From: Octopus vulgaris
Lineage: Eukaryota
NCBI GenBank assembly: GCA_951406725.2
Contig: OX597819.1
Location: 95,604,001 to 95,668,000 of the forward strand
Direction: 5' to 3'
DNA: 64,000 nt
Shown one piece after another: positions 1 through 64,000 of the stretch (within the stretch, counting starts at the first letter, position 1; each line of letters opens with the position of its first letter). The notes beneath the pieces were generated by a model. It saw only the letters and a list, made by a program, of their open reading frames with translations, had not been told where the DNA came from and did not search any database. The position numbers and the translations under genes are program-made.

Positions 1-330
1 TCTCTACGTTATATGCTTGTTGAACAAATATTTCTGTCAGATATCCCAGCTTAGAAACCCAAAATTCATTCATAGACTTGTTCATGCTATCATGTATGTG
101 ACATAGCACCTGATCTTTTGAAAGCCATCTGACTTGTGTGGTTAAGTAATCACGTATGCTGGAAATCCACTTCAAGACATTTGTTCAAATACTCCTGACT
201 AACTCAACTTGTTTTTGAAACTAATATCTCTCTATGTAAATACGATAACTGGATTTTGCTTTTCTATGAACAATAAAATAAAAAAAATAGAGCCTCAATA
301 CACAGTGGCCTGTCAAACATATCATGGACA
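1..330 (-). mobile_element. Degraded hAT (Buster/Charlie-type) transposase fragment
   Basis: Frameshifted motifs on -: YLHREILVSK, HT-VRWLSKDQVL, FWVSKLGYLTEIF. Confidence 0.6.
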
Positions 331-399
331 TGGATTTTACTTTGCTGGGTAAATGTTCGCAAGTACAGCATATCACCAGTTGCCTCAGTCCTTTGTCAT

Positions 400-712
400 C
401 TCTACAAAACTCAACATCTTGCAGCTGTCCTCACTCATATGCATCACATGACCATACCGACAGGAATTTCATATCACCAGACATCTCCATTGTCATTTTC
501 TGTGAGACCCAACATCCGGAGACTGGTCCTTACCACTTCACCCCACATCTTCTTGGGTTTCCCTCTTCCGCAAGTACCATCCACTTTCAGTGATCAGCAC
601 TTCTTTATGCAGCTATCCTCATTCGTACACATCACATATCCAAACCAATGAAGTCTTCTCTCTTGCATGCTACATTTGATTCCTCTTATGCCCAACTTTT
701 CTCTCAATACAT
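400..712 (-). mobile_element. RTE LINE C-terminal fragment
   Basis: GTCGRGKPKKMWGEVV..LRMLGLT; homologous to 16600-16827. Confidence 0.8.
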
Positions 713-1137
713 TCGGTATTAGTAAACGATATTCACCCATACAATATCCCCTGATGGCATAAAGAGGCGAAGTAGAAAAAGAGAGTGAATGACATCGTCT
801 ACTAATACCGGAGGATTGCCTGTATTTTAATGCACAAAAGTTGTCGTGCCTTCCTCAACCAAACAAGTTTTGTGGTGCAGAGGGTCTTATATTTAAAAAA
901 AATTTTTTAAAGAGAATAACGGCCCGCCAAACATAATGAAAGTAGTTACGAGGCGGCAAAGATCACCACAAAAATTAGTGATAACGCCCATCCCTCAAAA
1001 AAAAACTTATTTTGCATGCCGGAAATGCAGAAATGTCAAGAGAGTTTTTTGAATGCACGATGGGAAAGTGTGGGTACTCATGAATAGTGGACCCATGCTA
1101 GTCGTTAAGAAAATGAAAATAAAATGGGTAATATTTA

Positions 1138-1478
1138 AGAGGCGCAGGAGTGGCTGTGTGGAAGTAGTTTGCTTACCAACCACATAGTTCCGTGTTCAGT
1201 CTCGCTGCGTGGCACCTTGGGCAAGTGACTTCTACTATAGCCTCGGGCCGACCAAAGCCTTGTGAGTGGATGTGGTAGACGGAAACTGAAAGAAGCCCAT
1301 CGTATATATGTATATGTGTTTGTCCCCCAACATCGCTTGATAACCGATGCTGGTGTGTTTACGTCTCCATAACTTAGCAGTTCGGCAAAAGGGACCGATA
1401 GAATAAGTACTAGGTTTACAAAGAATAAGTCCTGGGGTCGATTTGCATTCAAACGACTGAAACAAGTAAAAGAGTAAA
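1138..1478 (+). mobile_element. tRNA-derived SINE (family A)
   Basis: Head GGCGCAGGAGTGGCTGTGTGG...GTTCAGTC; body recurs near 14985, 19135, 59140 and 60990. Confidence 0.85.
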
Positions 1479-1677
1479 GAGAGTGGTCCCGGTGCGCGCA
1501 CTCGCACATCCGCGCTAGCTTGTCGTGACTAGTCGATCCTTACTTCGTGCTTTGTTTTCAAAAAAATTATTTACTTTGTGTAAAAAAATTATTTTGTGTT
1601 TTATTTACTTTGCTGTCACGACTAACTTGCGCGGATGCGATAGTACGCGAGTGCGCGCACCAGGACCACTCTTCTTA
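1479..1677. mobile_element. Small MITE-like element with about 55-bp imperfect terminal inverted repeats
   Basis: GAGTGGTCCCGGTGCGCGCACTCGC...ATCCGCGC mirrored by GCGCGGAT...GCGAGTGCGCGCACCAGGACCACTC. Confidence 0.65.
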
Positions 1678-3396
1678 AATAGTACCATAAAATGTTAATC
1701 ATTTCGTTATAATTCGATTTACTGTTATTTGAAATGTTCTATGATATTTTGTCATACATTCAGAGATTTGGTGCTGCATATTCATTTCTAAAAGGAAAGT
1801 GTTGAATTATATAAATACAGATTTAAGAGTAGAATCGTAGTACAAATACAAATATGATTGAATCCCATTTAGATGAGTTTCTGTGGAGAAGAAAATATGG
1901 GAAAACCGGGGATGACTGTTTTCAGAACATTCTAAAACATCTTTTGAAATACATTTTATTTCAATTTTAAATTTTTTTTCTATTTTCACTTTCTGAATGA
2001 CTAGCGCGGGTCCACTCTTCTTCGTGAGCACCGACAGATGTTTGAAAGTCATGGTTTTGAGAAAGATATTGAAAAACATCAATACACCAGTGACAAAGAA
2101 GGTACCAGGTGGTCGTGAGATGCACTAAAAATAACATCTAAATAGCCCTTAAACTATACACAAAAATACTTGATTTTTTTTTTTTTGCATAATAGTATGA
2201 ATTCCCAGGTGTAGAACACAAATTCGTCGACATTTTCTGAAAATTCCAAAAAAAAATAAAATGTTGAGGGGTTATATGGGTGCTTAAACTAGTGGACCCC
2301 AAATAGTAGACACTGATCTAGAATACCGGCTAGTAATAATAAACTGAATAATTGGTAACGGGATTAGCACGTGTCGTGTCCTTTCGTTTTTCCGACAAAC
2401 GTTGATGTCAGATTAGCTGCATAATTCAGATTAATAAATGGTGTCTTGCAAAAGGAAAAGAAAAGAATTCGATATCTCTTAATACAATATTATGGTAAAA
2501 TGACCTACGCAACAGCAAGGTTATTCTATTCATGTTTAATCTGCGACAAACTAACACAAGTAACCCCATGGACTATGCCTATTTAGTTATTAATATTTTC
2601 ATAAAGAGAGCCAAACAGCAATGATAGTTCTTATTTTTCTTAATTTTAAAAATCTTCGTTGCTACAACTGGCATACACCATCCACATAAGCAACATATGT
2701 CGATAATTTATCGAATAATCTCAATAGCACGTACGCAGATAAGGACATGTGCGCTTTTTGCTAATGCTTACAAATTCTTAAAATATGATTCCCCGAAGGT
2801 TGAGTACTGGCATATATACTCATAAAATATTATATGTGTTATGGAAAGAAGTTAAAAAAAATGATAATAAATAAAATTAGAATGATAGAGAAATGAAATT
2901 CGATCACTAGTTAGGTGAGTTATCTATTCAATGGACGAACATCTAAAATATGACTTTTTTGTCCTTAGCGATAATTCGAATAACATTGTCAGCGAATCTG
3001 CTAACAACGAGAAAAACATGATTTTTGAGATGAAAAATTATTTGAAAAAACATATAAAGTAATAATGATTTATGAAAATAAAAGAATATTTTAAAAATAG
3101 GTATTGCTATTTAGAGAAAAACGAAAACTATACGTACGAGAGACAAGAGCTGCTCATTGACTAACTCTTCCAGGTTATATGCTGTATGCCCAATACTAAA
3201 ATCGACTATTTTTTCCCCTCGTTTATTTCATCTTTTCGTTTCCTTTTACACACGTAGCATACGCACTCGAGAGCAGTTAACCAATTAAAAATCTTCTAGA
3301 AAAACCGGGAGTTGAGTTAAATAGGAGAATGTATTAGAATCTATTATTTTCACTATGTTCATTAAATTAAATGGCATAGTTTCGGTTGTAGTAGCA

Positions 3397-4248
3397 CAGA
3401 TTTCCGTCGATTTCCGTAAAAAACTTTTATTTTTTTACATAAGTAATGAGAGCGAAAGAGACTAAGAGGAAGCGATTTTACGACGAGAAGGTTTCACTTT
3501 GAAGTCGGCCTGTGTGTGTTTGATGGGGTGTGGGAGACAGACAGTATGTTGTGTAAGTGAAATGCTTCTGTTAGTATGTGTGAAGAGACAGACATACATA
3601 TACACATACACCGAGTAAAAAATTACTATGAATCGGCCATACATACATACATACACACACACACATACATACATACATACACACACACATACTTACACAC
3701 ACACACACACACATAGATACATACACACACACACATACATGCAGACATACATATACACATACACCGAGTAAAAAATTACTATGAATCGGCCATACATACA
3801 TACATACACACACACACATACATAGATACATACACACACACACATACATACATACATACACACACACATACTTACACACACACACATACATAGATACATA
3901 CACACACACACATACATACATACACACACACATACTTACACACACACACACATACATAGATACATACACACACACACACATACATGCATACATACATACA
4001 CACATACACCGAGTAAAAAATCAGTTATCTCTCTCTTTCACACATTACTCTCTCTGTCTCTTCACACACACTAACAGAAGCACTTCACTTACACAACATA
4101 CTGTCTGTCTCCCACACCCCATCAAACACACACAGGCCGACTTCAAAGTGAAACCTTCTCGTCGTAAAATCGCTTCCTCTTAGTCTCTTTCGCTCTCATT
4201 ACTTATGTAAAAAAATAAAAGTTTTTTACGGAAATCGACGGAAATCTG
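3397..4248. mobile_element. Foldback/MITE: about 195-bp near-perfect TIRs enclosing a compound (CA)/(CATA) microsatellite array
   Basis: 3397-3591 is the reverse complement of about 4053-4248; internal ACACCGAGTAAAAAAT anchor occurs three times. Confidence 0.85.
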
Positions 4249-5668
4249 ATCTACGACATGCGAAACTTCGCCAATTAAATAAATTTAAATTTATAAAAAA
4301 AATTAGCCAGACAGTCTGGAACTTATCCTATTTGATATATATATATATGTATACCCACACCTCCGCTTATTTTGTTGCCTCCAACAAATAATCGCTTAGA
4401 TCCTGAAGAGTGAGTTTATGTAAAGACTTGTTGGAAAAAATTTTTCTAAAGGGTTGAGGAGAGCAGTTTCGGAAAATTCAGACTACCCGACATTTTTTAC
4501 CTCTCATAACTTTCAGGAAAATAGGTATTTTTTAATGAAATTTTATAAGAATACCTTTCAAACGGCATAGATCACGATTACACAGAAATTTGTTAGGCAA
4601 AATTTTTCGGAAGAGAACAAGGAAAAAGTGTGATTTAAGGGAGATTTGGCTGTTGTTTCTAGCACACCGCAAATGTTTCCTCACTCAAATATGTATTGAT
4701 GTTTTTCCCTATTTTCCTCCATAAACACATTTATGCTATATAAAAAAGGAAAATCTTAAAATGTGTGATTCTTTTAGCCCTACTCCCTGGTCCCGATTGT
4801 TTCTATTTATATAACTCTAAAATATTGATATTGGAGAGCCTGAAAACATTATTGCTGGGATTTATACAGAGTGATTTTAATAAAAGGTATGCAAAAGATG
4901 ATTTATTTTGATAGCTTAATTATCTGTTTGAAATTAAATTTTCTTACACACATACACTCACTCGGTTGGGGTGCGAGTAAAAATTTAAATTACCATTTTT
5001 TTTCTTTGTCCCAGCAATGGATTACGCGTGTGTTACTTTGGCATTATCATTCCAATATAATGTTTATGGGGAGAAAAATATTGAAAAACATCAATAGACG
5101 TGAGATTGAGAAAAACCGAGTGAGGTCTTGGGGTGTGCTAGAGACAACAGCCAGATCTCCCTGAAATCACACATTTAACAAATTTTTTTCTCTTCACCGA
5201 AAACGTTTTTCTCGCGGGTAAAGTGCACTGTGAAATTTTTTTAAAATTGGTCAAAACCGGTCCGGACTGGGGTAGTGAGGGGTGGCGGGAGGGAAAAAGA
5301 AAATCATAAATTTCCAAAATTTTGTTCTCTTTTTCGTATAAAGAAACAGCCAGGTTCCTTTCCCTAATGTTTTACATAGTTCAACCTATACATGTTAATG
5401 TGTTGAAAACTAAATAGGAATTTTGAAACAAGTACCTATAAAACTAGTTTTTTTAAACATCGAATGGCTCTGGAGGTCCACCAGAACAAATTAGTAATTA
5501 AAGGGGTCCATAGATAAAAAATGTTTGAGAACCCCTGCTCTAAAGCATTAGAGTAGTAATGTATTTTTTAAAAGTCATTTGAGTTTGATAAATCGCCTAT
5601 ATTGCTAAGTGCTTTATAGGTTCACACCAATGGTCACTCTCTGACCGGCCATAACCTCTAATTTCCTA

Positions 5669-5669
<1 letters not shown>

Positions 5670-5734
<65 letters not shown>
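5670..5734 (+). repeat. (TG)n microsatellite
   Basis: Direct observation. Confidence 0.95.
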
Positions 5735-5737
<3 letters not shown>

Positions 5738-6278
5738 ACATCTAGCAAGGCCAAGCTACTCCAGACTAATGAAGAGCAATTACCTTGAAACTAGTCTCTG
5801 AATGCTAGCTTTGTTGAGTGAGGTGCAGGTGAAAACACAGAACGCTTGTGTCACGTAGCCAACTAGAAACGGTGTTTCTTGTGGTTAAATAGCAGTAGCA
5901 TTCTTCCCTTTCCTGGGACTGCCAAATTAAGTTGGCAACAACACATCACTTTATCGTGCTGTTACTGCATAACTCTCTCTGAGAGATTTAGAAATGATAC
6001 ACACACATACACACACTTATTTATTTATTTATTTATTTATTTATAATTATAAATAATAGTAGGGAATATAAAATTCCAAACTTACAGGGAAAAATTCAAT
6101 TTAGCAATACTAAATCCAATTTCACAATATATATGTATATAATTAAGAGAAATAACCTCTATTTAGTAATTTAATTGATAGTGAAAGATATTATCTATAT
6201 TAAATCATATAGAAAAAATTTTAATATATTATAATAAATATTAATCTAAAAATCACTAAATAAAATAAGCAATAAATT

Positions 6279-6358
6279 GACTACCCGCGTTTCGTGACTA
6301 TATCTTTAAATCAATATTAAAATCAATTCGATTTAAAAATATAGCCACTCTTCAGGTC
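6279..6358 (-). ncRNA. Minimal type I hammerhead ribozyme within a Penelope-like repeat (about 6050-6690)
   Basis: GAC-CTGAAGA-GTGGCTATAT...ATATAGTCAC-GAAA-C-GCGG-G-TA-GTC: stems I and II pair, 1-bp stem III, GUA site. Confidence 0.7.
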
Positions 6359-6733
6359 TAAAATAATAAAATAAATGTATTTATCTTAACATATAATAAT
6401 TAAGAAATAAATATAGAAATACACGTATCGTAACAATAAATAATCGAATAAAATGTAACAATATTAATGAAACATAAAATCATAACTTATCTTAATGAAG
6501 AATACCGGTTAACTGAAATTTTAAACGTTAAACTCAGAACCTAGCGTTGCTAAGAAATTTATCAAGACCCGAAGAGTGGCTATATTTTTAAATCGAATTA
6601 ATTTTAATATTATCGATTTGATTTAATATAGATAATATCTTTCATTATCAATTGAATTACTTAATAGAGGTTATTTCTCTTATATATATATATGTGTGTG
6701 TGTGCGCGTATATGTATATGCCTTTGGCTTTAC

Positions 6734-6919
6734 AGTCTGACGAAACGTCCACAAGTCTAGACCTTTTGAGGATGCGAAACATCGGTCACTCCATGACCGG
6801 ACATGGACCCAATTACTTTTAATATACATATTAAAGCAATAAAGTTAATGTCTGGTCATTGAGTGACCAATGATTTCGCATCCACAAAAGCCGCAGCTTT
6901 GTGGACAGCTCATCAGACT
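6734..6919. ncRNA. Palindromic repeat with hammerhead motifs on both strands (6734-6790 +, 6862-6919 -)
   Basis: +: AGT-CTGACGA...GAAAC-ATCG-GTC-ACT; -: AGT-CTGATGA-GCTGTCCACAAAG...CTTTTGTGGATGC-GAAA-TCATTG-GTC-ACT. Confidence 0.65.
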
Positions 6920-7521
6920 ACAAGACTACATACAAAGACAACTTTAACTTTTCATCTCATGGAGATGGAAAATAGTACTGTCAGCTGGTCAAAAGGTCTT
7001 CAGAGAATTCCTACACGTGTGTAAACCCTCCCCACGAATTTGTTGCCTCATAACATCCAGAAAAATGGATATCATTTAATGAGATTTTCTATAAATACGC
7101 TTTCGATTGTGTAGATTCTCATTATATCGGAGTATGTGTGTTGTGAAAAACATTTCCGAGGATGGAGGCGAGGAGTTTCGGAAAATTCACTTGCCAGCTT
7201 TACTTATAACATTCACAAAAATGGGTAATTTTTTATGAAATGTTTCATAAATACCTTTTAGAGCGCGTAGATTACGATTATATCGTAATTTAAGATGAAA
7301 AAAAAAAAAAAAATTGGCGGACTCGTACACATACATACTGACCCACGTCACATATATCTACAAAATGAAACTTAAAATTTCGAAAAATATTGTGATGTGT
7401 CAGTAGATGTATCTGCTTACTATTTTTCGTTTCACATCAAATTCCGATATTATCGTAATTTACATGCTCTAATGAGTATTTGTATACAACTTCATAATTT
7501 TTATTTATCACCAAACCCAAT

Positions 7522-9350
7522 AGAGACCTGCGCCCCATTGCGGTCGGCTACACCCTTCGCCGTCTCACTGCAACGGTGTGCTTACAATTAGTCTCTAGCT
7601 TATTAGAGGAGGGATTTACCCCACCCAGCTAGGAGTGGGCACCAAATTAGGATGTGAAGCTGCTGCCCACGCTACCAGAGCCTATGCCAACTTGCAACCT
7701 TTGTCACCCAAGGTCATCCTCAAACTTGACCTGAAGAATGCCTTCAACTCCATCAGCCGCAATGCTGTCCTCAGCTCAGTAAGAGAGGTCCCACAACTCT
7801 ATCGCCTTGCAGGTTAGGCTTATCGGGAGCCCTCCTATCTCTTTTTCAATGACCAAATCATCACCTCCGCCTCAGAAGCCCAACAGGGCGAACCACTCGG
7901 GCTCGCTCTGGGCATTGAAGACATCACCAAGATGGGCGTCGAGCTAGACCCCAACGTCTAGTATCTCGACGAGGCTTGTGTGTGTGTGTGGGGGGGACCT
8001 TGGACAAGGTTCTCGCCATTGCAAACATGATAGTTAGAGAGCTTGGTCGCCGGGATCTCCAAATAAACAGCTTCAAATGTGAGCTCCGGATCCTCAACCA
8101 CCCGGCTTCTCAACATCAACCAACTATTGACCTTTGTGCAGAGTCCTTCCCTTCCATTGCGGTCCCTCCACATCGGCTTGGTGTTCTCTAGGTGCCCTAA
8201 TCACTGACCTTGCCTATGAGTCCATCTTCCAGTGGAAGCAATTGCTGAAAAATATTGAAGCTATCGAACCCCATCAAGGTTTTTTCATACTTAGGAATTA
8301 CCTCTCGATCCCTATCTTCTGTATTTACTCAGAGTCAGCTCATTTTACCGATTCCCATCGTGCCTCCAGCGCTTCGATAACTTAATCTTTGAGAGACTCG
8401 AATGCTTCGTCAATGTCGGACTCTCTCCAACGTCCAGCGATCAGGCTGCATTGCCCAAGTGATTTGGAGGTCTTGGTCTTCGTGTTTCTCCCTCTCTCTC
8501 CCTTGTTTCCTTTCCTCCACCCACGCCTACTCCACCCTGGTGAGTAACATTCTCTCCTCTTCAACATGGACCAGTTCCAACAGGGAGTTGTATGAAGCTC
8601 TCCAACACTGGAGAGAATTGAGCTTGTCTGCTCCTGAGAAGGTGGAGGACTGTCGGAGTCAGAGAGCTTGGGAATCGAAGGCCACCTTCGACTTCCTCTT
8701 CATCCAGTCGGACCAGTTTTCAAGGTGCTGCTTACTGTCTGCTAGCGCCAAATACTCGGGTGACTGGAGTGTTGCCATCCCCGTGGCCTACTCAGCTTGG
8801 ACGAACTTCGTGTCTCCATTGCCCTCAGAGTGGGAGCTAACATATGCACGGGTTTGATCTGTCGTTGTAGCAGGCTCCTTGATTCCACAGGCCTCCACGG
8901 CCTTTCTTGCTACCTGAATGCTGGTCGCTTCGCGCGTCATACGGACTTCAACCTGATGCTCAAGAGGAGCTTGACCCGGACAAAGATCCCCTCCATCCTG
9001 GAACCATCTGGGTAGTCCAGATGTGATGGGCATCAGGTCGCAAGGTAGATGCTTTGTCTGGATGTCACAGTTAGTGATTCCTTTGCTTCTTCTCACATCC
9101 TGGATGCTGCCAACAGGGCGAGATCCACAGCTTCTGCGCCTGAGCGGAAGAAAATCCTGAAATACCGCGATCTGTCGGCCAATTACATTTTCCATCCTGT
9201 GACGTTTGAGACATTTTGATGTGGTCGGACCGCTAACTGCGAGATTCCTGTCTTCACTGGCAACTCGCCTTGCAGAGGTAACTGGTGAGGCTCATGAGGG
9301 CGCATCAGCCTCGCCATCACCCGCGGCAATGCTGCAAGCGTGCCTCAATA
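7522..9350 (+). mobile_element. CRE-clade non-LTR retrotransposon relic (RT, CCHC knuckle, restriction-like endonuclease); 5'-truncated and frameshifted
   Basis: DLRPIAVGYTLRRL; QLGVGTKLGCEAAAHATR; LKLDLKNAFNSISR; QQGEPLG; *YLDE; CRCSRLLDSTGLHGLSC..GRFARH; LDVTVSD; AERKKILKYRDL. Confidence 0.8.
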
Positions 9351-9563
9351 GCTATTAGAGAGGTTTCCCAGCGCTCCCAACTTTTCAACCGAAGATGGTG
9401 AATTGCTTTCGTTTTAAATTTTTTTCAATTGTGTTCTCTGTTTTATCCAGTTTCTAGTTTGATTTTGTAAAACGCTGTGAAGGCAATAACATTTTCTGAC
9501 TATTTTATTTAGCGGAAAAATAAAAACTTTTATTTTCTTTTTTAATATCCCTAAACTGAACAA

Positions 9564-9960
9564 TTACCTACGGCAGAAATTACTCCAATCTATGGCTGTA
9601 GTCCGACTGTTTATGGAAGACTCATGCATAATATCGTCTTGCAACATATCGCGTGACCAACAATAAATGTTCAAAATGATATTGTACAGTGAAATAAGGC
9701 TTTTTTCGAAGAATGAACGGTGACGAACTGATTTCCTCTTTTTACAGATCCTTGCAGTACATTTTCCCATCAATAGCGACACCACGTGTAGTAAGGCCAC
9801 ACGGTGAATTACAATTTTCGCAAGTGTACATATTCATAATTAGTCGACGCTGGCCAACCACTGAAGAATCTTGTTTTGTGACTCGGCTGAGTGATATTCC
9901 TTCACGTTTGAGGATTTCGAGTTCAGGAAAAATGAATTGTGGTGCCGCTGGTCTTCTTCA
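9564..9960 (-). mobile_element. Merlin/ISXO2-like transposase N-terminal fragment
   Basis: CENC; CKKRKSVRHRSFFEKSLISL...YCW...TAIDWSNFCR, the pattern that precedes the ISXO2 DDE domain. Confidence 0.6.
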
Positions 9961-10559
9961 TAAAGAATGAGAACTTAGTTATGTCCCTTTGCTTCTTTTA
10001 TTACTTATCTCCCTCTTAATATTTATTTACTTTGTTTTCTTCTCTAAACTGAAAACCCTAACCCTAATCTTACAATTTCATTCAAAAATACCCATTTTTC
10101 TGAAAGTCATGAGGAAACAAAGCCAACTCGTGTAAATTTTCCGAAATCCCTCTTCCCACCCACAGAAAATTTTTTTTCACAACAAATTTCGATAGAATAG
10201 GAATCTATACAATCAGAAGTGTATTTGTAGAAAATTATGTATTTTTCTGGAAGTTATGAGGAAACAAAATCGGTGGAGTGGACACAGGATTGCCTACATA
10301 GCTATACATAGAGATGAGGAGAGCCCCTTAAAGAAGTAGAAAAAGATAATTTTACATATAAAGATAGGTATATGAAGGGTGAAGTTCTGGTTGAAGCACC
10401 CCATATAAGTCCTCATAACTTTTTTTTGATTTGGAAGGAATTCATAGGAAATTTTCGAGAATTTGTGTTCTGTACATGAAATTCATACAATTATGTAAAA
10501 AAAAATTTGTATGCTTCCATGTCCTTTTCCAAGAGTTACAAAAAACAAGAAAACCCCCT

Positions 10560-11740
10560 GGCACACTTAAAACTTTATCTTATGTATCAACGCACAATCC
10601 AAGTAATATTGAAGCATACAACATCATTCATCAGAATATACCCCTTCAGATGAATGAATGAATACCCCTTCAGATGAATAAATTATTAAAAGTAAAAGAC
10701 AACCTAAATCCCTAAAAAGGTTACTTACTAGCATCAAACTACCCACCAAAAATACGAGCCCACCAGTCAAAAAATGTAACTGCTGTAACTGCGGGCCCTA
10801 GATCAACCTTATGGAAGGTTTAACATGACTTCAAGTCAGATCAAATATTCACCATAAAAAAATCATTTCACCTGTGCATCACAAACAACAAACAAAAACC
10901 CATAATATCAGATTTTCCATCTCTATCAATGCACTGGAACACTTCAGCCCAATTCTGATTAAATAAGAAAAAATATGTTTATTAAAAAAGATAAACCACA
11001 ACTCTATACTCTATCTTAATACATCATAATGAAAAAATTCAATTTTATGAAAAAATGACCAGAGACAACAGATATAAATCAAAAGTTTAACTAACAGGTT
11101 ACCTCAGGGATTCAAAACCCTAACTCCAAACTACTTACACCTTCTCAAACACCAGTTGCTACTGACATCACCCTAGACTGAACCAATAAGATTGTTTTCT
11201 GGTCAAAACTGCACCCTCAGGAAAAAAAAACAAATAAATACTCAGCTAACTGAACCAGTACATACATACATACATAAAGCAATTTTAACTTAAAACATTT
11301 CAAACTCTCATCAGTAAAACCAGCAATAAAGAACCCTCCTTCATACACTATGATAGAAATTATGAAAAAAAACTCTTTTTCTTCCTCGCCATTTTAAAAA
11401 AAAACTTTATCATTGATAAAACTCAATATTACTGAACTTACAATTATGTATGACCTTTATGAACTTCACCAAACATTTCAACTTATATTACTGTCTATCT
11501 CCGTGACACTCAATTTCTATGAACAGTTGATTGTTTAAACAGGTTTTTCCAAATTTTCCCCTGTAACTTTAAATTCTTCTAAGCCTTTTTCCTATTTGTT
11601 TTTCTACCAATGACAAACGAAAAAATTGTCAGAACCGGTTTTTTTAGTACTGAATAAATTGATTGAGATTCAGATGCATTTTCAAACCCCCAACTAAATT
11701 CTATATTCTTTCTTGCATAGGAATACACTTCTCTCCATAT
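10560..11740 (+). mobile_element. Highly degraded Penelope-like element 3' portion
   Basis: LSYVSTHNPSN post-RT motif, Cys-rich linker remnant, AT-rich tail. Confidence 0.4.
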
Positions 11741-11799
11741 ATATAATACACATATGTATTTATAAAGTGAAGCTAGGCTTCAGGTTTATCTAGTCATGG

Positions 11800-12512
11800 C
11801 AAATGCAAAGAGGAAGAGGTTTGCCAATGTCTAACAGTGTGAAGGTCAGAGACTTGAAGTGCTCTAGATTACTTGACAGTGTGTCCGAGAGAATTGAGAT
11901 GATAAGGGAGAGAAGTGTATATGGATGGATAATGGTATGCTTTCACTGTGATCCTGAAAAGAAAGAGGTGTCTATGAGTTATTATGTAAAGCTATTAAAT
12001 GAATGAAAGAAATCCCCCTTGTGAACCAAACATTGGAATCAGCTATTCTAGTTGACAGTAGTATGATAGATAAGGCAATTAATGATATAAAGATGGAGAC
12101 ATCTCCTGGTTCATCAAGAGACTCTGCTGAGATACTTAAAGTATCTGGTAGAATAGGATACAGTCTAGTCACCTGTATAGTTATTCAGATTATTCAGGAA
12201 GGTGTAATCTGCAGAAATGTGATGTAACAGCATCATAATCAGCTGTAACAAGGCTAAAAGAGATATCTTAGATAGAAGTAATTATAGAGGCTGGACCAGG
12301 TAATGAAAGTTATGGAGAGAGTTGTAGCCCAATTAATTAGGAATGGAATTAAGCTAGATGAAATGCAGTTTGGTTTTGAGCTGGGGAGAAGCGACAACTG
12401 AAAGAGAAGTATTTAGCCAAGAATAATCTGTTGTACTTAGCATTTGTTGATCTGAAGAAAGCCTTTGACAAAATGCCTCACTCTGTGATATGGTGTCTTA
12501 GGAAACTAGCTG
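11800..12512 (+). mobile_element. RTE LINE RT N-terminal fragment
   Basis: IDKAINDIKMETSPGSSRDSAEILKVSG; YLAFVDLKKAFD. Confidence 0.85.
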
Positions 12513-13031
12513 CATGTCTGATCTGTAGTCCTGAACAGGTTATTTAGAAGAAATTATCAGTTGTCATCTGTACCAAATGTGTCTGCATCTTTCTCCTTGC
12601 AATCATACATATCAGTCAGCAGTTTTCGATAACTATGAGTAAACAAACTCAGCCATCCATCTATCTATCTGTCATAAGTCTTGTTAGTTTGGATGTGGAA
12701 TCATGTTGTAACATGTTATTCTTTGTATCAGTCATGCAGCTAAGTAAAACACACACACACATACACATAATAGTAGTAATTTATATTAGTTTTATTGTTA
12801 ATTAGCTAGATATTAGTTCATTAATAAATTGATTCATTAGTGAACCACAGTTCTTCACAGCCTTATCAATAATGATGTGGATCTCTTACACATGCTTGCA
12901 CTGTGTATATGGAATTTTCTTTATGCTTTGTTATTTATTTTTACATTATATTTTTGTGTGTGTGTTTGTGTATGTATATATATATATATCTATATCATCA
13001 TCATCGCTTAACATCCAATAAATTAAGGAAT

Positions 13032-14332
13032 TCAACCTGTCTTGAATTCCTCTGTTATTGCCTGGAGGGCTATGATGAATAAAAGGAGACTGAGGGCTGA
13101 TCCTTGGTGGACCCCTACTTCTACCTGGAATTCTTCACTATACTCATTGCCGATCCTAACCTTACTATTGGCCTCTCTGTATAGGGCCTGTACAGCCCTT
13201 ATTAACCATTCGTCTATTCCCAGTTTCTGCATTGCCACCAAATAAGGGATCGGGGGACCCTGTCAAAGGCTTTCGCCAAGTCCACAAAAGTTAAGTATAG
13301 GGGTTTATCTTTAGCTAGGTATTTCTCCTGCAGTTGTCAAACCAGGAATATAGCATCAGTAGTGCTTCTACCTGGCACAAAAACCGAACTGCATCTCATC
13401 TAATCAGATTCTCTCCCTAATGAGATGGGTTATGACACTCTCCATGACCTTCACCTGATCCAGCAGTTTGATACCCCTGTAGTTATTTCTGTCTAGAGCA
13501 TCGCTTTTACCCTTGTAGCAGTTGGCTATGGTGCTGCTATGCCAGTCATTGGGTATGACTCCATCATGAACTACATGGTTTACAATGCAGGTGACTAAAC
13601 CATAGCCCACACCACCAGATATTTTAAGCATCTCAGCAGTGATTCCTGATGGGCCGGGGGCTTTTCCTGGCTTCATACCCTTAATTGCTTTATCCACCAG
13701 GGAGCAGTCTATTCAGATAGCTGGTCCCTCTACTGAGTCAACATCTGGCAGGCTCTCCTCCTCCTATTTATTCTCCAAATTCAGTAGTATTTTATAGTGT
13801 CTTCTCCAGCCTTTCTTTTCAAAATCATTAAAAGCAAGTGCACCATCATCCATGTGGACACATTTCTCTCCTGTGACATCACAATTTTCTCTCACACACC
13901 TGGGAGGGTCTTTGTATTTAAGAGCAACCCTGCGTCCTGCTGTCTGGTGAGGATGAAATCAATCTGGCTAGCAGAGTCACCTGATTGATAGGTTATCAGA
14001 TGGATGTCTGGTTTCCTGAAGTTAGTGTTGCAGATTAAAAGGTTACAAGCATGACAGAACTCTAGTAGGCTAATTCCCTCATCGTTTCGGGAACCAATAC
14101 TATGACCCCCGCGTACACCAGTGAAGATACCGGATTGTCGTCCAACATGCCCATTAAAATCTCCAGCTGCAAAGATAAGGTCATTGCCACTCATCTTAGA
14201 AGTAGCCTGTAGAAGGGTATCATAAAAATGGTCCTTCTGATCATTTGGTAGGCCCGCTTGTGGGGCATAGGCAGAGATAATTGTAGCTGTGCTGTTCTGC
14301 AGGACTAGCCTGAGCTTAAGCACTCTATCGCA
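13032..14332 (-). mobile_element. RTE LINE fragment (AP endonuclease plus RT), internally deleted
   Basis: ISAYAPQAGL, AGDFNGHVG, SQIDFIL; GKAPGPSGITAEMLK, NYRGIKLL; VGVHQGS. Confidence 0.92.
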
Positions 14333-14469
14333 TAGGAGTGTTTAGTATAGAATACATTCATAGTGTTCATGGCCGATGAGATATTAAATTAGAGAAACGA
14401 GGAATTAGATATTAAACAGGTCAAGAAGCAAGTAATTATCCTAATTTAATTAGTTAGTAAACATATGAT

Positions 14470-14960
14470 GCCTTTCTTGCACAAAACATCTGATGTCTCT
14501 TATACCCAGTTTTCTTCTTAAATTATTTTCTCATATGTGCACACCAACATTACCAATCCAGAAGAGCATGCTGGCTTCATTTTTTTCAAACCTTTGCAAG
14601 TCCTCTGTAGTCATAGCCCATGTCTCACTGCCCTATAGCATAGCTGTACATAGACATGCGTCATATAATCAGCCTTCCACTCAAAGGGAGAGGCCCTTAG
14701 TTATCAACAAAGGTAGAAACTCTCTGAACTTTGCCCAGCCAGTTCTAATCAGCTATGCTTTCAGAACTTCCTTCTCCACTGCTAACTTCATCACCTAGGT
14801 AACAGAAGCTACCTAATACTTCTAAGGACACCCAACCACCCCAAGTTTTAGAGGAAGTCTATTTGCTGCATATTTTTAGTACCTATTTTATGCACATATT
14901 TGCCACACACAAAACTATTTTCTCTATTAACCTTCCTGTGATACCACTACACTTCTTATG
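14470..14960 (-). mobile_element. Degraded RTE LINE RT C-terminal fragment
   Basis: Homologous to 20440-20960 (WAKFRE..PLLITKGLSL...LYDACL). Confidence 0.75.
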
Positions 14961-14984
14961 TGGCTATGCGTGTGTGTGTGTGTG

Positions 14985-15390
14985 TAGGAGTGACTGTGTG
15001 GTAAGTAGCTTGCTTACCAACCACATGGTTCTGGGTTCGGTCCCACTGCGTGGCACCTTGGGTGTCTTCTACTAGAGCTTCGAGCCGACCAAAGCCTTGT
15101 GAGTAGATTTGGTAGATGGAAACTGAAAGAACCCCGTTGTATATATGTATATATATATATATGTGCATGTGTGTGTATATGTTTGTGTGTCTGTGTTTGT
15201 CTCCCCAACATTGCTTGACAACCAATGCTGGTGTGTTTACGTCTCCGTAACTAAGCAGTTTGGCAAATGAGACCGATAGAATAAGTACTAGGCTTACAAA
15301 GAATAAGTCCTGGGGTCGATTTGCTCGACTAAAGGCAGTGCTCCAACATGCCCACAGTCAAATGACTGAAATATGTAAAAGAGTAAAGAG
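14985..15390 (+). mobile_element. tRNA-derived SINE (family A)
   Basis: Same family as 1138-1478; B-box GGTTCGGTCCC. Confidence 0.85.
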
Positions 15391-15392
15391 TG

Positions 15393-15435
<43 letters not shown>

Positions 15436-15436
<1 letters not shown>

Positions 15437-15820
15437 GAGACGCAATGGCCCAGTGGTTAGAGCAGCGGACTCGCGGTCATAGGATCGCGGTTTCGATTCC
15501 CAGACCGGGCGTTGTGAGTGTTTATTGAGCGAAAACACCTAAAAGCTCCACGAGGCTCCGGCAGGGATGGTGGTGATCCCTGCTGTACTTTCACCACAAC
15601 TTTCTCTCACTCTTACTTCCTGTTTCCGTTGTACCTGTATTTCAAATGGCCGGCCTTGTCAATCTCTGTGTCACGTTGAATATCCCCGAGAACTACGTTA
15701 AGGGTACACGTGTCTGTGGAGTGCTCAGCCACTTACATGTTAATTTCATGAGCAGGCTGTTCCGTTGATTCGGATCAACCGGAACCCTCGTCGTCGTAAC
15801 CAACGGAGTGCTTCCACCCA
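15436..15820 (+). mobile_element. tRNA-derived SINE (family B) with well-preserved Pol III boxes
   Basis: A-box TGGCCCAGTGG, B-box GGTTTCGATTCCC, about 310-bp unique body, flanked by microsatellites. Confidence 0.75.
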
Positions 15821-16227
15821 TATATATATGTATAAGAAAAAGCAAATGGAGATTGGAAAGTTAATAATTGTTTATTATTAACAGCAAATCAATCATCATC
15901 CCTTACAGCGGTTTCAATTAATACTCAGTAAATATTAAATATATTTATAATATCTGCAGAGGGAAAAAGATATACCCATGGATATTTTACGTGTTTATGG
16001 ATTCATGATACAGTTTATGATTTGCATTGTTATATGTTTGTGTGTGGCGTTTACAGGTTGATTGGAGATAAGAGAGTAGATAAATAGAATTAGAATAAAT
16101 TAAATAGAGATGATAGAGGAAATTTAAATATAAATAAGGTAAGTTTATAGTTGATAAAAGAATGGAATATTCGTTTATAAGGTATAAAGAAAGTTATCAA
16201 AATGTGTGGATATGCAAGTACGCACAT

Positions 16228-16270
<43 letters not shown>

Positions 16271-16275
<5 letters not shown>

Positions 16276-17252
16276 GTAGTTGATAGCTTCCGCTACCTAG
16301 GTGACCAAGTCAGTAGCGGGGGCGGGTGTGCTGAAAGTGTAACTGCTAGAGTAAGAATAGCCTGGGCAAAAGGCCTCTCGCTCAAAGTAAAAGGCAGACT
16401 GTATGATGCATGTGTACGTACAGCCATGCTACATGGTAGTGAAACTTGGGCTGTGACTGCTGAGGATTTGCGTAAGCTCGCAAGAAATGAAGCTAGTATG
16501 CTCCGATGGATGTGTAATGTCAGTGTTCATAATCGACAGAGTGTAAGTACCTTGAGAGAAAAGTTGGACCTAAGAAGCATCAGTTGTTGTGTGCAAGAGA
16601 GACGATTGCGCTGGTATGGTCATGTGGTGAGAATGGATGAAGATAGGTGTGTGAAAAAGTGCCACACTTTGGCAGTTGAGGGGACCTGTGGAAGAGGTAG
16701 ACCCAGGAAAACCTGGGATGAGGTGGTGAAGCACGACCTTCGAACTTTAGGTCTCACCAAGGAAATGACTAGAGACCGAGACCTATGGAAGTATGCTGTG
16801 CGTGAGAAGACCCGGCAAGACCAGTGAGAACAGTCAAAATCAAAATCAAACCAAATCAAATCAGATATCAGAAAGCAGAACCAAAATTGAGGTCGATCAA
16901 CATCAGTGGAAGTTGCAGCTGTGGTTAAGCGAACCATCCGATCGTGGCCGTTGCCGGCGCCGCCCCGTCTGGCCTCCGTGCCGGTGGCACGTAAAAGCAC
17001 CATCCGTTCGTATCCGTTGCCAGCCTCCCCTGGCCCCCGTGCCGGTGGCACGTAAAAGCACCATCCGTTCGTATCCATTGCCAGCCTCCCCTGGCCCCCG
17101 TGCCGGTGGCACGTAAAAGCACCATCCGCTAGTGTCCGCTGCCAGCCTTGCCTGGCCCCCGTGCCGGTGGCATGTAAAAGCACCATCCGTTCGTGTCCGT
17201 TGCCAGCCTCACCTGGCCCCCGTGCTGGTGGCACGTAAAAGCACCATCCGTT
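16271..17252 (+). mobile_element. 5'-truncated RTE LINE: RT C-terminus to stop at 16827, then 3' UTR with a 61-bp tandem array
   Basis: EVVDSFRYLG, LYDACVRTAMLHGSETW, RLRWYGHVVRM, RGRPRKTW; 5' end abuts a (TA)n tract. Confidence 0.92.
16930..17252 (+). repeat. Minisatellite, 61-bp unit, about five copies
   Basis: CCGGTGGCACGTAAAAGCACCATCCG recurs with a 61-bp period. Confidence 0.92.
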
Positions 17253-17774
17253 CTGGGTTCAAATTCCAGCCGAGGTCGACTATGCCTTTCATCCTTTCGG
17301 GGTCGATAAATTAACTACCAGTTACGCACTGGGGTCGATGTAGCCTTCGGCTTCGACCCCAGTTAATCCCCCATGTCTGTCCTTGATGATGATGTCCCCT
17401 CTATGTTTATACACACACATACATATATGTATGTGCACGTCCATATATATATATATATATATATATACATAGCGACACGTGCATATACTCACACATATAC
17501 AGACATCCACTCGTACACACATTCCTGCTGGCCTATTTGGAACCCACAAGACAAGTCACTTGCTATCGATAGTCGAAGGGAGGTAATCCGCTGTTGTTGA
17601 CTGAGTAACGAGGTCTTTCCTCCTTCGTCTTCCACATTCTAAGGTGGCCTTAAGCGAACAGGTTTTGGGATCTGATGATATGCCATAAAGCTAAGTGTTT
17701 TATGGGCGTGAAAGCCAGGATAATCCCATAAATCGGCCTTATCATGTGTGAATATATTTTTATATATGTATGTA

Positions 17775-17811
<37 letters not shown>

Positions 17812-18024
17812 TAACATATGAATATCTATACATGCGTGTATATATATATGTGTGTATATATGTATAAATATACATATATGTATGTATACATAACATATAT
17901 TTATATATGTATACATACATATATATATATATGTATACATACATATAACGGGAAGCTTTATGAAAATAGACAAAAGACGAAGGCAGGTTTATGGAAATAA
18001 ACAAAAGACGAAGGCAGGTGGAAT

Positions 18025-18430
18025 ACAAGTATATGTATACATACATACATATATATATGTATACATACATATATATATGTATACATACATATATATATAT
18101 ATATGTATACATACATACATATATGTATACATACATATATATATATATGTATACATACATACATATATGTATACATACATACATATATGTATACATACAT
18201 ATATATATATATGTATACATACACATATATATATATATGTATACATACATACATATATGTATACATACATACATATATGTATACATACATACATACATAC
18301 ATATATGTATACATACATACATACATATATGTATACATACATATATGTATACATACATATATGTATACATACATATATGTATACATACATACATACATAC
18401 ATACATACATACATACACATATATATATAT
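18025..18430 (+). repeat. Compound (TACA)n/(TA)n microsatellite
   Basis: Direct observation; source of many spurious ORFs. Confidence 0.95.
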
Positions 18431-19112
18431 CATCATCATCATCGTTTAACGTCCGCTTTCCATGCTAGCATGGGTTGGACGGTTCAACTGGGGTCTGGCA
18501 AGCTCGAAGGCTGCACCAGGCCAGTCAGATCTGGCAGTGTTTCTACAGCTGGATGCCCTTCCTAACGCCAACCACTCCGAGAGTGTAGTGGGTGATTTTA
18601 TGTGCCACCGACACAGGTGCCAGACGAGGCTGGCAGACGGCCACGCTCGGATGGTGTTTTTATGTGCCACCGACACAGGTGCCAGACGAGGCTGGCAGAC
18701 GGCCACGCTCGGATGGTGTTTTCTTATGTGCCACCGACACAGGTGCCAGACGAGGCTGGCGAACGGCCACCCTCGGATGGTGTTTGTTACGTGCCCACAG
18801 CACGGAGGCCAGTTGATGCGGTACTGGCTACGGTCACGTTCGGATGGTTTTCTTATGTGCCACCCACAAGGATACAGATTCCATTGATGTTCATCTATTT
18901 TTATTTGGTTTGATTTGATTTGATTTGATTTGGATTTTGATTTTGATTTGGATTTTCACTTGCCTCAACAGGTCTTCACAAGTGTCACAAGGAGGAAGGT
19001 ATGCACAGGTGGACTGACTACGTCCCAGGTAGGGGCCATGGGTTATGGCTTCACTAGTCTTGTCGGGTCTTCTCACGCACAGCATACTTCCATAGGTCTC
19101 GGTCTCTAGTCA
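18431..19112 (-). mobile_element. RTE LINE 3' end with about 62-65-bp tandem units and (GAT)n tail
   Basis: DRDLWKYAVREKTRQD* then 3' UTR ending AAACGATGATGATG on -. Confidence 0.9.
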
Positions 19113-19549
19113 TATATATATATATATAAAGGTGGAGAAGAGGCTGTGTCGAAAGTAGCTTGCTTACCAACCACATGGTTCCAGGTTCAGTCCCACTGCA
19201 TGGCACCTTCGGCAAGTGTCTTCTTCTTCTACTATAGCCTCAGGCCAACCAAACCCTTGTGAGTGGATTTGGCAAACAGAAACTGAAAGAAGCCCGTCGT
19301 ATATATGTATAAAGTTACAGGGTTTAATACCTCTAAGGGATAATTAAATCCAGAGTCACTCCTGGCTATTAGCTGGGTAGGTACAGTCTCTTGTAAGACT
19401 GTACAGTAGCAAGTGGTTCGGTTGGTAAACTGGAGTTTAGGTTATATGAGAAGAAAAGGAATATAATAACAATGGGAAACTCGTGGTTTATGCTGGCATG
19501 TCTTTAATTAAATAGGTAACAAAGAGGTAAGAAGCAGAGATGATGGTGG

Positions 19550-19598
19550 CATTTACAATTGTTTCGATTTACTGGAGTAAGTAAATCTCTTCAGAATG
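19550..19598 (-). ncRNA. Intact minimal type I hammerhead ribozyme in a Penelope-like repeat (about 19310-19800)
   Basis: CATT-CTGAAGA-GATTTACT-tactcc-AGTAAATC-GAAA-C-AATT-G-TA-AATG: 4-bp stem I, 8-bp stem II, palindromic loop 3. Confidence 0.8.
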
Positions 19599-19804
19599 TG
19601 AGTACAGATAGATGCATCAGTTAGGATGCGAAAATGATTGATACATTTGTGATGGTAATGTAAATAAAGTGGTAATTCTTACATTGAAATTTTGTTCTTG
19701 CACTGGTAAATTCACTGGGTAGAGGTTTGCTTGCGGTAGATTGGTTAGTTTCATTGGGTAATTAGGGCGAGGTGAAACTTATTTAGGTGCGGGTTACATC
19801 ACCA

Positions 19805-21090
19805 TCATCGTTCAATGTCTGTTTTTCATGCTAGCACAGGTTGGACGATTCGACCGGGGTCTGGGAAGCCAGGAGGTTGCACCAAGCTCTAGTCTGATCT
19901 GGCAGTGTCTCTACGGTTGGATGCCCTTCCTAATGCCAACCACTCCGTGACTGTAGTGGGTGCTTTTATGTGCCACCAGCACAGAAGCCAGTCAAGGCAG
20001 CGCTGGCATCGGCCACGTTCGAATGGTGCTTTTTACGTGCTACCAGTACAGGTATCACAACTACAATTTCCATTTGATTTTTTGATTTTTATGTTGATGT
20101 ACTTGACTCAATAGGTCTCCTCAAGCACAGCAGATCATCCTACGATCCAAGGTAAGTACAGTAGGCTATCCTGCGACCCAAGGTACTTTGGATGGGCTGG
20201 GATTGCTATGTGAAGCTGGTGCTAGAAACAGCCATGAACTCACTTTATTTGTCAGGTCCTCGAAGTCACAGCATATCAACAGAGATCTGTCTTTCATCAT
20301 TGCCTCTGTGAGGCCCAACATTCGAAGGCCATGCTTGACTACCTCATCCCATGTCTTCCTGGGTCTACCTCTACCCAGGATTCCTTCAACTGTTTGGGAG
20401 CGGCACTTCTTCATACATCTCTCCTCATCCATCCGTAGTACATGACCATACCAGCACAAATGTCTCTCTTGCATGCCACATCTGATGCTTATGTCCAGTA
20501 TTTCTCTCAGGATACTTACACTTTGTCGTGTGTACACACTAACATTACACATCCAGCGGATCATGCTAGCTTCATTTCTTTCAAGCCTACGCATGTCCTC
20601 TGCAGTCACAGCCCATGTTTCACTACTGTGAAGCATGGCAGTTCACACACACGCATCGTACAATCTACCTTTCACTCTGACCAAGAGACCCTTTATCACC
20701 AGTAGGGGTAGAAGCTTTCTAAACTTTGCCCAGGCTATTCGTATTCAAGTGGTGACACTCTCTGAGCATCCACCTCCACTACTAACTTGGTCACCTAGGT
20801 AGTGGAAACTATCAACTACTTCTAGTTTCTCCCGCTGGAGTGTGATGGAATCCGTTTTCTGAGCACCTGTGGTGTCTATTGCCCCTGTGCATCTGCCGCA
20901 CACAGAAGCTATCTTCTTGGTTAATTTTCCTTTGATGTTGCTGTACCTCTTATGCATCCATAGCTTACACTGGGTACATCTTATGGAGTTTCTACCTACA
21001 CCTTTTCTACAGATCGAGCAGGGCCACCTACCTGAGGGGTGTGTGATGAGTTTGCCTTCCTACTTACTATAACTTTGGTCTTTGCTCTCA
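19805..21090 (-). mobile_element. RTE LINE 3' portion (RT C-terminus with Cys-rich insert, 3' UTR)
   Basis: ORFs 20745-20957 and 20166-20636; 3' UTR like 18431-18600. Confidence 0.9.
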
Positions 21091-21899
21091 TTTAATTAAG
21101 CACGTTGGTGGTATTTACAATTGTTTTGATTTACTGGAGTAAGTAAATCTCTTCATTTGTGTCTTTCATTGTTTGAAAGAAAAATTCATCTATTTACTGG
21201 ACCATGGTTTCTGACTTTTTTTAGCAAATAAAATAATTTGCCAGGTGAAGTCTTTGTCAACAGGTACGCCAAGATTAAACATATAAACATGAAGCCAATC
21301 CAGTATGTGTCTCTTGCTTGTACATTTTAATTTTTTCAAATCCACCGCAAAAGCGCAGTTTTTTGTTGGCAGCAAAAAAATGCTGGCAATTTCTTCCAAC
21401 AAATTTTCCAGAAATCATTATACATAATATCAGGGTAATAAAGATTTTAGAAATTTTTACTACCAGTGGCCTAGCATATAGAAAAATTATTCAATAGACT
21501 TTATATTATTCTTATAAAATACAGTATACATTTAATCACATTAAGAGGTATCCATCATAGGACTCCCTTACGTTAGAAGGAACAGCTAAAGTCCAAACCA
21601 CTAATTAAGGATAAATTCTCAAAGGGAATGAAAAATAAATACATCTACCATCTATTTACTGGACCATGGCTTCTGACTTTTTTAGCAAATAAAATAATTT
21701 GCCATATATGTGTCTGTCTGTGTGTATATAAATGTGTATGTATGTGTATGTATATGTATATGTTTATATATATATGTATACATAAATGTATATCTATATA
21801 TGTGTGTGTGTATGTGAATGTGTGTCTGTATACATATATGTATGTGTGTGTATATATATATGTATATGTATGTATATATATCTATATGCATATATACAT

Positions 21900-21935
<36 letters not shown>

Positions 21936-21974
21936 TATATTTATACACACATATATATGTGTATATATACATAT

Positions 21975-22530
21975 ATGTAAACACGGTTATAGAGCATGCT
22001 TATCGATGTAAACACTGGCAGAAACACACCTTTAGTTTATATAAATGATATCTACAATTCTATGTAATTTAAACATTGATTTTCTTCTTACACTTCACTT
22101 CCACTAGATATATCTTTTTCCAAGACTTTAGGGTTTTATTTAATTCACATATCATTCTATATTTCTCATTCATTTGGTTTCTGATTTTTTCTTTCCTTTA
22201 CACCTCTTTCTATAGGCTACCTTTGACATTATATCCTCTAACATTTTTTTAAAAAACTTAACAGCATTCAGTTCATTACTATACATATCCATCATATTCT
22301 GTTAAAATGTCTTATTGATGAGTTTTATTTCTTCATTTCCCTGAAGAGATTACATTGTTTTACACCATTTTATTCCTGTGGAATAATACTAATGATATCT
22401 TTGAAACATGTTGGAAGTAAAAGAATTTTAATAACACCTGCGTTTAACATCATTTATTTATTTATATATATTATACAAAATATTTCACATAAACCCAGAG
22501 TTTCTACCTTTAAAAACAAGGTGTTACACC
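21975..22530 (+). mobile_element. Penelope-like 3' end (same family as 31365-32085) with a decayed hammerhead at 22335-22416
   Basis: [10 protein letters not shown]-terminus; CTGAAGA...GAAACATG. Confidence 0.7.
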
Positions 22531-22566
22531 CTTTTTATATAAATGAAGATATATCTATATATAAAT

Positions 22567-22691
<125 letters not shown>

Positions 22692-22767
22692 AAATAAGGA
22701 AATGGAGAAATACATCATCATCATCATCATCATTTAATCATGCTAGCATCCCTGGGAGATAATATAA

Positions 22768-23060
22768 TACCCAATCACATAATTTATTAAACCACTACAT
22801 ATGAACATTAAGGTCAAGCATAATAATATAGAACAAAACAACGTACATCAATGAGTAATAAGATATAATAAATACAGTATGTATAAGTGAATATAAATAA
22901 ATACAAATAATATATTTTTATTTGTATTTATTTATATTCACTTATACATACAGTACTTATTATATCTTATTACTCATTGATGTATATTGTTTTGTTCTAT
23001 ATTATTATGTTTGACCTTAATGTTCATATGTAGTGGTTTAATAAATTATGTGATTGGGTA
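22768..23060. repeat. Near-perfect AT-rich hairpin with about 140-bp arms and a short spacer
   Basis: Arms are reverse complements about 22913; outer arms 22687-22716 and 23080-23110 also pair. Confidence 0.9.
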
Positions 23061-23280
23061 CTATCTGGTAGTTGATTAAGATGTATTTCTCCATTTCCTT
23101 ATTTTGTATTATTAATTTGTGGTAAAACATTTTACCTTTGCCCATATAATACAGTGAATGAATTAATTGCATCGCAATTCTTAACATTTATGTATTAACT
23201 TTTTTTGGTGCTTTACTAGCAGTATATTGGATACATGTTATCCCATGGTGGGTTACACTCACAACCCCTATCTCAATTTG

Positions 23281-23452
<172 letters not shown>

Positions 23453-23454
23453 TT

Positions 23455-25130
23455 GATAAAAATGGTAAGACAACAAAAGAAAGAAAGAGACCTCAATATT
23501 ATGTAAATAGAGGAATTTATCTGTAAATATAATATGTGACAATTATTCAGTAGCCATGATAAAACTCCGAGTTTCGGATGCCGAGGTGGAAATCCACGCT
23601 GCCATCTCTTCAGTTATCCGGCCATTGGAAAAATGCTATGAGAAATGACCGTTATACAAAGGGAAATTACTGTGTGATTGACCATTATTAAGGCAAAAGA
23701 GCTATTCGAATGACCGCTAAGTATGGAGAGGGAGTAAAAAAGTTCATAGTATTCGCGTAAGCATGCCTGTTCATACCTACACATGTGTGCCTGCATACCC
23801 ACATATACATTCATCCACCCTCACTTGAAAACACATATCCTCACTCTCATCCTTCGCTAAATGTATATGTATATACATACAAACCCACACATACGCACAC
23901 ACGGTGACCGTCAATAAAGGCAAGTATTTCTTAGCACTTATAGATAGACATTTTCCAGTCAACCACACTAAAAGGAAGTTCTTCAATAGACACAACTTAA
24001 AAATCAGTTTCAGCTCAACTACCAATTTTAAAAATATAATCGCACACAACACACAAAAACCACAATACGAAACCAGCAGTTCATGCAGGGATAAAAATTT
24101 GTGCCTGCTAAATGGAGCTTGCATGTCCGAGACCATCATTTACGAAGCCACCATGGACTCTAAACCCATGAAGAAATATGTGGGCCTTACAGAGGGTAAT
24201 TTCAAGGCCAGGTTCAATAATCACACCTTGAGCTTTAGGCACTGGGATAAAAGGAAAACAACCAAATTATCCAGTCACATATGGTCATTAAAAGATAAAG
24301 GTGTCAGTTACAACATCCATTGGAAGATTTTAGCTAAGCGCAAGCCCTACACCAACAGCAGTGGAAAGTACGGTCTATGTGATATGGAAAGATGGCTCAT
24401 CTGGAAAAGCAGCTTAGACCCAGCTACATGTCTGAATTCAAGATCTGAACTTTTCGGTTCATGCCCATACGTGGCCAAATATGTTACGTTTTTGGTCCCC
24501 CGAGACTATAGATAGAACTTGCTTTCTATATTGTGTCCACGCACAAGCTTTCTATCTCTTTATACCTTTTATTTATATTTCTTATATATATATATTTTTT
24601 TTATTTATATTTTTTATACATATATTTCTTACATATTTATAGATATTGGTTTGTAGGTTTATTGCTTATATATTTTTTACACATATTTTTTCTGTATTCT
24701 ACCTTCCACCCTGCATTTTTCCCTGTGCGTATATAGACATGTATATGGAATCTTTTGTGCCCGCGTGTGTGGGTATGGGTATATAGACGTATGTGTGATC
24801 CTTTTTGTGCGTGCGTGTGTGTGTGTGTATATAGATGTGTGCGGGTATGTGTGTATATAGGCGTGTGTGTGTGCGTGCATTAGGGTATATGAGTATACAG
24901 ACGTGGTTTACTCTTTGTATACTCCCTTGTGCCTTTTTTCTGTATTGTTACCTTGTGCTTGTGCGTATATAGACGTGCGTCTGAAGATTTAAGGTGCGTG
25001 TGTGGGGGTTTGTATGTATATACATATACATTTGGTTAAGGATGAGAGTGAGGATGTGTACGTTTTCAAGTGAGGGTGGATGAATGTATACTTTTAGGAA
25101 CACGCACGCGGGTATGCGGGCGCACCCAAA
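23455..25130 (+). mobile_element. Penelope-like element: inverted 5' pseudo-LTR (23455-23903), truncated ORF with GIY-YIG endonuclease (23904-24515), 3' pseudo-LTR
   Basis: CRDKNLCLLNGAC, IIYEA, KYVGLTEGNFKARFNNHTLSF, TKLSSHIWSLK, LNSRSELFGSCP; 23790-23900 is the inverse of 24995-25125. Confidence 0.88.
23558..23618 (-). ncRNA. Type I hammerhead ribozyme in the inverted pseudo-LTR
   Basis: GATAA-CTGAAGA-GATGGC...GGCATCC-GAAA-CTCGGAG-TT-TTATC; 5-bp stem I. Confidence 0.65.
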
Positions 25131-25739
25131 CCTTTCCCACCCCACTCATAACCTCTGCGACCCACCCTTCCCCCTCCTACACTTGCAAAAAAGAAAAAAG
25201 AAACACATACACAAGAAAGAACAAAGAGATCTCCCCAAGAAGTGAATTACGTTTACATATCGACAAACAGAGAAAATACGGAACTAATTCAAAAAGTAAC
25301 AAGCTGGAAAACAAGCAAGATTTGTGAATACTGAAAAATATCATGAAAATCTAGGGTGGCACTTGTGTTGTGTGTATTGATCTCAGAAGCACAAATGGAA
25401 GAAATTAAAAAGTATAAAAAGGGTGTGAAGATGTGGAGAATACATGAGGACATTAAAAAACATATCGGACAATATTGAATGTGAGGATCTGTTGCAAAAA
25501 TATGGGATCGACGTGAAGAAAGGACTCCAATGGAATAAGTGATGCTGCTTGTGATGGGGCAGCAGCTCATTTCCATTTTCACATTTCATTTTCATTTCAT
25601 ATTATCATTTTTATAATTTTATTTGTAATTTTATTTTAAGTTGTGTTATATGTCCCCACATGTCTTTGTGTTGTCCCATCTATGTTGGTCCCTTGTGGGC
25701 AATAAAAATAATCAATTCATACTTAGTGGAAGTTTTGAA

Positions 25740-27423
25740 GAGTGCAATTCGATTTTTAACAGTTATTTTTTTCAAAGCTATAATGAAAGTGATAAAGGGG
25801 CATATTCGGCATATTTTGCTTTATGAGTTCAATAAAGACAACAACGCAATGGAAAGTGCGAGGGATATTAATGCAGTATAGGCAGATTGGACAATAAGTA
25901 TAAGCCATTGTCAACAGTAGTTTCAGAAATTCCGAGTCGGAAACTACAGCCTAGAAAGTGAGCCTCATCCTGAAAGATCTGTAGAGCTCGACGAGGACAT
26001 CGTGAATACCCTCGTGAAACAAAATCCCATCGTAACTGTTGAGGAACTAGCAGAGGGGTTTGGATTTGGTCGTTCGACCATTCATCGGCACCTATGTGCC
26101 ATTGGAAAAGACAGCAAATTGGGTTAATGATTTCCTTACAAACTTTCCGAGTCTAATTGCGCGCAGAGAGTAAATGTGTTCGCTTATTTGCTGTCACGTC
26201 TCATGAATGAACCTTTTTTGGACTGAATAGTGACTGGTGACGAGAAATGGATTCTCAATAAAAATGACAAGCATTGAAAATAGTGGGCAGGAAAAGGAGA
26301 AACACCAGTACCCCAGGTTAAAGAAGATCTTCACCTACGTAAGGTGTTGTTATCTGTTTGGTGGGATAATGAAAGATTAATCCACTTTGAACTTTTAAAC
26401 CTAAACTAAACGATAACAAAGGAGATCTATTGTGAGTAGATTGAGCGGCTTAAGTCAGCGCTAGAAGAAAAGCGACCGTCTTAGGATTCAAGACAAAAGG
26501 TGTTCTACCATCAGAATAAGGCTCAGCCACATACAGCGACGATGACATTCTAAAAGATGAAGCAGTTTGAATGAGAAACGATGCCCCACCCACCATATTC
26601 GCCGGACATGGTTAATATCTAGATCCGCACCCGGTGGGAAAAATGAGATCCGCACCCGGTGGGAAAAATGGAAACGAAAATGTGTAAGAGTTGTAAGGCA
26701 TCGTATATTGAAGGAATATGACGAAAAAAAAGCGCGCTGACAAACGGAGGGGGGGGGCTCGGAAAATTGCCTACGATTTAAAGAAAAATTTACCATCAAT
26801 TTTCACCATTGTGTTTCTGATTCGCGACCCCATGTCGAATTTATCGATTTTTTCAGAACTGGGGGAACTTTTCAAAATTTTCGCTGCGTTAGTTTTGAAT
26901 TATGACATTGGGCTATGTGTGTGAAATGCGTTTAAACACCTGTTACACATATTTTTTTCCATTTTTGCCTCTACGGTTGATCCTGGGAATTTCCCGAGCC
27001 CCCCCCCCGTTTGTCAGCGCGCTTTTTTCCCGTCTTATTCCGTCAATATACGATGCCTTACAACTGTTACACATTTTCGTTTCCATTTTTCCCACCGGGT
27101 GCGGATCTCATTTTTCCCACCGGGTGCGGATCTAGATATTAACCCCGGACATTGCCCATCTGATTATCATTTATTCTACAGTCTTCAAAATCATTTAGAT
27201 AGAAAAAATTTGAATTCCGTAGACGAGGTCAGAACTGTACTAGAGGAGTATTTTTCGTCACGGACAAGTGAATTTTGGAAGAGGGGACTTGCAAGCATAC
27301 CAGATAGATGGAAGAGCATTGTAGAAAATGAATGGGAGTATATTCTAGATTAAATAAGAACTTTATCATAATTTTGAAAATAAAAGAAGTATAAAAAAAT
27401 CTGCATTTATGGGATGACCCAAA
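25740..27423 (+). mobile_element. Mariner transposon relic with many stops, interrupted by a MITE
   Basis: HIRHILLYEF; IVTGDEKW; HQNKAQPH; HPPYSPD|IAPSDYHLF; probable right TIR ...TTTATGGGATGACCCAA. Confidence 0.9.
26610..27144. mobile_element. 535-bp MITE with about 160-bp TIRs starting GG and an 8-bp TSD (Merlin-like)
   Basis: GGTTAATATCTAGATCCGCACCCGGTGGG at both ends, inverted; CCGGACAT at 26602-26609 and 27145-27152. Confidence 0.9.
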
Positions 27424-27839
27424 GTGTGTGTGTAAATATACATCAGTGTTCGGCTTACAGTTTTCTGACGGAACAACGAGGATTTCGCTTATCTTTTCTC
27501 TGGTACTGTTGACAAGCTGAGTCCACACCCTTCTTTTTCAGTCGATCAGCGGTGGAACCAGTCTCCTGAAATTTCTTCACAATTTTCCAGACTGTTATAT
27601 ATATATATATAGCTGAACACGCAAGAATCTTAAAACACTCATTCAAACAAGGGGACATCTTTAACACCAGAACGGAAATTTTCAGGCCATGCCTATACTC
27701 CAGGATGTTCCTGCTAGCAAGTGGAGCCCGCAAGATGGCGGTACAGCCGGAAGTCGATAACCATTGGCAACGGGAGATAATCCCCAATTGTTACCTCTGT
27801 GTAATGAGGCACTTCCACTCCATATTTTTAAGAGGTCAC

Positions 27840-28157
27840 GAGCGAAGAGAGTTTTGGGATCTGACGATACCCCATAAAGCTAAACCCTTTATGGACGGGA
27901 AACATAAGGTAATCCCATAAACCGGCCTTTCCCATTTTTAATATATATCGTTTGTAAAAAACATATATCCGAAAGAAGAAGCACACTGCAAGATGTAGAG
28001 CAGTATGAATTAAAAATGGGGAAGACCGGTTTATGGGATGTACCTTAGGTTACCCGTCCATAAAGGGTTTTTGGAGATCTGACGATACGCCATAAAGTTA
28101 AACCCCTTATGGACTAGAAGCTTAAGGTAATCCCATAAACCGGCCTTCCCCATTTTT

Positions 28158-28160
<3 letters not shown>
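27840..28160. repeat. Cluster of direct and inverted copies of a short interspersed repeat (related copy at 17660-17745)
   Basis: CCATAAAGCTAAACCC...TAAGGTAATCCCATAAACCGGCCTT recurs in both orientations. Confidence 0.6.
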
Positions 28161-28195
<35 letters not shown>

Positions 28196-28989
28196 GAAAA
28201 AGGTGTTTTTCTTTCATATGTATTAAATCTGTACATCACTCCAATACTTCTAACATATATATATTGTAATTGTTTAGTTTACGTGTGTAAAAAAAAAAAG
28301 TAAAGGGACATAACTAAATACACCAAAATATGTGACGTTTGGCTTCTACAAAATTCCATGGAAATCGGCAGCTTTGATGCATAGTCGTCAATTCGGAACT
28401 TCGGAATCTTTGCTTGTTTCCTTTTTGCACGAGTTCATACAATGCAATTCAGTAATTAGTTATCTCCCTTTATTTATTTATTTAAAAAAATTTTTTTTTT
28501 TTTGGCGTTCGTTCGATTTAACTCGACAAAACTAAAATAAACATTCGACTGTTTCCGTGACAACTCGACGATTCACTTCGGATGTCTTCGTGACAGTTGC
28601 TGAAACGGAAGGAGAATAAAGCTAATGAGTTGTGTGTGTATGTGTGCGCGCTTGTTCTTGTCTGTGTGCACACACAACTCATTAGCTTTTTTCTCCTCCT
28701 CCTATTGCAGCAGCTGTAACGGAGGTCACTGCACCAAGGCAACACCAACGTCCTTATTTTTTTTATCACCCACAAGTGGCCAAAAATAGAGGATATACAT
28801 TACAAAGACAATACAAAACACATAAATGGGAAAATAAAAATACAAAAAGAAATCGAGCAAGGAAGAAAAAATAAAACAGGGAATGAAATTATGAAAATAA
28901 ACTGAGGCGCCATACCCACTCGATCCCCAAAGTCGAGTGGTTATATTTAGACATTATTTTGGATAGTTTCCTCTTTTTATAATTTAAAA

Positions 28990-29560
28990 AGTTCATATTA
29001 TTTTTATATCTCTCCCCACATTTGCAACAACCTGGTTGGCACCCCTGAACAACCACTTTGAGGGAACCCTCTCCCATAATCTCCATCTAGCAGGGGATCC
29101 TCTCAATGTTTTCAAAAGAGACAAAAAGTCACATCTTGACAACGCATCCCCACCAGTTCAACATGCTCGCTCCTTCCACCAGTCCCAACTCGGGACACCC
29201 TTGGTGGCAGCCAGAACAACCACTACCAACCACTCTGTCTCCACTTCTGGTGGCACCCTCCAACTTGAACCCGCCGTCACACCCACCCCTACACGTGGGC
29301 AGTAGTGCCACCTTGTCAGTGCACAAAATAGTGGTGGAATGTGCGACCACCCCCTCCCATCCTTAACCACTTCCTCTCGAGGGACCAGCCCTACTGCACC
29401 TCCCTTCCCTTGCACAAACCGTCCACTTCCCATTATATCTTCCATTTTTAAATCTATCTGCTTCGCTTCCAATGGCACAGCTGCTCCCACTGCAGCGGCC
29501 CCCGCATAACCCTCCATAATGAAAAACCAACCCTTCACCCCAACAATGGGGAGAAAACAA
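28990..29560 (-). mobile_element. Possible degraded LINE ORF1 (zinc-knuckle remnant)
   Basis: Locally GC-richer; LKVVVQGCQPGCCKCGER. Confidence 0.3.
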
Positions 29561-29689
29561 CAAAAAATAATTATGTGCGAGTCACTTCAACAATAATTTT
29601 CTACAGTGATATAAAACAATTTCAACAACAGACAGTCTCAAAGAGACAGCCTTCATCAATCCAACCATGGTCAAAAATGACGAAACTCA

Positions 29690-30003
29690 AAGAAACAAAT
29701 TGTTACTCTGAGACAGCAACATCCTCTCAACAATTAGCTAAACATGATTTTTAAAATGAGAATTTCTGAAATAAACTCGACTGCTCTCACAAAAATTAAG
29801 TAAAAAACAGGAAAAATTATACAGAATCCTTGTTCGGTACTGGATCAATCCCAAAATCAAAACATTTTGTACCAGCCCCAAGGCCAAACATCTCTGAAAC
29901 TTTCATCCAAATCCATCCAGCAGTTCTTGTGATATCTTGTCCACGGACAAACAAACAAACACGACTGAAAACAATACCTCAGCCTTAGTGAAAGCAGAAG
30001 TAA
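29690..30003 (-). mobile_element. Helentron/HINE-like non-autonomous element (same family as 41499-42032)
   Basis: TTATTACTTCTGC...GAGGTATTGTTTTCAGTC...(TTTG)n...GGATGGATTTGGATGAAAGTTT on -. Confidence 0.55.
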
Positions 30004-30499
30004 TAATGAAATTATTGTAAATAGTGCTCAGGTGCACTACAATTCATCAAAGGTGCACCTACAGTATATAGAATTATGTACAAAAGCCAGCAAAGTGAAC
30101 AGTGTATGAGTCATGATGTACATGTATGCATGCATATGGAGGGAAGGATATCAGGTGTAGTGTAGGTATATTTCAGGAAGCTTGGAGGTTTTAAGGCAGA
30201 GGTAAAAGACATGGACCACACCTGCTTTTGGGGGAATGGTTTTTCTGCAGAAACCCACCTTTTCGATTGCAGAGATTCCGAATCTGCACATGTGAGCATA
30301 CCTACAAAGTCAGAAAACAGCACAGCTCCCATGACTTTCCCCCTCTCCACCCCACTTTTATCTTTGCCAGAGGGCTGGAGAGGGGAAAAATTAAAATTTT
30401 GAAAATGTGTTTTGGGGGTTTACAAAATCTTCAATTTAAAAAATTTTTAAATGCCGATTTTTTTTTTGCGAGACCTTAATGAGACCTGACCGTAAGTTT

Positions 30500-30966
30500 T
30501 TACTGCCTTACTGGCACATGAAAAAACATTTGAGCGAGGTCGTTGCCAGTGCGTCTGGACTGGCTCCTGTGCAGGTGGCACATAAAGAGCACCATTTGAG
30601 TGGCCATTGCCAGTACCGCCTGACTGGCCCTGGTGCCAGTGGCACGTAAAAACACCCACTACACTCTCAGAGTGGTTGGCGTTAGAAAGGGTATCCAGCT
30701 GTAGAAACTCTGCCAGATCAGAAGGCTGCATCAGGCTCCAATCTGATCTGGCAGTGTTTCTACAGCTGGATACCCTTCCTATTGCCAACCACTCCAAGAA
30801 TGTAGTGGGTGCTTTTTTTTTTACGTGCCATCAGCACAGAGGCCAGAGGAAGCTGGCGTCGACCATGATCGGATGGTGCTTTTTACGTGCCAACACAGGG
30901 ACCACAACTACAATTTCTATTTGATTGTGATTTGATTTGAATGTACTTGACTCAAAAGGTCTCCTC
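30500..30966. mobile_element. Two RTE 3' UTR fragments joined in opposite orientations
   Basis: 30650-30720 and 30742-30812 are inverted copies of the RTE 3' UTR. Confidence 0.75.
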
Positions 30967-30993
30967 ATATATATATGTACATATATATATATA

Positions 30994-31025
<32 letters not shown>

Positions 31026-31044
31026 GGGAGAGAGAGATAAGTGC

Positions 31045-31352
31045 AGACAACTGGTGGGGTCCATACTAAGGACATTCAGGACAAGAGAGTAAGAATCATG
31101 TTAACTCTATGGAAGACCTTTGTCCTCAGCCGCCTAGACTACTGCTCTCAGCTGTGGTCACCACAGTGTCAAGCTAACAATGGAGCTTGAAGCAATCCAG
31201 CATCACTTAAAAGATTGCTACAGTCCAACAGGTGAACTACAGGGAGAGGCTGATAGAACTATGACTCTACTCCCTAGAGTGCAGACATGAGAGATATGTA
31301 CTAATTTACACAGGGAAAATACTGGAAGGGCTAGTACCTAAATTTGGCATCA
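31045..31352 (+). mobile_element. CR1-group LINE RT C-terminal fragment
   Basis: MLTLWKTFVLSRLDYCSQLWSP; YRERLIEL..YSLECRHERY; KILEGLVP. Confidence 0.7.
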
Positions 31353-31364
31353 AGTTATCTAAAA

Positions 31365-32085
31365 GAATTTCCAATCATTACTCTACATTTAGGGATAGTA
31401 ATAAACGCAACAGTACAGTGCTTAGTAAATTAATTGGGTATCTAAAAGACCATGATAAACAATTTAATTTAGATTGGTTGATTCTCTCTATTTCATTCCC
31501 ATATGACAAACGCAAACTCTGTAATACTGAACTATTTTCTATTCTTTTTTCTAAGAATCCATTTGTAAACACAATTATAGTGTGCTTATCGATGTAAGCA
31601 TTGGCAAAAACACCTTTAGCTCATATAAGTGATATCTACCATTATATATAATTTAAACATTGATTTTCTTCTTACATTTTCCTTCCACTAGATATATCTT
31701 TTTCCAAGCCTTTAAGCTTCTATTTAATTCACATATCGCTCTATATTTCTTATTTATTAGTTTTCTAGAGGTGACTTTGACAGTATATCATCTAATGGTT
31801 TTTAAAAAAAAAAACTTAATAGCGTTCCGTTCATCATTATAGACATCCATCACATTGTTAAAATGTCTTATCGATGAATTTGGTTTATTTATTTCTCTGA
31901 TGAGATTACATTGTTTTATACCATTTTATTTCTTTGGAATAATACCAACCTAGCCTTCGAAACATGTGTCAGAAGTAAAAGAATTTGAATAACACCTGTG
32001 TGTAAGTCCATTTATTTATATATATTATATAAAATATTTCACATCAACCCAGAGTTTCTACCTTTACAAACAGGGTGTTACGTTC
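31365..32085 (+). mobile_element. Penelope-like 3' end (GIY-YIG C-terminus plus pseudo-LTR) with a hammerhead at 31893-31974
   Basis: YSTFRDSNKRNSTVLSKLIGYLK...W.IL...PY...LCNTE; TTCT-CTGATGA...GAAAC-ATGT-GTC-AGAA. Confidence 0.75.
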
Positions 32086-32317
32086 CTATTACCATATATG
32101 GATGCCCTTCCTAATGCCAACCACTCCAAGTGTGTAGTGGATGCTTTTTACATGCTACCAGCACAGGAACCAATTAAGCGGGCCTGGCATCAAGATTTTT
32201 TCAATTCCTAAGCATTATATCAATACATCTGTTTGTTTTCTACACCACCTGTCTTCATCTTGTTTTTTTCATAAATTCTCCCTCTATATATATATATAAT
32301 ACACATACATATATAAT

Positions 32318-32580
32318 CCGATGCCAGCACCGCCTTGGCTGGCTTCCGTGCCGGTGGCATGTAAAAAGCACCAACCGATCGTGGCCGATGCCGGACACCC
32401 CCTGGCACCTGTGCAGGTGGCACGTAAAAAGCACCCACTACACTCGTGGAGTAGTTGGCATCAGGAAGGGCATCCAGCTGTAGAAATTCTGCCAGATCAG
32501 ACTGGAGCCTGGTGCAGCCCCTGGTCGAACCGTCCAACCCGTGCTAGCGCGGAAAACAGATGTTAAACGATGATGATGAC
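32318..32580 (+). mobile_element. RTE 3' UTR with (GAT)n tail
   Basis: Ends GTTAAACGATGATGATGA. Confidence 0.85.
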
Positions 32581-33576
32581 AATATTAGGGAGTATAACTC
32601 CAAACTTACAAGGAAAAATTCAATTTAGTATTACCTTTTCCCATTCAATAATTTATTTCTATTCCGAAACATATTAGACTATGAATAATTAAATTAATCA
32701 TAACCGTTATTGTAGTCCACTCTGCATTGTTGTGCTATTTCATACACATTGTGTGTGTGTGTGTGAGAGAGACAGAAACATGCAGCAGCAGTACTTTAGA
32801 GTAAAGTTCATTTGCCAACATAAAGCAGCAGTTCTGATTAGGATGAATGTTACTACTTTTTAGCCCCAGGAAAACATCTCTAGCTGGCTATCGACAATAA
32901 AGCTAGTGTCCCCACTCAGCTCAAAGCGATATCTGTGTGCCAATGGTTTCTGGGTTGTTTCACCTCATCAGCACAGAATAATTGCTTGGCTAGAGATGGC
33001 AGCACTGTCTTGTTTTAAAGACTTTACCATGGCAAATAGACTTTACTTTAAAATACTGTTGCTGCATGTTTCTCGTTCAGAAACTTAGAACTAAGCTTTT
33101 CTTTTTACAAAATCATTGACTGTGTGTCACTAGCATACACATACACACATTTTCTAGTTCATATGAACCCACACATTTGTACATGCATTCACATCTGTAT
33201 ATTTATATATACATACATATGTATACGTATCTACACTACAGTATTTAAGTTTACATGTACATTGGGGGGGGGGGATTAGTGAAATTGTAGTGTACATCTG
33301 AGGGTTATTCTCTTCAACGATCGAATAAGTAAGTGTGGGTGTCATCCACTTCTATTTGGATATTTTTTCTTTTGGTGGGGTGGAGTTTCATTTTTCTGTG
33401 TTCAGTAATAGTTTGTACTTTCTAAATGAAGAATCATTTATATTTCAGAAAATGCTCATTGTCTGATCATAAGGGGATGATTGCTAATTTTCCCTTTCTT
33501 CATGATGCGAAGTGTTCACTGCAAATGGTGCTTCTGACCCTTTGGTCCATACATGTATGTATATATATATATATAG

Positions 33577-33925
33577 GGTCATCCCAACATGGTCTTAATC
33601 TTCTCAGTCAGGTGTGTTCCACATCCCCACTCCTGTATGTGCCTTTGTCCCATAAGGGATTCTGCTACCCTCATTTGCACCTCACACTGGGCTATTGGTT
33701 CATCCTGTATTGTGGAGAGGAGGAAATCTAATTCCCTTTTGAAGACATCGACTTCCACCTTATGCACAGTTCTTAATTTATGTAGCAGGGTATTGAAGAC
33801 TTGAGCCTTTGAACCCTAGACTATTGAAGCACTTTTGGTACAATACAATAGCAGCCCTTTCTGGCATTTGTGTAACACTCAATGCTGAAATTAGGTACCA
33901 GACCCTCAAGTTTTCCATTTGTAGA
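33577..33925 (-). mobile_element. CR1-group LINE 3' fragment
   Basis: EGLVPNFSIE; VDVFKRELDFLLSTIQDEP. Confidence 0.6.
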
Positions 33926-36201
33926 TTACTCCAAGCAAAGGAATGAGATATGCAATAAAGTTTGAGTTATTTCAGCCTGTACCTGCAGCAATCATTCTAG
34001 TGTAGTGGCATTGGACTGCACCAAGCCCTGCTGTTAGTCTGGTACTATGTGGTGATCATACACCAGCTTACTGATAACTAAAGTATTTCACTAAATTCAA
34101 CATTTTCAAAATTAACTGACATGAAGCCAATATATCTCAACAGAAACCCAGATAAAATTAAGTCAGTCAACTAATCATGAAAGATTTTCTTTCTTTGGTA
34201 ACAAATGTGCTTTAACCCAGCTGAGAGAGTGAATGGCATCAAATCTAAAATCAGTGGTCCACAAACATGTTAAGCTGTCAGACCATTCAAAATCCTGGGG
34301 GTTCATGGGAAAATTCATTTAAAAAAGGATCCCTGGTAGCAAAAAGGTTGGGACCCACAGATCTAAACAAAATTAATACGAAGTCATCACAACCAAAACT
34401 CCAGACAGTTCACCAACAACCCCCGTAAGTACCCGAAGGTATCAATTACCCTCTCCTACCAACTGGATCAGATCAGCTGTTTCTCTGCAGATGGCTCCAA
34501 TGTACACCCAACTTTCTCCATATTCATGAAAATAGACATAGTTTAACCATATAACTTTGTGTCTTCGGTTATACCAACCACAATTTTCTGTCCAACTGCT
34601 GCTTTCGTCAATGTAAATCCAAAAACCCCTTAAAATTACAATTATCCTAAAGCCCTTAAAGTCACATGCCTAAATCTCAAGAGAAACATTGACAAAACTA
34701 TTCTATATATATATATAAAAGTCTGTTATTCAGGACGAGACTTTTGTCCTTGGTCAGTAGATGACCCACTACAGAACTAAAATGGAATGTAGACTCCAAC
34801 ACTAATCACGTGTCTCACTCTTTCATTCTTCACACTGGTATACTCATTATACAACTCAAGATTAAATCAAAAAAATCAACGTCCCTACTTGAACAGCTAG
34901 ACAGGTTTCACTTTGGAGTACTTATAATTGAGAAAAATTATAAAAAGAAGCAAATTCTCAGATACAGGCATGCTTGTCTCTACAACCACTAAGTATTCCA
35001 TTCAATAAAAGCTATTATAACTCATTGCAGTCATGTCATTTGCATGCTATTCAAATAAAGCTTTGGAGGTAGGACAATGGAACGTTTTGAGGTAATGAAC
35101 TGGTAGAATAGTTTGAGACATCAGACCCCAGTTCTTACATTATTGTCCATACCAAAGGATTCAAACTCTCAAAAGTAACTACTAGTGCTCTTAGAATTCC
35201 TACACTACATTCTTTGTATTGTAAATGGATATGTCAAGATTGCACACTAATTTCAGTTTCACCTGATAAACAGAAACCAAGCAATAAGTACAGATGTCTT
35301 GTTCCCAGATGTCTTCCATACCTTAGTCACAATTTATGTTCCAAACACTAGCTTAATGATAACTAAGTTATTTTACTAAATTCTTTGTTATATTTAAAGT
35401 AATTGAAAGAAACAGAGCATCTCACAATAAATACAGCAACAAAAGGGTAAACCTGCTACTTGGCGAGTGAATTGTTTTCCATTGTAATGAGCTTAATCAT
35501 ACCCACCTCAAACAATAAAAGTATCACCTGTGTTTTAGCAAATGAAAATGTATTGAACACCACAAAATGGTGGACTTGTGTAAAAAAAATCAGTCTCAAA
35601 TTGGTCAGATCCAATAAACCGCAATATCTGATGAAATGCATTGTGTAGTAAACTACATTACATATAACTAACCTTTGCTGTGGACCCAACCTATTTTTCT
35701 AACGTCCCTATGCACACAACTAAATTTTCAGAAAAACCCTTTTTCCAATTATATCTTATATGTAACAAAATAAATTCAATTGTAACAGCATACTACTGCT
35801 AATAACTATATTGTCTCTTAATACAACCAATCCTCAGCAAAATAAACACAACCCCATGTGTTACATGAATATATATATATATATATTCACCTCTCAACAA
35901 CCTCCCTGTAAATATAGATAATGCCAAACTCATAGGCCAACTTGCTTGTTTAGAAAATAAGCAATTTCAGACAGGTTATAACACTCATTGGGGATCCAAC
36001 CTTGACCCACAACCTTCTCAGTAAGTAGCTGTTAATACTAAGAATTTTAAAAATAACTCAAACAGCATGAACGTGTGATCTGACGAGTTTTACGAATGCG
36101 AAATTTACCTACAGTGGAAATTAGTATGCATATATCTGCACAATGAAGGATAACAATATGATAAACAAAATAACATGTAACAATGCACTACATAAATACA
36201 T

Positions 36202-36328
36202 TTTATTTTAAAAAAATGAAAATTAAACTTAAATTTTTGTCTTTTACGTATTTCCAAGATACAATTAATTATATAAAGGGAGAGGAAAAAAAAAAGCTGC
36301 ATTCTTTAAAAATTATAATTTGTTTATT
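36202..36328 (-). terminator. Candidate polyadenylation signals (AATAAA) of the hnRNP L 3' UTR
   Basis: TTTATT on + at 36323-36328 and 36202-36207; AT-rich context makes chance matches likely. Confidence 0.3.
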
Positions 36329-37001
36329 CAAAGAATTGCCCAGCAGTCAGTTCTAAGGGTATTATTTTAATACTGGCAGGCAAAGAACTAAATGAAGTCA
36401 GTGCATAACTGAATGTTAACCTAAGTTTAGATGATGTTAAAAACTAAGCATTAGAATGGTAAAATTTTGCTGGCCATCAATAAATAGGAAGCAGTGCATG
36501 CACAAATTACACACACATTGTAACTAAAATGATAAATTCATGAGTGACAGGAACAGAGACAGGACCTAGAGCAATATTTGATACATTCTTAAAAAAAAAG
36601 AAAAAGAAAAGTACATTAGAATGGGCTACCACGTTCATTGTCAACCTCAAAAGCAAGCCCAAAGTCAAACTTCCCAGTAATGAAACATGTAAAAATGAGG
36701 AATTTAAAGTATTCTCAATAAAAAGGAGGAAATAAAAATTGGAGTCAATCTTTTTTTTAAATTTTTTTTTTAATTATGATGTGAATGATGAGAAGAACTA
36801 AGACATGAATAATGGTAGCTACATAGCTTTGGAGAACATGAGGAGGTGAAGTAAAATGCCTGAGTGAGGAGTTCTCTTGCTTCCATTTAATTCATATGAT
36901 TCTAGACATTTTATCATCAATAAAGACAAATAGACATATATGGGTTAAGTATACAGCTTATATCAACCATGGTTGCAATCTCCTAAATTTAGAGACCCAG
37001 C

Positions 37002-37060
37002 TTAACCCATTATAGGGGTCTGAGAAAAGCACAGCTTGAAGACAAATGGATTCTTGCCAT
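37002..37060 (-). CDS. HNRNPL: hnRNP L last coding exon (NGKNPFVFKLCFSQTPIMG*)
   Basis: TTTCAG acceptor; family C-terminal KLCFS motif; TAA. Confidence 0.95.
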
Positions 37061-40000
37061 CTGAAATGAACAAAAACAGAAAGACAGCACTGAAGTAACG
37101 AGCCTGTGTCATAAAAGGAAAAAAAGAAAAGCAAGATGGATAAGTTAAAACAAACAGCTGGTGAATTCCTAGAGATACAAAATAATCTAACAGGGGTAGG
37201 GAGAAGAAAAAAAAAGTCAGGAAAGTATGTTTAGCTTAGTCATATCAGAGTACTACTATAAGAATTACACACTTGAGCCTTTGTAAGCAACTCAGTAAAC
37301 AATGTCACATACTAATTACAAATATTAACCTGGTTCAAAATTTCACAAGCGAATGTTGCCAACCTGCCTAAAAATGACTATAATAACCTAGTTGTGTTTA
37401 AAAGGAAAATATCAGTGCAAATTTCATTTGAGATAACACATGATTTCACCATGTAAACAAATTTACACTATTTTACATATCTGAGAGCTGCAAACTTCTG
37501 GAGATTTTTCACCTTTTCCATTGACTTACGCCTGAATAGAGTAAAAGTTAAAATACTTTTCTTAGTCATCTTTAAGGAAGATGTTAGATTTGGCTACAGT
37601 CCTCTCAAGGAAACAAAACCATTAGATTAATTTCTTTTTACATTTTCCTTTGGAGTGATTTCTGTAAAAATGAAACCTTATGCAGAAGAAAAGGTGGCAT
37701 TCCATATATGTTCAGAAGCTAGAAATCCTGTGCATGTAAATTTGATTTACATTCCAGTATTTTATTCTGTTTAATGTATATTAAGTTAAAAGAAAACCAG
37801 GAATTTGCACAACCCTTCAATATTAAAATTTTATTGTATAACTCCTTATCTAACAATTTCTTATGCTGATGTCTTACTTTATGAAACCAGTCTAAATTCA
37901 CAAATACCATAGAACGAGGCCCTTGGTGTATAGTACTCTGTTCATTACTTCACCACTGTATATAAAACACAGTAAGCAAGGGTGCTATTTATGTGTAAAC
38001 TGAAAAAAATTCATGAAAACTGAACTTACTAGGATTGGGAATACTTTGATGGTTACAAGCCACAAGGCCTTCAATAGCATCGGCTTTAGTTTCAAACTCA
38101 ACCAGCCCAGTAGAACTTCTTTCCGCTGAAACACAAATTAAAACTATTAAGAAAAATATTCAGCTAACATTGATGCAAATTAAACCAAACACTGTAAAGA
38201 AAACTGCACTTAAACTTCCCGACCCTATCTTTTACTAGTTTCAGTCACTGGACCATGGCCATGCTAGTACACCAACCTGAAGGGTCTTTAATATATATAT
38301 ATATATATAAATTTTTTTTATATATATATATAAAAAACAAAAAAAAAAATACCCACATACTATTCTTTAAAGCTTAGCACTTTCTATCAGTTTTATATGA
38401 ACCTCTAAGTTATGGTGCTGCAAACAAACCATCACTGGTTATTAAGTGAGGGAGAAAACACAAAGATATGCACACAATGGCCTTCAATTTCCATCTACCA
38501 AATCCACTAACAAGACTTAGGTTGGCCTGGGGCTATAATAAAAAACACCTGGTCAGAGAGAGACAATAAGCCTAAACCTGGCACCACAGCTGAGCTGAGA
38601 GAAAACACAAAGACAAAGTAAATACTTACTACGGGAAGGAAACTGTTTAATCCTTACAGGACTCTTTGCTCCAGCATCTGTAAACACCTGGTATAAAAAA
38701 TATGCACAGTTAGTACAAAATAGAATGGGAATTTATTGAAGAACTTAACATTCTCTTACAGCAAAGACTAAAAACAAATAATTATAACCAACCTGACAGA
38801 TTTCATCCTCTGTTATATTGGGTGGAGCATTGAAATAGTGTAGTACTTTAGCAGGCCCTTGAATACTTGATGTATGTTAAGGATTCCAAGCAAAACTCAA
38901 AAATTAAAGCTGTGAACATTTGTACAATTTACAAGAAAACATAATTCGACAAATAGTTATCTGTTTCTGTTATACTGAATTTATTCTAAATTTCCATCCT
39001 GTTTTAGTAATAGAAAGTTAAATGCACCCCCACCCAAATTTTGAATTGTTTAAAATGAGTTACTATATACATCGAATATTAACACAATGCATATAAGTTA
39101 TCTAATGATGTAAGATTAATTAAAAAAGGATATGATTCTTGCTTGCAGCTTCTGGGTTAGTGAAACGGTTGTTTCGGCTACCCATGAAATCTTTGAATGA
39201 TGGAGATCCATCTGGAAGAGTATGTGGATTAGGAACATCTTGCAGAAAAGCCTGCTTAGAATATCTGTATTAGAAAGAAAAATATACATGAAGATAATTG
39301 CCAATTTTTCCGAAGAAGAAAAAAAAACAAACTATTTTCCCACTAATAAAACTGTGGCAAAGATAATCATTTGACAAATAATTTGATTTACTGAAGAATC
39401 ATTATATGCACCAAGACACTTAAACCAAATTTAGACAAAACATAGCTGGCAAAATATGCTACCTTTATAGAAGCAGTAGCCAAAAAGAATGTATTAAGTG
39501 AATGAAAAATACTAACCCCAGTTGTATCTTTTTACCAACAAAGTAGCAGCCATTGAGATTCTGAATGACTCTGTCCACTGCTTGATTATCCCCCATCTGG
39601 ATCATTGCTGACCCTTCTTTGCTCTTTAAGAACTTAATCTAATTATAAAAGAAAAAACAAAAAGTTATCTCAAGCAAACAATTTGTAGTTTAAGAAAAAT
39701 TTCTTCTAGTGAAAGAATAACGAAACAAAAACAACCATAACTTACCCGTACAACATTACCATAAAGGCAGAACAAATTGAAAATTGAATCACAGTTAATT
39801 TTATCCATATTAAGGCCATAAGCCATAAGTACTGCTCCTTGTTGAGGACCACCACCTCCACCACCACTTGGGTGTTGCCCCATCATACGTGAGTTAGGAT
39901 CTTCATAAGGTGGCATTGGGGGAGCACCATAGCGATCCTGGAAGTAAAAAGTATATACTTTAAAGAACAAACTCAAAACTTTTAAAACCTTTCAACACAA

Positions 40001-43000
40001 AAAATGTCAAATGCTAGCACTTTCTCAAACTCAATCTACCTGCAGCCACAGAACCTGATTAATCAATAAGTAAACTTAAGGTGTGCAACTGAATCAGATT
40101 AACGACAATTGCTCTTTCCAAATGCAGTTTACCCATAAACTTAGTTAAATTGGAAACAGTAAAGAGAACTAAATAAGTTCTGAGTTGTTCATACACAGAC
40201 CAAAAAAACCCCCTCATACTGTAATAAGAATGCACAAGGAACCTCTAACAAGAATTGACACAGCTTATCTAAGATTTTCTCTAAAAACAATTTTTGTATC
40301 TTAGAAGTTAATTCGTGTCAAAGTTGTATTTGGGTAATTTTAACCAATCAATGGCACATAAACACCATACGATCGTGGCCGTTCGCCAGCCTCGTCTGGC
40401 ACCTGTGTCGGTGGTACATAAAATCACCCACTACACTCTCAGAGTGGTTGGCGTTAGGAAGGGCATCCAGCTTTAGAAACACTGCCAGATCTGACTGGCC
40501 TGGTGCAGCCTTCGGGCTTCCCAGACCCCAGTTGAACCGTCCAATCCATGCTAGCATGGAAAGCGGACGTTAAACGATGATGATGATGAATGACATGTAT
40601 TCAGCTGAAGAAAGTTACTGTCACTATTTGCGAACAACTTCTGGGTCCATTGACAAAATGAATCAACAGAACCCTTTTTTAATAACCAGAGATGCTTTTA
40701 TAGCAACATATATGAGACTGTGCCTATCTATATAAATACATCCATACATGCACACACATTAATAATAGGCAGAAGTCACAGAGTGACAACAGCCAAATTC
40801 GTGTTTGGTAAGTGCCAATACATGAAACTTTCAGCTCTTGACTAACTAAATTCTGCCAATGATATATACATTACACGTGTAAAAAAAATTTCATCACACA
40901 AACAAACCAATGAAGGAGCCTCTACCTGGTTGATCGACACACTAAAAATAGCAGCCAAAGTAACCCCCTAACGACATCGCACGTCCATAGCATGTAATGT
41001 CCTAGATTATCCCTAAAAAGACGGTTTGCTGAAGGCTGGATTGTCTGATAATGGGTTTGCTGTATTAGAGTGGATTCGAGGCTTAACAGCTAAATCATTA
41101 CTGAGACTGACCAACAACAGAGCCTGTATGTGTTACATGACCTGCCAGAAAAAGTAGCCAAACTTTTTTATATACAGAATAGAAAACCCTCTATCCTGTG
41201 ATATACACATAGATTCCATTATGTCTGGGAAGAAAGACAGAATGGGACATCTTTGATAAGTGCCTACATAAACAACTTCCAAATCTATAAAGCAATGAAT
41301 AACTTGAAACATGTTGCCATTGAAAACTACAAAATGAAGACCGAATATGAACATACTGAGTCAGCAGTTACATAAATGCCCACAATTAATACTAAAGATT
41401 CTTTCCAGCAGACTGACTATACCTATAACATCCAACAAAGTACTGTAAATCATGGCTTGGTGACAATTAGGATTTAAAAAAAAAAAAACTTTGTGTTCAT
41501 TACCTCCATCTTAGCAAAGGTATTGTTTTCAGTCATGCTGTTTGTCCACGGACAAGATATCTCAAGAACAGCAGGATGGATTTGGATGAAACTTTCAGGG
41601 ATGTTTGGCCTCGTGGCTGGCACAAACCAAGTAAATCTCAGGATCAGTCCGGTACCAGACAAGGATTCTGGATTATGTTATATCTACTTTACATGATTAC
41701 GAGCTTACATTAACTTTCAAGTCCTTCTCAATTATCTCCCTTTAGGCTGTAACTATTTTGAATGGTGAAATTGTTAACTGGCTTGTGTTAGATAGTTACT
41801 AAATTTTCTACAGTCATCTTCACATTTCTTGACTACCATTGGGATTGATCAGGAACCAGACAAGGGTTCTGGATTTTTCTTCTTTTTAAACACGGTTGGG
41901 CTCATTTTTATCCTCGTTTGTGAGAGTAAGCTTATTTCAGATACTCCCATCTTAAAAATCTTCTGTAGCTAATCATTGAAAGGATGTTGGTGTTGTTTTG
42001 GCAGAGGTTTACACTCTCTGAGTACTCTTGTTTGAATTCGTTTTCGAAAAGCTACCCACAAAAGCATACCGGTCATCCAATATGCTTATCCTGAATGGAC
42101 AAATACTGAAATGGACCACAAGAAATTCTTAACAGAATCAGAGAAGAAGAACTTATTAATAAAATCTATCACGAACAGCTCTAAACTCTTAAGAACTTGC
42201 CTGAACAGTTTTTCAATATTTTAAAGCAGGAAGCGAATGTGTGATTCACTACGCACTTGTGTGTGGGCTGTTGGGGGGGAAAATGAAAAAAGTGAAATTA
42301 ATGTTAACATGTAAAGAAAGCTTACAAGAATTCCAGTGCTGCCTGGTCCATAACGCTCAGTTTGCATGCCATAACCACCTCTGCCCCCTCCTCCGCCACC
42401 ACAATAGTTGTCATAATTATCACCGTCATACATGGGACCTGGCCCACCATAGCCACCGCCATGGCCACCAGGTGGAGGACCCATTCCAGGACCACCACCA
42501 CCACCTCTTCGCACATCTGGATGATTCCCTAAAATTTGAATTTAAAACAAATAATAGCATCAAATTGATTACTTTCATATATCTTGCATATTAATAAGTA
42601 GTTTAATGATATTAAAAATTATTTCAAATTACACTTAATTAGCTTTCAATATAATGATCCATTGTAAAATAATTGAAGATAAATTTATGTAGAAATTACA
42701 GAACAACCAACTTTATAGCATGAGAAAACATGGCAAGAAAATAAAAAAAGCAGTAAAAACCACAGCCAAAAATTCCAATTACATTTCTATTAAATTATGA
42801 TCCAAAATTCTGCAACAGCTAATTCAAATAAAATAAACAAAAATAAAAACTTTATTACATGTAAAGAACAATTTCTGTAGCAATCAAATCAAAATATCCA
42901 AGACTCAAATGATTAAAAACAATTTCCATGAGTCACATAAGTAACACTACAAATTATTTCATAGCCATCATCCTAATAAAGAGGAACAGAAAATTCAAAT

Positions 43001-46000
43001 TTCTTCAATTAAAGTATGTGTACTTGTTGGCATGCCAGTTGACAATCATATGATAATGAATAACACCCCTACTGCTCTACAAAATTTAAGAAAATAAAAT
43101 ACAACCAAACTTTTTAGTTGACACTTTTGTGACTATATTCCTTAATGAGTAGGCTGCCTATTCGATATAAGATTTTGAAGAAGTTTAGTAATAAGTTACA
43201 AGTTTACTACACTGCTTACCAAATGGAATCGCAGGTTAGTAGCTTTGTTGAGATTGAGTTTCCATCCCAAGGCAAAAATATTCATTGCAACTTAATTTCT
43301 GTCTTAACAGCTTTACCAAATATTTTAAATGTGCTGTTAATACTAACTTGCAACCATTTTATGATAATCTTAGCAGGTAATAAAGTCAGAGTCCTAAATT
43401 ATTTGCATTCTGCTACTGACTGGCAATATTTTTCCTTAAATTTAATTAAGTAGCATGAACCATACTATTTATTCATAAAATATAAAGGAAAATAGTTAGT
43501 TGCTAATCACTATACAAGTGCTTTGAATGAAATGTTTTGTTAAAGCATGCAAGGAAAATTAGAGGCATAATGTGTATGAAGAGTGAAAGCAAGAGAGTAA
43601 TATATGAAAACTAATGCAAAAAGTATTAGCAAATTAGGTTTAAACTAACAATCAAAAATGAAGGAGCGATTGGCAAGACAATAACAATCAAAGCATTATT
43701 TACAGCATAAATCTCCCAAATTTAATTGTAGGAAATTCCTAACAATCATTATCAAAGTATTATGTTCAGGGCTTAGGCAGCCATTAGTTTATCTCAACAC
43801 TTATACTATTTTTGCAGAAGTAGACAATTTCAAATATATATATGTATATATATAAATAAATAAAAAAAAAAATCTAAATCAGCCATTATACGAAAACATT
43901 TCCAATACTAAATAAAATTTTTGCAGAAACAGTAGGCTCACTCAGCTATGTACAGTGTAAAACTCAAAATTTGCACATATGTAACAATCCAATAATTTAA
44001 AACACTTCAGAGAAAAACTCCATTTCTTAATAGATCTACAAAAGAGGGCAAACTCAATCAAAGAGTTTTAATATCAAGAGTAATTTTTTTGTTTATATAA
44101 AAAACAATCTCATAAGCTGATACCAAACATTTTAAAATATCAATACCAACTTTCTCTCTGAATTCACTTTCATGTTCAAACATAAAAGAACCAGAGCAGC
44201 TGTATTCATAAAAAAACCCATTTCCATTTATATTTTATGCATGTATGTATGTATCTAAAAGAATATGTACCATATTTATTTGAATATAGGTGTGAGAGAG
44301 CCAATAAGCTGAGGGGGTGGCAAACAGTACAAGAGCTGCCACATTTAATATATTTATATATATAGATATATATATATACACACACAATACAAAAACAATG
44401 AAGACGACACTCATAAAAAGAAAAGCTATCATTTTAATGCTAACTATATCTTGCCCAACCCAAGAAAGATTTTGAAAGTGTTAATGCCAGCCAAAGGTAT
44501 AGTTAAGTCAAAACATACTAGGTAGCACAACAGTAACTTTACAACATCTTAGATGACACGACTAGCAAGCACTAGAAAAGCAATCATCCAAGACAAAATG
44601 GAGGAAGAAGAAAAAAAAAAATAAAAAGCAAATTACCCAAGAGTCCAACTTCTTTAGATATGAAAAATAAACAAATGAATAAAATGAAGCAAATCAACAT
44701 TATGGCAAATTAGAGTATAAGAATTAATGATTGGATGACAATGTGAATAAATTAAATTCAGCAAGCAAATAATGTAATATGAAATGGTGCTAATAATTCA
44801 TTTTTGTACAAAATTACTTGTCTTTCAATCTGAATACTAAAATTTGTTTCACTTTAACCCTTAACTACATTTTATTTTCTTCAATTTGGAGAAAACATCT
44901 TAAATGGTTGCTAAAAAAAAATCTTAAAAAATGCAAGATTCAATACATTTTGCTAACTCTAATAGAAGGTAAAAAGACTAAGTGGGAGGGGAGAAAATTA
45001 CAAGCTTGACAGGACAAGGGGTCCAAAAATTATTTCAGGTCAATTAGCTACAACATAAAGGCTGTATGTTTTATAGTTTGAAAACCAACCAGAGATACCA
45101 AATCCACAAATGGAGAAGAAAAATATCACACAGGGACTAAATGATTGTTAAAACCTACATTGTAATATAGTTTAAGGATGCAGACAGTTTGAAGAAAATA
45201 TCTGCACTAATAGAAAGAAGTCTGGAGAACGGCCCATAAGGCCAAGATATATTGAAAAAATAACAGCAGCCTGCCATGCCATTCAACAAGCATTTTCACA
45301 GTAAACAACTCACACCAACAGATAACCACAAATAGTTGCCATATAGCAATTTTTAGATAATTAAAAAAAAAAAAAAAGAATTTTTTTTTAAAAACGCATA
45401 TATTCAATCACTTTCAATACACTTGTGACCAAGTAGCACTCTGCATTATACAGGACACTACTTTTCATTATCGAAAACTGGCACCGAAATGTTTAAAAGA
45501 GAGGTATTGCTTAAAATAAATTCTAGTAACCAAGAAAGATAGAGAAGCTCTATTTTTAAATATTATGCAACTCAAAACTAGAGCATTATGAGATGTGACA
45601 ACAACTAAGAAGAAAATGGAGCTTTAGAACAATACTTCACCTGGTGATTGAGGACACTCACCATAGGGAGTGGGCCCTGGTGCATAGCGCGGATCTTGCA
45701 GCAAAGGCTGATTTTTAGCAACCACAGGACTCTTACCTGAAACAAAGTGACACAGGTGAGATAAGTCTCAGAGCAAGCAAGGAAAGCGGCAGACAGTGAA
45801 GTTACTAGTTTGCCAAACAAACCGCAGATTAACTGACTGCTGTTGCCTTTTAGTATACTATGGTTTTAACTTTCTCAGCTGAAAGAATTACTAAGAATTT
45901 GGCTGGCACAAGATTGGTCAACATAAATTACCAACCATTTGAATAACTTTCAGGAAATGTGGCAATGTAAATCTAACTAAATTAACTCCTCAATCTGAAT

Positions 46001-49000
46001 CATTATGAAACAAAGCTTTAGTGTAAATTAGAAATGAGAGAAAAAAAAAAAAGAAATTAAAACCCCCCGTAAATTAGGAAACGCGTTAAAATGTTAATAT
46101 CATAAAAACTAAGATGAATGGGAAGAGTTAATTTGCAGATTTAGTAAGCGAATTAGCTAAACCAGAGATAATGTATGAATATATAAAATCAAGCACAAGT
46201 TGTGCATTCTCATAAATCGAACTATTTCAACCTCACCTACGCCTTAAGAAAAAATGTTAATATATCCAAAGGAATTTTAAAATTTAACCAGTTCATGCAC
46301 TTATGTAATAAAACAGCTTGCTTTGTGTGTCCTCCAGAAAGAAAATCTACATTCCAAGAATGTAGTAATCTCTCTTAAAAGTCCTGTGGTGAAGGGAGAG
46401 GAGAGGTGGATGAAGAAAAAAAAGCCCAGTTGCAAGATCCGGCAAATATCAATTCTGTACAAGGAAAGTAACTCACTACAGCCTGGGAATCTGACTACAG
46501 TGGTTTGGACTATTATGTACGACACAGAAAAGGGAGTGGAAGAAGAAGAAAAAAAATCAACACATGATCCCACACACAAAAACAAAACATAACTGGCAAT
46601 TTTCTACACAACTTACCAATGAGCTGGATGGAAAACTCACCCCAGCAAAATAAACTAATGCATTTTTTTTTTTTTGGTATACATACATTTTAAAAAATAA
46701 ATGGAAAGGAGTTCTCAATTCATAGTTCATTTAATAAAAGTGAAACCCATTGAATGTGAAGAAGTCCAAGTGAAATTTTTATATTTACAAAAATACAAAA
46801 AATTAAATCCAAATATTTGGAATAGGGAAAGTTTGTCAGATGCCTGAGATTATTAGATTTAGATTTCAATGGATCAGCATCGAAGTAATCGTATGGGGGA
46901 AGGTAGGGAATGATTGAGCAGTCACTGCATATATTACTTTAAATTATTTTGATCCACATTACACTTAATTACCTATGCATAAAAAAATTTTAAATTAGAA
47001 TAGTTTTCAACTAGCAATTTAGATGTAATGTAATAAATGTAAATTTTCAACATTTCACTGGGTTTATTCTGCTTACACTACTTAGAATCAGCCTACGTGC
47101 GTTTGTGAAAATGTACAGATCTTGCTAGAGTACAAATATTTTAGTTATCTTTTCAATACAGTAAAACCAGATGCAGTGTTCTGTACACAAACTGAATTTT
47201 CTTGTATTTCCAAACTATTACTTGTTGCAGTTAAAAACACAAAACTGGTGATAGCAGCAGCAGTCAGTCAGTCAGCGTATGGTAATCAAATGATGACTAC
47301 ACTTCTTCCATTTGCTCTAAAACGTTCCAGCATTATAAAAGATTAATGTATGAAAATATTAAATTGAAGGAAATAAATATCTCATTATAGTCTAACCTTT
47401 TCTGTTTTAATGTTAGATGGTAATGTCAATTTTTTGAAAGCAAGCCAATATCTTAAATGGCTTCAGAGAATGAAAATTAGTAATCCAAAAGGAAAAACAG
47501 GAAATGTATAATAGATATATGGAAAACTTAAATATTAAAAAAAATAAATATTATTTTTAATAAAAGACATCCTGGAAAATAAGGAGAAAAATAAAAAATC
47601 TACCAGTTGATTTTCTGGTGAGATAACAGCAATGGAAGGAGCCATGGTGATTTGGTTAAAGCCAGAAGTAGCTGTTGGTCAATGAAGTAGTTGAGCCTGA
47701 TATGGTTCAATCAACACGATGCTGCTCACATTCTCCTCCTCCTCCTCATCCAGCAGTAGTAGTAGTAGTAGCAGGAGGGCCGAGCCTGCACTGGCCTACA
47801 CCCTGTATAATGCACACAGAATCACAGGTCAGTAAACTAACCAGACTTGGTTGTAGGAAGGCAAACAAGCGTAGGAGTCAGACAGATGGATGGGTTTACA
47901 GGGTATAGTGACACCTTGTGTGGACCTGGCCGCTTTATGTTTTGTTCTGTGCGGTGGTGAGTATCTGCTTGGTAGTGATGGTGGTGGTGATGATATTGTA
48001 TTTTAAGTTTGGTTGATGTACTTGTCTGACTGACTGAATAGTGCTTCTTCTGTGTATGGGAAGTCTGTCTGCAGGTGGAGAATGCTCCAGTCTGTGACCT
48101 GTGACGGTCAGATGAGTAATGTGGATGTTGATATCTTTCTGTGCTTGAATTTATTCTGCAACTTTTTCTATTGTTCTAGATGTAGAATAGCAGCTTCTGT
48201 TTGTAATTTTTGCTGGATAGAAAGGTGGAACATTTACAAATTCTGAATATTAGGTAACATGTCCACTTCTTTTCTACGTTGTATGTGGCTGACTTGTTTT
48301 AATGGGTTTAATAAAAACCCAAATGTTAGTGTAATGATTTTAAAGTTTGTTTTCAAATGGATTTTCTCAAGATGGATGACTTGTCTTCATGTTGGGGATT
48401 TTGGAAAGGATGGCATCTCAGACAGCAAACAACTTGCTTCATAATCAACTGTTTAAAAAAGGGCTGGCAAGATTTTTTTAATGTTCAAAATATATATATA
48501 AAAAAAAATAAGGGGGAAATCACTTTTAACAACTTGGCTGAATGTAAAAAGCTAGTGCAGAATAAAACAAGTGAATAACTTCACAAACAAGTGGTTTCAC
48601 TGGGCACTAACCTACTACCATCTTTCAGACAATAGTAGTTCCCTGCCAGCACATGATCATTTTAATTCATTTACTGAGAATACAGATGATTGTGCTTCAT
48701 AAAATGTGCATGTTTTGTAACGAAATTTGGAATGTTAAGTCTATGATACGATATAAAATGTTTTGTAATTGAAAGTTTATTTAGTTTCAATATGACTGAG
48801 ACAAATGTTTTGTATGTTATCTGAAATGGTCACTTGTTTGTATTTGTATGCATGCATTTTTCCTCCCCTAATAACCACTCCTCAAAAAGATACTAACAAA
48901 CAATAGAAAGATAATTTAAAGTTAATGACTGAAGAAGCCCATGGCCAAATTTAAAACCACCTACCTTAGAATAATTTATTAGTATACCACAACCAAACCA

Positions 49001-52000
49001 ATCCATTAAAAATTACACCAATTAAAGAAATTTGACTAGCAGATTTCCCATCACTGGGCTATCTGCTAAACAAAGGTGACAGATTCCCTAAGTTCTGCAA
49101 AATGTAATGGTATTGTTGTTCACTAGCACCCTTATGGAATCAAAGGAAAAACTCGCAAACTATCCCAATTAAGCAACAAGAGAACAGAATTACTCTAAAC
49201 AAGACCAGAAGACATCACTAAGGAACCAAGATAACAAATAATTTCATTGTTTTGGTTGCTTAGTGCTAATTTAAGAAAGAGTATGTTAGTAGCAACTATT
49301 GTTACATTAAAACTACAGCCATGCCTTTGGCTTGCAATATTGAAACATTAAATAGGTTAGAATTAAGCAAGTTACGGTCATTTTCAACTGGATAGTGCGT
49401 ATGTTAACCAGGATTACCACCAGTTCTAGAAAGGAAAATAAGAGTGCTGGTGTCCATCAAATTTAAAATGTTTAAAATTGCATCTTACCGAGAGAAGGAT
49501 TGCTGTAGTCCCAACTTTCATTGTCATTTCTGACAACATTCAATTTTGTAGGCTGATAAAAAAAACAAATTAAAAAACCCATTGAACTGAATTTATTAAG
49601 AACAAAAATCTAGACCATAAGATATTTAAAACAAAATTCTTTACACGACATATCTGATAATCACCCTAAGTTGCAAAAGCATTGAATGAATCACAACACA
49701 AACAATCCTGCAATGAGGGTACTTACCCACAAATGAAACATCGAAACTTAAATTCACTTTCAAAAGCCAACCAATTAAAAATTTCAGAATTAATTGAAGC
49801 AAGATCTATAACAGTGAATATATTTTCTAATACTGAATTCAAAACTTGAAAATTTACCTTTGCATATTCAATCTTGAGTGTACAGCAACCAGAGTAAATG
49901 TCTGCACCATTCAGAGCCTGCTTTGCACGTTTTGCTTGATCAACAGTTTCAAATGTACGAATGGTTAAGGAATACCAACTACAAAATATACATTTTATAA
50001 AACAATTGTGCTATTTTAACATACTTTCCTATGCCCTCATGGGTCGGTTTACTGAGGTTGATTTTCTACAGCAGAATGATCTTCCTGATTTCCAAACACG
50101 GTAATATTTTCCTGTAGCCAGACATGTTTCCACAGCAAATTGGAAATGAATAATACTGCTTGTATAATAACTACCAGTGATGTCAAAAGAAGCAGAGACA
50201 AACATTACACTCAAACAGGCTTTTTTGCAATTTCTGCAGCAATACCAAATCTACTCACAAGGATTTGGTCAGTACAGGGCTACAGAAAATGAGACCTGCA
50301 CAAAGTGCTATGCATTGAGATTGAACCTGAAATCATGCAAATGGACTTCCAATTTCTAAATAACACAGTAATGCGTACACACAGAGAAAATGTCAAATTA
50401 ACAGAGTTGCTACAGTGATCACTAAAATACTTTGTCCAACTGCACTTGGGTCTAAATCTTGTCTAAGCCAACTTTGCCTTTATCTTGGGTTAAATTACCA
50501 GATTTGGCTGAGTTGAAATCCTGCCTCCAGCCAGGATTGTTGAGTTCTTAAGCAAATACCCAGCTATTAGAGTTTAATAAATGTCAGTATATTTTTGTCC
50601 TGTGCACTCAGCATATGAACACATTACACAATGTAAAAACTCTCAAATGTCAAAGAACTTCTAAAAATAATTGATATTTATTTTACAAATGGCCCTATCA
50701 AATAAGCATCTTACCTAACAATTTATACAAATTCACCCCAAGCATTTAATCATAACAGTACAACAGTGGAAAAAACTCATTCCAGTGAAAACAGTAACAT
50801 TAGCTTTATGCAAGTAAATAAGGAGAATTAAGTGCCTTTAAAGTCAGAATGCAAACAACCAATAGTTAATTTTAATTTATTGAAAGCTATGTTCACTTTG
50901 TAAAATAAGGATATTCAACCATTGCTTGGACACCATTCTTTTTGAAGATAACAATTCTTTGTACTTGCCCATATGGAGAACTGATTGTATGCATCACTTC
51001 CTGGAAAATTAAATACAAAGATATTTGTAATGGTTATTAAACAAATGCCCAATTAGAATAGAAAATATTAAAATGGTTACATACCACAGTGATCGGATAT
51101 TGTGGATTTAAAATGGTAAAGAGCAAAATATGGTTTGCAGTCCGCATATCTTCTGGGCCACTACAAACAAAAGAGATGGATTATATATATATATATATAT
51201 ATTAAACTTGTAAAATATGTAGTTTTTCTGTACCCCTTTTTAACAAAATACATTGTTATTTACAACAATACTTTTAAGTGGCCTTAAATCATCTTTATGA
51301 AATTATACCCACAGTAAACAGACCCGATATTTTCTAAAATATATATAAAGCTTACCCTGGTCTCTGGATCTTCTGACTGGTAGAGAAATTAAAGAAAGCA
51401 GGGTGACCACTAACATAAAGTTGATTGGACTGAACATAGTTCACACACTCAGTCGCTCCGGCTATATCCTATACAATAATAAATAATTTCCTCACAATTA
51501 AATATACACGATATGAAAAAAAAAATTAAAAATATAACTCAATTTGATGAATGATAAAATACCATCTAATCAACAAATACAAATTTCAATATTTCCAATG
51601 GATTTAGTAAAATCGCTCAACTCACCTCAAATTCAACCAGAGCTTGTCTTTTCTTTGGCATCATGATAACATAACTGTAATAGAGAGGGGGAAGTGATTG
51701 GTATACGAATGTAACATTTACAGTATTAACACAATCACACGCGAAGCCTTAAAGCAGAAAGGCTCATAAATATCAATAAACTTACCTAATGCACCCGAAG
51801 TTTTGCAAGGTATCAACCAAATCTTGCTCTACCACAGTCTCAGACAGACCACGGACATGCACCACGGGTGATGGTGATGGTTTGTGAGGATCTTCCATTA
51901 ATTTATCCTGTCAAATTAAAGAAAAAAGTCCAATATTTAAATGCTTCATATCAGTATATTGTTCACAAAAATTTTGGAAAATTTGATTATTCGATAAATT

Positions 52001-54807
52001 GGAAGGAAGCCGAGTTTCACATCAAAACCTAACCGATTTAATTAGACAACCGTTTAAAAAAAATTCCATCGATATATAAATAAAATTATAAAATCAATCG
52101 ACATAACGTTAAGTAAATCTGTAAAAATTTAATCTAAAATTTTATGGAATACAACGTAGTTGGTTATATAATATATATATATGAGGTAATCAGATTAGCG
52201 ATAGCATTTAGATAGTTTTTCTCATAAATTTTTACGTTTGCAACGGGTGACGATAAATTCAATATATTTTAAACATGAAGCAAATTGAAGTTTCTTAGCA
52301 AGAGAATAACAACCATTCTGCAAACGATGGTAGCATTTGGATTCCGCACCATCACCTGAACAATGATTTTCATTTTAAAATGAAGCAAACCAAATATTTT
52401 GGCACCAAGAATCAGTTTATCGTATTCATTCACCAATGAATTTATAAAAGCAAAATCCTCAAAACACTATAAATTCATTATTTTTCTTTCTTATCGGAAC
52501 GAAGTAATGAAAAGTAGGATAAAAGGAAAGTAGCAATAAATCAGAAATTATAAATAGTATATCCCACCTCCATTAACGTTTTAGAAGATGGGGATGGGCG
52601 GGAGGATGTAAAAAAAAAAAGTTAAGGAAATACAGCCAAGATTTGCGCAGGCGCATTGCTGTAATACGAGGAAGAAGATTGAATGTTCGGTAGGACAGTG
52701 AAGCGACGAAAACAGCCAATTAGGTGAATGAAAAGTAGCCGAGGGGAGTTTTGACGGTTAAAACCCTATGTACGGGACACCAATTTCATAGATTTAAAAT
52801 ACTCAAGTCTAATAAAGTTTATATTCATATAAATACAAAGTATTTATATCAATGAAATGAAGTTCGACTGTCTAGATTTTCTTTTTATTTAAAAAAGAAA
52901 AAAAAGCTTTACCTTTTTTTAACAACGCTTTTTTTTTTTTAATATTATACATGATCGAATATGCACTAATTGAATTAATAATTAAAAAAAAACATAAACG
53001 ATCTGACCTTTAAGTGAAACCCGGCAGTTTTTAAAATACAAAGTGGGAGGATCGGCAAATGCGCCTTCATGATAGGCTATATATAGTAAATTATATATCA
53101 TACTAAATTAAGCCGCTTTAATGGGTATAGAAAATAAATGGTTAACAATTATGGAGACAAGTGTGTTGAGAGAGTGACAGATTCCTAGCATTTTTGTTCT
53201 AATAATCTCAATATTCTAGTTTTATAATAAAAAGGTGACGAATGTTATATAACAGTGCTAAAGGAACAGCGCTTGGAGAAAATCCTAAATTTTAATAAAT
53301 ACCGATTCCTTTTTATACCATAATATTTATACTATTTTTTGGATATCTTCCCATCTTCCAAGTGAAAATGAAAAGCACCATACTACTGTCGGCCGGACAG
53401 AGTAATAAAAAGGTCACATCGATTTTATTTTTGTTACAAGTGAAATGAACATGGCTACTACTTTGGCAAGTAGTCGGCTACTGATGTGTTGCTAGCCAGC
53501 CACCAGATCATTAATGCCATCTCCATATTTCCTTAGCCAGCCACTTTCACAACGTTTGTGGACAGATTTGCATTCAACCATAAAATATACAAACTGCCAC
53601 AATTCTATACAGAATTAATCCAGGAATTATAAAAAAAATTTTTTTTTCATTTTTAAGAGTAGTTAATATAAAAATATAAATTTAATGTATTTAATTGTTT
53701 GTAGCATATTATTAAAATGTAGTCTTGACAATATCTTAATAATTTCACTAAACAAAAAAAATGCAATAACAAGAAATTCACAAAAATCAATAATTAAAGT
53801 GCAAGATGTGTATCAGTTCCATTTTTGAAAGAAATTCTACAAATGGGGAAAATAAATAAGAAATGCAAAAAATAAAATAGTAATTCTACAATTATTATGA
53901 TGAATAACACTTCATGAATTCTTTTTATTTGGAGCAGCAATATATTAGTCATCGCCACAAATAGGGAGAGAAATTGAAAAAGACGGCAGAAAGGAAAGAA
54001 GGGGGGGGCAGCTATGACAGCCTTAAAGCGGTCTTTGTTTTGTAATGAAATATGAGGTCGTTAGAAAAACGAGTGGCTTTTCTTTCACTAATTAAGTACG
54101 AAGAGCATCGTGCATGCAATATTGCATATCATATTTTCTTACTGTTTATGTATGCATAGGGAAGGGGGAAAAAAAAAGGAAATATAAGCGAGAGAGCTTG
54201 CTTTCACTATTTCAAAGATGATGTAGCTGTAGCCATCATTTCTTCTTCCAACACACGAAGACCATGCGGTCATAAAAAAAAAACACAAAAAAATACACAA
54301 ATTTTTTTATATATTATGAATATAAAAACAATCTACTTGTGCTGAAATATGATGAGCAGATTTAAATAAAATATAGCATAAGGCAGATAAATAATATTTA
54401 ACCACAGATCAGAAAGGGAAAAAATAAAAGAAACCATACGCAGGCAATTTAAAAAATAGAATGAACGAAAGGGTTATCTAAATAAGCCGGTTAGCAAATT
54501 TCTTCAAGAAAAAGGAAAACAAACTAAAATTTTTCAGTTTCTCCTCATTTCAAATTTTCGTGTTTATTTTCTTGTCCAAAGAAAAAGAGTAATTTTCAAT
54601 TCAATTACTGATTGATTTATCATATATATATCTAGTTAAAGAATTACTACTGAGAGACATCACGCACACAATACGAATGCATATATAGTAGTAATAACAA
54701 AAAAGGAGCTGAAAACTACTAGCACTTACTTTTCCTCCTTGGTTCATTCCATATCCATTATTTTCAGTTTTTTGACGCTTTGCTACATGACCTTCATAAA
54801 CCGCCAT
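37002..54807 (-). CDS. HNRNPL: Heterogeneous nuclear ribonucleoprotein L (hnRNP L/LL family, four RRMs); 17 coding exons, 564 aa
   Basis: Manual assembly keeps frame from ATG 54807 to TAA 37002 (1695 nt). Family motifs: DPHKPSPSPVVHVRGL, MPKKRQALVEFE, NHILLFTILNPQYPITV, KNGVQAMVEF, LNGADIYSGCCTLKIEYAKP, FNLFCLYGNV, SRNNRFTNPEAASKNRIQGPAKVLHYFNAP, ERSSTGLVEF, PFVFKLCFS. Confidence 0.96.
38030..38125 (-). CDS. HNRNPL: hnRNP L exon 16 (TERSSTGLVEFETKADAIEGLVACNHQSIPNP)
   Basis: AG/GTAAGT; RRM4 motif. Confidence 0.95.
38630..38687 (-). CDS. HNRNPL: hnRNP L exon 15 (VFTDAGAKSPVRIKQFPSR)
   Basis: AG/GTAAGT; phase consistent. Confidence 0.92.
38793..38866 (-). CDS. HNRNPL: hnRNP L exon 14 (RIQGPAKVLHYFNAPPNITEDEICQ)
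   Basis: Start of RRM4; GT donor. Confidence 0.92.
38867..39133 (-). other. U12-type intron with non-canonical AT-AA termini, 267 bp
   Basis: 5'ss ATATCCTTT; branch TCCTTAAC at 38883-38876; only a 3' end ...CATCAA|GT restores SKN-R-IQGP in frame. Confidence 0.82.
39134..39264 (-). CDS. HNRNPL: hnRNP L exon 13 (YSKQAFLQDVPNPHTLPDGSPSFKDFMGSRNNRFTNPEAASKN)
   Basis: AG acceptor; followed by U12-type donor ATATCCTTT. Confidence 0.94.
39517..39638 (-). CDS. HNRNPL: hnRNP L exon 12 (IKFLKSKEGSAMIQMGDNQAVDRVIQNLNGCYFVGKKIQL)
   Basis: AG/GT; RRM3 core. Confidence 0.95.
39746..39937 (-). CDS. HNRNPL: hnRNP L exon 11 (DRYGAPPMPPYED...GAVLMAYGLNMDKINCDSIFNLFCLYGNVVR)
   Basis: ORF 39665-39976; start of RRM3; AG/GT. 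Confidence 0.96.
40365..40589 (+). mobile_element. RTE 3' UTR insertion in hnRNP L intron 10, antisense to the gene
   Basis: Near-identical to the reverse complement of 18431-18655; (GAT)n tail. Confidence 0.9.
41499..42032 (+). mobile_element. Helentron/HINE-like non-autonomous element in intron 10
   Basis: 5' TTACCTCCATCTTAGCAAAGG; 3' TTTTGGCAGAGGT followed by short hairpin ACTCTCTGAGT; second copy at 29690-30003. Confidence 0.6.
42326..42528 (-). CDS. HNRNPL: hnRNP L exon 10, Gly/Pro/Tyr-rich linker (GNHPDVRRGGGGGPGMGPPPGGHGGGYGG...GPGSTGIL)
   Basis: ORF 42221-42514; TTTTAG acceptor and GTAAGC donor; phases fit both neighbours. Confidence 0.9.
45662..45736 (-). CDS. HNRNPL: hnRNP L exon 9 (GKSPVVAKNQPLLQDPRYAPGPTPY), 75 nt, phase 1-1
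   Basis: TTTCAG acceptor, GTGAGT donor; QPLL motif of the RRM2-RRM3 linker; possible in-frame alternative donor 21 nt further (exon end 45641). Confidence 0.85.
47604..47802 (-). other. Candidate poison (NMD) exon in the intron after exon 8
   Basis: Branch point TACTGAC (47834-47828), ACAG acceptor, in-frame TGA at 47728-47726; possible donors GTGAGC (47729) or GTAGAT (47603); preceded by a CA-rich block. Confidence 0.5.
49489..49552 (-). CDS. HNRNPL: hnRNP L exon 8 (PTKLNVVRNDNESWDYSNPSL)
   Basis: AG/GT boundaries; matches the family PTRLNV..ND..WDYTNP motif; phase 1 end. Confidence 0.95.
49858..49954 (-). CDS. HNRNPL: hnRNP L exon 7 (FETVDQAKRAKQALNGADIYSGCCTLKIEYAK)
   Basis: Signature RRM2 motif; AC acceptor, GT donor. 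Confidence 0.96.
49955..50914 (-). other. U12-type (minor spliceosome) AT-AC intron, 960 bp
   Basis: 5'ss ATATCCTTAT at 50914; branch site TTCCTTAAC about 10 nt upstream of terminal AC at 49956-49955; joining gives GA|A = Glu in AMVEF. Confidence 0.93.
50915..51000 (-). CDS. HNRNPL: hnRNP L exon 6 (EVMHTISSPYGQVQRIVIFKKNGVQAMV-E)
   Basis: AG acceptor; followed by U12-type donor ATATCCTT. Confidence 0.93.
51085..51160 (-). CDS. HNRNPL: hnRNP L exon 5 (GGPEDMRTANHILLFTILNPQYPITV)
   Basis: AG/GT boundaries; start of RRM2. Confidence 0.95.
51356..51468 (-). CDS. HNRNPL: hnRNP L exon 4 (DIAGATECVNYVQSNQLYVSGHPAFFNFSTSQKIQRP)
   Basis: AG/GT boundaries; NFSTSQKI motif. Confidence 0.95.
51626..51674 (-). 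CDS. HNRNPL: hnRNP L exon 3 (SYVIMMPKKRQALVEFE)
   Basis: AG/GT boundaries; phase consistent; RRM1 RNP motif. Confidence 0.95.
51786..51907 (-). CDS. HNRNPL: hnRNP L exon 2 (DKLMEDPHKPSPSPVVHVRGLSETVVEQDLVDTLQNFGCI)
   Basis: AG/GT boundaries; start of RRM1. Confidence 0.95.
54730..54807 (-). CDS. HNRNPL: hnRNP L coding exon 1 (MAVYEGHVAKRQKTENNGYGMNQGGK)
   Basis: AAAATGGCGG start context; KRQK basic motif; donor GTAAGT, phase 0. Confidence 0.88.
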
Positions 54808-55503
54808 TTTCACTAACGCTAAATACTTTTAAGTTGTAAACGAGCTCAACGCTGCAGTATGTGTCTGTGTGAGAGCTGAGGATCTGATAATACCCTCCAC
54901 TTCTCGCAGCAGCTGCACGTTGCTATGTAGGAAACAGAGGAACCTACTGCTACTACTTCTACAACCACCACTACTACCACTATTACTGCTTCTACTTCGC
55001 TAATAATATAACAAGAGAAGGATTGTAAGAAATTACAGAGAGAGGGGGAAGGCAGCAGGCAGTTAGGAAAAAGAAGCAGTAGAAAGAGCGGAAAATTATT
55101 GAGCACTTATTCTTCCCTCTTAAATGCAACTATTATATTATATTGGAGACAAATTTCAAGTATTGAAAAAAAAAAAGAGAACTTCCAGTCAGTTTAAAAT
55201 GTAGCCTTTTTTGCAAAATAATAAACAAAAAAATAAGCGAATAAGTCTAATTTGTAAATGCAGAAAGCTTTTTTTTTTCTAAAGAATTAGCAACTATTGT
55301 AATAATGATTTTAGAAAGAAGGGTTAGAGATTAAGATGAAAAAGTATAGTCATGTGACCTAAATCACATGACTGAATGTCTTGCCCGCTTCCATACCAAT
55401 AAGCATAATGTAAGGCGGCTCTTACCTCCCTGATTTCCCCCTCTTCCTTCCATATAAAATAGTGAATGAATTAGTATTTTATTTTCCCCCATTACATAAA
55501 AAG
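54808..55503. promoter_or_regulatory. Short head-to-head interval: 5' UTRs plus probable bidirectional promoter with paired M-box/E-box motifs
   Basis: About 0.7 kb between divergent ATGs, no recognisable repeats; AGTCATGTGA (55348-55357) and TCACATGACT (55364-55373) form a perfect inverted pair. Confidence 0.55.
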
Positions 55504-55565
55504 ATGTCTTCAATAACTACGAAAGAAGTTTTTGGCTACGCTAAAGATGGGACGACCGTTGAGAG
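55504..55565 (+). CDS. GALM: Probable exon 1 of galactose mutarotase / aldose 1-epimerase (MSSITTKEVFGYAKDGTTVE-R); no further exons found in the window
   Basis: AAGATG start; resembles the GALM N-terminal FG...DG..VE[RK] pattern; AG|GTATAA donor, phase 2; only 21 codons. Confidence 0.6.
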
Positions 55566-58500
55566 GTATAAAAACGATATACTTTAAATCATCCATACTT
55601 TACTTGCAAAATTTTCATATGTAGGAAATTTTATGTCTGCCAAGAAAGCATTTTTTCTCTCTTTCATTTACACGAAACTGAAAATATGGGTGGTTGAGGG
55701 AAAGAAGGGAGTAAAGAAATATATCGATTTTTTTTTTTTTTTTAAGAAGCGAAGAAAAATCGTTTTAACAGCCAAAAGAAAGTTGCGACATAAATATACA
55801 GTCAAATAAATAACATGAACTAAATAAACCAACAGCACTTACGTTCACAATAAGATTTTTTAGACTGACACGTGGGTATTATTAAGTGATGGCTGTTGGT
55901 GAAGATTTGCTAGATGGCAATCTAGCATAAACCCAACTAAATTGAAAACCGGCTTTGTTGATAAATTTCACAATGCTGGCATAATAAATATAGTTTCGAT
56001 TCTTAAATTGGAGGAGAAGTGGAATAAAAACGACTGAAATGAAATTACGCGAATATGGGATATATATATATATATCAAACAGGAAGACCAGTTGCACGTA
56101 ATATATTTTTTAATGTGTACATGTAGTTTTGTACAAGGTTGTTAGAGACGCAATCATTCTGTCATTATCAAGGTGCGTTGAAAGAATGAGCAGAGAGCAG
56201 ACACATGGTTTAAGATGGAAAACAATAGAAGATTCTCTTGTTAAAACTAGTGATGGTGACGTCAATCAACTGCATAGAGCCCAGTATTAGATCAGCTTTC
56301 TATTTACTCTGCGCATGTGTTAAGTCGTTTTTCCAGTACACCTCTGACCTTGGTTTAAAACTTATTTCATACTGCGAATAACGATTAAGTTGAATCGTGC
56401 ATATGTCGTCTCCCTATATACCGTTAACTTTTTTCTTTTACCAATTTTTTTTGCATCCCTTTTCAGTTCAAAAGTAGAGGGGTGGGAGAAAAACGTGCAG
56501 TTACAGCAATCGTGCACTTGAATGGAAGTTTACTTGTGTGAATAGAAAGATATATTTAAAAATATCGATTGGTATGTATATGTGTGTGTGCGATTTAAAA
56601 TTGCTCCGAATATATTTTCATTTCGCGTTTACTTATTTTAATGTTGGTTTCATGATTATATCAGATCCCCACAACTTACAATTAAAGAGCTCTTTGCTTA
56701 CCATATATATGTATGTGTATATATATATATGTATGTATGTATATATGTGTGTGCGTGTGCAGTTTGTGTGACAACTTGTTACTATTTATGTTGCAAGAAC
56801 ACATCAACAGAAATAGAGGGTGTGGAAAGACGACAAAGATGGTGCTGCTTGCAATTTTTTTTCTTTCTCCAATAGTAAAAGACAGCTAATTTGTCTGAAG
56901 ACATTGTCGGCCGACTGCTTGCTTTATCAATGGCAACGGTCGGTTGCGATACTTCGAGGCCGGGCACCTAGCTACTGTTATTAAACCGTCTTGCTTCCTC
57001 TTGAGTTGACTTCACTTTCATAAGATAACGAATTGTCATTTAACTATTTCAGTTTCTCTCTCTCACACTCTCCACATTTTCCTAATTCCTATTCAGAACT
57101 CTTACCTGGTTTGCGTAACTTCTACCAATATTGAAGTCGTTTCTGAATTATCTGAAAAGTGAGTAAAATACGAAAGGACCAAGGAAAAAATTAGTTTTGT
57201 TTTTCATTTTAGGACGAACATTTATAATGGTTTTCCTTTATTTTTAAGAGATTTATAATCACCAGTAAAAGTCTCCATTTGAGTTTATGCGATGAAGTGA
57301 ATATTATTTATTGGAAAAATATCTACATTTTTAGCATAGAATTAGTAATATATCGCGGAGTTTTATTGATTTTTATTTAAAAAGTAAATTGATTCGTCGT
57401 CCGTTTCGTCGATGAGTATTCCATTCGATCAACGGTACTACCCATTCATTGGATTATACGTGCACGAGAATTCTTCAAACATTTGTACTCTTTTTAACGT
57501 ATTCTTCCATCATGGCCTCGGCCGAAATGGTTAAAATAAACTAAAGAACATATTCAGTATGACAGTATCTGTATAAAAGCTGGGCCTTTTAATTAAAAGT
57601 ACAATTCATCCGACAAACTTCCGCTGTTCTCGTTTATCCAATTCCACTCACATTGCGTGGGTCGATTCGAGGCTACAGCAGAAGACACTTGCCCGAGGTA
57701 CCGTGTAATTGCATCGAACGTGGGACATCATTATGCGAAGCGAATAAGCAAATACGTTCATTGTTTTTAATTACTTTCCATTCGCATATTTCCAACAAAA
57801 TCGGTCGTAAAGTTGCTTATTTTTTAATCAATCGAACTTTGTCGTATAATTGACATAATTAGTAATTCTATGTTCAATCTAAAAATTAACAACGTAAATC
57901 TTCTTATCCTAACCTTGAAGTGTGTAACACGATTTGTAACATTGACGGGAATGTCGAGGATCAATAGCGCGTACCGGTTTCAAAATAACTGTCATAACAC
58001 AGCAAACTTGATCCGCAACTTAAAAGAATTTCAAGGCTTAAATAGAACATTTTAGTTGTAATATATTGGATGAAAAAGAGATTTTAAAATATGCATATAA
58101 CGTAAATGTTTGTGGTTTTATTTCAAACAGGTAATCAATTACCAAACATTTTGCTATTGATTCGGTTAAATGTACTTATAAGATTATATCCTTCAACTAA
58201 GATTAATTTAAAATTTACTACTACAAGCTTACTATAATAGCATAGTTAAATATTTTTGTTAATGTATATCTATAATTTTATAAACATTTGAGCAGCTTAT
58301 AGTTTTCGTGGCACCGCGCTTAAAAAAATAAAATTTTTTATCTTTTAGTCACGTCGGAAGGCAGTATCCCAGACTCTTTACAGGGCCTTCAAGACGAGGG
58401 AGGGAGGTATCTTTAGACTGAAGACCTGGCCCAGATGCTGGCTACTCAGTGAACTCAACTAAAGATAACCAAGGATCAGGAGGTAGTATTAAACTGGGTA

Positions 58501-59139
58501 ACAAATTCAGTCTACAATCCAAGTAGGCCATGGCTGGATTTGAACACAATGCAAAAAACTGGAGCAAATGACACAAGATCTAACATTCTTCCAGAACTGC
58601 CTAGCCACCACTGTGGATTGGTCTATTTTTATTGATTCTGAAATGATGGAAAGCAAAATTTACTTTGGTGGTATTCGAACTCAGAGTGCAGAGACTCATA
58701 ACAAATGTTGCAAGGCATTTCATCCAACACTAGCAACCCTGTCATCTGTGTATATGTCTTTTATATTTAACTGAATTGGATCACATTCTTATGATTTTGA
58801 AAACATTAACTCCTGCCCCCAAGATATGACTGTGTTGCAATGTTCCTTCAAGTTTTTCCAAACCATTGAGTGGAACTTGTGCAACTTTGAGCCAAAATAT
58901 TTAAAATTCAAAGCATGTATGGGGCATTCAAGCTTTGGGATTATCAAACAGTATTTTGATTTGTGCAGCACCAATATAGCTTTGAGAGAAGTTGTGGTGC
59001 AGCACTAATATAGCTTTGGGGGAAGTTATTATCCTCTAATTAGTGCAGGAATTTATTAAAAACATTCTATTATTGCATGAAAATGCAACTGCAAGCCACA
59101 CTATTCATATCATATTTCATTTTTTTTTTGTAGGATTTA

Positions 59140-59515
59140 ATGGCTGTATGATAAGAAGTTTGCTTCCCAACCACATGTTTCTGGGTTCACTCCCACTGAG
59201 TGGCACCTTGAGCAGATGTTTTCTACTATAAACCTGAGGCTGACCAAAGCCTTGTGAATGTATTTGGTAGATAGAAAGTAAAAGAAGCCTGTCATGTATA
59301 TGCATCTATGTATGGCTTTGTATTTGTCCCCTATCACCACTTAGCAACAGGTGTTGGTTTGTTTACATCCCTGTAACTTAGCATTTCAGCATGAGAGACC
59401 AAGAGAATAAGTACCAGACTTTAAAAAAAAAAATTAAGCAGTGTCAATTTGTTCAACTAAAACTCTTCAAGATGGTATCCCAACATGGCCACAGTCTAAT
59501 GACTGAAACATAAAA
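59140..59515 (+). mobile_element. tRNA-derived SINE (family A), diverged
   Basis: TGGCTGTATGATAAG...GGTTCACTCCC...GACCAAAGCCTTGTGA...ATAAGTACCAG. Confidence 0.8.
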
Positions 59516-60989
59516 AATAAAAAAGATTTTTTAAAACATCTGACTTGAACTATAGAATAGACCTGGGTTAGCTGAAACTTTATGTATGTCATAAACCATT
59601 GGTTAATTATAGTTAAAAAGTTGTGATGCTGTCTCTAAAACATATGACGTGAACAATAAATCAAAAGTTAGGTAACCACGACCAATTGAGGATACATGGG
59701 TGCTTGAATGTTAAAAGATATACATTCTGTTAAGTTTTAGTACATTAAATCCTTTAGTGATTAGTTTATACATATAGCGAATTAACAAAATGAACATTTA
59801 TTTAAAAAAAAAGTTTATTATACATGATAGTTGGTGGAGATCAGGAAAAAATAACTAGGTAATCTTAAAGGATATATCTCTGAATTACAGCAATAATTAT
59901 ATTTTGATAGTTTTCTATTTGTTTTGTTAAGACAATATAATAACCTAGTGATCTTAACATTCACTGAGTATGACAGCTAAATTTAGATATAAGAGTGCAA
60001 TATTTTTTCTCATATATAATTTAGTGATTAGTATTGTGGAGAAAATCCTACTTTTTCTGAACAATAAAAATCAGGCGGTATGGTACTAGTTTTTTTTTGT
60101 GACATAATAAAGTTAGTATTTTCCATATATTTCCTGGCATTCTCTATTTACTGCAGTGACTTGGTTTACTTTTTTTATTTTTATTACTAGATACTAGCAG
60201 TGTCTGGAAATTCCACAATTATGAAGACAATGAGATTATAGCAAGTCAACAGGGAACTATAAAATTGATAATTTTCTTTAAAATTGTATTTTTACTGACG
60301 TGTTCAGGAGGTGTTGTAAAGTCTGTATAAGTTGTAGTTAGGAGAGAAATCAAACTGGAGTTGTACACTTGTCCTTTCTTCTACACTGAGGGTCATTGTC
60401 CGGTATTCTTAGTCTTACATGAAGAAGTGAACATGCTTTAGACAGTGCTACATACAACTGTCTGAGAAAATGCTGGTTCACTTCTCTTCATCTTTACAAT
60501 CTGATTGTTATTAAAATTATTGAAAATGTGTTGAAAGAATAATGCATACACTTTAAGCAATCTTAAAAGACATATAAAAGACATAAACTATATGTAGTGA
60601 TATTCTGTATTACTACATTGGTAATACTTTAACAAATCTTAATACATGTACTACATCATTACTTTCATATCAGAGGAAAGTACAATGGGCTCAACATGAG
60701 CCTGTAGTCACAGTGAATTGCAACAGTTGCTCCATTTGAGCTGTGGATTCAAAAAAGACATATCACTTAATTTGAAATATTTCTCAGCCATTTGTCTTAT
60801 AAATGAAATAAACATTGTTTATATAGTTACGATAGTATTTATTTAAAGTGTAACATACATAGACTGTAGCAGAATATAGAGTTAGTCTCATTCTACATGA
60901 TATAGATATATCCTTCTAAGATACTTTCATGTATTTACCAGAGTGTGGAAATGTTTCACTTCGTTTAACTAAATGTTCTCTTAATTCAT

Positions 60990-61412
60990 GGTGTGGCTGT
61001 ATGGTTAAGAAGCTTGCTTCACAACCATGTAGTGTCAAGTACACTTTTACTGCAAAGCATCTTGAGTAAGATCTATAGCCCAGGCTGACCAAGGCCTTAC
61101 AAGTGGATTTGGTAGAGGATCAATGGAAGAAACTTGTTGTGTGTAGGTATATACATACATATATATGCATGTGTGTGTGCACATTGTCTTGACATCACAT
61201 AATAATTGTAAAAAAGCATTACTGTTGTTGTGTTCATTTCCAATCTTTGAAAATATATCTGACCCTGAGAAAATATTACCTTCCCTCGAAACAGGTTTGA
61301 GCTTGGTAACAGGAAGGTTGTCCAACCATTGAAAATCTGCTTCAACATATTCTGTCTGACTCATGTTAGCAGAAAAAAGTAGGTGTTACATGAGGAGGAT
61401 AACGATGTTGAT
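60990..61412 (+). mobile_element. Diverged SINE with a family A head and an RTE-like tail
   Basis: GTGTGGCTGTATGGTTAAG...GACCAAGGCCTT; tail AGGAAGGTTGTCCAACC...CATGTTAGCAGAAAAAAGTAGGTGTTA. Confidence 0.55.
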
Positions 61413-62574
61413 GTAAATAAATCCAAGAAATATGCAGATAGCTGGATTGATAAGCTTTTGGAAACCAGCAGCAAGCTTAAGTAGTATTTCAATCATGTCA
61501 TTTGTACATTATTTAATGATAGACCCAGTTTACCTTACATAAATAGGTACCAGAGGCTGGGATAGTCACTGTTGTTAAACAAATTGAAGAATGTTTTGTT
61601 AAGTTGCATTCCTAATTTGGTTTTCTATTTTAAATTGTGCATAGATGAGCTGAGAGTGGCCCAACATTTAATTCTATCAATACCACTAAAGTGATTCCAA
61701 AGTGAAGTGATATGAAGTTGCACTGTGTGTTACTATTTCCATAGTTTTTATTTGTTAATCAGTTTTTAAAATGTTATTGTCATTCATTAGTATTAATTTA
61801 ATTCAGTCATTTCTGTCAGTCTTTGCTATTTTGAAAATGATACCTTAAAAATAGTGAAATATTTTACCTGACAGAATATAAATACCATTTTTTGGTTGAA
61901 AAATTGATGTTTATATTGAAATTGCATGAAAAAGCAACACTGAACACCATAAGCAGTATAAGTAGTCATTGTTGTAAACATTGCAAAAAAAAATCCTTCA
62001 AGGTTTTATATCAAGAACTGGTTTAAACTAGAACCTTTTCTTCTAGCATTGAGAAATATGAGAATATCCTTTTAAGTATATGAATAAAAAAATTGGAATA
62101 TGATACTCTGCTCAATCATTTCACAGCTAAATTTTGCTAGCTAAATAATTTCAAAGAAATTTGTTCAGAATAGTAAAACCTAGATCAATTTAATTATACA
62201 TGTGTAAGTTTCAGTATTAGTATGTATGTGCATATCACATGCACATACACTGTCACACAGTTATAATGCATGTTCCATCTGGTTAAAGTAACCAGCTGTA
62301 GAATAAACATTTTTTTTTTATGGCTTAGTCAGGAAAACGCCCTCTTTGATAGAAATCATGCTGGAACTGCAAATATTCAAATATAGAACAGTTGTTTTTG
62401 AAAGGACGTCACTAAGTCCCAAATAAACAGCCATACAAAGCTTATAAGTGACCAGGTCCAATTGTTTGGAAGTAGGGATAATCACAAATTTAGACAAATC
62501 TATTTCATGAAAAAGTTAGTGAAACCCATCAATTGTGTTCAGTTGCCAGATGAATTAATATTTTTACCATTTTA

Positions 62575-62875
62575 ATTCTTATTTTTATCAACAGTTTTAA
62601 TAAATCAACTGATAATATATTCTCCTTCATTGTTCATGACTTGCTAGTGTTCTTTTCAATGTCTTGATGGTAGAAATTACGAAGTCTTGACTTGAAGAAT
62701 TCATTGAGCCATAATTTCAGCTTCATGTCAGTATTGAATGAGACACCTTGCAGATTGTTGGATAGCAACTGATAAAGGTGATAATTTGAAGGTGCTATAT
62801 CAGGAGAATATGGCAGGCATGGTAGAACTTTCCAACTGAGCTCTTGAATTATGTGACACTTCATTGTCACATGTC
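62575..62875 (-). mobile_element. Mariner transposase C-terminal fragment
   Basis: WKVLPCLPYSPDIAPSNYHLY. Confidence 0.85.
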
Positions 62876-63258
62876 TGAAAAGAAGTAAAATTTATTCAAA
62901 TTTCAAAAATGATAAATAAAAGTTGTAGGGGAAGAATAAAGCTAAAAATTCCATAAAACTGTGATAGAAATATTTTAAATGTTAATTTAAATAACATTGG
63001 AAGGAAATGGAGAATTCCATTTGAAATCCCAATACATAACTCAGGACCTTATAAAACTTGTCTTGATATATGACATAGAAGAAATATAAACCCATGAACA
63101 GTTAAAATAGTTTCTTCTAGTAAGTTATTTGACTACTAATTGGTATCATTGGACATCAAGATTATGAAGTAGCATCACTGACTGTCAACAGCTGTAAATT
63201 TTATGAAAAAGCATGATATAACAGGAAGATTATTATCTACTGTGAAGCATCTGGAAAA

Positions 63259-63578
63259 CTACATTATTTACATTTGACAGATATTTGTCCTCATCTTGTT
63301 TGTTGTTAACATGTTTCAGCTGATATACCCTCCAGCCTTCATCAGGTGTCTTGGGGAAATTTTGAACCTGGGTTCTCATTCTTAAGGTATTTTTTTTATT
63401 GTTGTTATTATTATTATTCAGGTCACTGCCTGGAATAGAACTCGGAATCTTGGGGTTAAGAGTGTGCCTACTAACCCTAAGATTCCAAGTTCAATTCCAG
63501 GCAGTGATCTGAATAATAATAATAACATCAAAAAATACCTTAGGAATGAGAACCCAAGTTCGAAATTTCCCCAAGACA
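63259..63578. mobile_element. Inverted duplication of a tRNA-headed repeat carrying a hammerhead-like core
   Basis: 63347-63458 pairs with 63473-63578; B-box-like GAGTTCTATTCC / AAGTTCAATTCC; CTGATGA-AGGCTG...CAGCT-GAAAC on - at 63345-63313. Confidence 0.6.
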
Positions 63579-64000
63579 ACTCAGTAACATACTCTGACCT
63601 ATTCCCTGGTATACAAATCTGATAAATTCAAATCAGTCAACACAAAACTGTTTTGCGCAGATCTTTATTTGTAACTAATTGATCATGCACTGAGTCTGGC
63701 AGTTTCTGGCTGCTTAGTAGCTGTTGAAATATGTGCCAAGAGTAATTAAATACTTTTAAGTTGGTTAATAAGCTCATTTGGAAGGTGCAAGACATGTTTA
63801 TGAGTCTGTTGTCTTCAGACATCTCTGTTATATGCATAAAAAACAACTACCACTTCGTTATATGCATGAAAAACGCCAAATACTAAGATTTGATATTTTA
63901 AATTATAAGTTTATTTTTGTGAGCAGTAAATGGGATAGAAATATCATTAAAAAACTTTTTGATGCATATCGATAAAATTGGTATATGTCATGATATAGAG

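Follow-up and report, generated by a model that had tools for sequence, protein, structure and literature searches.

Autoregulation of human HNRNPL through exon 6A was reportedly described by Rossbach et al. in 2009. In the human gene, hnRNP L binds upstream of an exon in intron 6 that carries a premature termination codon (PTC) and promotes its inclusion, according to extracts of three reviews (PMC7547044, PMC6884704, PMC7764535); all sources given here by PMC number are cited from extracts. The 70-nt human PTC exon rises on knockdown of UPF1 (PMC6547761, Table 1). CA sites upstream of cassette exons usually repress them (PMC7547044). Mammalian hnRNP L binds CA-rich RNA (PMC3384337), and binding to a CA-rich motif has been reported for the fly orthologue Smooth (PMC5694756). 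The poison exon of HNRNPLL is cross-regulated by hnRNP L (PMC6884704, PMC7764535).

Conservation of such loops across lineages has precedents in Smndc1 (PMC11357089) and RPS9 (PMC3315480). Smndc1/SPF30 is a different gene whose poison exon is likewise autoregulatory and occupies one and the same intron position in lineages as distant as mammals and plants; both NMD and autoregulation were tested there (PMC11357089). For RPS9, a ribosomal protein, the feedback logic is kept while the form of unproductive splicing differs by lineage, the forms being backed by experiment or ESTs (PMC3315480). No report of an invertebrate hnRNP L poison exon was found in the literature searched, the original paper of Rossbach et al. 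and supplementary files lying outside this scope; the extracts of PMC2689934, PMC12179342, and PMC13247117 do not treat one. Searches for hnRNP L together with cephalopods and splicing found no literature, and no paper on the regulation of the short Smooth isoforms was found in the literature searched.

The exon described here, from the hnRNP L gene of Octopus vulgaris, resembles human exon 6A in that it is a PTC-bearing cassette exon of the same gene, located after the exon that ends RRM2 and with a CA-rich element upstream. The octopus exon is longer (199 nt as compared to 70 nt), contains the stop within itself, and is flanked by an in-frame alternative exon 9 and a microexon, unlike exon 6A. 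No sequence similarity between the two is shown, and dependence on NMD and on the protein is putative in octopus.

The octopus hnRNP L gene

The gene is located on contig OX597819.1, in a stretch of 64,000 nt that was analysed as a whole and is called the window. All coordinates are window positions, and all features of the gene lie on the minus strand. An open reading frame for 565 amino acids runs from 54807 to 37002 and stays open to its stop; it is divided into 17 coding exons, numbered as in the preliminary description, an earlier reading made from the sequence alone. The protein shares 98.6% identity with O. sinensis isoform X4 and, isoform gaps aside, has zero mismatches to O. vulgaris protein P0024. 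Its matches among solved structures are domains of hnRNP L and LL, and identity to primate hnRNP L is 69% for RRM1, 72% for RRM2, and 51% for RRM3-4. The gene is an orthologue of hnRNP L whose protein contains four RRMs, in agreement with the earlier identification. Exon 8 (49552-49489, 64 nt) encodes the end of RRM2, and its donor can be spliced to the poison exon, to exon 9, to the microexon, or to exon 10. Intron 8 (49488-45737), the 3.75-kb intron of the preliminary description, measures 3752 nt, follows RRM2, and is the longest intron of the coding region.

The gene has two U12-type introns, intron 6 (50914-49955) and intron 13 (39133-38867). Intron 6 is of the AT-AC type, and its joint is seen in run contigs. 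Intron 13 begins with ATATCCTTT, and the frame demands an AA end rather than AC, which makes it a non-canonical AT-AA intron. A 985-nt contig of run X19 (window 50944-49982), with 65 other letters and 76 gaps, spans the whole of U12 intron 6 and is consistent with retention of this minor intron in a related species or with DNA in the run. In O. sinensis, a truncated hnRNP L-like copy of 201 aa (P0003, 85% identity) is located on a different chromosome-scale contig and is probably a decayed duplicate or a retrocopy.

A stop-bearing exon in intron 8

Four public runs (X5, X11, X19, and X21) were aligned to window positions 42200-51500, and splice joints were read from their contigs. No run is recorded as RNA, and spliced joints served as the sign that a run contains RNA. 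X11 (study P3) and X5 (study P2), both from organism A, also carry constitutive junctions and therefore contain spliced RNA; they cover introns too, so unspliced RNA or DNA is present in them. X19 (related species) and X21 are without cover of the exon or of the CA-rich block, and the evidence for the exon is that of X11 and X5. We regard contig depth as not usable for an inclusion level.

A 199-nt exon is spliced into some octopus hnRNP L transcripts and brings an early stop. In both X11 and X5, which belong to different studies, contigs connect exon 8 with position 47802, with removal of 49488-47803. One contig of one run, X11, joins 47604 to exon 9 with removal of 47603-45737. The raw joints (47801/49488 in X11 and X5, 45733/47601 in X11) both show CT..AC on the plus strand. 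The two joints of X11 fix the bounds of the exon at 47802-47604 and splice it to exon 9; it is a cassette exon in the intron that follows the RRM2-ending exon. The junctions 49489^47802 and 47604^45736 had been predicted from the sequence alone, and the contigs carry both at these coordinates, with canonical ends. Among the joints listed, over 9.3 kb, this is the only stop-bearing internal exon. Joints 44266/47751 and 44627/47755 were rejected as foreign repeats with non-canonical ends and short sides at a TAC run.

The exon begins after the acceptor ACAG (47806-47803) and ends at the donor CTG/GTAGAT. The branch-point consensus TACTGAC is located at 47834-47828, placing the branch A 26 nt before the end of the acceptor; a looser branch-point pattern has four occurrences in intron 8. 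In the incoming frame the exon adds 24 residues and then stops at a TGA (47728-47726), giving a 253-aa protein with RRM1-2 only. The preliminary description had named this same branch point, acceptor, and stop; the string it quoted contains one A too many after GAAC (five instead of the four in the window). Its two candidate donors, giving exons of 73 or 199 nt, are both 3n+1 and so not multiples of 3, as it stated, and the 199-nt form is the one seen; the 73-nt form (donor 47729) is absent among the joints listed (15 of 16). The premature stop brought by inclusion lies far ahead of the following exon junctions, of which there are at least nine. The 50-55 nt rule of NMD is established, and the stop, 122 nt before the 3′ junction of the exon, satisfies it. 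Retention of intron 8 would likewise run into a stop immediately. No mollusc protein with the tail of the octopus poison exon was found among the best 120 of 375 truncated-protein matches listed, and no truncated member among the 15 listed of 20 in the octopus protein cluster.

The exon could instead serve mainly as an alternative last exon, with read-through of its weak donor and intronic polyadenylation leading to a stable mRNA for the 253-aa RRM1-2 protein. Record 27 of X5, in which exon 8 is joined at 47801 and the sequence continues past the donor into the downstream intron as far as 46988, would agree with this, as would an AATAAA at 47068 and the annotated alternative ends of Drosophila Smooth, where 21 of the 24 short drosophilid proteins among the 120 best listed of 375 matches depart from the main frame immediately past the equivalent of exon 8. 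However, X11 joins the donor at 47604 to exon 9. The X5 contig stops at a polymorphic base (46987) and cover goes on beyond it, RNA ends being invisible in contigs, and partly spliced pre-mRNA accounts for this contig equally well. The hexamer is one of 11 AATAAA/ATTAAA in the A+T-rich intron 8. We consider a last exon improbable as the main form; it could still be controlled by hnRNP L and coexist with a form degraded by NMD.

The CA-rich block

A CA-rich block (48420-47850, core 48129-47930), the putative landing site of hnRNP L, adjoins the poison exon on its upstream side, with the core 127-327 nt upstream of the acceptor. Between 48420 and 47830, the A+C content of the sense strand is 0.63, as compared to 0.46 and 0.45 in the flanking parts of the intron, and CA occurs 13.4 times per 100 nt (6.6 and 6.0 in the flanking parts). 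The core is the top 200-nt window of the gene, with 67 CA+AC; the mean of the sense strand of the gene is 20.5 (sd 7.7), and the next-best window has 43. None of 200 dinucleotide-preserving shuffles of intron 8 reached 67 (maximum 50). Of the 200-nt windows on either strand of the 64-kb window, 0.67% have 67 or more; the four peaks above the core are CA/TA microsatellite-like (share of distinct 5-mers 0.12-0.68), and the core (0.79) is the highest CA peak in complex sequence. The CA richness proposed in the preliminary description thus stands as composition, while the match to mammalian SELEX motifs (CACA/ACAC/TACA/CACC) is borderline, with a score of 25 for the block (p=0.050 against shuffles) and 27 for the antisense of intron 8. 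From the specificity of the family and the identity of the RRMs, the block is likely to be an hnRNP L landing site. A repeat origin of the block was considered and rejected, with no second copy within the 64-kb window and no tandem array found by TRF; run contigs cover the block as single matches, without repeat pile-up.

Splicing noise was considered as a second explanation, in which a degenerate patch of trinucleotide repeats with weak splice sites yields a neutral cryptic exon and the CA richness would be no more than background in a genome rich in repeats. The exon does contain short TAC and AGG runs and the block CAT and CAC runs, other CA-rich windows exist within the 64 kb, and no conservation within cephalopods is shown, X19 having no such joint but also no cover there. 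Against this, the only stop-bearing internal exon among the listed joints appears in two studies and sits directly behind the top CA block of the gene, a block that is single-copy and of high complexity, in an intron that matches that of vertebrate exon 6A; CA blocks also recur around exon 8 in other invertebrates (see below). We regard noise as a still less probable account than a last exon.

In-frame splicing around exon 9

Downstream of the poison exon, several alternatives keep the frame. Exon 9 (45736-45641) consists of 75 nt (45736-45662) and an in-frame extension of 21 nt to 45641, and it can be skipped in frame. A 15-nt in-frame microexon (44651-44637), missing from the exon numbering used here, is located between exons 9 and 10. 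It is joined directly to exon 8 or to the extended exon 9 (X5, X19), as read from joints 42529/49489 with 14 letters between (X5, X19) and 44651/45641 (X19). Skipping of exon 9, its extension, and the microexon all match annotated octopus isoforms, and four or more in-frame splice paths run through this part of the gene. The microexon is present in isoforms of Octopus and Argonauta and absent in the three listed isoforms of Sepia. At 45742-45730, exon 9 opens directly past its acceptor with GTAAGAG, a donor-like string that repeats the start of intron 8; this overlap is possibly a recursive splice site that would aid the skipping of exon 9. In L054, one of the invertebrate loci described below, the exon following exon 8 likewise opens with GTAAA.

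Other hnRNP L loci

Truncated hnRNP L proteins of birds and mammals and truncated LL proteins of mammals, with recurring foreign tails, exit the frame 3 residues past the end of octopus exon 8, an offset that lies in the linker. We infer that these proteins would be products of exon 6A and that octopus intron 8 matches the human intron that contains it; the position after RRM2, given in the preliminary description as that of exon 6A, agrees with this. Judged from the recurring tails, the PTC exon of HNRNPLL is at the same intron position; HNRNPLL, however, is a vertebrate paralogue under cross-regulation, whereas self-regulation is what is proposed for the octopus gene. As to common descent with the vertebrate exon, 693 nt of one fish-like intron (L068) were compared with octopus intron 8 and show no similarity to it. 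The short isoforms of Drosophila smooth resemble the octopus case in having an alternative exon after the exon 8 equivalent and truncation after RRM2; they differ in being annotated as coding ends. Such annotated short isoforms (P0080-P0107), ending soon after RRM2, occur in many Drosophila species, with tails that are related across species.

A scan of metagenome contigs gave 80 hnRNP L loci, of which the 10 that contain exon 8, an intron, and the coding exon that follows were counted. L065, L068, L077, L078, and L080 end inside the intron and were left out, as were the rest, which are transcripts or are devoid of the intron or of exon 8. In 6 of the 10 (L049, L051, L052, L053, L054, L059), the gene has its top 100-nt CA window within the intron that follows exon 8, as compared to 2.1 loci expected on the basis of length (p=0.006); in two more (L045, L050), the window lies in the intron that precedes exon 8. 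Either flanking intron thus holds it in 8 of 10 (p=0.001), a hypothesis widened after looking; the antisense control gives 3 of 10. When each related pair is represented by a single locus, the counts become 3/6 after exon 8 (p=0.11) and 4/6 for either flank (p=0.065), which are not significant. We regard the cross-species CA signal around exon 8 as suggestive only. The top window does not flank exon 8 in L060 and L062; L060, with a score of 24 and an intron of 89 nt, was counted as a miss. No CA clustering was found in the partial introns of L065, L068, L077, and L080 (p 0.22-0.73). The CA peak of L069/L070 was set aside as a plain microsatellite.

Two loci with 86% protein identity, L051 and L053, have in common a CA-rich non-coding block of about 135 nt in the intron after exon 8, with frame-breaking indels (local score 167, maximum 31 in 60 shuffles). 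Downstream of it, 160-180 nt before exon 9, are candidate exons with lengths of 45 nt and 68 (or 41) nt, which use a common donor and would each introduce a stop in the incoming frame. The bounds of the CA block (L051 7656-7830, L053 1036-1215) share an acceptor-like TTGCAG/GTG and a donor-like CAG/GTGCGC, and the block itself may be a second alternative exon. In L045 (8900-9140) and L050 (10600-10827), a CA-rich tract stands directly before the 64-nt exon 8 and replaces or crowds the pyrimidine tract; exon 8 of L045 has almost no pyrimidine tract. These two loci are candidates for an essential-exon form of the same loop, since skipping of exon 8 would shift the frame. RPS9 (PMC3315480) offers a model for a CA tract whose side of exon 8, downstream or upstream, differs between loci. 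FastTree phylogenies group L051 and L053, with weak support, with lophotrochozoans other than those of the main mollusc clade, and place L045, L049, L050, and L054 in a clade that contains arthropods; phyla are not firmly assigned. Octopus intron 8 has no DNA similarity to six other introns (those of L051 and L053 and four partial ones, with no cephalopod or bivalve among them), the scores of 25-28 lying within the range of shuffles.

Discussion

Our data make it probable that the poison exon is an autoregulatory switch from productive splicing to NMD in octopus hnRNP L. In this mechanism, hnRNP L would bind the CA block on its own pre-mRNA, as the specificity of the family suggests, and binding would favour the weak exon behind the block. 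The stop-bearing mRNA would then be degraded by NMD, and the level of the hnRNP L protein would limit itself. As upstream CA sites usually repress, the activating direction of the second step is borrowed from the human gene alone. That the exon is regulated otherwise than as a negative loop of hnRNP L (through repression of the exon by hnRNP L, a role of the block in the in-frame choices downstream, between exon 9, the extended exon 9, and the microexon, or a different CA-binding protein as its reader) draws on the general repressive effect of upstream CA sites (PMC7547044), on the number of in-frame paths in the region, and on the CA tract that abuts the acceptor of exon 8 itself in L045 and L050, but we give it the least weight of all, because the block is 2.2 kb from exon 9 and at least 1.1 kb from exon 8 yet adjoins the stop-bearing exon, and the only tested case of such a layout, human exon 6A, is one of activation (PMC7547044, PMC6884704, PMC7764535).

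The mechanism itself is not new. The autoregulatory switch would work like human exon 6A, whose defining features are found in octopus where they could be assessed; common descent of the exons is not shown. Whether the candidate loop is ancient or convergent is not settled, as the position of the intron is common to the lineages and its sequence is not. Tentatively, we entertain the possibility that the bilaterian ancestor, which lived at least 550 million years ago, already had self-regulation of hnRNP L through a CA-rich element beside the last exon of RRM2, and that this was kept while its parts turned over. Under that reading, vertebrates, octopus, and other lophotrochozoans would have a poison exon preceded by a CA block, flies would have an exon that truncates the protein, and in one lineage of the arthropod-containing clade (L045, L050) the CA tract would lie on the acceptor of exon 8.

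The hnRNP L loop is textbook splicing-factor homeostasis, and the literature found describes it only in mammals. The octopus exon, together with the CA blocks near the same exon elsewhere, makes it possible to address directly whether such loops are inherited or have been invented anew. It also provides a ready endogenous reporter of NMD in cephalopods, whose RNA processing draws wide interest.
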